Shown here piece after piece: positions 1-64,000 of a DNA stretch of 64,000 bases. The first letter of the stretch is position 1, and the number at the start of each line of letters is the position of its first letter. The stretch covers positions 14,828 through 78,827 of the forward strand of contig CAVZYE010000008.1 in the NCBI GenBank assembly GCA_963779385.1, in the 5' to 3' direction. A program made the translations under genes and the position numbers. A model generated the notes under the pieces. The model saw only the letters and a program-made list of their open reading frames with translations, was not told where the DNA came from and ran no database searches. The DNA comes from an uncultured Acidobacteriaceae bacterium. Its GTDB lineage: Bacteria; Acidobacteriota; Terriglobia; Terriglobales; Acidobacteriaceae.

Positions 1-500
1 GGTGCGGCAGGGGTCTCGGCTTGCCAGATGATTTCGATGACTTGCCACTGATGGCCATCGAAGACCGCCTGAATGCTGTTGATGCCCCGGTCGAGTGGCT
101 TGCCTTCCGGGGTGGTGCGGGTTTCGTAGGTGCTCCAGAGGTGGGCAATGTGGGCCCAGGATTCGGTGCGGACCTTGATTTGGTGCTCGTAAAAGACGTC
201 GCTTCCGCGCTTGCTTACCGCTTCAATCCAGCCGTCTACGGTGAGGATGCGTGTGGTTGCAGTGCCGTCGGCGGCGATGCGGATGGGGATCAGGCGGGCG
301 CCGGGGAGAAAGAGTTGGCGGAAACAGGTACGGTCTTTGTTTGCCGGGCCGCTGACCGCGGCGTCGAGGGCGGTGATGAGCTGGTCTAGCGTGGCGGTGG
401 AGGGGCAGGAGGGGGTGGTTTGTGGCGGCGTGGTTTGCGCTGATGCTGCGGGGGCTAGAAGGGCTGCGGCTAGGATCAGGAAAATTAATAAGCGGCGCAT
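1..500 (-). CDS. Secreted NTF2-like (SnoaL/DUF4440-like) protein, 3' end runs off window
   Basis: Manual translation (not in ORF track): MRRLLIFLILAAALLAPAASAQ signal peptide, then ...ISGPA-like VSGPANKDRTCFRQLF...IAHLWSTYE...RGINSIQAVFDGHQWQVIEIIWQAE. Confidence 0.75.
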   Translation of the reverse strand, partial: MRRLLIFLILAAALLAPAASAQTTPPQTTPSCPSTATLDQLITALDAAVSGPANKDRTCFRQLFLPGARLIPIRIAADGTATTRILTVDGWIEAVSKRGSDVFYEHQIKVRTESWAHIAHLWSTYETRTTPEGKPLDRGINSIQAVFDGHQWQVIEIIWQAETPAA

Positions 501-595
501 ATGGGGATTTTACAGAATCGGGGAGTGCGCGTGGGGAGATTTGGTGGATTCATTACGTGAGGCACCGGGAGTTACAATCACGGTGAGTAATCAAC

Positions 596-1768
596 ATGAC
601 ATCACGATGGACGACTTATGCAGTTCTTGCGTGTGCGATAGTGCTATGCGGGGCGGCAATCACTTGGCAACTTTGGAGCACGAATTCCAGTGAGCACAGG
701 CTTGCGGAGGCCGCTAGAGATTGCCGGGCGCGCGCCGAGCAGGGAGATGCGAAGGCTGAGTCCCAACTGGCATATATGTACTCGCAGGGCCAAGGTGTGC
801 CGCGAGACTACGACGAGGCTCTCCGCTGGTACCACAAAAGCGCAGATCTGGGATATGCGGGCGGCGAGGACGGACTGGGCCATGTGTATCTATATGGCAG
901 GGGCGTTCTACAGGACTATGCTGAGGCACTTCGCTGGTACCGCAAAGCCGCGGACCAGGGCGATGCTAAAGGTCAAAACGAATTGGCCATCGGGTATGAG
1001 GTTGGAGAAGGAATGCCGCGGGACTACGCTGAAGCTCTCCGCTGGTACCACAAAGCCGTTAACCAAGGTTACGCTAGTGCTGAGTACAATCTCGGCAACA
1101 TGTATTACTACGGCAGAGGGGTGCCGCAAGACTCCGCTGAGGCCGTCTATTGGTACCAAAAGGCAGCGGATCAAGGGAACGATTATGCTCAGAGCGTTTT
1201 GCACATCAAGTGGAAGGGCATGAGCACATGCAAGAAAATCAGTCTTTCGGCAATGTTTCTGGTGTGCTCATGGTATTTAGTAGGTTCTCTAATGCCGGGA
1301 GGAAAATTTCTAGAGGGGCAACGGCGAATCTTGACCCTGGCCGGGTTAATCGGCCTTTCCTACGTGGTGTTTGATCTGCTTGGGTTCCGTTATATCGGAA
1401 TTCTTACGCCTGTATCAGCCATTGTCGCCTTCAAGTTCGTCGATAGCCTTATGGCCGGAACGTTCGTTGCCCTGCTTCTCTCTGTGATACTGCCGAGGAA
1501 AGCCTGGTCGATGGTCCTCAAGGTAATTCTGTGGGTGTTCGGAATATTATTGATCGGGATAGACACCTTTATAATTTCAATTTCTAAAATGAGGCATGTT
1601 GTCCCGCCCCTTCGTCATTGCTGGCCGATCAATGCGCATTTGCTTGGAATGATGGTTGGCTTAGCAATCGCCCTATGGCTGGGAAGCAAGAGACGAATTG
1701 GAACTGAACCGCAATGCGAAGTTGTGGCGTCCGAGTTGCCAACAGAAATCAATGGGGATGGGGCATAG
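596..1768 (+). CDS. Sel1-like repeat (SLR) protein with N-terminal TM and C-terminal multi-TM domain
   Basis: Four 36-aa repeats (G.GV..DY.EAL.WY.KAA.QG); hydrophobic C-terminal half. Confidence 0.85.
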   Translation: MTSRWTTYAVLACAIVLCGAAITWQLWSTNSSEHRLAEAARDCRARAEQGDAKAESQLAYMYSQGQGVPRDYDEALRWYHKSADLGYAGGEDGLGHVYLYGRGVLQDYAEALRWYRKAADQGDAKGQNELAIGYEVGEGMPRDYAEALRWYHKAVNQGYASAEYNLGNMYYYGRGVPQDSAEAVYWYQKAADQGNDYAQSVLHIKWKGMSTCKKISLSAMFLVCSWYLVGSLMPGGKFLEGQRRILTLAGLIGLSYVVFDLLGFRYIGILTPVSAIVAFKFVDSLMAGTFVALLLSVILPRKAWSMVLKVILWVFGILLIGIDTFIISISKMRHVVPPLRHCWPINAHLLGMMVGLAIALWLGSKRRIGTEPQCEVVASELPTEINGDGA

Positions 1769-1816
1769 GGAAACGCTGATTTAATTTGTTCCACTCTTGC
1801 GATAAAAAAGCAGACG

Positions 1817-1855
1817 CAGGTCCTTCGATTTCGCTGCGCTTCGCTCAGGATGACA
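1817..1855. repeat. REP-like intergenic element (GGTCCTTCG...TTCGCTCAGGATGAC type)
   Basis: Imperfect palindrome between convergent genes, of a type I recognise from Acidobacteriota intergenic DNA. Confidence 0.5.
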
Positions 1856-1927
1856 AATTGTAGTGTGATTGAGTGTTGTTACGATAAAGGACTAGAAATT
1901 TAAAATGCGATAGATAGGTGGAGCTAT

Positions 1928-1973
1928 CCCACCCTAGCGGCAAAAACAAAGACGCCGCGAGGGTGGGGCACCC
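1928..1973 (+). repeat. REP-like hairpin, family A (CCCACCC...GGGTGGGGCACCC)
   Basis: Related copies at 21461, 22286 and 32591. Confidence 0.85.
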
Positions 1974-2001
1974 GGATTTGTGGGAAAGACTACTGCTGCC
2001 G

Positions 2002-3661
2002 CTAGATTTCGAGGATTACGGGCATGATCATGGGGCGGCGGCCGGTGGTTTTCTGGATTAGGCGCTTCAGGTCGACGCGGACTTTTTCTTTGACCATGCC
2101 GTAGTCGGATTTTTGCTCGGTGGTCAGGCCGTCGAGGGTCTTGATGACCAGTTCGCGGGCCTGGTCGGTGATGTCTGCGCCGCCAAAGCCGCGCATGACG
2201 ACTTCTGGCTGTTGTTCGACTTTGCCGGTGCGCTTGTTGATGGCCAGGACGGCGAGGACGATGCCGTCTTCGGAGAGAATGCGGCGGTCGCGGATGACGA
2301 GGTCTTCGACTACATCGATGGAGGAGCCGGAGTCGATGAGGATGCGGCCGGCGGTGACTTTGTCTTTTTTGCGGGCGTCGTTTTTGTCGAGTTCGAGAAC
2401 GTCGCCGTCTTCAATGACGATGGCGTGCTCGACTGCGCCGGTTTCCATGCGCGATCTTGGCGTGGTGCGGCGAGATTGCGGTAGTCGCCGTGGACGGGGA
2501 TGAAGAATTTGGGGCGGACCAGGTTGATGAGCAGGCGCTGCTCTTCCTGGCGCCGTGGCCGCTGACGTGGATGAGGCCGTTGGAGCCGTCGTCGAAGATG
2601 ACGTTGGCATCGCGGCGGCTAGAGGTGGTCGATGACGCGGAAGATGCTTTTCTCGTTGCCGGGGATGATGCGGGAGCTGAGGATGACGGTGTCGCCGGCG
2701 TCGATGTGGGCGTGCTTGTGGTTGTCGACGGCGGCGCGGCTGAGGGCGGTCATGGGTTCGCCTTGCGTGCCGCTGATGAGGATCATCAACTGCTCGGGGC
2801 GGATAGTCGCGCATCTGGCCGGGATTGATGATCAGGCCCTGGGGGATGTCGATGTAGCCGAGGTCCTGGGCGATCTCAGTGCTCTCCATCATGGAGCGGC
2901 CGACGATGGCGACTTTGCGGCCATGCTTGCGGGCCAGCTCGAGGGCGATGCGGATGCGGTAGATGGAGGAAGAGAAGCAGGTGAAGAAGAGCTTCTTTTT
3001 GGTTTGGGAAAAGATTTCGTCGAGGCGGGGAATGACGGCGCGCTCGCTGGGCGTGTAGCCGGAGCGCTCGACATTGGTCGAGTCCTGAAGCAGGGCGAGG
3101 ACGCCGCGCTTGCCGTATTCGGCGAAGGTGTGCAGGTCGAAGGCGTTGCCGTCGAGGGGCGAGAGATCGATTTTGAAGTCGCCGGTATGGATGACGACGC
3201 CGACGGGGGTTTCAATGGCCAGGGCGACGCAGTCGACCAGGGAGTGGGTGACGCGGATGGGCTCGATGGTGAAGGGGCCGATGGTGAATTTTTCCTTGGG
3301 GACGATCTCGATGAGGGTGGTTTCGTCGAGCAGGTGATGCTCTTCAAGCTTGCCCTCGACGTAGGCGAGGGTGAACTCGGTGGCGTAGACGGGAACCTTG
3401 AGCTCGGAGAGGATCCAGGGCAGGCCGCCGATGTGGTCCATCGTGGCCGTGGGTGAGGATGATGGCGCGGACGTGCGCCTTGTTTTCAACCAGGTAGGTG
3501 ATATCGGGGACGACGATATCGACGCCGAGCAACTCCGACTCGGGGAACATCAGGCCGGCGTCGATGACGATAATGTCGTCTTCCCAGCGGAGGGCGAGGC
3601 AGTTCATGCCGAACTCGCCGAGTCCGCCGAGAGGGATGATTTTCAGTTTTTTTGTTTGCAT
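2002..3661 (-). CDS. rnj: Ribonuclease J (frameshifted in this assembly)
   Basis: IIPLGGLGEFGMN, THGH.DHIG, HTGDFKID and C-terminal RRPMIMPVILEI spread across several frames. Confidence 0.92.
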
Positions 3662-3860
3662 CTGTCAGGTTTGATGGTAACACCGGCGGGAGAGCATAAG
3701 GAATGTGGATTGGAGGGGGAATTGTGTGCTTTGCGGTCGGTGGTATAAAGGTTCGACGCTGGGGAACGGTGTGGAAGTTGCCGCTATTTCGGAGAGAATT
3801 TCACGGCAATTGATGAACGGGCAGAGGCGGAGTGGAATGGAATTTAGAGAGGGACGCATT

Positions 3861-6800
3861 ATGCGGCATTGGGGCGTAGGAATTCTGGTTGCGGCGGTTT
3901 TGTGGATCGGCGCGGAAGTGGCTGCGAAAGGGCTCCAGGGTGGGCACGGAAAGAGTGCTGCGGGCGCGCCTGGCGCGGCGGTGGATGTGTTGCTGAACGG
4001 CGGCGATTGGCGGATGGGGTCGTTTGTTTTTGGGGCCGGTGTGAAAGCTGGGGCTGAGTCGGTGACCTTTGACGACAGCGGATTTCGCACGGTGACGGTT
4101 CCCGGGGATACGCAGTTGCAGTTGGGTTATACGGGCGAGGAACGGTTTAACGAGAGCAAAGAACTGGTTGGAGTGAACGGCAGGGAGTGGTGGTACCGAA
4201 AGCACTTCAAAGCTGGAGCGAAGGCCGAGGGTGCGGTGAGCCGGCTGGTCTTTGACGGTTCAGATTACTTTACGACGGTGTGGCTGAATGGCCAACTTCT
4301 GGGAACGCATGAGGGGACTTATACGGCGTTTTCTTTCGATGTGGCCGGGGTGCTGCGGTATGGCGGGGAGAACGTGATTGCGGTTCTGGTGACGCATCCG
4401 GTGGCGCCTAAAGGTGGCAGTCTGCTCCAGTATCTGGACGGGAACCTGGGAGGCGAGGCGGACCCGGATGGGATGAGGCTGAAAGATGCGCCTTACTACA
4501 TCGATATCCACTGGGACGCGCTGCCGGCGCAGGGGAATGCGACGTTTGTGATGGGGATTTGGAGGAGCGTTCACCTGCGTACGGAGAGCACGGTGGTGAT
4601 TGGCGATCTGCATGTGGAGACGGAATCTATTTCTGCGGACGGGAGCGCGACGCTGCGTGTGGGGGTGATGCTCAAAAATGCCGGGCAGGAGACGCGCACT
4701 CGGACGGTGAAGCTCGAAGCTAAGGCCGGAGAATTTTAGCGGGGCGACGATGGAGTTGCCTGCGCTGGTGATGAATGCTGCGCCCGGCGAGACCAAGGCG
4801 GAGACAGAGGTGCGCGTGCCGGATGCGCGGCTGTGGTGGAGTTGGGATAAGGGCGCGCAGAATTTGTATTCGCTGGAGGCGGGGATTGACGCTGCGGAGG
4901 GTGATTGGAGCGACCGGCGGTCGGTGGTGTTTGGGATTAGGACCATTTCGCGCGACGCGGATATGGCGTACCGGCTGAATGGGCGAAGGATGTTTGTGAA
5001 GGCTTCGTGGTTTCCGATTGCGGATTTTTACCGGTCGACGCCGACAGCGGAGAGTTATGAGCGGGATTTGCGGCTGTTTCGCGATGGGAACTTCAATTTG
5101 CTGGTGAATTTTACGGTGGTGGAGAAGCCGGAGTTTTACGAGCTGTGCGACCGGCTGGGAATTCTGGTGGTGGTGGAGCTTCCGTTTCCGCAATATGGGC
5201 CGCAGCAGGTGATGGACCAGGGCAACCCATTGCGGGAGTCGTTTCTGAAGCAGGCTGGGTTGCAGGTGAGAGAGATTGTGACGGCGCTGCGCAATCATCC
5301 TTCGGTTGTGGAGTGGGCTCCGCTGGCGGAGGCGCACGAAAAGGCCGGCGGGTGGAGCAATGGGGTGGACCAGCAGGGCTATGACACCTTCATGGCGGAG
5401 ATGAAGTCGATTGTGAGCGAGCTTGCGCCGGGCAGCATCTTTCATCCCAGCTTGTGCGACCTGGGCGAGCAGCACTTCTGGTATGCGGCGGCGGGAATGA
5501 CGGGGCAGACGGGGGACTACCAGGAGATGTTCGACGCAAAGACGGGGTTTGTTTCCGAGTACGGCGGCATCTCGATGTCTTCAATATGAGAATCTGGGCA
5601 AGTATCTGACGCCTGCGCAGCAGTGGGATGAGAAAGCGAGCTTGCCATGGTGGTTCAATTTGCCCATCGATACGGCAGGCTACGCTTACTTGACCAGCTA
5701 CGAGAGTTCCGGTTTGTATAGCATGCTTTATCGCACCGAGCATTTTGTGGATCGCGATCCGAGATCGCCGGCGGAACTGGTGAGCGACACGCAGCTTTAT
5801 CAGGCATTTTTGCTGCGGTATGCGGCAGAGGCTTTCCGGCGTAAGAAGTACGATCCGATCAACGGCATTCGCTCGTGGGATTTTTTGGAGCTGAATCCGG
5901 GATTTCGCTTCGCGATTGTGGATTACGATCGCGTTCCCAAGACTGCTTACTGGTATATGAAGCGGGCGCAGGCGCCGGTGGCGTTGAGCTTTGAATACAA
6001 GGATGCGCTGGAATCGCAGACGGCGGGGAGCCGGTGGTCGGCGCCTGTGTGGGTGATCAACGATCTGGACCGGGAGATTCGCGGGACGGTTCATGCGGAG
6101 CTGCTTTCGCTGAGCGGCGAAAAAGTGGCTGGGGCTGATTTTCCTGTAACGATTGGCGCGGATGGGAAGGGCGTGGCCGGAGAGTTTGCTTTGACTTTGC
6201 CGCAGACGCCGGGAGTTTATGTTTTGCGGGCGACGATGGACGGGGAAGTGGGGCAGGCGGCGGAGGAGACTTCGTTCATCAAGGTTGTGCCGGCGGCGTT
6301 CTCTGGCTCGCATCGCGTGCTGCTGATTGCGCAGCAAAAGTTTGCCGGGCCGATTGGCACGATGCTGCGAGGGATGGGGCTGGATGTGGATGTGTACGAC
6401 GAGAACTCTCTAGACGCGATGGGGCGCGAGCTCGCGGATGGGGCGGCGCTGCGGGCTAAGTATGACGCGATCTGGCTGGGGAGTTTTCAGACGTTGGCCA
6501 AGGTGCTGCCAGCTGAGACCGCAAAGGCGGTGGGCGAGGCGGTGAAGGCCGGTACGGGGTTTATTCATACGGGCGGCGAAGGAAGCTTTCACGGAGGGCT
6601 GGGACGCGCTGCTCTAGTTGAAGCTACCGCGCTGGATGAGGTTTTGCCGGTGGAGATTTCAGGGCGCGCTGACCTTGAGTATGGAGCACACGGCATGGAC
6701 GATGGGCTGCAGACGGAGAATGCGATTCACGAGATTGCTGCGGGGAGCGATGCCGGCGAAGTTTCGCGCGAGGGTTTGGACCTGCTGCGCCGTTATGGGC

Positions 6801-7411
6801 TGATTGGATTTAACCGGGTTACTGCACGGGCGGGGTCGCGCACGGAACTATCGATTGTGGGAGAGCCGCTGCTGGTTACGGGTAAGTATGGAGAGGGCAA
6901 GACGGTTGCGTTTACCGGATTTACTCCGGCGTCGGACGCTTACTCCGCGCTGCCCATTGACGAGTACCTGATTGCCGAGCCGCGGGGGCGGGCTTATTTT
7001 GTTTTGTTTGCGGATATGCTGGCCGCTGTGATGCAGGGGGGGAGCGAGCGTACAAGGGAACTGCTGCATGTGCATGAGAAACCGCTCTTCCAGACGCTCA
7101 AGGAACAGCCGAAGACTCAGGTTACGGTTGCGGAAGTGGGTCCGATTGCGGTGGACGGGGCAGTTGCTCGCTGCCGGATGCACTTGGAGAACCGGAGTGG
7201 GTATGCTCACCTGGTTCACCTGAGAGTGGAGTGGCCGGGGGATGTTTCTCAGCCCTACTTGAGTGAGTTGAGCGATAACGACTTCGAGCTGATGCCTCAC
7301 GAGAGCAGGGATTTGGAATTGGAGTGGCGGGGCTCGAAAGTCGGAGGCCGAGCGAAAGGAACGCTGATTGTGAAGGCGGCCAACTCTGCGGAGACGCGGC
7401 TGACTTTCTAG
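3861..7411 (+). CDS. Secreted GH2-family glycoside hydrolase (beta-mannosidase-like) with C-terminal GATase1-like domain; split by two frameshifts
   Basis: [58 protein letters not shown]; ORFs 3705-4739, 4750-5589 and 5549-7411 are collinear. Confidence 0.85.
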
Positions 7412-8268
7412 CGCAACAGGTCTTCGAGAGTGGTGCTAAGGTCGGTTTTGTCGTCGCGGTATTTTACGATGACGGGGGCGTAGAGCGAGAGGTTCCACTC
7501 AGCGGCGTTGGCGTGGCCTTTGCCTTTGGTGACGGCGCGGGAGCCTGGGACTACCACGGCGTTTTCAGGGACGATGAGGGGCAGGTCGGCTGTGGCGCGG
7601 AGGATTTGACCGTTGACCAGGTCGAAGAGGGGAGTGCCGCGGGTGAGGATGGTTCCGGCGGCCAAGACCGCGCCCTTGCGGACGATGGTGCCCTCGTAGA
7701 CGCCGGAGTTGCCGCCGACCAGTACGTCATCTTCGATCACTACAGGGCTTGCGTTGATGGGTTCTAGGACGCCGCCGATCTGGGCTGCGGCGCTCAAATG
7801 GACGCGCTTGCCGATCTGGGCGCAGGAGCCGACCAGGGCGTGAGAGTCGACCATTGTGCCCTCGTCCACCCATGCTCCGGCGTTGACGTACATGGGCGGC
7901 ATACAGACCACGCCTCGGGCAAGATAGGCGCCGGAGCGGATGGAAGAGCCTCCGGGAACCAGGCGTATGCCATCGCCGGAAGAGAATTGGCGGACCGGGT
8001 AAGTGCTTTTGTCGACGAAGGAGAGGCCGCCTGAAGGCAGTTCTTCAAGGACGCCGAGACGAAAACCGAGCAGGATGCCCTGCTTGACCCATGCGTTGAC
8101 CCGCCAGCCAGTGGGCGAGGCCGGGTCCGGCGAGGCGGCGCGTACTTCACCGGTCTCGAGAGCGGAGCGCAGGGAAAAGAAAGCCGTCATGGCTGATTCG
8201 TCGCCGATGGCGGAGGGTCCCGCGGCAAAGTGGCGCTCGATGGTTCTTTGAAGCTGGCTGAAGGTCAT
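7408..8268 (-). CDS. dapD: 2,3,4,5-tetrahydropyridine-2,6-dicarboxylate N-succinyltransferase
   Basis: [23 protein letters not shown]...IGGVLEP. Confidence 0.95.
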
Positions 8269-8285
8269 GGCAATTTGAGAATAAC

Positions 8286-8335
8286 AGGGACTAAGGGACT
8301 AGGGACTAGGGACTAGGGAATAGGGAATAGGGAAT
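8286..8335. repeat. Heptamer tandem repeat (AGGGACT/AGGGAAT), about 7 units
   Basis: agggact-a-agggact-agggact-agggact-agggaat-agggaat-agggaat. Confidence 0.85.
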
Positions 8336-8429
8336 GAATCTTCTTTGGATGTTTAAGGCGGGGTTCATGGTTGTGGGCGATGTGATTGTTATTCTCGCTT
8401 GGCGAGTTGGCTGGTTTGTTCGTTGGCAC

Positions 8430-8807
8430 TCAGGCTGCGGAGATCAGGGTGGGTTTGGGGAGTGAAGTTTGGGCTGACTGGATAGGTTGCTTTAGCCTGG
8501 AGTGCGCGGCCAGGGAGATGGTTTGCAGGCGAAAGGAATTTTTTCCGGTGGGGATCATGGCCATGGGGAGAGGGGTTCGGTTGGAGTTTCCACGGAAGTT
8601 CTTCGCTTCAAGCCAGGCGCACAGCCTGGGGTCGCATATCTCCGGCCGTCCATGCCAGAAATCGGACGACAGTTCGCACTGAATCAGAAGATGATCGAGG
8701 TGCAACTCGATGACGGTGATGCGCCTGGGGAAGTAACGGCGGACATTGTATGGGCCTATGTGCAGACCGGTCACGGTGAGACCTCTGCTTTGCGTTCTGA
8801 CCACCAT
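8430..8807 (-). CDS. Hypothetical protein (Acidobacteriota-type)
   Basis: MVVRTQ..GLHIG..NVRRYFP...IEL.LDHL.IQC.L..DFW..PEI.DPRLCAWL; start may be further upstream (8870). Confidence 0.7.
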   Translation of the reverse strand: MVVRTQSRGLTVTGLHIGPYNVRRYFPRRITVIELHLDHLLIQCELSSDFWHGRPEICDPRLCAWLEAKNFRGNSNRTPLPMAMIPTGKNSFRLQTISLAAHSRLKQPIQSAQTSLPKPTLISAA

Positions 8808-9133
8808 GCGTACCTGCTTTTTCGGGTTGTCTGAGGTCAGTCTAGGGAGATTTGTAGTCGATGCGGCCATCTTGTGCCCGGAAACCGCGATGCGGATGCT
8901 ATTTTGGAACCCATCGTAGGAGTAAGACTATTCCGGGAAGGGAAGTGCCTCATCTTGCTCTCTTAACGCAGAGGCTAACTGCGATGGACGCTATTCATTT
9001 TTGTACAGGCTGGTAATTTTCAAGGAAACGGCTGGGATGCAGCGGAGGAGCGGCGCTACACTGACCATGTTGCATTTGAGATGGAGCCAAGCCAGTAGAC
9101 GGCCCAAAGAGAGTGGAGATCCCAGAGAAGATT

Positions 9134-10600
9134 ATGAAAAAAGTCAACCGGCGCAATTTTCTGCTTGGCACGGCTGCCGCAGCCGCACAGGCCGGAGTGG
9201 CGGCGTCATTGCCCAATGGTCTGAATCCGAGTGGGGATGCGAAAGATGCGCCTGGGACCGATCGGCCAAAGCCGAACATCGTTATTTACCACTCAGACCA
9301 GTTCCGGTGGGACTTTGTGGGCACGAACGGGTTGAACAGTTCCACGCGCACACCCAACCTGGATGCACTGGCTGCGGAAGGAACGAATTTTACCCATGCC
9401 GTGACTAACCAGCCGCTGTGCGCTCCGTCGCGTGCCGTGACGCTAACCGGCCGGTACGCCACGGAGACAGGCGTGTGGCGAAACGGCATCGGTCTAAGGC
9501 AAGACCTGCCCACGCTGGCCACGGAATTGCGGAAGGCGGGTTACACGACGAACTATATCGGCAAGTGGCACCTTGCTCCGGACAGCGAGGCCGAGGGCGG
9601 CGGCATTGGATACGTAAGGCCGGAGCAGCGCGGAGGGTTTCTCGATCTGTGGGAAGCTTCCAACATTCCGGAATTTACGTCGCATCCGTATGAGGGGACA
9701 TTCTATGACAGCGGCGGGAATGAGATTACTTACAAGGATCAGTATCGCGTGGACTTTTTGACCGGTCGCGCGGAAAGGTTTCTGCGACAAAAGCAGGAGA
9801 AGCCGTTTCTGCTGGTGATTTCGCAACTGGAGCCGCACCAGCAGAACGACATGGGCCGTATGGTGGGTCCAAGGGGATCGGCGGAGCGGTTCATCAATGC
9901 CCTGGTGCCGCCGGACCTGCGCAGCTTTCCCGGCGACTGGCACCGGCAGCTGCCGGACTATTATGGCGCGTGCGAGAGCATCGACGCGTCGGTGGGGCGA
10001 GTGAGGCAGATTCTCGAAGAGGAGAAGCTCGCGGCGACTACAATTTTTGTTTTCATGAGCGATCATGGCTGCCACTTTATGACGCGCAACGAGGAGTACA
10101 AACGCAGCGCGCATAACAGTTCGCTGCGCATTCCGCTGCTGATCTACGGGCCCGGCTTTGAAGGGGCGCGGCAGATAGAGGAGTTGGCGGGCCTGGTGCA
10201 TCTTGCGCCTACCCTGCTGGAGGCGGCGGGCGTGGCGGCGCCGAAGTCGATGCAGGGCAGGAGCCTTATGCCGCTGTTGCGCGACGCCAAGGCTCGGGAA
10301 GAATGGCCGAACCGGGAATTGATTCAGATAAGCGAATCGATGACTGCGCGCGCGATCCGTACAAAGGAATGGACTTATTGCGTGGCGGACTTGGGCGGCG
10401 ACACTTCGGCGCCCGCGAGCGCGAGTTATCGCGAGTACCAGATGTACGATCAGCGCGCCGATCCCCAAGAGCTGGTGAACCTTGCGGGAAGAAAAGAGTA
10501 CCGGAAAGAGGCCGAAGAACTGCGTGAGGAGTTGAAGAAGCTGATTGTCACCTCGGGAGAGAGGAAACCGGAGATTGTGCCGGCAAAGCTATATCCATAG
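9134..10600 (+). CDS. Tat-exported formylglycine-dependent sulfatase
   Basis: RRNFL Tat motif; CAPSR..LTGRY; GKWHL; SDHG. Confidence 0.92.
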   Translation: MKKVNRRNFLLGTAAAAAQAGVAASLPNGLNPSGDAKDAPGTDRPKPNIVIYHSDQFRWDFVGTNGLNSSTRTPNLDALAAEGTNFTHAVTNQPLCAPSRAVTLTGRYATETGVWRNGIGLRQDLPTLATELRKAGYTTNYIGKWHLAPDSEAEGGGIGYVRPEQRGGFLDLWEASNIPEFTSHPYEGTFYDSGGNEITYKDQYRVDFLTGRAERFLRQKQEKPFLLVISQLEPHQQNDMGRMVGPRGSAERFINALVPPDLRSFPGDWHRQLPDYYGACESIDASVGRVRQILEEEKLAATTIFVFMSDHGCHFMTRNEEYKRSAHNSSLRIPLLIYGPGFEGARQIEELAGLVHLAPTLLEAAGVAAPKSMQGRSLMPLLRDAKAREEWPNRELIQISESMTARAIRTKEWTYCVADLGGDTSAPASASYREYQMYDQRADPQELVNLAGRKEYRKEAEELREELKKLIVTSGERKPEIVPAKLYP

Positions 10601-10649
10601 CGGGGGCAGGTGGAAGTGCTGAAGATGGATTTTCACACGAAGGATTCGC

Positions 10650-11552
10650 ATGAGGAATTTGAAGATATTGGTTTTGGGACGCGGGGGCCAGGTGGGATGG
10701 GAGTTGCGCCATCGACTGGCTTGCGTGGGCGAGGTAATCGGGGTTGATTTTCCGGAGGTGGATTTCTGTAGCGCCGATTCGATTCGCGAGACGGTGCGAG
10801 CAGTTGCGCCGTCAGTGATGGTGAATGCGGCTGCTTATACGGCGGTAGATAAGGCAGAAAGTGAAACAGACCTGGCCATGGCGATCAACGGCACTGCGCC
10901 GGGCGTGCTTGCCGAGGAAGCAAAAAGGCTGGGTTGCGTCTTGGTGCACTATTCGACCGATTACGTCTTCGATGGGACGAAGCAGGGGTCGTATGTAGAG
11001 AGAGATGCGCCGCATCCGCTGAATGTTTATGGCAGCTCGAAACTGGCGGGCGATGGGGCGATCCAGGCGGTAGGCGGCGACTTTGTGATTTTGCGGACGA
11101 GCTGGGTTTACGGGGCGCGGGGAAATAATTTTTTGTTGACGATGCTGCGGCTGGCAAGGGAAAAGGCGGAACTGCAGATTGTGGACGACCAGATTGGATC
11201 GCCGACTACGAGCGAATGCATTGCGCAGGCTACGGCCGATATCTTGGCGCAGGTGCTTGCGCCTGCGGGGGGCGGGTTAGAGGGGCGGAGTGGAATCTAC
11301 AACCTGACTTGCGCGGGAGAGACGAGCTGGTTTGGATTTGCGAGGGAGTTTTTGAGCGAGCGGAGTGGGAGCGCGACGCCGAAGCTGATTCCGATCAAGA
11401 CCAGTGAGTTTCCGCGTCCGGCAAAGCGGCCGGCGAACTCGCGATTGTTGTGCCGGCGAGTGGAGGAGGCGTTTGGAGTGCGGATGCCGGATTGGAAGGT
11501 TGCGCTGGGGTTGGTGCTGGAGACGTTGCGGGAGGGAAGTTCGTTGACGTAG
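10650..11552 (+). CDS. rfbD: dTDP-4-dehydrorhamnose reductase
   Basis: G..GQVG, NAAAYTAVDKAE, STDYVFDG, YG.SK, VDDQIGSPT. Confidence 0.95.
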   Translation: MRNLKILVLGRGGQVGWELRHRLACVGEVIGVDFPEVDFCSADSIRETVRAVAPSVMVNAAAYTAVDKAESETDLAMAINGTAPGVLAEEAKRLGCVLVHYSTDYVFDGTKQGSYVERDAPHPLNVYGSSKLAGDGAIQAVGGDFVILRTSWVYGARGNNFLLTMLRLAREKAELQIVDDQIGSPTTSECIAQATADILAQVLAPAGGGLEGRSGIYNLTCAGETSWFGFAREFLSERSGSATPKLIPIKTSEFPRPAKRPANSRLLCRRVEEAFGVRMPDWKVALGLVLETLREGSSLT

Positions 11553-11817
11553 GGCAATCTTGCATCGTGATATTTGAATGAGGGCTTCATAGTGATTGCA
11601 GTTGACAGGAATTTTATTCTCCAATACTGTAAGGGGACGCTAGGTCATCCAACGATGCATGCCATCTTTAACAGAATCGCTTGTTGTTGTCTCTGATCTG
11701 GCTGGCGCCCGCCGGCTTTTACGCGATTTTGTTGTTCCAAACACATATCAGTATCACGAAGCCTTTCTTCAGGGGCTAAAGCCCGGTCAAATTTTGGCTG
11801 TTTGCGGCACGACTGAA

Positions 11818-13097
11818 CAGGTTGCGGAAAAAAGGCTGGTGAACCGGATAAGGCACGATGGTTTCCACAGGGCGATACGGTATGTATTAGTCATGCGCGG
11901 AAATGACGAGCAACAGGAAGCGGTATTCAGCTACATCGGCCTTGAACAGCGAGTGCCGAAGGATCATCCATTACGTGCCATCCGGCAGATGAGCGATGCA
12001 GCATTGCGGGAGTTGGACTCCGAGTTCCAACAGCTGTACGCGCGGCGCGGGCGGCCGTCGATTGCTCCGGAGAAGCTGATACGGGCGCAGTTATTGCAGG
12101 TACTGTATTCGGTGCGGTCGGAGCGGCAACTGATGGAGCAGTTGGACTACAACCTTCTTTTCCGCTGGTTTGTGGGACTCAACATCGACGACCCGGTGTG
12201 GGATGTGACGGTATTTACCAAGAACCGCGAGCGTCTGATTGAGGGCGAGGTTGCCGAACAGTTGTTGCTGGCGGTGGTGGAACAGGCGCGTGCGCATCAG
12301 CTTTTAAGCGAGGAGCATTTCACCGTGGACGGTACTTTGATTCAGGCCTGGGCCAGCCGTCGCAGCTTCCGTGAGAAGCCCGATCCGCCCAGCCGGGGCA
12401 CGGGAACGCGAGGCCGCAAGCTGCTGCGCGACACGCATGAGTCAGCCACCGACCCGGAGGCGCGTTTGTATAAGAAGAGCGGGGCGGCGGTAGCGGTGCC
12501 CAGCTACCTGGGCCATGTGCTGACGGAGAACCGCAACGGACTGGTGGTAGCAGCGATGGTGACGCAGTCCAGCAAGACGGCGGAACGGGAGGCTGCATTG
12601 GTGATGGTGGACAAGCTGAAACGCGCCGTGGTGAGCACGCTGGGCGCCGACAAGAGTTATCAAGAGGAGCAGTTTGTTGGTCAGTTGCGCGCCCGCCGCA
12701 TCAGGCCGCATGTAGCCGAATACGCGCCCAATCCGAAATGGCCCAACTGGCTTACCGGAGAAGAACGCAACAGCGAAGGATTTGCCATCAGCCAGAGGAA
12801 GCGGAAGCTGGTGGAGAAGGTGTTCGGCTGGGCCAAGCAAGATCGGGCCGTCCGGCAGGTAAAACTGCGCGGCAGGGCACGAGTCGACTGGCTGTTTAGC
12901 CTGGTTGCCACAGCGCACAACCTGCTGCGCATGCAGAAGCTGATTCCGGCGCAGTAAGTCCGGGGGATAGGTGTCTCTGGAGGCCGCAAAATCGGATCTC
13001 CAGAGGAGCAAATCAACAGCAGTACAACCGATTTGAAGTGAAAAAACTCAACGGTGCGACTCGGAATCGAAAAATGAACGACTTTTTCCGCAAGCTG
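11818..13097 (+). mobile_element. IS5-family insertion sequence (1280 bp)
   Basis: Terminal IRs CAGGTTGCGGAAAAA / TTTTTCCGCAAGCTG; 4-bp TGAA duplication at 11814-11817 and 13098-13101. Confidence 0.9.
11893..12957 (+). CDS. IS5-family DDE transposase
   Basis: GRPSIAPE.L, SERQLMEQLDYNLLFRWFVGL, FTVDGTLI, LGADKSY, R..VE..FGW.K. Confidence 0.95.
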   Translation: MRGNDEQQEAVFSYIGLEQRVPKDHPLRAIRQMSDAALRELDSEFQQLYARRGRPSIAPEKLIRAQLLQVLYSVRSERQLMEQLDYNLLFRWFVGLNIDDPVWDVTVFTKNRERLIEGEVAEQLLLAVVEQARAHQLLSEEHFTVDGTLIQAWASRRSFREKPDPPSRGTGTRGRKLLRDTHESATDPEARLYKKSGAAVAVPSYLGHVLTENRNGLVVAAMVTQSSKTAEREAALVMVDKLKRAVVSTLGADKSYQEEQFVGQLRARRIRPHVAEYAPNPKWPNWLTGEERNSEGFAISQRKRKLVEKVFGWAKQDRAVRQVKLRGRARVDWLFSLVATAHNLLRMQKLIPAQ

Positions 13098-13162
13098 TGA
13101 AGTCGTGCCCTGATACAAAGCGGGTACACTCGCAATCCTCCAAGTTCAAAGGTGAATCCAAA

Positions 13163-14668
13163 GTGCAAAATGCTCTTTATGCTGTTCTGTCTGATTCACT
13201 GCGCCGGTTGTCGCTATCTATCTCTGCTGTGTTTTTTCTGTTTGCTCTAGCGGCTGGCCTGCCCCTGGCCGCGCAGGACGACATCACCACGCAAAACGCG
13301 ACATCCGGATTCAATGGCGTATACATCACCGGGCCGGCTTCGAACCCGTTGAGCTTCTTGAACGGCGCGGCCTGGCGTACTACCGGCAATCCGGCGCCCT
13401 ATGACTTTCACGACTTTGCTCCAGCGACTTACATTGACTCACAACTGCCCAATTGGATCGATTTGCGGGCCGAAGAGCGGCTCCGGTATGAGGCGTATAA
13501 CAATTCAAGCTTCAAAGCGAGAGTCGATGACTCCTACATATTGAACCGTTTCCGGTTTCAGGTAAATGTGCATACGCGCAGCTGGCTGCGAGTTACGGCG
13601 CAGGTGCAGGACGCGCGCGCGGGCTACCAAAACCCGCCGCTCGGCCCGCCGAGCACGGTTCGCTGGGATCTGAAGCTGGCTTACGTCGAGGTCGGCGCGC
13701 CCGACAAGCACTGGTTCAGCTTGCGCTTGGGCCGGCAGATGATCAACTACAACAACACCATCCTCGCCGACTCAGAGTGGCGCAACCAGGCCCGCTCCTA
13801 CGATGCGGCGGTGCTGAACCTGAACGCGAAACGCGAACACCTGGGGCTGTTCGCCGCGTCGGCTGTGACGCCGCAGGCCTATGGCGTGGGCCCGCATCAG
13901 GAAGGCAACAATATCTACGGGGCCTACGGCCGCATCGATGATTTTCTTGTGCCGCACTCGAATATTGAGCCGTTCTTTCTGCGGCGCGTGCAGCCGGCAG
14001 AGGTTGTGGAACCCGCCGAGGCCAAGACCACCGGCAAGGAGAACGAGAGAGCTCTTGGTTTGCGCTTCAAGGCGCAGGCCCACTCTGCGTTCGATTACGG
14101 GGGCGAGGTCATCGTCGAAACCGGCACGGTGGGACCGCAGCCGATTCGAGCCTCGGCGGCGCAGGCAGGCGTGGCATACCAGTTCCTCGACGTGGTGGCC
14201 AAGCCGCGCATCTTTACCCAGTACGACTACGCCACGGGCAACAGCAACCCGAAGCAGAACGCAACGCACGCCACTTTCGACACGATCTACCCGACAGCCC
14301 ACGACCGCCTTGGAATCGCCGACCTGTTCGGCTGGCAGAACATTGAGGCAGTGCGCGTGGGAACCACTATTGAGCCACATCGGCGGCTCACATTCACTGT
14401 GCAGGGGCGGACTTTTGGGCGGCTCGATGCGCTGGACTCGATCTACAATACTTCGGGCAGCGCGATCGTGACCAACAAGACCGACCACGGACGCCATTTG
14501 GGCGCGGAAATCGATGGCTACTCTTGGTATGAACTCAATAGGCACTTCAACCTGGGCGGCGGCGTCGGCTACTTCGGCGGGGGGGAGTTTCTGACGAATG
14601 TGGCAACCAGCCACTCGTACAGGTACTACTATGTTGCGCTGAACTTCAAAGACAACGGAAAGAAGTAG
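13163..14668 (+). CDS. Alginate export (AlgE-like) outer-membrane beta-barrel
   Basis: Signal peptide; R.RYE, VQDAR, LGRQ, W.N..RSYDA, YDYATG, FD..YPTAH. Confidence 0.75.
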   Translation: MQNALYAVLSDSLRRLSLSISAVFFLFALAAGLPLAAQDDITTQNATSGFNGVYITGPASNPLSFLNGAAWRTTGNPAPYDFHDFAPATYIDSQLPNWIDLRAEERLRYEAYNNSSFKARVDDSYILNRFRFQVNVHTRSWLRVTAQVQDARAGYQNPPLGPPSTVRWDLKLAYVEVGAPDKHWFSLRLGRQMINYNNTILADSEWRNQARSYDAAVLNLNAKREHLGLFAASAVTPQAYGVGPHQEGNNIYGAYGRIDDFLVPHSNIEPFFLRRVQPAEVVEPAEAKTTGKENERALGLRFKAQAHSAFDYGGEVIVETGTVGPQPIRASAAQAGVAYQFLDVVAKPRIFTQYDYATGNSNPKQNATHATFDTIYPTAHDRLGIADLFGWQNIEAVRVGTTIEPHRRLTFTVQGRTFGRLDALDSIYNTSGSAIVTNKTDHGRHLGAEIDGYSWYELNRHFNLGGGVGYFGGGEFLTNVATSHSYRYYYVALNFKDNGKK

Positions 14669-14682
14669 CTAGTTCCCCCTGA

Positions 14683-14721
14683 AAAGCAGAAAGGGCAGCC
14701 CGTGTGGGCTGCCCTTTCTGC
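14683..14721. terminator. Bidirectional intrinsic terminator
   Basis: GCAGAAAGGGCAGCCC-GTGT-GGGCTGCCCTTTCTGC between convergent genes. Confidence 0.8.
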
Positions 14722-14748
14722 GGTTGCGGAACCCGAGGTTCGCTGGGG

Positions 14749-16673
14749 TTATGGGAGGTAGTAGCGGAAGGAGGTGAAGACCATGTTGTCGTCGCCATGG
14801 GCTCCGCCATCGGGATTCGCACAGACCATTGGGAACACTTGGAGCTGTCGCGCTGCCGAGGCCGGACCAGAGGTCGCGGCGAATCAAGCTGTACTGGAGA
14901 CCGTAGCGCAGACGGCCCTTGGGGCCTGCATAGATGTTGTACCAGTAGCCGGCTGTGAATTCCTGCACGTCCTTGTTGTTGGCCTTGCAGTTGCTGGCGC
15001 GCTGGGATTCCTGACCGGCGGTAAGTCCGGCGGGAGTACTCACATTGTTTCCGGTGGGGGCCACTTCGGTATTGCAGCCGGACATGCGGGAGCATTGGTA
15101 AACATGCGGGATGCCGTAGCCTTCCGCAGTTGTGGCTCGACTGTAACCCAGTATTCGCGGTTGATATAGTCGCCGCCGTAGTTGAGGTAGATGTTCAGGC
15201 GCTTGGTGGGATTCAATTCCACGGTGCTGAGAGCGGAGAAGCCGTGCAGCGGAGCGAGCATGCCGTTGGGACGGACGGTCACGTCGGCAATGGTGGAGGA
15301 GCCGTAGCGGCCGACGCCCTTGCCCCACAGGCCCTTCAGGCCGATGGTGACCTTTTTGTTGAAGAGCGGGCCGCGGAAGCCGCCGCCGACGCCGCCGCCC
15401 ACCGTCGTGTCGTTGTACGCGCCAGTGCATTCCGGTGCAAGTGATCCACCAGGTACAGTGTGCTGGCGCTTGTGGAGGTGCAGCGGCATTGGGATAGATG
15501 CGGTCACGGAAGAAGCGGCTGATGCCGAAGAGTTCCCAGTGGCCCCAGCCCGGCTCGAGCGGCCATCTTGGCGACGAAGTCGGGCGCCATGTTGAAGGAG
15601 TAGTTGGCGGTGGAGTTGTAAAGGCCGCCGCCGTTTCCGCCGGTGCCAAGAGGATAGTTGTGACGGGTGAGGTTGGTGCCGGCCGGATTGAGGGTCTCGG
15701 CGTTTTCGGCCGAGATGCCGGCGAAGACACTTATTGCCGAAATCCTTTGACACGCGGAAGCTGTACTGCCGCGTCCAGACGAAGCCGGCTTCGTACTGGG
15801 GATCGATGGTGGCCGGCAGAATTTCAGTTCCGCGGGTAAGGCCCTTGGTGGTTTCAGCCGCCAGCGACCATCCCTGGCCGCCGGAGAAGTCCCAGCCGTT
15901 GGTCAGCTTGGCATCCGCCCACAGTTGGCGCTGGCGCATCACGTAGCTGTTGCTCTGGTTGTTGTTGGAGGTGATGCCGGTGCCCAGCCAATCCATCTCG
16001 TAGTAGCCGGTCATGGTCATGTTGGCAGCTTGCCGATGGCCTTGATGGCCAAGCGCGACTGACGGCCGGTTCCCTGGAACTCGCTCATCTTCGCAGTGTC
16101 GGAGTTCTGCAGCGGAACGCCGGTGAAGGGGGTGTTGAGGCCGCCGCCGGTGGCCGCCGTGCGCCACACGGTTTCAGCCGCCAGGAAGCTGCCCGCAGGC
16201 GAGAGGGTGATGCCCTTGTAGTGGAGCGCATCGGGGTTGGCGATTTCCTTCTTGATCTTGGCGGTCTCGTCGGAGACGGTGGTGGCCAGCGAAGCCTCGT
16301 TGCCCTTGAGGTCGTTGACGGTGGACTGCAGCGTTGAGACAGCGGCTGCGTTGTCAGTGACGGCCTGGTTGGAAGACGATGCGGCGGCTTGTGCCTTGTC
16401 CGCGGCGGCCTGGGCTTCGGCAGCGGCTTGCTTTGCCTGCTTCAACTCCGCGTCCTTGGTGGCCAGGTCGGTCTTGAGTTCGTTGATCTGGCCCTGCAAA
16501 TCATGGCGCAGGCCCTGAATCTGTTCTTCCACTGTGGGTGGCTTTGGCTTTTTCTCTTTTGCGGTTGCGGTGTGCTTCTTCACGGCCGGTTTATCCTGGC
16601 CGGCGCTGGCGTACGAGGCAAACAGGCAGACTGCCAGAATTGCCGCGGCTGCAGTTGCGAATTTGAATTTCAT
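14749..16673 (-). CDS. Outer-membrane porin-like protein with N-terminal coiled coil (frameshifted)
   Basis: Signal peptide, Ala/Gln coiled coil, RQSR, GYYEMDWLG, RQRQ.W, GQ.WSL, C-terminal SFRYYLP. Confidence 0.75.
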
Positions 16674-17043
16674 GGGCCTCTCTCTTCCTCTCGAATCAAA
16701 TTGGTTTGTGGTCTCACCTGCTCACGCAGGCGTATGCATTAAACTCCCGCAATCCGAAATTCCTGAACATAAAGCCAAGTTGCGATGCTATCGGCGTTGC
16801 GGAAGGAACAACAAGAGCCAGGAAAAAGTACGCAGAGGCGGAGTTTTCCCTGGCTGGTTCCGTGTTTCAGATTGGCAGAGTTTGATGAATATATGACTAA
16901 TTCACGTATTTTTAACAAAGCTATCTTGAGTTATTGCGTGAAGTATCAGGCGAATTAATATTCCTTTAATAAATATATTGGTTTGGGTGCGATTGCGGCG
17001 TGTGGAAGGCAACGATCTTTTGAGTGGAAGTTAGTCTAGTTAC

Positions 17044-19959
17044 TTAATCCGCTCTGCCGGCGCTGAGCAGGTTGGCCAGCAGTCGATAGGCTCCGGGGAC
17101 TAACTCGGGGAACTGGCGATACAGCGCGTAGGCAACATAGATATAAGTTCCTTTGCCGGGATGGGCGACGAGCAGGCCGCCGCGCTGCGGGTCCTGGCCG
17201 GGGTCGGCGGTCTCAGTGAGCGCCGTGTAGGCAGGGTCCCAGGTATCGAGGAAGGAGTGGCCGCGCTCCTCGACCCAGCCGTCAAAGTCGGCGGTGGTGA
17301 TGGCGTTGGGCGAGGTGAGCAGGGGATTGGCGGGCTCGAGCAGCTTGACCGGGGCCTGCTCGTCGACGACGCGCTCCGCAGAGCGGCCCATGGAGAGCGG
17401 AAACGGAGCAGGGAAGTTGCCGCTCTGGTACTGGACGATCAGCGTTCCGCCGCGGCGGACAAATTCATCGAGCCGCGGCTGGGCGGCGGCTAGTTCAGGG
17501 CGCGCGGAGTAGGCGCGAATGCCGATGACGATCACGTTCCAGGCGGAGAGGTCGGCGGAGGCTGAGCTCGGCGGCGGTGAGCAGGTGGGCGTGACGCCCA
17601 GGGCTTCAATGGCGTCGGGAACCAGGTCGCCGGTGCCCATGACGTAGCCGATGCGCAGGCCCGGCGCGAGCTTCACGTCGATCTTGCGGGTCTTCAACTG
17701 GGCGGGCTTGTAGAGGTTATAGGGGCGCAGGCCGGGGTAGCCGATGCTCTGCCAGCCGGTTGTGTAGGTAGCGTGAGCCAGCGGAGGTAGCGGAGTTGCG
17801 TTGCTGTATGGTCGCTGAATGTGGCGTGGACACGGCGTCGATGTTGTCCGCCGTCTCGGCCGTCGTAGACGGAAAAGAGAATGGCTCGGTGTCGCCGGCG
17901 CTGTCGAGATGGAAGTGGCGCTTGCAGCTGGGTTGGAGGTCCATCCGGCGGGGAGGTTGAGATCGACTGTGCCTTCGGCGGCGGCTTGGGCGTGGACGGT
18001 GACGCGGACGGGCAGAGCGGAGCCGTCGAGCGGAAGAATGCGGGCTTCGGGCTCGATGCGGACGCCGATGGCGGGCGTGACGACAGCGGCTCGTAGATGC
18101 CGCCGGGGCCGAGGACGCGCTGCATGGTCTGCACGACCTGGCCGATGCGGATGGGCAGGCCGTCAAAGGTGAACTCGGCCCAGGCGGCCAGCGGCCAGGG
18201 CGCGAAGGAGCGCAGGCGGTACTCCGGCTGGGTGAGGTCGTAGTAGGGCTGCTCGATGGTGGGGCGGGTGAAGTAGGGCTGGGTGGGTTCGGCGTTTTCA
18301 GCGGCATGGACCTGGAAGATCGGGTCGGCGGTGGGGGCATGCGGGGTCGATTGCGGCGGTGATCTGCTCGTTTTTCCATGGGTCGCCGCTGCTGCTCTCA
18401 AGCCAGACTCTGTTGAGACGGGTTTCGGCTGTGGCTTGCGCGGTGTGGACGCGGACGCGGAACTCCTCGCCGGGAGTTACGCTGCGCGGGGTTTCGTCGG
18501 GTCCGCCGCCTCTGGGGCCGCCGCTCTGGACGCTTTCGGCTTTGGTGGTGAAGGCGACGAGGTCGAGGCCGAGCAGATCTTTGAGCGCGGACTGAAATTC
18601 GGTCGATCTTTGCGTCGAGTTCGAAGAGCAGGTTGGCTTTGGATTGGGGGTCGAGATTGCTGGCGGCGACTTTTGCGCTGAGGTCGAGGGTCTGGCGGTA
18701 GATGGGCGCGAGCTTATGCGCGAAGCTGACGGCTGAGAGGTTTTTGCGTTCGGCCTCTGCGTTTTGAATGCTGTTATCGATGCTGCGAAGGTTTGCGGCA
18801 AGCCAGTTGGGCGCGCTGCCTTTGACCAGATTGGGCAGGCCGTCGAGGGTGGTATCGATGGCGACCTTGGAGTTGTGGAAGAGGTCGCTGTTGGTCGCGA
18901 TTAGTGCCGGGCTTTGCGGCTGCTGTAGGGCGCAACGGCCCAGAGGTGATAGCTGGTGGTGGCCGGGCCGCTGAGGGTTGGGTTTGCGCCGCCGTTTTGC
19001 GACTTCTGCTCGCCCCAGCCTTCGCGCGCGATCTGCACATAGCTGCGGCCAAGGATGGGTCGCGCGTGCCGACCTGGATGGTCACATCGGTCGAGGGCGC
19101 GCGGTCGGACCACTCGCCGGTGACGTAGTTTTTGAATTTTGCCGGCGCCCATTTGCCGGTGGCGTAGTCGAACATTTTTCCTCTGTGATCCGGCGCGAAG
19201 GGAACCATGGAGTAGACGGCGAGCGGCTGCCAGACTGTAAGGCCGAGGCCGCCTTCTTACGGGCTTGAGTTGGTCGGGAAAGACGTTGGGGTCGGCGGCG
19301 GCTTTGAAGACCTCCTGCGCGATTTCGCCGGAGACCTGGTGGTGGCCGTGGCCGTCGGTGATGCCGCCGACGAAGGTGGAGACGATGACCTGCGGGCGCT
19401 CGCGGCGGACGGCGAGCACGGCGTCGTAGAGGACGCGGTCGTGGCCCCAGTTGGCGAAGGACTTCCTCTTGCGTCTTGGAGAAGCCGAAGTCGACCTCGG
19501 TGCCCCAGAGCTGCTTGGCGCCGTAGTACTCGTCGGCCTTGAGCAGTTCGTTGGTGCGGATGAGGCCGAGCGCGTCGTCGCTGTCGGCGGACATGGCGTT
19601 CTGGCCGCCTTCGCCGCGGGTGAGGGTGAGCAGGGTGCAGCGCGACGCCCAGGCCGCGCGAGAGAGTAGGTGAGCAGCGCGCCGTCCTCGTCGTCGGGGT
19701 GGGCGACGATCATCATCACGCTGGCGGTGGTGGAGAGGCGCTTGAGCGATTGCTCCAGGGCCGCGGCGCCGCGGTCTTCGGCGAAGGGCAGGGCGATGGC
19801 GCTGGGCTCGCTCGCGGGGAGCTGGAAGGGCGAGGCAGCGGGTACGGGTTGCGGCGCAGATTGTTGCGCTAGCAGGCAGATGGGGAGAGCGCTTGCAAAG
19901 ATCAGGGCCGCAAGGACCGTCCCGGCTGCGAATCGATGAACTCTATCGGCGAAGAACAT
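17044..19959 (-). CDS. Secreted PIG-L/LmbE-family deacetylase, multidomain (heavily frameshifted)
   Basis: AHPDDED, DFGFSK, GHGHHQ, C-terminal IGYVMGTGD and DGWVEERG. Confidence 0.85.
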
Positions 19960-20001
19960 ACTTGCCGTCAGTGTACAATCCGGGGAGCGAATCAGCGCTT
20001 G

Positions 20002-21424
20002 ATGACATTGCACTTCTTCCACTTCCGGCGGCAGCGGCACACTCGAGCGGCGCATCGGGCTGCGCTCGGCCGTGCTCTTCAACATGCTGGAGATGATCGG
20101 CGTGGGGCCGTTCATCACGCTGCCGCTGGTGATTGCGGCGGCGGGCTACCGGCTGTCCGTGTGGGCGTGGGTGCTGGGCGCGGTGATCGCCGTGGCCGAC
20201 GGGCTGGTGTGGGCGGAGCTGGGCGCGGCGTTTCCGCGGGCCGGCGGGTCGTATGCGTTTCTGCGCGAGATCTACGGGCCGAAGGGCGCGGGAAACTGGC
20301 TCAGCTTTCTCTACGTCTGGCAGTTGAGCTTTTCCGCGCCGCTGGCGATTGCTTCGGGGTGCATCGGGCTCTCGAGTTTTCTGGCGTGGTTCTGGCCGGG
20401 GCTGGAGAACGCGCCGGTGGCCGCGTTGCCGGCGCTGCACTATGCGAACTTTGCCGCGGCGGGCGCGTGCCTGCTGGTGACGGCGCTGCTTTATCGCAAT
20501 TTGAGCTCGATTACGCGGCTGGCGTGGGTGCTGTTTGCCGGGGTGATGGCGGCGATTGCGGGGGTGATTGTTTCCGGGTTTGCGCATGCGGCGCGGGCGG
20601 CTGGCAGATGCCGGCCTCGCCGGCGCTGCCGCTTGGCGTGGCGCTGGGCGGGCTGGCGCAGGCTACGCTGCTGACCACTTATTGCTACTGGGGCTACTAC
20701 AACATTTGTTTTCTGGGCGGCGAGGTGAAGCGGCCGGAGCGGACGATTCCGCGGGCGATTCTGCTGTCGGTGCTGTTTGTTGCGGCGTTTTATGTGGCGA
20801 TGAATCTGGCGGCGCTGCCTTCGATGCGCGATGCGGCTGCGCACGTGGCTGCCGGGGAGACGGTGCGGCTGCAACTGGTGGCGGACATTGCGCAAGGCGG
20901 CGTTTGGAACGGTGGCCGGGCGGCTGATGGCGGCGCTGATTGTCTGGACGGCGTTTGCTTCGGTGTTTTCGCTGCTGCTGGGCTACTCGCGCGTGCCGTA
21001 TGCGGCGGCGCGGGATGGCAATTATTTCCGCTTTCTGGCTGCGGTGCATCCGAAGCACGGGATTCCTCACCGGTCGCTGGTGGCGCTGGGGCTGGTGGCG
21101 ACCTGCTTCTGCTTTTTCTCGCTGGCGCAGGTGATTACGATGCTGGTGATCACGCGCATTCTGCTGCAGTTCTTTTTGCAGCAGGTGGGCGTGATGCTGC
21201 TGCGGGTGCAGAGGCCGGAGCTGGCGCGGCCGTTCAGGATGCCGCTCTATCCGCTGCCGCCGCTGGTGGCGATGGCGGGATTTGTGTTCATTCTGGTCAA
21301 CCGGCGCCATGCGCTGGGGGGATTGGCGGTGGCGGCGGGGATTGGCGTTTCCGGGACGCTGATTTATCTATATGCGGGCGCGGCGGTTGGGGCAGTGGCC
21401 GTTTATGAAGAAGTGAAAAAGTGA
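20002..21424 (+). CDS. APC-family amino-acid permease (frameshifted)
   Basis: MIGVGPFIT, WAELG...P.AGGSY, GGEVK.P.R.IPRAI, SRVPYAAARDG, RPFRMPLYP. Confidence 0.88.
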
Positions 21425-21460
21425 AGAAACTTATAAAAAGCTATAGATAGATGGAGCTAT

Positions 21461-21506
21461 CCCACCCTAGCCACAAAAACAAAAACGTGGCGAGGGTGGG
21501 GCACCC
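21461..21506 (+). repeat. REP-like hairpin, family A
   Basis: Copy of the 1928-1973 element, including the upstream GGAGCTAT. Confidence 0.85.
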
Positions 21507-21517
21507 ATTTTGATCCG

Positions 21518-22147
21518 TCAATCGAATTGAAAAAATGCTTGTGCTACAGGGTTGAAGCTCTTGCGGTGGAGCGGGGTGGGGCCGAGGCGGGCGAGGGCTT
21601 CGATGTGCTGGGGTGAGCAGTAGCCTTTGTGGCTGGCGAGGCCGTAGCCGGGGAATTGGCGATCGAGCTCGACGAGCAGGCGGTCGCGGTGGACCTTGGC
21701 CAGGACACTGGCGGCGGCGATGGAGAGGCTGATTGCGTCGCCGTGGATTACCGGCTGCTGAGGACAGGGCCAGTCGATGGTGTCGCGGCCGTCGATGAGA
21801 AGGTAGTCGGGAGTTAGGGCTAGCTGCTGGACGGCTAGGCGCATGGCCAGCAACGAGGCCTGGCGGATATTGATGCGGTCGATGGTTTCAGCATCGACGG
21901 CGGCGATGGCCCAGGCTATGGCTTTCCGGCGGATCCTGGGGTCGAGTTTGTTGCGCTGCTTTTCGGAGAGTTTTTTTGAGTCGGTGAGGCCTTGCAGGCG
22001 GCAGCCTTTGGGGAAGATGACTGCGGCGGCGACTACCGGGCCGAAGAGCGGGCCGCGGCCTACTTCGTCGAGGCCAGCGATCAGGAGGGCGCCGCTTCGG
22101 CGCGCGGCTTCTTCCAGCTTTAATCCGCAGACGTGGGTTTCCGTCAT
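21518..22147 (-). CDS. rnhB: Ribonuclease HII
   Basis: GLDEVGRGPL.GPV, DSKKL, AAASVLAKV.RD, HR.SF. Confidence 0.95.
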   Translation of the reverse strand: MTETHVCGLKLEEAARRSGALLIAGLDEVGRGPLFGPVVAAAVIFPKGCRLQGLTDSKKLSEKQRNKLDPRIRRKAIAWAIAAVDAETIDRINIRQASLLAMRLAVQQLALTPDYLLIDGRDTIDWPCPQQPVIHGDAISLSIAAASVLAKVHRDRLLVELDRQFPGYGLASHKGYCSPQHIEALARLGPTPLHRKSFNPVAQAFFQFD

Positions 22148-22285
22148 GGAATCAAGTATAGGAAGACTGGCTGCCTTTGGAGGGTTGTGGATTTCTCGAC
22201 CCATACAAGAAGCAAAAAGTCGCAGGGATGGGACACGGGGCTTTTGTCAGGGTAACGAACAAAGGCTGATTGGCATTTGTGGTAT

Positions 22286-22377
22286 CCCACCCTTGCCACA
22301 AAAACAAATACGTGGCAAGGATGGGGCACCCGGCTTTTGTGGTTTCCCAGGTCTCAAAGGCGAGACCTGGGGCACCC
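22286..22377 (+). repeat. Two tandem REP-like hairpins (family A long form and CCCAGGTCTC short form)
   Basis: Both end in GGGGCACCC; the short form recurs at 31285. Confidence 0.8.
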
Positions 22378-22393
22378 GCTTTTGTGGGAGTTC

Positions 22394-22428
22394 AAAAAAA
22401 CAACCCCGACTGTGCGCCGGGGTTGTTT
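22394..22428 (-). terminator. Intrinsic terminator of rplS
   Basis: AAACAACCCCG/CGGGGTTGTTT stem followed by a T-tract on the minus strand. Confidence 0.7.
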
Positions 22429-22451
22429 GGGTGACGAATATTCTTTTCGGC

Positions 22452-22823
22452 TTAGGCGCGGACTTTGCCGGTTACGCGGTCTACTTCCTTGAGGCGGGCG
22501 GCTTTGCCGCGGAGCGAGCGGAGATAGAAGAGCTTGGCGCGGCGGACGCGGTAGCTGCGGACCGTTTCGATCTTGTCAATGACCGTGGAGTTGAAGGGGA
22601 AGATGCGCTCCACACCCTGGCCAAAACTCATTTTGCGGACGGTAAAGGTGCCCTGGGGGCCGCGGTTGATGGCGATGACCAGGCCTTCAAAGGCCTGGAG
22701 GCGTTCTTTGTCGCCTTCCTTGATCTTTACCTGGACGCGAATCTGATCGCCGGGAGCGATCTCTGGAAGGTCGGTGCGCTTGAGCTTATCGGCCAGGCGC
22801 TGCATTACGGGATGAATGGACAT
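22452..22823 (-). CDS. rplS: 50S ribosomal protein L19
   Basis: [36 protein letters not shown]. Confidence 0.97.
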
Positions 22824-22913
22824 TGTGTTTTCCTGCGGTTGGACTCAGAACTTCAAGACTATCAGAGAAGGGGCTTTTGTGCCTAATTCCAGGGCTGCGG
22901 TATATTTTCCAGT

Positions 22914-23384
22914 ATGGATGAGAAACGGGAATTGCTGCGGCATACGCTGGCTACTGTGGCCTACAGGGCGGCTCGGGCCCTAGAGAACGCGCCGGAGAAT
23001 TTTGCGGGGTTTGACGGGGCTGGGCGGCCGCCGGCGACTATTCTGGCGCACATGGGGGACCTGTTCGACTGGGCGCTGAGCATGGCTACAGGGAATCCGA
23101 GCTGGCACAATTCCGCGCCGCTCTCGTGGGCTGATGAAGAGCGGCGGTTCTTTACGTCGCTCAGTGCCTTCGACGATTATCTGGCTTCCGCTGAGCCGCT
23201 TCTTGCGCCGGTCGAGCGGCTTTTTCAGGGGCCGGTGGCCGATGCTCTGACGCACGTGGGGCAGATTGCCATGATGCGGCGGTTAGCGGGATGCCCTACG
23301 CGTGGGGAAAATTTTTACGTGGCGGCGATTGAGGTGGGGCAGGTGGGAGAGGAACAGCCTGCGCCGATGCAGCCGTTCCGCTAG
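22914..23384 (+). CDS. DinB-like protein
   Basis: LRHTLAT..YR, ILAHMGDL, DALTHVGQ.AM.RR. Confidence 0.7.
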   Translation: MDEKRELLRHTLATVAYRAARALENAPENFAGFDGAGRPPATILAHMGDLFDWALSMATGNPSWHNSAPLSWADEERRFFTSLSAFDDYLASAEPLLAPVERLFQGPVADALTHVGQIAMMRRLAGCPTRGENFYVAAIEVGQVGEEQPAPMQPFR

Positions 23385-23491
23385 TAAACGCCGAGTAAAT
23401 GTCCTCCCTGAACTCTTGCAAAGTGGCTGTGTTTAGCAAAGGGAATGTTTACAGGACGCCTTGTTAGCACCGAATAAAGTAACTATTACCA

Positions 23492-23517
23492 ACGGTGTGC
23501 CAGTCTGGCACGACCGT
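23492..23517. promoter_or_regulatory. Extended palindrome upstream of PEP-CTERM gene (candidate operator)
   Basis: ACGGT-GTGCCAG-T-CTGGCAC-G-ACCGT, plus a further CTGGCAC at 23526-23532. Confidence 0.4.
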
Positions 23518-23786
23518 GCACCAATCTGGCACAAAGTTGGGATTGGCCCCACGATTCCCATCTCCGATTATAGAAATTGTTGCAACTACCCCCGTAACTG
23601 GATAGCTTTCCGGGCTTTGCTGAGATGCTCTGAGGAAAAATGTCTGGGTCCAGAATTCTCACCATCGCATCGGCCGGCTGGCCATATTTCATCGGCGTTC
23701 GATGACACAAAAACGATGACTCTCTAAGGAAGGCCTCGCCGAGCCGCAGACGGCTCGGACAAAAGGAACGAGGAGAAGGAAAGACA

Positions 23787-24438
23787 ATGAGCAAGAAACT
23801 CGTATTTGCGCTGTTCGCATTGGCCGTGGCTTTTGCAATCACTCCGGCCGCGACGGCCGATTCATTCAGCTTCAAGTATTCTGGCCCCGTGACCAGCGGG
23901 CCGGCGGGCACGGTCACCCTCGACGGCATCTTCACCACTTCGACTCCTTATGGCCCCAACGGGGGCGACATCGTCACCTCTTTCACAGGCACCTATTCGG
24001 ATACGGGAGATGGGGTTTCCGGAGTTGTGAGCCTTTACCCCGGCGTCGGCACCGATGAGAGTTACCTCACCTCCGAGGACGGTCTTTGGTGGTACGACAA
24101 TCTGTACTACCCCGGCAAAAATGCGCCCGAACACCAGTGGCGGCCAGTTCGATTACTATGGCCTCATGCTTTATGTCGGCCCGTCCAGCGACCCCAAGGA
24201 GTGGGAAGTGAACTTCTGGGCAAACACGAGCACCACCTATCAGTTTGAAGAGGCGTTGATCGGAGAGGGCTTGTTGAGTTCTTCAACCGGCATCGGCATC
24301 ACCGATAACGAGGGCTCTTCGGGTCCGTCGATCACAGCGACCCCGGAGCCTGATTCTCTTTTGTTGCTCGCCACAGGGATGCTCTGCTTGGCCTTGGTCG
24401 CTTCTCGCAAGCGCACAGAGTTTGGCCGCGAGCTGTAA
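23787..24438 (+). CDS. PEP-CTERM sorting-domain protein (one frameshift near 24125)
   Basis: Signal peptide; C-terminal TPEPDSLLLLATG..CLALVASRKR. Confidence 0.85.
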
Positions 24439-24505
24439 TTCCGTTCACTATCAATCAGCAGGAAATGCAGGGCCGGGAGCCAAGCAATTGGCTACCCGGC
24501 CCTTT

Positions 24506-25333
24506 CTATTCCTGCGTGTCTTGCCGGCGGATGGAATCGAGGAGCTTGCGGTCTTCTTTGGATAAGGCGGCGTGCTCCAGGAGATCGGGGCGGTTGACGA
24601 GGGTTTTGCGGAGTTGCTGCTCGCGGCGCCAGAGGCGAATCTGGTGGTGGTCGCCGTTGAGGAGGACTTCGGGGGCGCGGAGACCCTCGAATTCTGCCGG
24701 GCGGGTGTAGTGAGGGTAGTCCAGGAGGCCGCCGGCGCCGTGCTGGGAGCGGGGAACGCCTTCGGTATCGGTGGTGATTTCGGAGTCGGGAACGCCGAAG
24801 CTTTCGAATTCGCCGGAGGATTCGTTGCCGAGGACGCCGGGGATGAGGCGCATGGTTGCATCGAGCACTACGGCTGCGGCCAGTTCGCCGCCGCTGAGGA
24901 CGTAGTCGCCGATGGAGAGCTCCATATCGCAGTAGAGCTGGTTGATGCGCTCGTCTACGCCTTCGTAGCGGCCGCAGAGAAGGATTATGCGGTCGAGAGT
25001 GGCCAGTTCGCGGGCTACGGCCTGGGTGAAGGGACGGCCCTGGGCGGAGAGCAGGATCACCTGCGGTGGGGCAGACTGCGCTTGCGCGCGTTGAGCTTTG
25101 GGCTCGATGCCCAGCGAGGCGAGGGCTTCGGCCAGGGGCTCGGGCTTGAGGACCATGCCTTCACCGCCGCCAAAGGGGCGGTCGTCTACGGTGCGGTGAC
25201 GGTCGTGGGTAAAGTTGCGCAGATCGTGGACGCCAATCTCGACCAGTCCTTCGGCAAGGGCGCGGCGGAGAATGCCATTCTCGAAGATGCCGGCAAAGAA
25301 GCCGGGAAAGATGGTGACGATCTCAAAGCGCAT
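24506..25333 (-). CDS. trmD: tRNA (guanine37-N1)-methyltransferase
   Basis: VDDRPFGGG.GM, CGRYEGVDER, SIGDYVLSGGE, YTRP. Confidence 0.97.
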   Translation of the reverse strand: MRFEIVTIFPGFFAGIFENGILRRALAEGLVEIGVHDLRNFTHDRHRTVDDRPFGGGEGMVLKPEPLAEALASLGIEPKAQRAQAQSAPPQVILLSAQGRPFTQAVARELATLDRIILLCGRYEGVDERINQLYCDMELSIGDYVLSGGELAAAVVLDATMRLIPGVLGNESSGEFESFGVPDSEITTDTEGVPRSQHGAGGLLDYPHYTRPAEFEGLRAPEVLLNGDHHQIRLWRREQQLRKTLVNRPDLLEHAALSKEDRKLLDSIRRQDTQE

Positions 25334-25401
25334 ACGATTCGATCATACGGCTGCGGCAGCATTTCCGCCGTGAGCAATGGCCAGAGCCCGCACCATGCTT
25401 A

Positions 25402-26024
25402 TTAGAAGCCGTAGTGCTTGAACGGAATATCGACGTTGAAGTAAAAGGTCTGCTCCGTTCCGTCCTGGGCATTCTTCACTTTCATGACGTCGTAAGAGTG
25501 GCCGTCTTTATGCATCAAGCTCTGTTGATGGGAAAACGCTGAAGCCGAGGACGCGCAGAACCACATATTCCTCGTGGACGTTGATCACCACCCAGGCCTT
25601 CTCCGTCGATTTGCCGTCGCCCGAATCGAGGATCGATTTGAGCAGCCCGCGAAAAACGTGCATAGTGGAACTCCGACTTATCTTTTGCGCCCAGCTCCCG
25701 GTTCGCCACCATGGCCACAAAGTGCGCATCCATATTCACGTAGTCGCTGCTCAGCACGATTTCGGCAATTTTGAGAGCCGCGGGATAGTCCTTGTTGTTC
25801 AGAGCCGCGATCATGGCTTTCTCGGAATCGGAGGTATCTTTGGCCGCCTTGTATTCGGGAGAATCCATGTAGCTGATGCGCAGGCGAGCGTAGTCGATGT
25901 CGGTTTTGCCCGCTTTGAGCGAGGCGAGCAGCGTAGCGTATTCGGAGGGTTGATCGAGGGCGGCAACGGACGAGGGCAGAATTGCCACGGCAAGCAGGCC
26001 AAGAATCACGAATATTTTGCGCAT
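25402..26024 (-). CDS. Secreted DUF4919-like protein (frameshifted)
   Basis: Signal peptide; LLKSILDSGDGKS.EKAW.VI.V.EEY; C-terminal SYDVM...FYFNVD. Confidence 0.7.
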
Positions 26025-26179
26025 AATGCGGGAATTCTAATCTGCGCAAAAATGGGTGTCTATCGATTCATGCAGCAAGGTTTCCGGCTCTTGCTGGCAC
26101 ATTTGGCAATGTGGCCGGACCTCGAAAATCTTCTACAGTGCACGGCCGCCTGGATGTGGTGTAATGTTGGGCAACAGTT

Positions 26180-27375
26180 ATGGCTGACATTGATACGTTG
26201 TTAAATCGCTGGCAAACGGCCGGCGTCCTGGATGCGGAGGCTGCTGACCGCATTCGCGCCTTTGAGGGAGAATCCGCCACGACGGACCGGCGCGCCGGGT
26301 TGCGCTGGCAGGGGATGGTGGCGCTGATTCTGGGGGCTATCCTGCTGGCCTGCGGGGTGGTGCTGTTTGTCTCGGCCCACTGGGACGAGTTCGGGCCCGG
26401 CGCGCGGTATGCGCTGGTGATGGGAATGGTGGCCGTCTTCCACCTGGGCGGGGCGTGGGCGCGCAAGGATTTTCGCGGGCTTTCAACGGCACTGCACGCG
26501 GTGGGAACGATTTCGACCGGGGCGGCGATTGCGCTGGTCGGGCAGATCTTCAATATTCGAGGAGCACTGGCCGGCGGCGATATTGCTGTGGGCCGTCGCG
26601 GCGCTGGCCGGATGGGTACTGCTGCAGGATGAGGCGCAGCAGACGCTAACGCTGCTGCTGTTTCCGGCCTGGATTCTTGTCGGAGTTTTCTTATTACGCC
26701 GCAGGGCACATTGGAGAGAACGTCTATATCGGACGGTTCCTGGTGGTTTGGGCGGTTCTCTATTTGACCGTATTTCTGGGGTCAAAGCATAAGGCGGTGC
26801 AGGGGATTCTGTTTGCTGTCTCGGCCGTTGCGGCGGTTACTGGGATTGTCTATCTGGCGGGGGGCTGGAGTTCGTGGGGGGACCAGACTTATTTGTCGTT
26901 TGGAACACGGATGTGGGGCTGGACCGTGATTGCCGTGCTGCCGCTCTGCTTCTCAGTTATCCGGATGCGCAGGAGCAGCGTGCCGGCGACGGCGGCGATC
27001 GCTTTCTCAATTGTGCTGCCCTGGTGCCAGCGCATCTGGACAGAGAGCTACAACTATGGCATCTATCGCCACACCTATATCCGGAATGAGCCCAACCTTG
27101 CTGCTCACACGCTGGTTGCGGCGTTTGCAGTCTTTCTGGTTTGGTGGGGGGTGCACCACGCCAGTAAGGCGCTGGTGAATCTGGGTATTGTGGGGTTTGC
27201 GATTGCGGTGGGGTGGTTTTACTTCAGCGACATTTACGGTGCCATGGGACGCTCGCTGGGGTTGATCGGGCTGGGCATTCTCTTCCTGGCCGGGGGATGG
27301 GCGCTCGAAAAGATGCGGCGCGGGCTGCTGGCCGGGATGGAGCATAAAGACGCTGCGACCGAGGAGGCCAAATGA
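26180..27375 (+). CDS. DUF2157-family membrane protein (frameshifted)
   Basis: L.RW...G.L, LGAILL..G..LFVSAHW, GAAIALVGQIFN. Confidence 0.75.
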
Positions 27376-27969
27376 AGCTGGGCAGGATTTCGCTCTCTGT
27401 GACTTCGCTGGTGTTGCTGGTGGTTCAACTGGCGATTGTTTCGACAATTGCGGGCAAGTACCTTTATCAGCGGTGGAGCTGCCCCCGGGTTTGGACGCGG
27501 GCCACTATGTACGATCCGCAGTTGCCGATGCGAGGACGCTATCTGAGTATGCAATTGGTGGTGGACGGCTGCAAGAGCACGCTTCCTTCAGCGAAGGAGG
27601 CCGTGATGCCGAGGAATGTGGACGGCGTGCAGACGGGGAAGACCTATACGATTCATTCGGATCAAGCGGTTCGGTTTCCGGCAAAGCTCAAGGTGGAGAG
27701 CGGCAAGCTGCTGGCGATCAGGATTCCGGAGGGAAATGGGAAGGCCGGATGAACTGATGGTGGAAGGACGGCCGGGGGACTCGTGCGAGAACCTGCGGCT
27801 GGATGAGCCGGTGGACTTCTATATTGCGCAGACCGCGGCTGCTCCGGGGCCGCTCAAGGCGGGGCAGGAGCTATGGATCGAAGTGACGGTGCCGTCGAAA
27901 GGACCGCCGCGGCCGATCCAGTTGGCGATGAAAGATGGGGGAGCCTGGAGGCCGCTGGCGTTTCAGTAG
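27372..27969 (+). CDS. GDYXXLXY-like membrane-anchored protein (frameshift near 27750)
   Basis: YDP..PMRGRYLSMQL motif; ATGA overlap with DUF2157, its usual partner. Confidence 0.7.
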
Positions 27970-27998
27970 GGGGTTGGTGCGGATCCTTCCGGGGCTAA

Positions 27999-28937
27999 GA
28001 ACTTATCCGTAAATAACAATAGTTTGTCTCCAGCAGATAAGAGCAGCGGCGAGTTGTAGCAGAGCCGTGTAGCTGGCCTCTGTCTTTTCGAAGCTGACCA
28101 GCAGCTTGCGGAAGCGGTTGAGCCAGGAGTGGGTTCGTTCCACCACCCATCGGCGCGGTTTGGAGTCCGGGTAGCGGTACTTGATGAGCCGCTCTTCGGC
28201 GCGTGATTTAACGCGGGGATAGTATTGGTGCTTGCGGGCGATCTTGCTAACTGGGTAGCCGACATAGCCGGCATCCAGACAGAGATATTGGTAGTTTTTC
28301 CATCCTGTAACCTCAGGGCGTTGGACCACGACCTGTGCCAGGGTCCGATCCAGCAGCTTGGAGTCGTGGAGGTTGGCGCCGCTGACGGCGATCGACAGTG
28401 GGAGTCCACGGGCGTCGACCAACAGACTGCGTTTGCGTCCTTTTTTTCCCCCGGTCGGTCGGGTTTCGACCAACACATTCGGTAGCTAGCGGTGCTTTGC
28501 CCATGGCTCCATCGGCTGATTGCCACTGCCAGGCTATGCCGTGCATCCCGTCATACTCGGCCAGCCCAGCCTGCCACAGCTTCTGGAACAAGCCAGCCTT
28601 GTGCCAGTTCTGAAAGTACTGATGCACTGCGCTAGCCGAACCGAACTCCCGGGGCAATGCTTTCCATTGAATGCCGGTCCGCAGAACGTAAACAATCGCC
28701 GAAAAAACTTGTCGAGAAGACATCGGCTTGCGTCCAGCTCCAGCCTTGCGTTGATACGTTCGCCCTGCTTCCCGCTTGCGTACTGGGATCAGCGGCTCAA
28801 CCTTGCTCCACAAATTATCTGAAACCGTCCAAGACTTGATCTGAGCCATATTGAATTCATCATCGCCGCTACCAATCGCTTGCAAATCAGAGATTCAGTC
28901 GCACGCATCAAAGTCGTCACTATTTACGGATAAGTTC
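27999..28937 (-). mobile_element. IS5-family insertion sequence (two-ORF type, 939 bp)
   Basis: Perfect IRs GAACTTATCCGTAAATA / TATTTACGGATAAGTTC; TAA duplication at 27996-27998 and 28938-28940. Confidence 0.92.
28003..28849 (-). CDS. IS5-family transposase in two ORFs joined at a G5A7 run
   Basis: YVLRTGIQW.ALP, WQSADG, PTDRGK; KRSLLVD..GLP, CLDAGY, RWVVERTHSWLNRFR. Confidence 0.92.
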
Positions 28938-29007
28938 TAAAGCCCAAGTTCGTTTTATTGAGTTTATGTACGGGTATTGGTTCCTGCATTGATAGTTTCC
29001 TTGCGCC

Positions 29008-29094
29008 GTCCCTACGGGACTCCGTAACAAAACTTATGGAATCCTTTTTCCCCACGCTGAAGCGCGGGGCTAACTAACTCTGCGCCTCCGGCGC
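29008..29094. repeat. Cluster of REP-like hairpins (GTCCCTACGGGAC; CCCACGCTGAAGCGCGGG; GCGCCTCCGGCGC)
   Basis: Three short palindromes between the IS and rimM. Confidence 0.6.
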
Positions 29095-29163
29095 GTTGGG
29101 GCGCGGATTATTTATGTGATCCTCGATGAAGCACATACCTTTCAAATCAATCAAATTTTGTTC

Positions 29164-29772
29164 TCAGGATTTCCCTGTAGCATTAAGGTCGGTCAGGCCT
29201 TCGGGGAGGGCCATTTCTACTCGCTTGGCGGCGAGGTCGATGGTGCGGAGGTAGGTTTTGGCGAAGGGGACCAAGATTTCTTCCGCTGAGGTTGCGCTGC
29301 GGACGGCTAGCAGGGCTACGGGGCCGGCGGTTCGGTTTACGTCTTCGATTTGGCCTACCAGGACGGGTGCGTCAGATTTGGCTACGTCGTAGAGGGTGCA
29401 GCCTACCAGGTCGGCTATGTAGACTTCGTCTTCGGCGAGCGGGGCCCGGTCGGCGCGCGGAATGGCTACGTTGAGGCCGGCGAGGGTTTCGGCGGCGGAG
29501 ATGGAATCTACGCCGGAAAAGTGCAGGACGATGCCGCCTTTATGGAGCCAGTGGGCGATGAGTTCGACCTGGCGAGGGGTAGGGGCGAGCGGAGATTTAG
29601 GTCGAGGTGAATCTGGGTCGGACAGCAGCCATAGCTGTCGGCGCTCGGCGAACTTCTCTGGGAAATCGGTGAGGATATCTGCGAAGACTTCGCCCTTACG
29701 GCCCTGGGGCCGGCGGATGCGAGCCAATGCTACCCACTGGGCAGCTTGATCAGGCTGTTCAGACGCGGTCAT
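29164..29772 (-). CDS. rimM: Ribosome maturation factor RimM
   Basis: PQGRKGEV....TDFPE.F, Y..DL.G, LVPF; context with rpsP and trmD. Confidence 0.93.
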   Translation of the reverse strand: MTASEQPDQAAQWVALARIRRPQGRKGEVFADILTDFPEKFAERRQLWLLSDPDSPRPKSPLAPTPRQVELIAHWLHKGGIVLHFSGVDSISAAETLAGLNVAIPRADRAPLAEDEVYIADLVGCTLYDVAKSDAPVLVGQIEDVNRTAGPVALLAVRSATSAEEILVPFAKTYLRTIDLAAKRVEMALPEGLTDLNATGKS

Positions 29773-29814
29773 TCAGGCCTCCTGGAATGGATGGAGGCGA
29801 AAGCGGCAACCATC

Positions 29815-30084
29815 TCAGAGGTCGTCGTCCTCTTCCAGAATATCGAGCGTATAGCGATGATGCAGCTTGGTGCTGACTGCGCCAAGGATGGTGCGTACCG
29901 AGCGTGCGGTGCGCCCCTGTTTGCCGATTACTTTGCCCACGTCCTGGGGAGCAACCCGAAGCCGGAGAGCGGTACTCTCGTCGCGGTCGACGATCTCTAC
30001 GTCGACGGCATCCGGTTCATCAACCAGGGCTCGCGCGATCTCGCGAACCAGTTCTTCTACTGCGACCATATTGTTTTGGGTCAT
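29815..30084 (-). CDS. khpA: KH-domain RNA-binding protein KhpA
   Basis: LVD.P..V, D.GKVIGKQGRTA; lies between rpsP and rimM. Confidence 0.9.
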   Translation of the reverse strand: MTQNNMVAVEELVREIARALVDEPDAVDVEIVDRDESTALRLRVAPQDVGKVIGKQGRTARSVRTILGAVSTKLHHRYTLDILEEDDDL

Positions 30085-30255
30085 ACTCTTGCCTCTGACC
30101 GTATGAATCCAAGAATTATATGCCAAGAATCGGCGTCTTGGGTCGGTGCGCGCATAGTATCAGCACACACCCACCCCCGTCAGTAACCGAAAAAAGCGCA
30201 GGCTCGGATGCCTACGCTCATGGGTCCATGAGGAGGGGGCGGGCGCAGAGCGGAA

Positions 30256-30552
30256 TCAGGCTTCGACGGAGTCGGAGGCCGGTGCTGCGGCGGGAACCTG
30301 CTCCACACCGGGAGCCTGAACAGGAGTCTTATCCACCAGCTTTGCGACGATGGTGGAGAACTGAGCACCCTGGCTGCGCCAGTAGTCGATGCGGTCGCGC
30401 TTCAGGTCGACCGTGGCCGGGCTCGTGCGGGGGTTATAAGTGCCGACAACCTCGATTGAACGGCCATTGCGTGCGCGGTCTTTTTCAATGACCACGATGC
30501 GATAGTAGGGCTGCTTGGGGGCGCCAACGCGCGCCAGACGAATCATTACCAC
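30256..30552 (-). CDS. rpsP: 30S ribosomal protein S16
   Basis: IRLAR.G..KQPYYRIVV...R.R.GR.IE.VG.YNP. Confidence 0.97.
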   Translation of the reverse strand: MVMIRLARVGAPKQPYYRIVVIEKDRARNGRSIEVVGTYNPRTSPATVDLKRDRIDYWRSQGAQFSTIVAKLVDKTPVQAPGVEQVPAAAPASDSVEA

Positions 30553-30794
30553 GGTTATACGGTTCCTTTCAAAATCCGGTGCTCTGTTGCGATTCTTGGG
30601 GGCTTTTCCGGCCCGCGGCGGAGAGCTTTGCGCAGGGCCAAATCAACGGCCAGGCGTGTGCGCCCAGCCACACAAGACTCAACATCTAAGTATCGCCGAA
30701 AGCAGGCGTTTGAGGCAAATGGCGCTCCCATAGGGTAGATTCCTAACCCTGTTTTTTTGGTTACAAGCGGGTTGCAGTTCTGTAAAATCCTGCC

Positions 30795-31268
30795 ATGAAG
30801 GGTAACCCGAAGGTCATCGAACACTTGAATCGTGCGCTTCGCGAGGAGCTCACCGCCATCAACCAGTACTTTCTTCACGCGGAAATGTGCGAGAACTGGG
30901 GATATGACCGTCTCGCCAAATACATAAAAATGCAATCCATCGGGGAGATGAAGCACGCCGAGTCGCTGATGGAGCGCATTCTGTTTTTAGATGCCACGCC
31001 CAGTATGGAGCCGCTGAAACTTACGATTGGCGGGAACGTCAAGGCCATGATCGAGGCCGATCTGAAGCTGGAGGTCGATGCCGTGGCCATGTATAACGAG
31101 TCGGTTCGCGTCGCGACGGAGGAGAAAGACAACGGCTCGCGCGATCTATTTGTCCAGCTTCTCAAGGATGAGGAAGATCACGTGGATTGGCTGGAAGCCC
31201 AGACGCACCAGATCGCAGAGCTAGGTTACGAGCGGTATTTGACTATGCAGATGGGCGAGGAAAAGTAG
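30795..31268 (+). CDS. bfr: Bacterioferritin
   Basis: MKG..KVI, ELTAINQYFLH, EMKHA, DEE.H.DWLE. Confidence 0.96.
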   Translation: MKGNPKVIEHLNRALREELTAINQYFLHAEMCENWGYDRLAKYIKMQSIGEMKHAESLMERILFLDATPSMEPLKLTIGGNVKAMIEADLKLEVDAVAMYNESVRVATEEKDNGSRDLFVQLLKDEEDHVDWLEAQTHQIAELGYERYLTMQMGEEK

Positions 31269-31284
31269 CTTAATCTCTGTCAGT

Positions 31285-31315
31285 CCCAGGTCTCAAAATC
31301 GAGACCTGGGCACCC
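31285..31315 (+). repeat. REP-like hairpin, short form
   Basis: CCCAGGTCTC-AAAATC-GAGACCTGGG-CACCC; copy at 22346. Confidence 0.8.
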
Positions 31316-31412
31316 GGCGCACGAGATCTGAAAACCCCGCGCTTGCCGCAGATAGATTCCTGGTTCCCCGCCGCGCTCTTTCAAGACACGGTTTATCCAA
31401 GCAGTAGCGGCG

Positions 31413-31598
31413 CTATTTCCCGGATTTACCCTTCTTGCCTCCGCCGGCCTTGGCTGCGGCCTGCTGCGGCTGGTCCCCGCTATGGTGGCGCTTGTGGTGT
31501 GCGATGGCCTTGGCGATTTCTTCGGGGGAAAGCTTGCTTTGACTGCCTAGATGCAGAACGTCGTTTGCGATTGAATTGTCTGGTTTGGTTGTTTCCAT
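31413..31598 (-). CDS. Small basic hypothetical protein (61 aa)
   Basis: Strong RBS AAAGGAG upstream of ATG; His/Lys-rich C-terminus. Confidence 0.6.
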   Translation of the reverse strand: METTKPDNSIANDVLHLGSQSKLSPEEIAKAIAHHKRHHSGDQPQQAAAKAGGGKKGKSGK

Positions 31599-31634
31599 GG
31601 ATTTCTCCTTTTTCAAGGGAGGGCGCTCATCTGC

Positions 31635-31780
31635 GAGCTGCCGTGCAAGGTCACAAATGCGCGTCCTTCCGGCTTGGCGGAAACCCTCAGCGGCGCGGGA
31701 ATGGCGCTCTGAGGCAGGCAGGGCAGGTCACAGTTATCCGCCTCGGCCACCCTGGCGTGAGCAGCCGCTGAAGGCAGCTC
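31635..31780. ncRNA. Candidate structured RNA (nested stems)
   Basis: GAGCTGCC/GGCAGCTC, GGCGGA/TCCGCC and CCTCAG/CTGAGG nested; family not recognised. Confidence 0.35.
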
Positions 31781-31840
31781 CTCTATTCAGGATAATCTCT
31801 TCCGGCACATGAGGGTAGTGTGGCTTGTTTTGCTCGCCTG

Positions 31841-32432
31841 CTACGCTTTGATCTTCTTCAGCAGCCAGGCCATGTTCTGGCCCGAGGGTTTTCATGGTTT
31901 GAATGCCCTCTTCGTCCTTTTCGACGTCGCCGATCTCGCGGCCGATGCCGATGTTCCAATAGGACGAGCCGGGTACGATCATTTCGCCGATCAGGAAGAA
32001 GTGGTTCAGGGTATCGAAGGCGTGAATGGCTCCGGCGCGGCGCACGGCTACCACGGCCGCGCCCACTTTGCGGCGGAAAAGGCCGCCGTTGGCCTTCGAA
32101 ACCAGACAGGCGCGGTCCATCAGGGCCTTGATTTCGGGAGAGACGTCGGCAACATAGGTGGGCGAGCCTAGCAGGATGCCGTCGGCCTGCTCCATTTTTT
32201 CGATATAGGCGTTTCCCATATCGCCGGTTTGCGAACAGCGGCGGTTCTTGTTTTCCGAGCATTTGCGGCACGCCAGGCAACCGTGAATTTTGGCTCCGCT
32301 CAGTTCAATCAGTTCGGTTTCGATGCCTTCCGTCTCAAGTTCCTTGAGGACATATCGAAGCAGGATGGATGTGTTTCCGCCTTTGCGGGCGCTGCCGTTG
32401 AATGCAACAACTTTGGCATGAGTGCCGTTCAT
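31841..32432 (-). CDS. Iron-sulfur flavoprotein / flavodoxin-family protein (frameshift near 3' end)
   Basis: NGSARK.GNT, C..C..C.....RC, GSPTY, true end LGQNMAWLLKKIKA. Confidence 0.88.
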
Positions 32433-32590
32433 GAATGAATTTCCCCTTGCAGGTGCTCCAGTACACCGGATGCGACCTCTTCCCAAACTCTCCATTGTGC
32501 TCCTTTGACGGCTTGGATGACCAGTGGGAGCGGATGCTGGCAAGGATTGCGGTATGAGAATTGGGACAAGCGGCGGTTGTTGCCTTGCTG

Positions 32591-32636
32591 CCCCACCCGA
32601 GCCGCAAGAGCAAAGACGCGGCGAGGGTGGGGCACC
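32591..32636 (+). repeat. REP-like hairpin, family A
   Basis: CCCCACCC.AGCCGC...GCGGCGAGGGTGGGGCACC. Confidence 0.8.
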
Positions 32637-32651
32637 GGCAGTTTTTATTTC

Positions 32652-33296
32652 CTATGCGTTGTGCTCCATTGCTTCTTCCGTTTGTCCGGTCATGGCGTAG
32701 AGGATGACTCGGGCAGTGGAGTCTTCATCTTTTCGGGAGCTGATCATCAGGTCGTAGAGATGGAGATTGCACCAGCTCTTGCCGAAAAACTGTTGCAGGT
32801 ATTTTGCGCGCTGTTCATCTACGGTGCGAATGCGCTGCTCAACGTTTGCGCCCTTCTCCAGGCGCTCACGGCAGCGGAGGATGCGCTCTTTCAACGGAGC
32901 GTAAACGAACGCATGATAGGCGTCGGGCTTGTGCTGGAGAATGCACTGGGCGCCTCGGCCCACGATGACACAATTGCCGTCTTTCCAGGCTTGCTCGACA
33001 ATCTTCTGGGTGAGTTTTACCGTCTGCTCGGCATCGAATACTGAATCTTCGCGGAGTTCGAGGCCGGCGGCCAGAGCGGCGGAGCGCATGGCCTGCTGAT
33101 TGAAGCGGCGAAGCCATGAGTCGACGTGCTCATCGTAATGGCGGACGACATTGGGGCTGACGTGGGCCTCGTAGGCGATGGCGTCGATGATATCGCGGTC
33201 GAGCAACTTCCATCCGAGCCAGCCGGCGATGGATTCAGCAATTCGGCCTCCCCCGCAGCCGAATTCCCTGTTGACGGTCAATACCCGGTATTTCAT
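32652..33296 (-). CDS. Cytidylate kinase-like family protein
   Basis: TVNREFGCGG, CVIVGRGA, YDL.I. Confidence 0.85.
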   Translation of the reverse strand: MKYRVLTVNREFGCGGGRIAESIAGWLGWKLLDRDIIDAIAYEAHVSPNVVRHYDEHVDSWLRRFNQQAMRSAALAAGLELREDSVFDAEQTVKLTQKIVEQAWKDGNCVIVGRGAQCILQHKPDAYHAFVYAPLKERILRCRERLEKGANVEQRIRTVDEQRAKYLQQFFGKSWCNLHLYDLMISSRKDEDSTARVILYAMTGQTEEAMEHNA

Positions 33297-33469
33297 TTTT
33301 GCCCCCTTAGTTGTGATTCCCGTCGATGGCTTTGAGGTGCATGGAGTACTTCCAAAGCTATTGGACGACGGCCGACAACGGCTTTACGTTTGCGGTTGCC
33401 AATTATAGCGCACGGCATTGCGATGCTGTTGATTCTGTTGCACGCCTGGGGAATAGACTGCATGGAAGC

Positions 33470-33505
33470 AAATAGAAACCCCGGCCGCGGCCGGGGTTTC
33501 TATTT
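33470..33505. terminator. Perfect 36-bp palindrome, intrinsic terminator
   Basis: AAATAGAAACCCCGGCCGCGGCCGGGGTTTCTATTT, just downstream of the 33522 stop. Confidence 0.8.
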
Positions 33506-33521
33506 GGAAGCGGAAGCAGAA

Positions 33522-34040
33522 TTACATGGCTGCTACAAAATCGGGAACGACGAAGGCTGCGTTCTCCTGCAGCAACTGGGTCATGCGGGCTGCCATGCCG
33601 GTATACATTTGAGCGGCACGGTAGGCATTCACTCGGACGCCTTCGCTGGCCTGCGAGAAAGCGTATTGGCCCAGCGCCATGAGAACGCAGAGACGAATCT
33701 GCATGGCGTCGCTGCGCAGGGTTTCAAGCAACAAGCGATCAACATCCTTGCAGTGCCTGGTGGCAAAGTCTGCCATCTCCAGCATCACCTTGGCATTTTG
33801 GAACATTACCCACAGGCCTTTGGGGCCATCCATGCGCTGCCATGCGTCTTCAGGGGTTGCGCTCAATCCTTCTTTCCAAAGGAAATGATCGCTCAACTCG
33901 TGAGCGCTCCAGTCGGGGCGCAGCCGGAGCAAGAGTGAATCCCATGTTTGTGCGTTGCGACGTCTTACTCCATTGCGCCACTTAACGAAGTAGAACGCAA
34001 CGCCTGCAATCGCCGCGAATTGTAGCAGGTACAAAAACAT
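33522..34040 (-). CDS. Hypothetical protein with single N-terminal TM anchor and helical cytoplasmic domain
   Basis: MFLYLLQFAAIAGVAFYFV then basic KWRNGVRRR; RBS AAGGA. Confidence 0.75.
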   Translation of the reverse strand: MFLYLLQFAAIAGVAFYFVKWRNGVRRRNAQTWDSLLLRLRPDWSAHELSDHFLWKEGLSATPEDAWQRMDGPKGLWVMFQNAKVMLEMADFATRHCKDVDRLLLETLRSDAMQIRLCVLMALGQYAFSQASEGVRVNAYRAAQMYTGMAARMTQLLQENAAFVVPDFVAAM

Positions 34041-34140
34041 AGGTAGTCCTTGTACAGGCATCCAACGACAAGCGCCTTACAGAAGCTTGAACGTAGTTTT
34101 GCCGTACGTTCAACTTGTAACAGAATATTGCTGAGATGTG

Positions 34141-34177
34141 TGAGGAAAAGTGGAGAAAATACCACTTTAGTTGTAGA
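34141..34177 (-). promoter_or_regulatory. Shared motif copy 1 (TCTACAACTAAAGTGG...CTTTTCCTCA on minus strand)
   Basis: First 16 nt match 36340-36355 at 15/16 positions. Confidence 0.55.
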
Positions 34178-34320
34178 ACAAAAGGGCATTATGGAACGCG
34201 TACAAAAGTAACGAGTCGAATTGTCCGGATGCTTGCCAACAACATCAGACTAGAGAATGCGTGTCGGCCTGCTCGCGCAGTTGGCGGTTGCGGGCTCCGG
34301 CATAAGCAACGCGAATGAGC

Positions 34321-35043
34321 TTAGCGGCTTCGATTTCTATCCATCGCAAACGATGCATTCGTAAAGAGTAAAGTTCGTGATTCCGGCACTCTGGGAGCAA
34401 ATGAATAAATCCAATAGAGGAGCGAACAAATGTAGCTTGCATTCACAGTCAGGTCCAGCAAGTGATACATGGGTCCTACCGTCTGATGGGCATGCAAAAT
34501 GGAAACGGTCAAGGCGACAATGGAGTAAAAGCCGAAACCGGTGATGATGCAGAGTTCACGGCCAGGCCAGCGCGGGCCTAGCAAAGTGCTCCACAAGACA
34601 AGCGCCAGGACGAATCCGGCTCGCAGAATTGAGTAGGCTTGCATATGGGCAAGGATTTTTCCCATGATCGTGCAGTATGCCGGCTCCGTCCATGCGGCCG
34701 TTTGCCAGATTACGACAGCGGCAATCGGGAACAGCAGAGCAAGAAAAAGCGGCCCCGGTGATCTGGCACGATTGTGACGCCGGACGGATCTGGCCAGTTC
34801 CGTCAGGATTCTGAACTGATAGATTGCGTCGATCGTCAATTGAATCAGATAAAGCAACAGATACTTCTGAGGCCCGAGGAACAACACGATTCCGCCAGCG
34901 AGATCAATGCAGACATTCCAACCCATATAGAGGGTGAAGACCGGAAGCGTCCGATAGATGCGCTGGCGAGCAAGCATGGAGAGAAGAGCTGTCTACATGA
35001 GGAAGCAGGCCAGGAAAATTATGTGGTCCGTGCTGTCCAGCAT
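34321..35043 (-). pseudogene. ~7-TM membrane protein, paralog 2, with in-frame TAG at codon 17
   Basis: ATG at 35043 overlaps the upstream TGA; MLDSTDHIIFLACFLM*TALLSMLARQR...; aligns with 35043-35834. Confidence 0.65.
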
Positions 35044-35834
35044 CAAAGTTCCCGCGATTTACTCGATTTGGCGGCAATAGAGTCCGTCAGTCCTACGCGA
35101 GTGGATCTTGCAGCTCCGGCGACAGCCAGGAGGAGATTCTGCATTTGGGGAGTGAATTCTCGACGCACGGCCTCTTTCTGCGCGAAACTGTAAACCCAAT
35201 ACATCAAGGAGCAGACGTAGCTGGCCACTACGACCTGGTTCAGGTGAGCGTACAGCGACCACGCAGCGAGGTGTGTATGCAACATCGCCACGCCAAGGCT
35301 GACAAGGGAAAAGAAGCCAAGCCCGGTGGCCACTTGCAACTCGCGATCTCGCCAGCCGATCGAAAGCAACTGGCCGCATCCAACCAGCAACAGGAAGAAT
35401 AAAACTTGAAGAATCGAGACAGTTTGCTGTAACCGCATCAGAAGATGCCACTCTGGCGGTAGATAGCTGAACCCTGGGATGACTGCAAAGGGCCAAATTA
35501 CTGCGCCAAGCACCATGACCAATCCCGCAACCATCGCCAAAAAGCCACGCGGCAGAGAGGCCCGGAACGGCCGGAACACGGACCAGGCCAGCTCGATCAG
35601 CACCCCGAATACCAGGCCCGAATCCACAATCATAGCGGTTAAATATGCCGTGAGATAACGGGCCGGAAAGAAGCGGAGGATTACATACGACAACACGGCG
35701 GTGCTGAAGAGATCCCAGGCACAGTACGCACATAATAGCGGTAGGCTTCTCCAGACGCGCCGATAGAGGAGCAGCCCAACAACTGCTGCCTCGGTCACAA
35801 CATAAGCAAGCGAAAGTGCGTTGTCCAGACTCAT
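35043..35834 (-). CDS. ~7-TM membrane protein, paralog 1 (putative peptide receptor or processing factor)
   Basis: About seven hydrophobic segments; R.LP, EL..SV, W..REL...TG.GF, SY.CSL.YW..SFA shared with paralog 2. Confidence 0.8.
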   Translation of the reverse strand: MSLDNALSLAYVVTEAAVVGLLLYRRVWRSLPLLCAYCAWDLFSTAVLSYVILRFFPARYLTAYLTAMIVDSGLVFGVLIELAWSVFRPFRASLPRGFLAMVAGLVMVLGAVIWPFAVIPGFSYLPPEWHLLMRLQQTVSILQVLFFLLLVGCGQLLSIGWRDRELQVATGLGFFSLVSLGVAMLHTHLAAWSLYAHLNQVVVASYVCSLMYWVYSFAQKEAVRREFTPQMQNLLLAVAGAARSTRVGLTDSIAAKSSKSREL

Positions 35835-35911
35835 CGCCGGGATTGCGTACACACAGAACTAAGAGCTGAGTTGAGTGTAGCAGTCAATCCAGCCCGCCAG
35901 ACGGCGACGGA

Positions 35912-36280
35912 TTATATGGCCATGCTTGGCGGCGGAGGCGGCGTTGGGAATGGGCTGCCAGGATATGCGCTGGCGACAACCATGCTCGGCGGCGGTGGCG
36001 GCGTCGGGAATGGGCTGCCAGGATATGCGCTGGCTGCAACCATGCTCGGCGGCGGAGGCGGCGTCGGGAATGGGCTGCCAGGATATGCGCTGGCTACAAC
36101 CATGCTTGGCGGCGGTGGCGGCGTCGGGAATGGGCTGCCAGGATATGCGCTGGCGACAACCATGCTTGGCGGCGGTGGCGGCGTCGGGAATGGGCTGCCA
36201 GGATATGTGCTGGCGATAACAAAGCTAGAACATGCAATAAAAACGGCAATAACAGCAACTAAACGAACTCTCGCGTTCAT
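35912..36280 (-). CDS. Secreted precursor with five tandem 20-aa Pro-rich peptide repeats
   Basis: RBS AGGAG; signal peptide MNARVRLVAVIAVFIACSSFVIA; 5x S(A/T)YPGSPFPTPPPPPSM. Confidence 0.8.
   Translation of the reverse strand: MNARVRLVAVIAVFIACSSFVIASTYPGSPFPTPPPPPSMVVASAYPGSPFPTPPPPPSMVVASAYPGSPFPTPPPPPSMVAASAYPGSPFPTPPPPPSMVVASAYPGSPFPTPPPPPSMAI
35921..36220. repeat. 60-bp tandem repeat x5 (coding)
   Basis: Exact 60-nt period visible; differences mostly at wobble positions. Confidence 0.95.
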
Positions 36281-36339
36281 GACGTACTTCTCCTGTCTGG
36301 AACAGCTACGGATAAGCCTAACCCTAAAGGTGTAAATGG

Positions 36340-36375
36340 TCTACAACAAAAGTGGCAGTTTTCGCCTTTTCTTCA
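36340..36375 (+). promoter_or_regulatory. Shared motif copy 2 (TCTACAACAAAAGTGG...CTTTTCTTCA)
   Basis: Lies in the divergent promoter region between the peptide gene and PilZ-RR. Confidence 0.55.
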
Positions 36376-36677
36376 TTATTTTTTAGGAACTGCAAATTTT
36401 TATCCTTTGGAACCCGGCTCGACAACTCTCAACCCCACCGGGCAGGATGAGGCAGTGCGCTTCAAAATCAGCATAAGATTATTTAAATGAGCAATATAAG
36501 CGAATGGAGGAGAGAAATTTAGCGGTTCGAGCGGTATTCCAGGCTGCAGCACGGTACGACCGTTCAATTTCTTAAAACTTTAGTGCCGCTGCCGGGGTGG
36601 GAAATTTGGTTGGTGGAAGCGAAATTTGATTAAAGTGACTTAAAGGATCCAATTTTGGTACGTGGGGGGTCCCGCTC

Positions 36678-37041
36678 ATGAACGAATTGAAGCCTGGACC
36701 AACGCCGCCGACTGCTCTGCACGAGCCCGTTGCCTCTCAACAGGAAGTGCGTTGCGCGGTGCGTTTTCCGCTGGCGCTGCCGGTGGTGCTGTCGACCGGC
36801 AACGGAGAGATTGCCGCGCTGACCCGGAATGTCTCCGCCAGCGGCGTGCTTTTTGAGCTGGACAGCCCGGTTGGAAGTGGGGCTGGAGATTCGATTTTCC
36901 CTGCGCATGCCGGGTGCGGTTCTGGGTACTCCCCACGATGTTCTGGTTCATTGCCAGGGACGTGTGGTACGCTGCTCAAAGAGCCAAAGTAACTATCTGG
37001 CTGCCGCCACGATCGACGAGTATCAATTCGCCGAGCAGTGA
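36678..37041 (+). CDS. PilZ-domain protein (frameshift near 36872)
   Basis: RCAVR (RxxxR) and NVSASG ([D/N]xSxxG); GRVVR. Confidence 0.85.
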
Positions 37042-37072
37042 CGGCGCTGGAGTAGGCCTGGCAAGCACCTCT

Positions 37073-37831
37073 ATGGACGGATTTCTTGGACGATTCGTCC
37101 GAAGGCGAGATCCTTGACGCTACCGGTCAAGCCGGGGACGATCCGCATTATTCTTGCGGATTCGCAGGCGATTTACCGCGTCGGCATTCGCAAGGTTTTC
37201 GCGCTGGAAGACGATCTGCGCGTCGTGGCCCAGGCCGATTCACTGGAGAATCTGCGCGCGGCCATCGAGCGCTATCCCACCGACATCGTTCTGCTGGAGG
37301 GCAGCCTGCTGGCCGGCACGGCCAACGTCATTCCCGACCTGCTGCGCGCATCGCCCCCGACGTGAAGCTGATTGTGCAGGCCGTGGCGGCCGACGAGAAC
37401 CACACCGTGGAGCTCTACCGGCGCGGCGTGCGCGGCATCATCTCGCCGCTCCATCTCGCCCGACCTGCTGGTGCGCTGCGTGCGCCGCATCGCCGCCGGC
37501 GAAACCTGGATCGACAACCAGTCGGTGAACTGGGTGATCGAGGCCTATCGCGCCCAGGCCGCCGCGCTGGTGAGCCCGCGCACCCAGCCCCGGCTCTCGC
37601 CCAAGGAGATGGCCATCATCACCTGCATCACCCAGGGCAAGCGCAACAAGGAGATCGCCTTCCAGCTGGGAACCACCGAGCAGGTGATCAAGAATTATCT
37701 GCGCAAGATCTACGACAAGCTGGGCGTCAGCGACCGGCTTGAGCTGGCTCTCTATTGCCTGCACAACAAGATCATTCAGACCGATGCGGATGAAGTACTG
37801 GTGGCGCAAGAAGCTGGTTGCCGAGGAGTAG
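37073..37831 (+). CDS. NarL/LuxR-family response regulator with atypical receiver (frameshifted)
   Basis: IRIILADSQAIYRVG; DIVLLEG; HTH LSPKE...G.RNKEIA..LGTTEQVIKNYLRKIYDKLGVSDR. Confidence 0.88.
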
Positions 37832-37864
37832 GAAGGGCGCTTCATCGAGATACTATTTCAGAGC

Positions 37865-37888
37865 GAGGGCGGCTGAAGCCGCCCTCGT
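37865..37888. terminator. Hairpin between convergent genes
   Basis: CGAGGGCGGC-TGAA-GCCGCCCTCG. Confidence 0.65.
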
Positions 37889-37900
37889 TTATTGGTGCCG

Positions 37901-38504
37901 ACTACTGCTTTCGACGATTTCCAGCTCGATGGTGAGATCGACGTCGTCGCCAATCATGGCCGCGGGAACGCCGGTTCAGGTGACCGAAGGCATTTCGGCG
38001 ATGGTGGTAGCAGCTCGATAACCGGAGTCGAGCCTCGCGGTCCTTCAATGCCTAGACCGGCGTGCTGGGGCCTTCCAATCGAGGCGACGCGGCGTCGTGA
38101 CCGGTGCACGGTCAAATCGCCTGAGACGGATCAGCTTGCTGCCGTTCTTTAGCCACGCCAGGTGCCGGTAAGGTGGCGGTGGCGGAATTTGGCGACTTCA
38201 AATATTTCTCGCTGGCTAGGTCAGCCATCGCGGGCGGCGACGCCGGTGTTTACGGTATGACATCGATGGTGGCCTTGACCGTGGACCTGGTGACGTCGGC
38301 CTCGTCGTAGACGAGGGTGGCATTCACGTTGCCAAAGCGACCATGGACGTTGGAGACTGCAAAATGCCGAATGGAGAAGTCCACCTCGCTGTGGTTCGGA
38401 TCGGACGATTCCAGGTGGAAGATTGCGCCAGGGCCAAGGTGCGCCGCGAACGCCAATATGCTAGCTATCAGAGACAAACGCATCACGAGAGAAATTCCTT
38501 TCAA
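37901..38504 (-). CDS. YceI-family protein (badly error-ridden or degraded)
   Basis: DPNHSEVDFSIRH.AVSNVHGRFG, V.ATID; remainder only partly readable. Confidence 0.75.
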
Positions 38505-38677
38505 TACCTGGACCGCTGGGTCTGCTGTTGGTTAGGGGGAGAGCCGAACTCTGAGCAAATGCGCGGGAACGGGGAAAGCTGGATCACTTCACACTGAATC
38601 CTGTTTTCTGGATGCCGCTAAGCACTTGCTCGTTGCGGTAAAAAGTCTTCGATATCCGGTCTGGTATTCTGCCGCCT

Positions 38678-39926
38678 ATGTCTGTACTTGCACCCTTTCA
38701 ACAACTGACCGGCCCGCAGCGGCATACTTTTGTGGCTGCTTTTCTGGGCTGGACGATGGATCGCTGGATTTTTTCCTGCTGATCTTCTGCGTGAAGGCGA
38801 TTGCAGGGGAGTTTCACACCGAAGCCTTCGGCGGTGTTGGGAGCGGTGTTCATGACCCAGGCCTTCCGGCCGGTGGGCGCGGTGCTGTTTGGAATGCTGG
38901 CCGATCGCTATGGGCGGCGGCCGGTGCTGATGGTAAATATTCTGAGCTTTTCAGTGATTGAGCTGGCCTGCGCCTTTGCGCCTTCGCTGACGGTGCTGCT
39001 GGTGCTGCGGGCGCTGTTTGGGATTGCCATGGGCGGGGAGTGGGGCGTGGGCGCGGCGCTGGCCTTTGAGACGCTGCCGAAGGAGGGGCGCGGACGCTTT
39101 CCGGCATTCTGCAGGAGGGTTACGCGATGGGGTCGATTCTGGCCTCGGCGGCGTTTGCAATTTTCTTTCATTGGATCGGCTGGCGGGGGCTGTTCATTCT
39201 GGGCGCGGCGCCGGCTCTGCTGGTGTTTTATGTGCAGGCGCGGGTGGACGAGTCGCCGGTGTGGCTGGAGGGGGCAAAGAAGAGACGGCGAGCGGGCAGG
39301 CGAGAGCTGCTGGCAGGCGAGGCTGGGACGTGGGCGCGGCTTGCTGGCTTTTCTGCCTACGTTTCTATTTCTGGTGCTGCTGATGACGGCATTCATGAGC
39401 TTCTCGCATGGGACGCAGGACGTGTATCCGACGTTTCTTGCGGTTGACGCGAAGCTTTCGCCGGAGACGGTCGGGACTGATCGGCGTGCTGTATGGGTTG
39501 GGTCGATTGCGGGCGGGTTTGTGTTTGGGGCGCTCTCGGAAAGATGGGGGCGCAAGCGGGCGATTGTGACCGCGGCGCTGCTGGCGATTCCGGTGATTCC
39601 GCTGTATGCGTATGGGCATTCGGCGTGGACGCTGGGCGTCGGGCGCGGTGCTGATGCAGTTCATGGTGCAGGGAGCGTGGGGCGTGGTGCCGGCCTATCT
39701 GACTGAGCTGTCGCCGGCGCCGGTGCGGGCTACTGCGCCGGGGCTTGCTTACCAGTTGGGCGGGCTGGTTACCTCGTGGAACGGCAAGGGGCAGGCGCTG
39801 GCGGCGGAGCGCTGGGGGAATTATCCGGCGGTGCTGGCGGTTACCGTGATGGTGGTGGCGCTGGCGCTGGCGGGGTTGGCGATGCTGGGACGCGAGGCAA
39901 AGGGGAGAGAGATGACGGTGGCGTGA
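38678..39926 (+). CDS. MFS transporter, SHS family (NanT/Jen1-like), frameshifted
   Basis: FLGWTMD..DFF, FG.LADRYGRR, GIAMGGEWG, SHGTQD.YPTFL, QGAWGVVPA.L.EL. Confidence 0.88.
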
Positions 39927-40028
39927 GAAGGAACGTGATTGCTCCCGACGCTGCGGAGATGCGCTGTCAATAATGCTCGCTGCCTTTGCGTATCTATTCT
40001 TTCTCGTGCGACTTAGAATTGAGATCGC

Positions 40029-41050
40029 ATGAATCCTGATCTCAGCCAGAATGTCGCGATTGTTGCCATTGGGCGCAATGAGGGCGAGCGGCTGAAGAGC
40101 TGTCTGCGCGCGGTCGACTGGCGGCGCGACGGACGGTGGTCTACGTCGATTCGGGCTCTGACGGACGGGAGCGCGGAGTATGCGCGGTCGGTGGGCTGCC
40201 GCGTGGTGGAGCTTGATGCGGCGCTGCCTTTCACGGCGGCGCGGGCGCGGAACGAGGGCTTTGCCTGCGTGATGGAAGCACGAGCCGGATGTGGCCTTTG
40301 TTCAGTTTGTGGATGGCGACTGCGAACTGGTGGAGGGCTGGCTGGAGCGAGGAGCGGCGGCGCTCGATGCGCGGCACGATGTGGGCATTGTCTGCGGGCA
40401 TGTGCGCGAGATTCATCCCGAGGCGAGCGTCTATAACAGGCTGTGCGACCTGGAATGGCGAGCAGACGCCGGGGGAGATTCGGACGCTCCGGCGGGAGAT
40501 TCATGATCCGGCGCGAGGTTTTCAGCGCGGCGGGCGGCTTCCGGCCTGATGTGATCGCGGCCGAGGACGATGAGTTCTGCATACGCGTGCGGCGGCTGGG
40601 CTGGAAGATTCTGATGCTGGATGCGCCGATGGCGCGCCACGATGTGGCCATGACGCGATTCAGCCAGTGGTGGCGCAGAAGCAGGCGCACGGGGCATGCG
40701 TATGCGCAGGTTGCGGCGCTGCACGGCAAGGGCGAAGAGCGGTATTTTGTGCGCGATTGCCGGCGGGTCTGGTTCTGGGGACTGGTGCTGCCGGTGATTG
40801 CGCTGGTGCTGGCGCCTTTTACGCGTGGGTGGTCGCTGTTTGCTGCTGGGCGCTTATGCGCTGCAGTTTGTCCGCATTTATTTTCGCGGGAGAAAGCGCG
40901 GCTGGGCTAGCGGGGATGCGATTGTCTATGCATGGTTCACGGTGATTGCCAAGTTTCCGGCGCTGCGAGGGAATGCTTGAGTACCATTGGCGGCAGATGC
41001 GCGGCCAGGCGACGACGATTATCGAATACAAGAGGGAGATGCTGAAACGA
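40029..41050 (+). CDS. Glycosyltransferase family 2 (frameshifted; end approximate)
   Basis: IGRNEGERL..CL, FTAARARN.G, VQFVDGDC, AEDDE.C.R, W.R..R.GHAY. Confidence 0.85.
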
Positions 41051-41051
41051 G

Positions 41052-43243
41052 ATGACACGGACCGTCGAGCAACGAGCGACGACCAGAGCAGACGGGAATC
41101 CGGATTCCTGGAGTGCGGGAAGCGCCGGGCTAAGCGCCGCGTGGGCTTGTGGGCGCGGGGTATATTGCCGACTGGCACGCGCAGGGGCTTCGCTCGGTGG
41201 CAGAACGTGGAACTGGTTGCGGTGTGCGATCAGGCGCTGGCGCGGGCGCAGGCGCTGGCTGGGAAGTTTGGCGTGGCGCAGGCTTATGGTTCGCTGGAAG
41301 CGATGCTGGCCGCGGAAAAGCTTGACGCGGTGCACGTCCTGTTGCCTCCCGACCGTCATTTTGCGGCGGCGCGCACGGCGCTTGAGGCCGGCGTGAACGT
41401 GTTTCTGGAAAAGCCGATGTGCGATCGCGCCGCCGATTGCGAGGCGTTGGTGCGGCTGGCCGCGGAGCGGGGAGTGCGGCTGGGCGTGGGACACAATTTT
41501 CTCTTTTCCGAGCCTTACGAGCAATTGCGGCGCGATCTGCGCAGCGGAGTGCTGGGACGGATCGACGATGTGATGATCACCTGGCACAGGCTTTGCCGCA
41601 GGCGGTGCATGGGCCGTTCGATACCTGGATGCTGCGCGATCCGCGCAATATTTTGATCGAAACCGGGTCGCATTTAGTGGCGCACATGCTGGACCTGGTG
41701 GGCGAGCCGGAAGAGATGGAGGCGCAGCGCGTCGAATCCCATCGAGCTGCCTACGGGGCGGAAGTTTTATCGCCGCTGGCAGGTGAATGCCTGCAAGGGC
41801 AAAACGGCGGTGGAGCTGCGCTTCTCGTTTGTTCCGGGGTTTGCCGAATATACGATTCATGTGCGCGGTTCGCTGGCCGCGGCGACGGTGGATTTTGAGC
41901 GCAATACCTATACGCTCGACGAGCATCGGCCCTGCGATCCGGACTTTGAGAGTTACGCAATGATTGTGAGCCGGGCGAAAAGCCTGAAGCGGCAGGCTCG
42001 GCGGAACTTGTGGAAGTATGTGCTCTCGAAGATGCATCTTTGCGCGCGGGGCAGTCCCTACGGCGCGAGCATTGCACGGGCCATGGATGCCTTTTACGGT
42101 CCTCTGAATCTTGACGAGCGAGTGGATGGGCGCACCGGGGCGAAGGTGATTCGGATTTGCGAGAAGCTTGGAGAACTGGCGAATCTTCCGGCGGAAGAAT
42201 TGGTTGAGTGGACGGCGCCGACGGTGGTTCAGACGGCTGCGGCTCCGCACATTCTTGTGCTGGGCGGCACGGGATTTATCGGCAAGGAACTGGTGCGGCA
42301 GTTGATCGCTTCAGGCCACACGGTGCGGCTGTTGGTTCGGAGCGCGCCGGGATTCCGGAGGAACTGCGGAAGTCAGGAAGCTGGACTGCCGGATTGGGGA
42401 TTTGGCAAACGGCCAGGATTTGCTGCGGGCCATGGAGGGGGTGGAGTGCGTCTTCCACCTGGCGCGGGCCAACGTGAAGAGCTGGGCGGACTACGGCGTT
42501 GGAGATTGAGGCGACGCGGCGAGTGGGCGAGTGCGCGCTGGAAGCGGGAGTGAAGCGGCTGATCTATACGGGGACGATCGACTCCTACTATGCGGGCGGG
42601 CGGGCGGGCACGATTACCGAAGCGACGCCGCTCGACCCGCAGATCGAGCGGAGGAATCTTGTATGCGCGGGCCAAGGCGGCTTCAGAAGAGATCCTGATG
42701 CGGATGCATCGGGAGCAGGGATTGCCGGTGGTGATTGTGCGGCCGGGAGTGGTGATCGGACGCGGCGGGAGCCCGTTCCACTGGGGGGTGGGCATGTGGT
42801 GGAACGACTCGGTGTGCCAGATGTGGGGGACGGGAAAGAACAAGCTGGCGCTGGTGCTGGTGGAAGACGTGGCCCGAGGCTTGATTGCTGCGATGGAGAA
42901 GCCGGGGATTGAAGGCAGGTCGTTCAACCTGGTGGGCGAGCCGTGCCTGAGCGCCGAGGAGTATCTGGACGAGCTGGATCGCGCGGGCGGGATAAAGATT
43001 CAGCGGCAGGCCACGCCGATTTTGCGGTTCTATCTGGGGGACATGGTGAAGTGGGTGGTGAAGGTTGCGGTCGGTCACAAGGAGCGGCGGTTTCCGTCCT
43101 ATCGCGATTGGGAAGGCCGCACGCAAGGGGCGGTTTTCGATTGCACCGCGGCCAGGACTACATTGGGCTGGGAGCCGGTGCGCTCGCGGGACGAACTGGT
43201 GCGGCGGGGGATTAAGGAGCCGCTAAAGGAATATATGAAGTAG
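41052..43243 (+). CDS. Gfo/Idh/MocA oxidoreductase fused to NAD-dependent epimerase/dehydratase (frameshifted)
   Basis: VHVLLPP..H, VFLEKP, GHNFLF; then VLGGTGFIG, YARAK, VRPG.VIG. Confidence 0.8.
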
Positions 43244-43263
43244 AGCCGATGCGCGCGCGATGC

Positions 43264-43419
43264 TCACATCCAGCCGACTAATAGCAGGCCGACAACAACC
43301 GCGAGGATGATTCCAATTCCCCCGCTTGGGTAATAGCCCCACCGTTTGCTGTACGGCCATGTGGGTACGGCGCCGGTAAGTGCGAGGATCAACAACAGGA
43401 TCAGAAAGATTCCAAGCAT
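43264..43419 (-). CDS. DUF3309-family small membrane protein (51 aa)
   Basis: Manual translation MLGIFLILLLILALTGAVPTWPYSKRWGYYPSGGIGIILAVVVGLLLVGWM. Confidence 0.85.
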   Translation of the reverse strand: MLGIFLILLLILALTGAVPTWPYSKRWGYYPSGGIGIILAVVVGLLLVGWM

Positions 43420-43631
43420 GATTCACTCCCAACGTTGATGCGCTGCTGCTCCCGCATTGCAAATGCCCGAATGCGGCGACTAGATGAGTTTCTCAACGTT
43501 GTGGGCGTACCGTCTGTATAAATTAATACAGGATCGATTGGCTCTCGAGGCGCCGAGTCGATGCATCAATTTGCATTCTTGTCCCCCCGGCTGCGATTAT
43601 CGGGGCGAAGTAATTATTGGGAGCTCTCAGC

Positions 43632-44570
43632 ATGAACAAATGCCTTCTTTTTATTGGTGTGGTCGCAGCTTTTCCCGTAATTCTCAATGCGCAGCAGTCG
43701 GGTTGGCCGCCGTCGGCCGACCATCTCACCCTGCCGATTTGGCTTGGCGCTGCGCCCGGTGCTGTTGCCAACCTGCCCCATGAGGCAGACACCACAACGG
43801 CAAAGAATAACCTCGTTGCTGGCAGGCCCGTGGTTCGCATTGGTAATGTTTCTACGCCGACACTCACGCTCTACACGCCCAAGGGAGTGAACACGGGTGC
43901 GGCTGTGGTGGTCTTTCCCGGAGGCGGTTACAACATTCTGGCCATCGACCTCGAAGGCACGGAGGTGTGCGACTGGCTGAATGCGATCGGCGTCAACTGC
44001 ATGGTGCTCAAATATCGCGTCCCGCACACAGGGACTGAACACGGTTCTGAGGCAGCATTCGAGGATGCACAGCGAGCGATCGGCGTAGTCCGCCGGCATG
44101 CTGCGGAGTGGAACATCGACCCCAATCGCATCGGCGTGCTGGGCTTCTCGGCGGGCGCGCATTTGGCCGCGTCTCTCAGTACCAATTTCGACAAGCGGGC
44201 CTACAATCCGATTGATGCCGCGGATGAGCTGAGTTGCCGTCCGGACTTTACGGCGTTGATCTATCCCGCCTACCTTGCCCTCGAAGACAAGGAATTCGCG
44301 CCCAATCCCGGGATCAAACCCACGGAAAAAACTCCGCCCACCTTCATCGTGCAGACTGAGGACGATCCGGTGCACGTGGAGAATGCGTTGGTCTACTACC
44401 GGGAACTGAAGGACGCCAAGGTTCCGGCCGAACTGCATATTTATGCGCAGGGCGGTCATGGTTACGGATTGCGCCGCACCGCGCTGCCGGTAACCAAATG
44501 GCCGGAGAGCCTGGATACCTGGCTGCATGCGATCAAGGTGCTGCCTTCCGCATCGCAAACGACGCCTTGA
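43632..44570 (+). CDS. Secreted alpha/beta-hydrolase (carbohydrate esterase-like)
   Basis: PGGGY, GFSAG nucleophile, DDPV, GGHGYG. Confidence 0.88.
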   Translation: MNKCLLFIGVVAAFPVILNAQQSGWPPSADHLTLPIWLGAAPGAVANLPHEADTTTAKNNLVAGRPVVRIGNVSTPTLTLYTPKGVNTGAAVVVFPGGGYNILAIDLEGTEVCDWLNAIGVNCMVLKYRVPHTGTEHGSEAAFEDAQRAIGVVRRHAAEWNIDPNRIGVLGFSAGAHLAASLSTNFDKRAYNPIDAADELSCRPDFTALIYPAYLALEDKEFAPNPGIKPTEKTPPTFIVQTEDDPVHVENALVYYRELKDAKVPAELHIYAQGGHGYGLRRTALPVTKWPESLDTWLHAIKVLPSASQTTP

Positions 44571-44630
44571 ATTGCGTTCTTCAGCCGGATCGGTCCGGGA
44601 GGGATTCACCGGCTTTTCTTAAGCAACACC

Positions 44631-46118
44631 ATGAGCCAGTATTCATTGAACCACGACCGCAGACAGTTCCTTGGTGAGCTTGCGAGCCTTGCCGGAGTTA
44701 CGATGCTCCCCGGCAGTTTGCGAGCCGCGGCCGGCGTGATGAAGAAGCCCAACATCGTCTTTTTTCTCATTGATGATTTGGGATGGGGCGATTTGGGTTG
44801 TTACGGAAATAAATTTCATGAAACGCCCAATATGGACCGGCTTGCGCGCGAGGGCATGAGGTTTACCAGCGCCTACGCGAGCGCGCCTGTGTGCTCGCCC
44901 AGCCGCGCATCGATCCTGACCGGAGTGTCTCCCGCCCGCCTGCATCTGACGCAGTGGATTCCCGGAGTGCTGTATCCGCACAAAAAACTTCTGGAGGCGC
45001 CCAGCGCGCTTCATCTTCCCTCCGGCGTAACAACCCTGGCGGAAGTTCTAAAGAAGGCTGGCTATCAAACCGCGGCCATCGGCAAGTGGCACCTTGGCGA
45101 TGAGGGCTATTTGCCGGAAAACTTCGGATTTGATTTGAACATTGCGGGAGATAATCACGGCAGTCCACCATCCTACTTCGGCCCTTTCAATTTTCATAAC
45201 CTGACCGGCTACACGCAAAAGGATTACCTTACCGACGTACTTAAGGAAAAGATGGACGCCTATGTTCAACAAGCGGCAAGCAAGGGGCCGTTCTTTCTGT
45301 ATATGGCCGAGTACGCGGTGCATATTCCTTTAGAAGCGAAGCTTGCCATGATTCAAAAGTACCGGAGGAAAAATGGCGGGAAGGACGAGCCCGATCCAGT
45401 ATATGCAGCGATGATTGAAAGCACCGACCTGGCGCTGGGAAGCCTGCGCCGCGTGCTGGCGCGCGCCGGCGTGGCGGACAATACCGTTATTTTTCTCACT
45501 TCAGACAACGGTGGAGTGGGATTTCAAGGACGCAGTTTGCACCGCATCGCCGATAACGGAGGCCTTCGCGCCGGCAAGGGGTTTCTCTTTGAAGGCGGCA
45601 TCCGCGAGCCTTTGATCGTGTATTGGCCGGGCGTGACACGACCCGGAGGCGTTTGCGATCTTCCCGTGATTGGGGCGGACTTTACGCCCACCATTGCGCA
45701 GTTGGTCGGCGCGGAGGCAGTGCCCGCACCCTGCGACGGCATCGACATAGGCGGGTTAATTCGCGGCGAGAAGACCCTCGCTCGCGACACGCTCTATTGG
45801 CATTACCCACACTATAGCGACCAGGGCGGCACTCCTTCCGGCGCCATTCGAGAGGGGGACTGGAAACTGATCGAGTTTTTTGAAGACGATCACGTTGAAC
45901 TGTACGATCTTGCGCTTGACCCGGGCGAGCAGTATAACTTCGCTTCGAGCTTTGCCCCCAAGGCGGAGGATCTGCGCGCAAAGCTGCACCGCTGGCGCGA
46001 AAGCGTACAGGCGGCAATGCCCCGTGCTAACCCTGAGAATAACCCGATCCTGGCAAACTTTCGCGTCGGTCCTGCCGGTTGCAGTTGGGAACCGTCCCCT
46101 GCGTGCCGGGAAGACTGA
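44631..46118 (+). CDS. Tat-exported sulfatase
   Basis: RRQFL; DDLG, CSPSRASILTG, GKWHLG, SDNGG, EGGIREP. Confidence 0.93.
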   Translation: MSQYSLNHDRRQFLGELASLAGVTMLPGSLRAAAGVMKKPNIVFFLIDDLGWGDLGCYGNKFHETPNMDRLAREGMRFTSAYASAPVCSPSRASILTGVSPARLHLTQWIPGVLYPHKKLLEAPSALHLPSGVTTLAEVLKKAGYQTAAIGKWHLGDEGYLPENFGFDLNIAGDNHGSPPSYFGPFNFHNLTGYTQKDYLTDVLKEKMDAYVQQAASKGPFFLYMAEYAVHIPLEAKLAMIQKYRRKNGGKDEPDPVYAAMIESTDLALGSLRRVLARAGVADNTVIFLTSDNGGVGFQGRSLHRIADNGGLRAGKGFLFEGGIREPLIVYWPGVTRPGGVCDLPVIGADFTPTIAQLVGAEAVPAPCDGIDIGGLIRGEKTLARDTLYWHYPHYSDQGGTPSGAIREGDWKLIEFFEDDHVELYDLALDPGEQYNFASSFAPKAEDLRAKLHRWRESVQAAMPRANPENNPILANFRVGPAGCSWEPSPACRED

Positions 46119-46347
46119 CCCGATTGAGTCAAAATGTTTGAGGATGATCCAGCCTGCAGCAGATGCCGATGGCGCTATCTGGGCGTCGCCTTATCCTTAC
46201 CGCTTTCAGGGAAACGCTTACCATTGGCAGGGAATTTCAGCTCATTTTACGCTGGATCAATGGTAAGTTGAAGCTGGATTTGTCCCGTAAAATGCAGTTA
46301 TCAGATTGTTTGCTTTGTTTCCGATAAAGGTTTTTTGTTAAGTAACA

Positions 46348-47478
46348 GTGGGAAAGCGTACAATCTCAGCCGTGAGTATCACGACGAACAAAGACCCCAA
46401 TCGGCGGCCGCGGGCCGTTAGCATCCGCGACGTAGCCAGGCGCGCCGGCGTTTCCATCGCCACCGTTTCGCGCGCGGTTAACCGGATTCCCACCGTCGAT
46501 ACCGAACTGGCCAAGCGTGTGTGGAAGGCTGTGGACGAGGTGGGCTACATGCCCAATACCCAGGCGCGCGCGTTGGTTTCTGGACGGAGCCGCATGCTGG
46601 GCCTTGTGGTTTCAGAGATTACCAATCCATTCTTTCCGGAGCTGGTGCAGGAATTTGAAAACCTGGCGGTGGGGCAGGGGTACGAAGTGATGATCGGCTC
46701 CACAAATTACGAATCGGCGCGCACCGAGTCGCTGATTCGCCGCATGCTGCAGCGTAATGTGGACGGTATCGCGGTAATGACCTTCGGCGTTGAAGAGGAC
46801 CTGGTGCAGAAACTGGTGGATCGTGAGTTCCCGCTGGTCTTCGTGGATGCCGGACCTCAACTTCCCAATCTCCGCGTACTCAAAGTGGACTATGGCGAAG
46901 GGATTCGCCAGGCGGTGCAGCACCTGGCCGCGCTGGGCCATCGCTCGATTGCATTCATCAGCGGGCCGCTGCGGTTGCGCTCTGCCGTCGCACGGCGCGA
47001 TGCCTACCTGAAGTCCATGGACGAGTTGGGTCTCATCGTTCCCGCCGAGCATTTGGTGGAGGGCGATCACACCATGGAGGGCGGCATGAGAGCGATGGAG
47101 CAGCTGATTGCATTAAGTGAGTTGCCCACGGCCGTCCTTTGCTCCAACGACATGACCGCCATCGGCGTGCTGCATGCGCTTTTCCGGACTGATTACAACG
47201 TGCCGCGGGATATTTCCGTTGTGGGTTACGACGACATCCACCTGGTGCAGTTCATGCTGCCGCCGCTCACCACGGTGCAGATGTCGTGCAAGGAGTTGGC
47301 CGCGGCCGCTGTGGAGGCGCTGCGCGCCGGGATCGAGAAAAACCACCCCATAGCTGGCAGAACCGAGTGGCTAATTGCTACACGGCTGGTGGTGCGCCAA
47401 TCCACGACCTTCCCACGCGGGACCCTGCCGGCGCTGGTGGCACAGAAGGCGGGCAAGCGGCGCGGTGCGGGCGCATAG
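46348..47478 (+). CDS. LacI-family transcriptional regulator
   Basis: SIRDVARRAGVSIATVSR, ND..AIG, GYDD, PPLTTV. Confidence 0.95.
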   Translation: MGKRTISAVSITTNKDPNRRPRAVSIRDVARRAGVSIATVSRAVNRIPTVDTELAKRVWKAVDEVGYMPNTQARALVSGRSRMLGLVVSEITNPFFPELVQEFENLAVGQGYEVMIGSTNYESARTESLIRRMLQRNVDGIAVMTFGVEEDLVQKLVDREFPLVFVDAGPQLPNLRVLKVDYGEGIRQAVQHLAALGHRSIAFISGPLRLRSAVARRDAYLKSMDELGLIVPAEHLVEGDHTMEGGMRAMEQLIALSELPTAVLCSNDMTAIGVLHALFRTDYNVPRDISVVGYDDIHLVQFMLPPLTTVQMSCKELAAAAVEALRAGIEKNHPIAGRTEWLIATRLVVRQSTTFPRGTLPALVAQKAGKRRGAGA

Positions 47479-47518
47479 GAATCAGCAGACTTGTTTGCTC
47501 ACCGAAACGCGGCGTTCG

Positions 47519-50029
47519 TCAAAAGGTTCTACCTATCGCGAATCGCACCTGAAACGGTTCGACGGGGTGAGCAACACGTGTGAATGCCGACGGGCCTATC
47601 GGAATTCCTCCTGGAGTTATTCCTGGAATTACTCGGGAAGCGTAGGCGTAGTCAATGTCGCTATCGCTGCGGTCAAGCAAATTCAGGAATTCGGCCGAAA
47701 CGCGCCATTTCTTCTTAATTTGATATCCGACCTCCCCATTGAGCAACGCCGTTGCATTTGACTCAAAAATTCCGTCAGACGACAAATCGCGCGGACCAAA
47801 GTAGCGCAAGCGCAAACTCGACGAAAAGCCATCGTAATCGTGCAGTGTGATGCCCGATGAAATCACCACCCTAAGCGCTTCGGGCACAAGCTTGCCCCCC
47901 GGGCTATTCGGCGCGGCATCATCTGGGTCGATTTCGGTAAACTGCGCTCTGGAGTCCGCAAGGTCAAAATCAAGAGCCAAATGTTCCATTGGCGTGTAGT
48001 AGTTCGCACATTCAACGCCATAGCGGTTGCTCGGCTGTGCTGAAGGAGACGTGCCTCCGGTGTCGCCATCCTGCTGCAGTTCGGAAGCACTGTGGAGATA
48101 CCAGAGCGAAAGGGTGCTTTGCAGATGTGGGACGGCCGTAGTGCGCACGCCGATTTCCCCGCCTTTGGTTGGGATCAGGGCGGGAATTCTTGAAGTGGGC
48201 GTATTGGGGTAAGGATTGTCCGCAGAAACCGGTTCCACCGTTTGCGTTGCGCCTCGCCCGTCGTTCGAGTGAAAACTGAATCCGCCCTGTAAATAGAACT
48301 CAGTATTGGACCACGGGCCGAAGATCAAGTTCAATTTTGGACTGGGCAGAAACTTGCTGGCTGTGTCGGTATTGGCCTTGGCCTCCGCGAGATCCGGAAC
48401 CAGGCTCGTGACGTCAAAGTAGTCCAGGTCGCCGCGAAAGGCAGCTACCGAGCGGAATTTTTCTGCCCACTGGATTTTATTTTCCGCATAAAAACTTGTT
48501 ACCGTGTCCGTAAAGCGATCCCGGTCCGTGGTCGCGGGCAAAGTGGGCGGAATAAGGTCACCGGTGTTGTAATCAGTTTTGTTCACGCGTACGCGATTTT
48601 CAGCTTGGTAAAGGCCGTTGTTGATCCAATCGTTGCGGAGCTGCAGGCCGAACGTATTTCCCACCTTACGGCCAAGCCATTGGCTGAAAATCGTGTGGTG
48701 CGCATCCAGCCCAGCCACCCAGCGCCTATCCTGCTGTTCGAACTGGTCGCCGTGAATGGGGTCCGTCAGGTAGTAAGTGAAATTAGAAAATAAATCGAGA
48801 TCATAATAAAATACGTAGGCCATGAGCTTCGACTCGGAATTTGTGACTTGGCGATGCCCCTCAGCCTGCAAGCTATAACGCTGTGAATGGCCGCCGTCAG
48901 TAGGGTCCAGCGTGCCGTATAAACCAACCAGGGGCACGGCGTTCACGGGGATTTGATCGCTCGAGTGCCATTTTCCGTGATAAGCGCGGGCCGTGACGCT
49001 GAAACCGTTGGCGTCATCGCCTTGGCTGTAGGTTAGCAGGCCGTTGATTTTGTTATAAGCATCCGGATGCACCCATGGGCCGTCATCGTAATACTCTTCT
49101 CCGCCGTACAGCAGGCTGCCCTTACCTAGCTGTTGCGATGCGCCGAAGACGGCCCGCCCATAGGTAAACATTCCACCTTCCACCTTGAAGAAATTCTGGG
49201 GCAGCGTCTTGAAAAATTCCACATGGGCCGACCCAGCCGAGCCATAGTTGCCAACATTCGCGTAATAAGGGCCCTTCTCGAAATTCACCCGCTTCACAAA
49301 CTCCGCGATGACGGTATTCATGTCCGAGTAGCCCTCGCCGTGCGCGTGCGACGGCAGGTTCAGCGGCATATCGTCGAGAAAAATGGCGAAATCCGTGCCG
49401 TGGTCGAGATTGAAACCGCGAAGATAATATTGGTTGGCCTTGCCGCCGCCGGCGTGCTGAGTGATGATGAGGCCGGGAACCGTCTCCAAAACCTCACCCG
49501 AACGAAGAATGGGGCGATCCTGGATTTCTTTTGCGCCCACCGTTCCCTGGGTGCTGGATTCGGCAATTCCGATGAGTTCATCCTCCCGGTCCTGCACGTT
49601 TATGGTGGTGCTCACGGAGCTCACTGCCAGAGAGATGCGCAGCGGAGCCGGCGCCTCAGTAGTCTCGATGGTGACGGGGATTTCTTTGGTTTCAAAACCG
49701 GGATTAGATACCACGAGTCGATATTTACCTGCCGCGAGTCCAGAAATAATAAAGGAGCCGTCCGTGTCGGACCGTGTCGTCCGTTGTACAGAACCGTTCG
49801 CGCTTCGAACCTGCACGGTAACCCCGGCAATCACTGCGCCAGACGCGTCAACGACAGTTCCCGATAGCTGAAGCGGATAAGCCTTATCACTCGTTGCTAC
49901 CGGCTTTCCCGCCGGATCGACAACCGTGCTGGTAATGCGGGGTGCTGCGGTTTGGGCGGCAACGAGGACGCCTGCGAAAGTGAATAATATGAGTATTACG
50001 AATATCACTTTCGTGCTACTGGTTTCCAT
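47519..50029 (-). CDS. TonB-dependent receptor, probably for Ni/Co
   Basis: Carboxypeptidase-regulatory-like domain; QHAGGGKANQY.LRGFNLDHGTDF, HAHG.GY; C-terminal HP.EP...F; follows nikR. Confidence 0.9.
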   Translation of the reverse strand: METSSTKVIFVILILFTFAGVLVAAQTAAPRITSTVVDPAGKPVATSDKAYPLQLSGTVVDASGAVIAGVTVQVRSANGSVQRTTRSDTDGSFIISGLAAGKYRLVVSNPGFETKEIPVTIETTEAPAPLRISLAVSSVSTTINVQDREDELIGIAESSTQGTVGAKEIQDRPILRSGEVLETVPGLIITQHAGGGKANQYYLRGFNLDHGTDFAIFLDDMPLNLPSHAHGEGYSDMNTVIAEFVKRVNFEKGPYYANVGNYGSAGSAHVEFFKTLPQNFFKVEGGMFTYGRAVFGASQQLGKGSLLYGGEEYYDDGPWVHPDAYNKINGLLTYSQGDDANGFSVTARAYHGKWHSSDQIPVNAVPLVGLYGTLDPTDGGHSQRYSLQAEGHRQVTNSESKLMAYVFYYDLDLFSNFTYYLTDPIHGDQFEQQDRRWVAGLDAHHTIFSQWLGRKVGNTFGLQLRNDWINNGLYQAENRVRVNKTDYNTGDLIPPTLPATTDRDRFTDTVTSFYAENKIQWAEKFRSVAAFRGDLDYFDVTSLVPDLAEAKANTDTASKFLPSPKLNLIFGPWSNTEFYLQGGFSFHSNDGRGATQTVEPVSADNPYPNTPTSRIPALIPTKGGEIGVRTTAVPHLQSTLSLWYLHSASELQQDGDTGGTSPSAQPSNRYGVECANYYTPMEHLALDFDLADSRAQFTEIDPDDAAPNSPGGKLVPEALRVVISSGITLHDYDGFSSSLRLRYFGPRDLSSDGIFESNATALLNGEVGYQIKKKWRVSAEFLNLLDRSDSDIDYAYASRVIPGITPGGIPIGPSAFTRVAHPVEPFQVRFAIGRTF
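49993..50019. promoter_or_regulatory. Putative NikR operator 2, within the first codons of the TBDR
   Basis: GTATTA-N15-TGCTAC; shares the 12-mer CTTTCGTGCTAC with operator 1. Confidence 0.65.
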
Positions 50030-50060
50030 GATTTTTCCTTTGTTCGTGGTTTTGTATACT

Positions 50061-50520
50061 TCAGTGTTTGTGGCTGTGATTATGGCCGTTTTCGTGAGGG
50101 TGCTCTATGGCATGTGCGGGAACGGTCATCACCAGGCGACCGTGCTGCACGCCCTTCAATCCAATGAGCAGGTCGGCAAAATGGGACACTCGGGCCGATT
50201 TGCCATGGACGATCAGCACTTCGAGGCAAGAGTCGTGATCCAAATGGGCGTGGCTGGTGGAGACAACTAGTTCGTGATGCGCATGCTGCGACTTCGGTGA
50301 GTTTTTCCGTGATGCCGTGGGCGTGATGATCGTAGATCAGGGTGACCGTGCCCACGACGGTTGAGTCAGGGGCAGCGGTCTGTTCGGTGACCAGGCGGTC
50401 GCGGATCAGGTCGCGAAAGGCCTCCGACCGGTTGGTATAGCCGCGATGGCTGATAGAGCGGTCAAACCGCTTGAGAAGGTCGGAATCAAGGGCAATGCCG
50501 ATTCTGCTCAAGAATCCCAT
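50061..50520 (-). CDS. nikR: Nickel-responsive regulator NikR with His-rich tail (frameshift near 50285)
   Basis: RIGIAL...LL..FD...GY.NRSEA.RDLIR, YDHH, H.HLDH..CLE. Confidence 0.93.
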
Positions 50521-50568
50521 ACATACTCCTTCAACTAAAAGTCCACTCTCCGGGGGGGAAAATTCATA

Positions 50569-50595
50569 GTAGCACGAAAGGGTTGATCTTGCTAC
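50569..50595. promoter_or_regulatory. Putative NikR operator 1 overlapping an extended -10 of nikR
   Basis: GTAGCA-N15-TGCTAC; minus-strand TGcTACTAT. Confidence 0.7.
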
Positions 50596-50669
50596 CGTGG
50601 CTCCGCACTTCGTGATGATTGGTAGATGTGGCAAGCATAGATTCAGTCTGAGTTTATCTGTCAGTTGAG

Positions 50670-51716
50670 CTAATTCAGGAACATTGTCCGGTAGAGCGTG
50701 TCGCGCTGGATGGGTTTGAACCCGGCGTCGCGGATGATTCTTCTAAGCTCTTCTTCAGTGGTGCAGTTGCTGGTGCCGGCGGCTCTGACTACATTTTCTT
50801 CGAGCATCACGGAGCCAACGTCGTTGCCGCCGAAGTGAAGGCCTAGCTCCAGGACTTTCAGTCCCTGCGTTACCCAACTGGCTTGCACGTTCTCAATGTT
50901 ATCGAGATAGAGGCGTGAGATGGCCAGCACTTTGAGGTACTCGACCGAGGTCGCTTCTTCCCAGCCGTGGCCGCCGAGGGCGGTGTTTTTGGGCTGGAAG
51001 GTCCAGGGGATGAAGGCGGTAAATCCGCCGGTCTCTTCCTGCAGACGGCGGACAACTTCAAAATGATTGATGCGCTGGTCGTAGGTTTCACCAACGCCGA
51101 ACATCATGGTGGCGGTGGTGCGCATGCCGAGCTGATGCGCAGTGCGATGGACGCTGACCCAGTCCTCGGTGTTGCATTTGATGCGGGCGATGCGATGGCG
51201 CACCTCGTCGTCGAGAATTTCCGCGCCGCCGCCGGGGATGGAATCGAGGCCGGCGTCGCGCAGGCGAATGATTGCGTCGCGGATGCTCAGATCGGAATAT
51301 TTGGCGATGGCCAGCACTTCAGAGGCGGTGAGGCAATGCAGCCAGATCTGCGGGAAGCGCTGTTTGATGCCGCTGAAGAGGCGCTCGAACCAGTCGATCT
51401 TGAGATCGGGATGGATGCCGCCCTGCATGAGCACGCCGGTGCCGCCCATTTCGAGAGTCTCGGCGATCTTCTCGTAGATTTTTTCGAAGTCGAGAATATA
51501 GCCTTCTTCAGAGCGCGGTCCCTTGAGCGGCCGGTAGAAGGCGCAGAAGGTGCAGTACTCGGTGCAGAAGTTGGTGTAGTTGATGTTGCGATCGATGATG
51601 TAGGTGACGACGCTTTCAGGGTGCAGGCGGCGGCGCACGGCGTCAGCCTCCATGCCGAGGCCGATCAGGTCAGGGGAGTGGAAAAAGTCGAGGGCCTGTT
51701 GGCGGGTCAGCGGCAT
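50670..51716 (-). CDS. mqnC: Cyclic dehypoxanthinyl futalosine synthase (radical SAM)
   Basis: RNINYTN.C...C.FCAF, PGGGAEIL, TATMMFG, FIPWTFQ, GSVMLEENVV. Confidence 0.92.
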   Translation of the reverse strand: MPLTRQQALDFFHSPDLIGLGMEADAVRRRLHPESVVTYIIDRNINYTNFCTEYCTFCAFYRPLKGPRSEEGYILDFEKIYEKIAETLEMGGTGVLMQGGIHPDLKIDWFERLFSGIKQRFPQIWLHCLTASEVLAIAKYSDLSIRDAIIRLRDAGLDSIPGGGAEILDDEVRHRIARIKCNTEDWVSVHRTAHQLGMRTTATMMFGVGETYDQRINHFEVVRRLQEETGGFTAFIPWTFQPKNTALGGHGWEEATSVEYLKVLAISRLYLDNIENVQASWVTQGLKVLELGLHFGGNDVGSVMLEENVVRAAGTSNCTTEEELRRIIRDAGFKPIQRDTLYRTMFLN

Positions 51717-51734
51717 GGTTTCGATTTTAACAAT

Positions 51735-51851
51735 TCAAGGCTTGCCGGGGGCCGGCTTGGGTGCGGGTTTCGGCTTCTTTGCCGGGCTGGAGACACCGAA
51801 GCTCAGGAGTAAGAAGCCGAATCCCTTGCGCAGCGTGTCGAGCAGGCTCAT
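51735..51851 (-). CDS. Small protein (38 aa), amphipathic N-terminus and Lys/Pro tail
   Basis: Manual: MSLLDTLRKGFGFLLLSFGVSSPAKKPKPAPKPAPGKP; GC-rich codons, purine-rich RBS, co-oriented with neighbours. Confidence 0.55.
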   Translation of the reverse strand: MSLLDTLRKGFGFLLLSFGVSSPAKKPKPAPKPAPGKP

Positions 51852-51884
51852 GGTTTGATACCCTTCCGGAATTCCTTGCGCGGT

Positions 51885-52466
51885 CTAATGCCTTTTCGCC
51901 GGGGCATTGACCATGGCTGGCTCAGGCGGCGCGGACGGCTGGGCGCGCAGGATCTCTACGGCTTCAGGAGGCAGCGGCTTGTCGGCATTGGCCAGCAGCA
52001 GGCTCACCTGCCACATCTCGGTATCGGTGAGCACGCTCTTAAAGCTCGGCATGCCGGTGAGGCGGATGCCGTTGGCGACCTTCCAATAGGTCTCGCCGGG
52101 CGGGTCGTCGGTCACGCCCATCATTGTTTCCGAGCCGTGATGGTGCATTTCCCATAGCGGAGGGGCATCGGGATACATGTGGGCGCCAAAGGTGGAGGGC
52201 TTGCCGTGCACACCATGGCAGACAGCGCAGTGATCGCGGTAGATTTCGGCGCCTGCCACCAAGCTGCTCTCATTGACCTGGATCGGCGGAGTCTTGATCA
52301 TTTCGCGATCGATGCGCCCGTTCAGTGGAACTTCTGTTAGCAGCCGCTCCTGGGGCAGCGGCGGATCGGTTACGGCGACCGGTACGCTGCCAAACCTGAG
52401 CCAGGCAAGCACGGCCACGGCTACAAGAATCACTCCGAGTAGAACTCCCAGCAAAATCCGAATCAT
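51885..52466 (-). CDS. Membrane-anchored monoheme cytochrome c
   Basis: CAVCHG; GIRLTGMPSF. Confidence 0.9.
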   Translation of the reverse strand: MIRILLGVLLGVILVAVAVLAWLRFGSVPVAVTDPPLPQERLLTEVPLNGRIDREMIKTPPIQVNESSLVAGAEIYRDHCAVCHGVHGKPSTFGAHMYPDAPPLWEMHHHGSETMMGVTDDPPGETYWKVANGIRLTGMPSFKSVLTDTEMWQVSLLLANADKPLPPEAVEILRAQPSAPPEPAMVNAPAKRH

Positions 52467-52657
52467 ATGATTGATGGCCTCCGTTGGTCTTCATCCTAGC
52501 ATTTTGCGGCTTCCTTGCAGAATAGAGGGATTGATTTCGTTATACGGTGAGACAAGGACAATTTTGCCTGGCAAATGCCGCACAGAATTGGGGTTCTGTC
52601 CAAGCTGCCTTTCTAGCGCGAGATAAACTAGGCGGGACGACCTAGGAGTGTCTCCTG

Positions 52658-52870
52658 TTGTTGAGCCATGGGCCGGGTAACTTCGTGCAGGCCACTTCGG
52701 GCATGGTCCTGTTTCAACTGGGTGATTTTGAAAAAGCAGTCTTGCAATTCCGCTATGGTGTACGGACTGCTCCAACCTCAGGCGAGGCAAGGCGCAATCT
52801 CGCACTTGCTCGGATCGGAAGAGAAATGAAGAGATTAAGCCGGCAGGGAAATGAAGAATGCGCGAAATGA
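52658..52870 (+). pseudogene. TPR fragment, probable remnant
   Basis: GMVLFQLGDFEKA...P...EARRNLA with no convincing start. Confidence 0.3.
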
Positions 52871-53060
52871 TTGCCTTGGTTATGTCACCTGCATGGAGTG
52901 GAATAAGTGAGCAAAGTTAGGTTGAAACAAAGAAGAAAGACCGCGGCAGAACAGGTAACTCAGGCAAGCAGACGTCTAGCCACGGAAAAGCTTCTCTCAA
53001 GCTTACGCCAACACGATGGTACGTTGAACGAATCTCAAAACAAAGGCAGGGATGAAGACC

Positions 53061-53812
53061 ATGGCAGATCACTCGAAGATGAGACTGGGCCGCAAGGCAA
53101 TCAGGACCGACTCTCGAACCCTCGCATTTGGCAAGTACCTTAAGCCGGAACTGCCTCCTCCTCCGCACACGGCCGATTGGACCAAGGGAATCACTGCGTG
53201 GGGGATGATGCTCAACGACACACTTAGCGACTGCACCATTGCCGCAGCTGCTCACGCAGTCCAGGTGTGGACGGCGAACACGGGCGGCATGGTCACGGTT
53301 CCAGACGCAACGGTCGAGAGCTACTACGAACAGTGGGATGGCTATGTGCCTGGCAATCCTCAAACGGATACGGGCGGCATTCAGCTGGACGTGCTGACCG
53401 ACTGGCGGAAGCAGGGCTTTGCCGGCAATGCGCTGATGGCCTTTGCCGACCCCAAGTTTGCCAGCCTGGTGGAGGTCCGCCAGTCGATTGCGCTCTTCGG
53501 CGGCGTCTATATTGGGCTGGCGCTGCCGATGACGGCGCAGACGCAGGATGTGTGGGATGTGGTAGCGAACAGGCGGCGCCAATGCCAAACCGAACAGTTG
53601 GGGCGGGCATTGCGTCTTTGTCCCCAAATATGACGAGAAAGGCTTTACCTGCATCACCTGGGGCCAGTTGAAGACCATGACCCTGGCCTTCTGGAAGAAG
53701 TACTGCGACGAGGCCCACACGCTGCTTGGCGAAGGATTGGCTGAGCGCCAAAGGCGCGCCCAACGGCTTTGACCATGCGCAGTTACAGGCCGACCTGAAG
53801 GTCATTGTGTGA
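53061..53812 (+). CDS. Papain-like (C1-type) cysteine peptidase-like protein (frameshifted)
   Basis: ND..SDCTIAA..H, WGGHCV, ITWG motifs across frames. Confidence 0.6.
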
Positions 53813-53961
53813 GGGTTTACAGGGCCTAATTGATCGTGGTGCGTCAAAACAGAGACGGCGGCCCGCAAGGCTCCCCCCTAAGGTGATTTAATACGTATGG
53901 GGGAGCGCTGCCTTGGAGTGGCGGTGTGCTTCCGTACTTAAGTGGAGGAAACCCGAAGCCG

Positions 53962-54713
53962 ATGTCTCTATTTCGCCGTTTTGCCCTTCTGCTGGCGCTG
54001 ATTCTGCCAGCCATGTACGTACTCAGGCCCAGAGCTCAAGTTCGAGCAGCAGCCCAGCAACCCCGGCACAGGACCAGGCACAGCAGCCAGCCGCCCAGGA
54101 TCAGGGGCAAATGAGCGTTCAGGCCCGCATCAGGGCTCGCCGCGAACAGCGCCGCGCCGCTGCAATCCACGACGCATACGATCATCTTTACGATATATAT
54201 GTCGGCGAAGGCTACATGCGCTTCAGGCTTCCTTCACCGCTGATGAGGGTGAATGAGAACATGTGGAATGCGGGCGTGACCCGCTACTACAGTGAGCGCC
54301 TGGGCGTGTCGCTGGATGCTCGCGGCATTTACGGCACGGCATTCATCGAGCCTCAGGAGGGTACTCCCTCCAATACAGGCATTGCAAAACCTGCGATCAG
54401 CCAGTACGCCGTGATGATTGGACCCAGCTACCGTTTTTACGCGCAGCCCAGGTTTTCATTCTCCGCTCGAGTGATGGGCGGGTATGCGCAGGGAGACTTC
54501 ACTGGCGACACAAGCGGCTTCGGCACCCTGGGAGTTCTTTATCCGGATGGATATACCTTCGCTGCAAACGCCAGCATCATCGGGGAGTACAACATATCGC
54601 CCAACCTCGGCTTCCGTGTGGCGCCCGAATATACGTTGACCGGCTTCGGCTCATCGACGCAGAACAGCCTTGGCTATACGCTCGGATTGGTATACAGGTT
54701 TGGAAAGCAGTAA
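53962..54713 (+). CDS. Outer-membrane beta-barrel protein (frameshift in signal region)
   Basis: Signal MSLFRRFALLLALILPA in another frame; alternating beta-strands; ends GLVYRFGKQ. Confidence 0.75.
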
Positions 54714-54715
54714 CA

Positions 54716-54848
54716 CAGGGATCAGAGATCAATTAAAGGCCAGCAGCGTGGACAGGTTCTCAAGAGCTTTCGTCTGGCTGCTGGCCATTTTTTTTATTCG
54801 AAGGCCGGCTGTTTTTCCTGATCTCTGATCTCTGACCCCTGATCTCTG
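54716..54848. repeat. Inverted heptamer repeats (CAGAGAT / CTGATCT) flanking a terminator hairpin
   Basis: cagggatcagagatca ... GGCCAGCAGC/GCTGCTGGCC + T-tract ... ctgatctctgatctctgacccctgatctctg. Confidence 0.65.
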
Positions 54849-56375
54849 CTACGGAAGTATCGGAATTCCGGCGATGCGCTGCTGCCACTCGGCGGGGCCG
54901 GTCTGGTGAACGCTGGTTCCCTTTGAATCTACGGCGACGGTTACCGGCATATCGCGGACGTCGAATTCATAAATTGCTTCCATGCCCAGATCGCCGAAGG
55001 CCAACAGGCGCGAGGCAATAATGGCCTTTGAGACCAGGTAGGCCGCTCCGCCCACGGCCATCAGATAGACCGCGCCAAATTCGCGGATGGCGTCAATGGC
55101 AACGGGGCCGCGCTCGGCCTTGCCCACCATACCCAGCAGACCTGTTTCCGCGAGCATCTGGCGGGTGAACTTGTCCATGCGCGTGGCTGTTGTGGGTCCG
55201 GCTGGGCCGACTACCTCTTCGCGGACTGGGTCCACCGGACCTACGTAATAGATGAAGCGGCCGCGAAAATCCAAGGGGAGTTTTTCGCCGCGGTTGAGCA
55301 TATCGGTCATCCGCTTGTGGGCGGCGTCGCGGCCGGTGAGCAGCTTGCCGTTCAGGAGCAGAATTTCGCCCGGCTTCCACGTGGCGGCTTCGTCGCGGGT
55401 TACGGTGTCGAGATTCACACGGCGTGCGGAGGAGACGTCGTAAGTGAGTTTGGGCCAGAGATCGAGATTTGGCGGGTCGAGATAGACCGGGCCCGAGCCG
55501 TCGAGAACGAAGTGAGCGTGGCGGGTGGCGGCGCAGTTGGGGATCATTGCGACCGGCAGGTTGGCGGCGTGGGCCGGCGTGTCCAGCACTTTTACGTCGA
55601 GCACGGTGGTCAGGCCGCCCAGGCCCTGAGCGCCGATGCCGAGGCGGTTCACTTTTTCATAGAGCTCGATGCGCAGTTCTTCGACGCGATTTTTTGGGCC
55701 GCGGGCGATCAGGTCCTGAATATCGATGGGATCCATGAGCGACTGCTTGGCCAGCAGCATGGCCTTCTCTGCGGTGCCGCCGATGCCAATGCCGAGCATT
55801 CCCGGCGGGCACCAGCCGGCGCCCATGGTGGGGACGGTTTTCAGCACCCAGTCGACCACTGACTCGTACGGTTCGAGCATGATGAATTTGGATTTGGCCT
55901 CAGAACCCCCGCCTTTGGCAGCTACCGTAACTTCAACCGTCGCGCCTTTGACCAACTCCAAGTTGACCACGGCGGGAGTGTTGTCTTTGGTGTTGATACG
56001 CTTGCCGGCAGGGTCGGCCTGGATGGATGCGCGGAGCTTGTTATCGGGGTCAAGATAAGCGCGGCGCACGCCCGCATCGGCCATTTGCTGCAGGTCCATC
56101 GACGGCTCACCGGATTCGGACTCGAAGTGAACGTCCATGCCCAACTTCACAAAAACGTTTACGATGCCGGTGTCCTGGCAGACGGGCCGGTGGCCCTCAG
56201 CGCACATGCGGCTGTTGATGAGGATCTGCGCGATGGCGTCCCGGGCGGCGGGAGACTGCTCACGGTCATATGCTTTAGCGAGGCTGGTGATATAGTCCAC
56301 CGGGTGGTAGTAGCTGATGTACTGCAGCGCGCCCGCTACACTGGCGACGAAATCTTCCTGGCGGATGACGGTCAT
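54849..56375 (-). CDS. Class I fumarate hydratase
   Basis: PVCQDTG, KGGGSE, GAGWCPP, NCAATRH, GRDAAH, GPTTATRMD. Confidence 0.95.
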   Translation of the reverse strand: MTVIRQEDFVASVAGALQYISYYHPVDYITSLAKAYDREQSPAARDAIAQILINSRMCAEGHRPVCQDTGIVNVFVKLGMDVHFESESGEPSMDLQQMADAGVRRAYLDPDNKLRASIQADPAGKRINTKDNTPAVVNLELVKGATVEVTVAAKGGGSEAKSKFIMLEPYESVVDWVLKTVPTMGAGWCPPGMLGIGIGGTAEKAMLLAKQSLMDPIDIQDLIARGPKNRVEELRIELYEKVNRLGIGAQGLGGLTTVLDVKVLDTPAHAANLPVAMIPNCAATRHAHFVLDGSGPVYLDPPNLDLWPKLTYDVSSARRVNLDTVTRDEAATWKPGEILLLNGKLLTGRDAAHKRMTDMLNRGEKLPLDFRGRFIYYVGPVDPVREEVVGPAGPTTATRMDKFTRQMLAETGLLGMVGKAERGPVAIDAIREFGAVYLMAVGGAAYLVSKAIIASRLLAFGDLGMEAIYEFDVRDMPVTVAVDSKGTSVHQTGPAEWQQRIAGIPILP

Positions 56376-56473
56376 GGAAACTCCTCTATCGCTATCAGAA
56401 TACAACCCGGAAAGTGATGCGTGCAGGAGGCGAAAAGGCAGGCCGGCCTCTTCGAGTTAGCGCCCAACCGCTT

Positions 56474-57031
56474 TCACTCATTGGTCTCTTGCGGAGACGG
56501 GTAAGTGAGCCGCCCGTTCACCACCTTAAGGAAGGGCGTCAGGTGATGTGCTGCAGGCGCCTTCGAGGTCATAATGTCTCGCACGTCCCATCCTTTTTCG
56601 ATCATTGCATCCGCGATCAATGAGCGGTGGCATCGCCACGGCACCGCCTCCGCGCACATGATTGCAGTTTTTCTGGCACGTGCAATTTGAATCAGCGCGT
56701 CAAGACCCTCGGAGAATTCCGGCGTCGCCATGTAATCGGCAAATCCTCTGAAGGAAGCGTTACGCCAGCCGCGATTGATTGAATTTTTCCTGGAGTGGCG
56801 AAGGCCGCCGAGTTTCTCGATGTGTGTGTAGCGTATATGTGTCTGTTGCAGCGATTCGCTGAGAGCGTCAGAGTTGAACTGCGGGCAGTGGCGCGATTTC
56901 GGCACCGATCTTACGTCGACGACTTCCTTAACGCCGTGATCCTTCAACAACTCGATGAACTCTTCGATCGTCCGGGTTGAGTGACCAATGGTCAGAAGAA
57001 GATTGATCGGCACGATACCAACCTCCCGCAT
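56474..57031 (-). CDS. DUF488-family protein
   Basis: TIGHS, DVRS.P.SR, LGG.R, MCAE...RCHR. Confidence 0.88.
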   Translation of the reverse strand: MREVGIVPINLLLTIGHSTRTIEEFIELLKDHGVKEVVDVRSVPKSRHCPQFNSDALSESLQQTHIRYTHIEKLGGLRHSRKNSINRGWRNASFRGFADYMATPEFSEGLDALIQIARARKTAIMCAEAVPWRCHRSLIADAMIEKGWDVRDIMTSKAPAAHHLTPFLKVVNGRLTYPSPQETNE

Positions 57032-57057
57032 CGCCGGCTGCTTCCAGCGTTACGTGT

Positions 57058-58044
57058 TCAGTTTCCGTTTTCCGCCGCCATTTCTTTTTGTTGCTCCTGC
57101 AGGATGCGCCACATGGTTCCTGAAAAAATGTTGGCTTGCACCTTGGCCGGCACTTGGCAGGCATCGAGCATGGCGTGATAGCGTGCCTGGTTGCTGTCGA
57201 GTTCGTCCAGATTTCCGCCCTGTATATCGGAGCCGAAGACGAGCTTTTCAAATGCGTCGGGAGCGTTGGAGGGAGTCATCGAGTTGGGTTCGCTCGTCCA
57301 CCAGAAAATTGAGCGGAAGAATTCATAATCGTGCTTTTTCTTGATGAGGGTTGAGCCGGCGAGGTCGAAATAAAGATTGAAGTTCCAGCGTGCGACTTCA
57401 CCGGCTTCAGCGTAGTCGGGGTTGCCGAGATGCGCGCCGATGACGGTTAACGCTGGCCAGTGCCGGGCAATCAGATCCAAGCGCGTGGCGCGCATGCGGT
57501 CAAAGCTGATATCAGCCGGCACTTGCGGTGTCGGCCGGTCCACGATGCCGGTGTGAAAAAGCAGAATCATGTGGTACTTTGCCGCGCGGTCGTAAATGGG
57601 CCAATAGGCGCGGTCGTCGTAACTTTTCTGGGCCGAGGTAATCTCGCCTAGGCCGCGAAATCCGGCCTGGTGAAAGCGGTCGATCTGATTGAGAACATCG
57701 GGATCGTCCAGCTTGACGTCTCCAAAGCCGATGAAGCGATTGGGGTACTGATGGATAAATTTGCTGGCCTCAGGAAAACCATTTGGAGTGACGAGCAGGA
57801 TACCGATGCCATCGGCGGCATTCAATTTCACCAGCAACCGGTCTAGCATGCCGGGCTCTCCTCTGAAATGCTCGTGCACATCGATGAGTTTGGGTTGCGC
57901 GGTTTGGGCCAGGCAGGCGAATGATGCGGAAAGGACGAAGAGCATGGTTGCCCATACAGCAAGGCGCATGGACGATTGTCTTGCCGGATCGCTCTGATGC
58001 TTTTTCCGCGGGTAGAAAATGAATGTGCTGTGCAGTTTGTTCAT
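57058..58044 (-). CDS. Secreted amidohydrolase-2 family protein, paralog 1
   Basis: IDVHEH, FHTG, AHLG, FGSD; signal-like segment. Confidence 0.85.
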   Translation of the reverse strand: MNKLHSTFIFYPRKKHQSDPARQSSMRLAVWATMLFVLSASFACLAQTAQPKLIDVHEHFRGEPGMLDRLLVKLNAADGIGILLVTPNGFPEASKFIHQYPNRFIGFGDVKLDDPDVLNQIDRFHQAGFRGLGEITSAQKSYDDRAYWPIYDRAAKYHMILLFHTGIVDRPTPQVPADISFDRMRATRLDLIARHWPALTVIGAHLGNPDYAEAGEVARWNFNLYFDLAGSTLIKKKHDYEFFRSIFWWTSEPNSMTPSNAPDAFEKLVFGSDIQGGNLDELDSNQARYHAMLDACQVPAKVQANIFSGTMWRILQEQQKEMAAENGN

Positions 58045-58186
58045 AGCAAGAAGGATAGCGCAATGAACCTGGGGTCGCAGGATCCTTTCGAACTGAGCCA
58101 CAACTGAGATTGCTGCGGACGTGGCGAATTGGGACTCGAGTGCGTAAAGTAGATGACATCCCTCGATTCGATTCGTACGGAGTTCC

Positions 58187-59362
58187 ATGACCAATCCATC
58201 CCTCGCTGCAACGCCCGCCCATCGGCTGCTGTCGCTGGATGTGCTGCGCGGCATCACCATCGCCTTCATGATCATGGTAAACAACAACAGCGGCCCTGGC
58301 TCGTGGCGCTTTATGAATCACGCCGCGTGGAATGGGCTGACGCCTACCGACCTGGTCTATCCCACATTTTTATTCCTGGTAGGCGCATCCATCGTCTTTG
58401 CCGTTGATGCGCGGCTGGCACGCGGAGCCACCCGCGCCCAATTGGCCTGGCATACGTTGCGGCGGACGGGGATTCTATTTCTGCTGGGAATTGTGGTCAA
58501 TTCGTTTCCGTTTTTTGCGCTTGCCCACATGCGGATTTATGGCGTGCTGCAGCGAATTGCGATTTGCTACCTGGTGGTTGGGCTGTTTTACCTTTGGGAG
58601 AAGCGAGTTTGGGCCCATGGGTTGGCGCTTGCGGTGGCGCTCGTGGGCTATTGGGTTCTGGTCCGCTGGGTTCCGGTGCCGGGAGTTGGGATGCCGGGGC
58701 GCGATATCCCCTTTATGGATCCAAGCACCAACATTGTGAATTGGCTTGACCGGCTCATGATTCCCCATCACCTGGGCGAAAGATGGCCAGATTATAATCT
58801 GCGCGAAACCCAGGGGATGCTCAGCAATATTCCTTCCGTGGGTACGACGCTGATTGGCCTGTTGACCGCCCTGTGGCTACGCGGGCGGAAGGCGGTTGCC
58901 GCCAAGACACTGGGACTGGCCGCGGCTAGTGTGGGTTGTCTGGCGATAGGCTACTTCTGGCAAATCTGGTTTCCGCTCAACAAGAGGTTGTGGACCAGTT
59001 CATTTGTTTTGGTCGCCGCCGGCTGGTCGCTGGCTATACTCGCGCTGATCTATTGGGCTGTGGAGCAGCACGGCTGGGGCAAGGAGCGGGGCAAAGGATG
59101 GATTTGGCTTTGGCTGGTCCTCGGCTCCAATGCCATCGTGGTATACATGTTCAGCGAGTTGCTGGCCAACGGACTCTGGAGCATTCACTTCATGGCAGAC
59201 GGAAAGCGGACAGACGTGCTTCTTTACACGTTCACGCACGTCTTCACGCACAACATCCCCAATCCCGGATGGGCTGCGTTTGCCTACTCGGTTTCGTTTC
59301 TGGCGGTTTGCTTTCTTCCTGTCTGGTTCCTCTATCGTAAAAAGATCTTTATCAAGGTGTGA
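58187..59362 (+). CDS. HGSNAT/DUF5009 (NagX-like) membrane acyltransferase
   Basis: RLLSLDVLRG, H..WNG.T..DLV.P.FLF, GVLQRIA, NK.LWTSS. Confidence 0.9.
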   Translation: MTNPSLAATPAHRLLSLDVLRGITIAFMIMVNNNSGPGSWRFMNHAAWNGLTPTDLVYPTFLFLVGASIVFAVDARLARGATRAQLAWHTLRRTGILFLLGIVVNSFPFFALAHMRIYGVLQRIAICYLVVGLFYLWEKRVWAHGLALAVALVGYWVLVRWVPVPGVGMPGRDIPFMDPSTNIVNWLDRLMIPHHLGERWPDYNLRETQGMLSNIPSVGTTLIGLLTALWLRGRKAVAAKTLGLAAASVGCLAIGYFWQIWFPLNKRLWTSSFVLVAAGWSLAILALIYWAVEQHGWGKERGKGWIWLWLVLGSNAIVVYMFSELLANGLWSIHFMADGKRTDVLLYTFTHVFTHNIPNPGWAAFAYSVSFLAVCFLPVWFLYRKKIFIKV

Positions 59363-59387
59363 GGTTGCCGGCTGGTCAGCCATTTTA

Positions 59388-59425
59388 TGAATGGGCGGCC
59401 ATTCGTAAAATGGTCGCCCTTATTC
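59388..59425. terminator. Hairpin between convergent genes
   Basis: GGGCGGCCATT...AATGGTCGCCC. Confidence 0.55.
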
Positions 59426-59444
59426 AACAAATTCTCTTCAGCGC

Positions 59445-60440
59445 TCAGTTTCCTGTGTCCGCGGCCATTTCTTTTTGCTGCTCTTGCAGGATGCGCCACA
59501 TGGTTCCGGAAAAGATATTGGCTTGCACGTTGGGCGGCACCTGGCAGGCGTCGAGCATGGCGTGATACCGCGCCTGGCCTTCGTCGAATTCGCCTAACTC
59601 CCCGTTAAAGATGTCGGAGCCGAAGACGAGTCTTTCAAATGCGTTGGGCGCGCCGGGCGGAGTGTGCGGGCTGACTACACCCGACCACCAGAAGATTGAG
59701 CGGAAGAAAGTGTAATCGTCCTTTTTCTTGATGAGGCTTGAGCCGGAGAGATCGAAGTAAAGATTTGGATTCAGGCGCGAAACTTCAGCGGCTTCGGCAT
59801 AGTCGGGGTTGCCGAGATGGGCGCCGATAATGATTGTCTTCGGCCAGTGGCGGGCAATCAGGTCGAGGCGCGTAGGGCGCATGCGGTCAAAACTGATATT
59901 TGCCGGTTCATCCGGACGGGGCCGGGCCACAATGCCGGTGTGAAAAAGCAAAATCATGTGGTACTTTGCCACGCGATCATAGATGGGCCAGTAGGCTGGA
60001 TCGTCGTAGTTTTTCAGTGCCGAGGTGATCTCGCCCAATCCGCGAAATCCCGCTTTGTGAAAGCGGTCGATTTGGTTGAGAACATCCGGGTCGTCAAGTT
60101 TGATATCGCCGAAACCGATGAAACGATCGGGGTGCTCGCGGATAAATTTGCTGGCTTCAGGAAAACCTTTTGGAGTGACGAGCAAGATGCCTATGCCGTC
60201 GGCAACGTCCAATTTGGCAAGCAACTGACCAAGAAAGCCGGGCTCGCCGTTAAAATGCTCGTGCACGTCAATGAGCTTGGGTTGGACGGCCTGGGCCAGG
60301 CAGGCGAACGAGGCGGAGAGCAGGAACAGAATGGTTGCGCATGCGAGAAGGCAAATCGGCGATCTCCTTGCTGAATTGTTCAGCCGACGTTTCCGAAGGG
60401 AGAAGATAAATGCAGGACGCAATTTTTTCATACTTTTCAT
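59445..60440 (-). CDS. Secreted amidohydrolase-2 family protein, paralog 2
   Basis: Same motifs; long identical stretches with paralog 1. Confidence 0.85.
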   Translation of the reverse strand: MKSMKKLRPAFIFSLRKRRLNNSARRSPICLLACATILFLLSASFACLAQAVQPKLIDVHEHFNGEPGFLGQLLAKLDVADGIGILLVTPKGFPEASKFIREHPDRFIGFGDIKLDDPDVLNQIDRFHKAGFRGLGEITSALKNYDDPAYWPIYDRVAKYHMILLFHTGIVARPRPDEPANISFDRMRPTRLDLIARHWPKTIIIGAHLGNPDYAEAAEVSRLNPNLYFDLSGSSLIKKKDDYTFFRSIFWWSGVVSPHTPPGAPNAFERLVFGSDIFNGELGEFDEGQARYHAMLDACQVPPNVQANIFSGTMWRILQEQQKEMAADTGN

Positions 60441-60632
60441 ACCAAGAAGCATAGCGCAACGGGTCCATGGCTGCTATGCTGCGAACCAGCTTGCTTTTTC
60501 ATCCCCTCTGACGGATGGTGCCATTTAATTTCGGCCACCTATTGACTGCCACGGTTCATGCGTTTGAATCTGGCATGACTGACTCAGGCATTCCGGCTCC
60601 CCAATGAAGGCCGAATGCCATAATCTGGAGAT

Positions 60633-61640
60633 ATGAGCGAAATGGTGGAAACGCTGACGGCGCAGGACGCGATCTTTGACCTCCTCGTTGTGGGCGCGGG
60701 GCCTACCGGGCTGGCTTGCGCCATAGAGGCACAGAAGGCCGGACTGCGGGTTCTGGTGGTGGATAAGGGCTGTGTCTGCAATTCGCTCTTTCATTACCCC
60801 TCGCACATGACCTTTTTCACCACGCCGGAGCTGCTGGAGATTGGGGACATTCCTTTTCCCAGCCCCAATCCCAAGCCCACGCGCAACGAGGCGCTGCAAT
60901 ATTACCGGCTGGTAGCGGCCCACTACCGGCTGGATGTTCGCCAATACCATCGCGTGGAGAAGGTGACGGGCTCCGACGGCGGCTTTAGGGTGCATACACT
61001 GGACCGCTTTGGGCGCGCGAATTCACTGGTGGCGCGCAAGCTGGCCATCGCCACGGGCTACTACGACCTGCCCAACTATATCGGCGTACTGGGCGAGAGC
61101 CTGAGCAAGGTGCATCACTACTATTTCGACTCCCACCCCTTCTTTGGAACAGATGTGATCGTGGTGGGGGGAAAGAATTCGGCGGCTATTGCGGCGCTGG
61201 AGCTGTGGCGGAGCGGGGCACGGGTAACGCTGGTTCATCGCGATGCCGAGTTGCACCGGCACGTGAAGTACTGGATCAGGCCGGACATTGAAAACCGCAT
61301 TAAAAATGAGGAGATCAAGGCGTACTTCAATTCACGCCTGGTGGAGATTAAGCTGGATACGGTAGTCATTGAGACGCCCGAGGGGACTGAGACGCTCAAG
61401 AACGATTTTGTCTTCGCCTTGACCGGATACCATCCGGACTTCGAGTTTCTTGAGGGGCTGGGCATCCGCTTCGAGGGCCAGGATAAGCTGCCGATCTGTG
61501 ATCCGGAGACGCTGGAGAGCAATGTGCCCGGGATTTATTTGGCCGGGGTGATCGTGGCCGGCTCGCGGACCAATGAGATTTTCATTGAGAACGGGCGCTT
61601 CCACGGGCGGCAGATTGCCAAGGCGCTGGCGGCACTGTAA
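60633..61640 (+). CDS. ypdA: YpdA-family putative bacillithiol disulfide reductase
   Basis: GAGP.GLACAIE, YP..M.FF.T.E.LEIG, GG.NSA, KYWI.PDI.NRI, FIENGRFH. Confidence 0.88.
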   Translation: MSEMVETLTAQDAIFDLLVVGAGPTGLACAIEAQKAGLRVLVVDKGCVCNSLFHYPSHMTFFTTPELLEIGDIPFPSPNPKPTRNEALQYYRLVAAHYRLDVRQYHRVEKVTGSDGGFRVHTLDRFGRANSLVARKLAIATGYYDLPNYIGVLGESLSKVHHYYFDSHPFFGTDVIVVGGKNSAAIAALELWRSGARVTLVHRDAELHRHVKYWIRPDIENRIKNEEIKAYFNSRLVEIKLDTVVIETPEGTETLKNDFVFALTGYHPDFEFLEGLGIRFEGQDKLPICDPETLESNVPGIYLAGVIVAGSRTNEIFIENGRFHGRQIAKALAAL

Positions 61641-61662
61641 AGCGTGTGCCGCTGTCCGCGGC

Positions 61663-63918
61663 TCAATTCAACTTCAGGCTCCGGGGTTTGAATAGGTCGA
61701 GCAGGTTGAAACTTTGCTGCTGAGCGGCTCCGGGCAGGGGCGAGCAACTGTGCTTCGGCCGGATCGGGGCTGCGTAGGAGCGGGTTACGTGCATGCGGTC
61801 CATGACGATATAGCGCGTGCGGAGGCCGTCGACGGTGGCGGGGAGCTGGGCGGGCACCTGCCTTCGGTCCACGTAAACGACCAGCGCGGCTTCCCTTGGA
61901 TTGTCGAGGCTCTGCCCTACGCCTACGCCGAAGAAGGCTGAGTTGCCGCGCATCATGGATTGCGCGACCTGCTGCTTGATGGCTGCCGCCGAGTTGAGGA
62001 CCGCAGCTGATAGGGACGGGCCGCCGTTGCCGGGCTGGGCAGGAAACTGGGGTGCTGTGCCGAAGGCTGCCGCGAAGGCCGTGGTGGGAATGACCAGGGT
62101 GCGCACGCCGTCTACCGCTGCCAGCGCGCTGACGTTCATGTTTTCGTCGACGTAAAGGATGATTGCGCTCTCGCCGGGGTGATCGCTGCTCTTGCCCGCC
62201 GCCACGCCCAAAATTCCAGTCGAGGGATTGACAAGCATGTGAGCCTGGGTGAGGGCCTGCTGTATCCGCGCGTTCTCCTGGTCAGTGAGTGTGTGAGACT
62301 GCGCGGCGCTGAGCGTGTTGTCGCCATAGTTGAGGCAACTGACAGGGTGGTCGGCTGCGCCCACGTATGTATAGGTGGTCCCGCCTGCCTGCGCGCTTAA
62401 CTCGTTCAACACATCGGGGGCGGGGTTGGCTACGCCCTGGCTGACGCCGGATACGTCTCTGCCGCCGGCAAAGTAGAGGCCCACAGGTTCGGCGTTGCCG
62501 GAATCGACCACCAGAGCGCCGGAGTCGCCCGCATCGCTGAACTGGTTGCCGCTGACGGCCAGTTGATGGGTAAAAGTTTTGGTCAGGTAAGGCCTGGTCT
62601 CGGCGCAGTCGCGGTAGTAATCGACGCTAATGTCCACATCGAGCGCTGAGACGGCAGCGCAGGTCAGTCCCGTCGTTCGGCCGCTCTTGGCCACTGTCTG
62701 GTTGAGCCTGGCGGTCTCGCCTTTGCCGCCTGTGGAGGAGATTCCGGGAGGCGCGGCGGCCAGTGTCCCGTCCGGCTGGCGGGCGCCGAACTCAAGAATG
62801 CTGCCGCTTGCGCTTACGGCGCCGGAGTTGACCTGGGCGATGGCCGCGTCTGCGTTGGTGGTGCTGGAGCGGAGCGAAAGCCAGTTGGTGAGCGTGCCCA
62901 CGGGAATGGTTCCCGCGCCGTCACCGTTAGGGGTGCAGTTATTGTCAATGAGTCCCGGCTGAATGATAGCGTCGCCCACGGCGGCATGGTCGCTCCGTGC
63001 CAGCACGTGGTTGTTGCTGAGCAGGTATTGGCGATTGTTGGAGTCCTGGATGAGAGCGCCCAGCGTGCCGCTGCAACAGTCGACAATCTGATTGCCGTTG
63101 ATGTCGTAGTCGTGGTTGTTGCCGCCGGAGCTGCCCAGCGGGATCTGCGTGGTCGACTGTGCCTGATGGTTGGCGGGATTGCTGGAGATTCCGGCGGAGT
63201 TCAGCAGTACTTCAGCCGCATCCTTTGAGGAGGAGCTGCCGATGGTGGCCACAACGTAAGTTGCCGCGGTAGAGGAAACCAGGGCCGGCGACGAGTAAGT
63301 AACGGTGCAGTAGGTGAAGGCCTGGCTGCCGCGCTGGCAGGTTGTGCCGCCCAGCGTACCCTGGCCGCCGCTGGAGCCGGTGGGCGAACTCGAAAGCGCG
63401 AAGTTGATGCCGGTGTAGCCGCCTGCTTCAGCCAGGTAGCCGGTCACGGTGACTTGCCCGTTGGCGCCCAGGGCGACGTTTTCAGGCGTGAGCGGTTGCA
63501 GAAAACCTGGCGTTACGGTCAGTACGGCAGTCGCTATGGAGGTAGCGCCGGTTATGGAACTCAGCGTTGCTGTTACCACTACATCGACGCGGTCGGCGGT
63601 GAGATAGCTGGGCGGAGTGTAAAGTCCATCTTCGGTAATGCTGCCCGACCCGCTGGTTCGATCGCCGCCGGAGAGCGACCAGACGACGGGTGCTTCGCCT
63701 CCGCTGGCGAGCTTTGCGGTGAACTGCTCCACGGGTGTTCCGTGCTCGCTGATCGCGTTGCAGCCGGTGCAATTGGTATCAACCAGGCTAGTGCCGGGAG
63801 AGATGGAAAAGACGTCGTTTGAGGGATCTGCGGTCACACGCCCATCGGCGCAACCGGCCGCCAGAAGCAGAGCCGGAGCCAGAATCATCGCAAGTGATCT
63901 CAAATTACGGCTCCGCAT
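61663..63918 (-). CDS. Lipoprotein with Ig-like domains, trypsin-like serine protease domain and duplicated C-terminal domain
   Basis: Lipobox LAAGC; GTLG, LSNNHVL (His), DAAIA (Asp), KSGRTTG.T, GDSG (Ser). Confidence 0.82.
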   Translation of the reverse strand: MRSRNLRSLAMILAPALLLAAGCADGRVTADPSNDVFSISPGTSLVDTNCTGCNAISEHGTPVEQFTAKLASGGEAPVVWSLSGGDRTSGSGSITEDGLYTPPSYLTADRVDVVVTATLSSITGATSIATAVLTVTPGFLQPLTPENVALGANGQVTVTGYLAEAGGYTGINFALSSSPTGSSGGQGTLGGTTCQRGSQAFTYCTVTYSSPALVSSTAATYVVATIGSSSSKDAAEVLLNSAGISSNPANHQAQSTTQIPLGSSGGNNHDYDINGNQIVDCCSGTLGALIQDSNNRQYLLSNNHVLARSDHAAVGDAIIQPGLIDNNCTPNGDGAGTIPVGTLTNWLSLRSSTTNADAAIAQVNSGAVSASGSILEFGARQPDGTLAAAPPGISSTGGKGETARLNQTVAKSGRTTGLTCAAVSALDVDISVDYYRDCAETRPYLTKTFTHQLAVSGNQFSDAGDSGALVVDSGNAEPVGLYFAGGRDVSGVSQGVANPAPDVLNELSAQAGGTTYTYVGAADHPVSCLNYGDNTLSAAQSHTLTDQENARIQQALTQAHMLVNPSTGILGVAAGKSSDHPGESAIILYVDENMNVSALAAVDGVRTLVIPTTAFAAAFGTAPQFPAQPGNGGPSLSAAVLNSAAAIKQQVAQSMMRGNSAFFGVGVGQSLDNPREAALVVYVDRRQVPAQLPATVDGLRTRYIVMDRMHVTRSYAAPIRPKHSCSPLPGAAQQQSFNLLDLFKPRSLKLN

Positions 63919-64000
63919 GGTTGAAATCTTAGTATAGGCCGGTTTGCACATCGCCGGATAGAAGGAATCATGCGACCTGGCATCGGCAAAGGGCCGCGCC

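Follow-up and report, generated by a model that had tools for sequence, protein, structure and literature searches.

Peptide pheromones are known mainly from Gram-positive bacteria, where they are read by TPR proteins or by histidine kinases, with the AgrC/ComD type representing the membrane histidine-kinase peptide sensors. Among the closest described systems are the duplicated Phr propeptides of the Bacillus Rap-Phr pairs. According to the available text of the reports concerned, signal peptidase makes the first cut in these propeptides and leaves the others to WprA, Bpr, and NprE (PMC11343458), the duplication is intragenic and has been likened to fungal pheromones (PMC5199041), and such propeptides have been found by mass spectrometry without their N-termini (PMC7425212). 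As described there, Phr cores are five to six residues long, occur about twice per precursor, are re-imported through Opp, and act on a cytoplasmic receptor, all within Gram-positive bacteria. A second close system is the fungal alpha-factor/Ste2 pair together with the KEX2-processed repeat proteins, which, in the available part of the paper describing them, carry 1-16 repeats with a mean of five in Ascomycota (PMC6339444).

Here, we describe a gene cassette of an uncultured Acidobacteriaceae bacterium, located in the window, that is, the whole 64,000-nucleotide stretch of DNA that was analyzed. The cassette consists, in this order, of a precursor gene, a gene for an unnamed seven-helix protein (7TM protein), and a gene for a one-helix partner, and its relatives are found in Terracidiphilus and other Acidobacteriaceae. 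Judged by sequence, the precursor is likely the source of an undescribed bacterial peptide signal. The features of the locus are the following:

36290..36294, minus strand: Shine-Dalgarno-like AGGAG, with the ATG 9 bases further on (sequence)
35912..36280, minus strand: precursor ORF of 122 residues, with a signal peptide, five 20-residue units, and a short tail (ORF list)
36212..36280, minus strand: predicted Sec signal peptide, residues 1-23 (hydropathy, judged by rule)
35920..36220, minus strand: tandem array, 5 x 60 bp (Tandem Repeats Finder)
36161..36205, minus strand: core 1, residues 26-40, which fits x-P-x-x-P-hydrophobic-P (sequence)
36101..36145, minus strand: core 2, preceded by the spacer VVASA (sequence)
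36041..36085, minus strand: core 3, preceded by the spacer VVASA (sequence)
35981..36025, minus strand: core 4, preceded by the spacer VAASA (sequence)
35921..35965, minus strand: core 5, preceded by the spacer VVASA and followed by Ala-Ile-stop (sequence)
35043..35834, minus strand: unnamed 263-residue protein with seven helices and a long C-terminal helix, of predicted GPCR-like fold, a candidate receptor (AlphaFold2, fold searches)
34321..35043, minus strand: second 7TM paralogue, diverged to 35% identity, whose codon 17 is an in-frame TAG (sequence)
33522..34040, minus strand: 172-residue protein that combines a single N-terminal helix with a helical bundle, a candidate cytoplasmic partner (AlphaFold2 model)

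As far as the available text of the reports on Phr105 and Phr3T describes them (PMC11343458, PMC5199041), the cassette shares with Rap-Phr a Sec signal peptide, identical or near-identical tandem cores, intragenic duplication, a gene that adjoins that of its partner, a short spacer (four residues in Phr105), and, in the processing proposed below, a first cut that would be made by signal peptidase and later cuts that would be made by other proteases. The precursor and 7TM genes form an adjacent pair, as in RRNPP systems, with export and a receptor role as the putative parallels. The cassette differs in its proline-rich cores, in its 2-16 copies, in its diderm host, and in its neighbor, which is a seven-helix membrane protein without a TPR match. 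With alpha-factor/Ste2 and the KEX2-processed repeat proteins, as they appear in the available text (PMC6339444), it has in common the signal peptide, an optional pro-region, and repeats; it differs in that a conserved KR/RR spacer site and sequence similarity are lacking, that G-alpha (PF00503) gave no match in the 83%-complete genome, and that one cassette holds the genes for both the precursor and the candidate receptor. Dibasic KR, RR, and KK sites are absent from the precursor of the window, and KK occurs only in the spacers of L121 and L125. AgrC/ComD-type sensors differ by their kinase domain; the 7TM protein, at 263 residues and ending in one helix, has no kinase family match. No output domain was identified for the cassette. 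Having no TPR receptor, conserved dibasic site, or kinase domain, the cassette is a member of neither the Phr nor the alpha-factor/Ste2 system, and by analogy it would resemble duplicated Phr in processing and alpha-factor/Ste2 in layout. In Pfam and NCBIfam, the 7TM protein and the partner had no family match over the cut-off and the precursor had no match; an Atlas search of the 7TM protein and the partner gave no family, and literature searches, in which subscription journals were mostly not covered, listed no paper on the cassette.

The 7TM gene was detected in 116 of 150 genomes of the same genus (E 1e-20) and in 83 of 120 sampled genomes of the same family, a tally that includes the unpublished genome G002, which is used for no other claim. 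The family is a major one in soil. In a phylum-wide sample of 150 genomes, it was found in 9 of 11 family members and in the one member of another family in the class, with a weak match in three of eight members of a third family and none found in the rest. A profile search with the 7TM protein returned 4,067 representatives at 50% clustering. When the best 80 loci of 306 matches were inspected, an ORF with a signal peptide and a Pro-rich product lay upstream of the 7TM gene at 69 of them; among the 11 loci without a precursor call, the upstream sequence ends within 518 bases at 10 and is interrupted by an assembly gap at 1. The partner gene is present at 59 of the 80 loci. Distant subfamilies have single-core precursors of 38-67 residues, often with a Cys pair, encoded upstream or downstream of the 7TM gene, and several of these combine a pro-segment with a second small-residue site before the core. 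The genome of the window itself carries a second pair, whose single-core precursor of 56 residues has a Cys pair and, besides a pro-segment, a second site of small residues:

G000 contig C17, 7TM gene 1366-2262 and peptide gene 2380-2550, both minus strand: second pair in the genome, locus L163 (locus reading)

At another locus (L145, 690-1323, minus strand), three near-identical single-core peptide genes stand in tandem downstream of one 7TM gene, which appears to be whole-gene duplication in place of intragenic repeats.

In the window, Tandem Repeats Finder scored the 60-bp unit of the precursor gene at 532 (5.0 copies, 95% matches), and the remaining three arrays of the 64 kb at 53-73. The 15-residue core, YPGSPFPTPPPPPSM, is the same in all five units, while units 2-5 vary at five sites, of which four are third codon positions and the fifth is the Val/Ala difference of the spacer, in agreement with the preliminary description of an invariant core with varying wobble positions. 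The signal peptide has Arg4 and Arg6, a hydrophobic stretch at residues 7-23 (hydropathy 3.3 over residues 7-17), V-I-A at -3 to -1, and Ser at +1. With a basic n-region, an h-region, small residues at -3 and -1, and no Pro at +1, the first junction conforms to the signal peptidase I (SPase I) rule and resembles Ala-X-Ala substrates in its n-, h-, and c-regions and its V-x-A, and the internal junctions repeat the -3/-1 residues: FVIAST precedes the first core, and MVVASA (three times) or MVAASA (once) precedes the later ones. All four internal junctions thus fit the V-x-A/A-x-A site that had been described as re-created in front of each core. The first and second junctions are equal at 17 of 21 bases in the seven codons preceding Tyr, so the c-region and the spacer are evidently homologous DNA in this gene, and the spacer resembles the c-region in this lineage because of that homology. 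An alternative A-S-A site two residues further on fits the later copies but not the first junction (A-S-T). The precursor is likely an exported multi-core protein. Among public contigs of the locus (4 of 21 runs), two break at the array, contig X8 skips 180 bases of it, reflecting either an assembly collapse or a two-copy allele, and contig X2 has a higher depth over part of it (122 vs 33-46).

From loci L001-L138, 88 unique complete precursors were kept for comparison; identical duplicates, assembly-gap records, the false calls L026 and L029, the frameshifted L060, and the unpublished L028 were dropped. Junction statistics use 83 or 84 multi-core genes, that of the window included, which are not independent because most of them come from one genus. 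Of the 88 precursors, 84 are multi-core, with 2-16 copies (mode 6). The repeats had at first been read as dosage amplification of one active peptide, which is plausible with such copy numbers. With position 0 set at the first Pro after the longest Pro-free spacer, 94% of 83 genes have Pro at +3 and 84% have it at +5, with a hydrophobic residue at +4, and the core pattern common to the family is x-P-x-x-P-hydrophobic-P with species-specific residues. There are 65 distinct cores in 74 genes, and the later copies are all of one core type in 71 of 84. Behind the last core, 58 of 84 genes have a tail that falls short of the spacer length, and in 65 of 84 the tail starts like a spacer. Spacers, which are Pro-free by definition, are composed of Ala (28%), Ser (13%), Gly (11%), Val (9%), and Thr (9%), with Lys (5%) and Arg (2%) as the basic residues; unit length ranges from 12 to 29 residues, and the spacing is not fixed. 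The family offers dozens of natural peptide/7TM pairs that are open to synthesis and cross-testing.

Three precursors (L088, L045, and L031) contain two different cores and could represent intermediates in a shift of specificity. We rejected the idea that the cores mimic plant CLE peptides, a comparison that began from the Pro spacing of the latter: x-P-x-G-P-x-P is found in only 18 of 74 cores and is absent from YPGSPFPTPPPPPSM, and His occurs in 3 of 74. The preliminary description had also expected translation of the precursor to depend strongly on EF-P. This follows from known biology, as EF-P rescues ribosome stalling at PPP according to the available part of the source (PMC4176338), and the genome contains two EF-P matches (G000 C12:66979-67146 and C2:511933-512100). 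EF-P dependence is not a feature of the cassette system as a whole, however, because PPP is present in only 27 of 84 precursors.

For the route from precursor to signal, the reading that we prefer, at about even confidence, is that a single SPase I cut would be followed by cuts of other proteases, which would free Pro-protected cores as ligands of the 7TM protein. The precursor would be exported through Sec and cut first by SPase I after Ala23. Periplasmic or extracellular proteases that prefer small or hydrophobic residues could then cut the Ala/Val/Ser-rich spacers, and trimming would halt at the prolines of the cores, as would be expected from the behavior of proteases in general; spacer length would in that case be unimportant. 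More copies would give more peptide per transcript, up to five per precursor in the window, and the cores would bind the outer face of the 7TM protein, which would pass the signal on via the one-helix partner. Trimming of the Ste13/DPP-IV type was not adopted, because DPPIV_N matched the genome only weakly and in fragments and because removal of X-Pro would eat the conserved core start. Next to the cassette, the 64-kb window showed no protease gene, and a promoter/terminator scan gave chance level.

A different reading, which we consider unlikely, dispenses with the later cuts: only the signal peptide would be removed, and the uncut tandem cores would be a multivalent ligand of the 7TM protein, with repeats that raise avidity or vary neutrally. 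The spacers would be compatible with this, as they have no conserved motif and vary in length within one gene, down to two residues, and so would the unlike copy numbers of genes that share identical cores (6 vs 11, 7 vs 8). On the other hand, small residues are enriched before later cores over shuffles, single-core relatives exist, some with a pro-segment that would need a second cut, and unit lengths of 12 to 29 residues without fixed spacing speak against an avidity ligand.

If the precursor is cut repeatedly, as we favor, the later cuts could be attributed to SPase I itself or to other enzymes. The preliminary description had allowed for SPase I or a dedicated protease, and we now regard it as improbable that SPase I recuts at each internal V-x-A or A-x-A site. 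In the available text of the sources, SPase I depends on small P1 and P3 residues (PMC4704075), and a membrane-anchored h-region appears essential for orienting its substrates (PMC4704075; PMC9360617). In favor of repeated SPase I cuts, all four internal junctions in the precursor of the window obey the -3/-1 rule and share homology with the c-region, 14 of the 37 relatives of the test set below keep a compatible site throughout, and the genome encodes three S26 peptidases (G000 C10:77554-78015 and C2:1384221-1385736, two in tandem) that could make them. All three, however, are read from their sequences as ordinary membrane-anchored SPase I, although a specialized SPase paralogue among the peptidases of the genome is possible, and the internal sites differ from SPase I substrates in having no h-region before them: the 11-residue hydropathy is at most 0.7 over residues 22-68 (two repeat units), compared with 3.3 in the signal peptide.

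The relatives break the rule in many cases. In the cleanest test set, 37 precursors with [AV]xA/X-Pro directly before the first core, the later junctions all fit the -3/-1 rule in 14, never fit it in 13, and are mixed in 10; in the 16 of these genes whose receptors are <70% identical, 6 fit throughout and 5 never do. P1 before the later cores of the 37 genes is Ala in 54%, Phe in 21%, Ser in 6%, Met in 6%, Leu in 5%, Thr in 4%, and Asp in 3%, so that Phe, Met, Leu, or Asp occupies it in about a third. The commonest spacer has two residues in 10 of 84 genes, and in seven of the ten it is Ser-Phe after Pro. A spacer that is a DNA copy of the c-region (at least 14 of 18 bases) was found in only 2 of the 63 genes in which the first core follows the signal peptide, namely the gene of the window and L059, its closest complete relative. 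When internal junctions are read in the X-Pro register, they follow the -3/-1 rule at a rate of 0.53 vs 0.34 in spacer shuffles, and a strict [AV]xA lies within four residues at 0.45 vs 0.27. A permissive site of any kind within four residues, which every junction has in 66 of 83 genes and which would speak for SPase I, occurs at 0.86, near the shuffled rate of 0.75; it is lacking somewhere in 17 genes, and 4 have no site at all.

Across relatives, the signal-peptidase-like motif before each repeat is thus a tendency and not a rule. The re-created site is real in the lineage of the window but is not the design of the family, because the c-region copy is restricted to 2 of 63 genes and 13 of 37 never fit. 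From the earlier proposal, repeated cutting by a dedicated or general second protease stays plausible, while SPase I as a rule does not hold. What is new here is this family-wide test of the signal-peptidase-site idea, which fails as a rule, together with the Phr precedent for later cuts; peptide searches should accordingly allow for X-Pro starts with ragged ends, beyond A-x-A sites.

The candidate receptor was modeled with a pLDDT of 89.9 (AlphaFold2, 123 sequences). Basic motifs follow helices 1, 3, 5, and 7, which points to an N-out/C-in topology, and with sides assigned in this way, 90%-conserved columns number 56 of 142 on the inner side and 13 of 103 on the outer side. The matches listed by Foldseek for the model are all of GPCR type and weak (best E 0.029, TM 0.31-0.49). 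In a VIA-align search of 48,161 chains, the top 50 listed are all GPCRs or GPCR-like, the best with Z 12.7, rmsd 4.7, and 197 aligned residues, where Z lies below the tool's caution level of ~13 for helical bundles, so that a common arrangement is possible; no microbial rhodopsin or peptidase is among these 50. Ste2 aligned with Z 10.2, rmsd 4.9, 209 aligned residues, and 8% identity. With LYCHOS/GPR155 (its GPCR-like domain), the oxytocin receptor, and adhesion GPCRs, the model shares seven helices (residues 1-222), the predicted N-out/C-in topology, and an amphipathic C-terminal helix; it differs in an identity of 4-12% and an rmsd of 4-5 A, with Z values common for helical bundles, and homology to them is at most putative.

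Similarity between cores goes along with similarity in the outer half of the 7TM protein (partial rho 0.32) but shows no relation to the inner half (0.00), and none of 200 random column splits was as high; for 40 receptors <70% identical, the values are 0.25 (outer) vs 0.06 (inner). In controls, the signal peptide of the full set tracks the outer half too (partial 0.24), and matched variable columns gave 0.31 vs 0.19. At the 48 loci with a partner gene, outer (0.24) and inner (0.23) are equal. The genomes compared are kin. This covariation of peptide and receptor lends weak support to the ligand reading. A complex prediction of 7TM residues 1-235 with precursor residues 24-60 scored 0.00, with a partner-chain pLDDT of <50 in at least one run and controls that were unfolded, and speaks neither for nor against binding. 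The one-helix partner, with a mean column identity of 74%, tracks the inner half of the 7TM protein more than the outer half (0.44 vs 0.25 at the 48 loci); Foldseek found no fold match for its model (best E 0.41). A partner paralogue, 62% identical, lies on contig C18 of the genome (5405-5932), where the stretch 3500-8500 gave no call of a precursor or 7TM gene.

The tight linkage of the 7TM gene to the precursor could also mean that the 7TM protein serves to process, modify, or export the peptide as a dedicated enzyme and is not its receptor, and helix 3 does contain an invariant Glu81 and a frequent Asp71. We give this little credence. The conserved residues lie on the predicted cytoplasmic side, away from an exported substrate, with a variable outer face, and the 7TM protein matched no peptidase, transferase, or transporter family, none of which is found among the 50 best fold matches either.

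If the 7TM protein is a receptor, the cassette would encode a bacterial peptide sensor with a GPCR-like fold, bearing on the origin of GPCR-type signaling. The wider proposal, which we advance only tentatively, is a family-wide peptide-hormone system in which multi-copy, Pro-rich propeptides with species-specific cores would be matured outside the cell, the receptor would stand alone and have a true GPCR fold, and the signal would reach the one-helix partner and not a kinase or G protein, as a counterpart, and possibly a relative, of Ste2/alpha-factor.

The second 7TM copy (34321..35043) is likely a pseudogene. Its TAG looks real because contigs of runs X2, X6, and X8 cover the stop without differences. 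A stop is also present in the second 7TM copies of genomes G268, G213, and G214, which suggests that duplicated 7TM genes often decay.

It is very improbable that the product stays tethered, whether it be a lipoprotein anchored at Cys17 or a polyproline protein with a structural role in the envelope. Cys17 fits only the broad form of the PROSITE lipobox pattern, as do 18 of 84 precursors (14 strictly). The lipobox Cys is, however, not conserved in the family: 49 of 84 precursors have no Cys at positions 13-35, in 17 of 84 the Cys is not part of a lipobox, and L059, the closest complete relative, breaks the lipobox. A structural role is unfitting for the very short single-core relatives, which have only 38-67 residues.

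We give almost no probability to a plus-strand gene in the Gly-rich frame 35871-36335. This frame does run open over 154 codons, and changes between the repeats are synonymous there as well, but only 21 of 83 related precursors keep the in-register antisense frame open, and the minus frame has a ribosome-binding site and a signal peptide on the same strand as the downstream genes. The minus frame was chosen because of the AGGAG before its ATG, the signal peptide, and this distribution of the antisense frame, and the preliminary assignment of the coding frame is upheld. Variation at wobble positions was not accepted as proving which strand codes, because the antisense frame changes in an equally synonymous manner (15 synonymous and 3 non-synonymous pairwise changes, against 13 and 3 in the minus frame).

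Divergent from the cassette, at 36678-37935 of the plus strand, lie a small gene, which we take to be PilZ-like, and a gene for a LuxR/NarL-type regulator, both frameshifted. Public contigs show indels near 36868, 36990, and 37344-37357, which implies assembly errors or strain differences in these two genes. PilZ-like and LuxR/NarL regulator genes flank the cassette at 53 and 36-37 of the 80 related loci, respectively, and are candidates for its output. On the minus strand at 28003-28885, two overlapping ORFs presumably represent a split IS5-type transposase, and the overlapping frame of this element recurs in many places in the genome.
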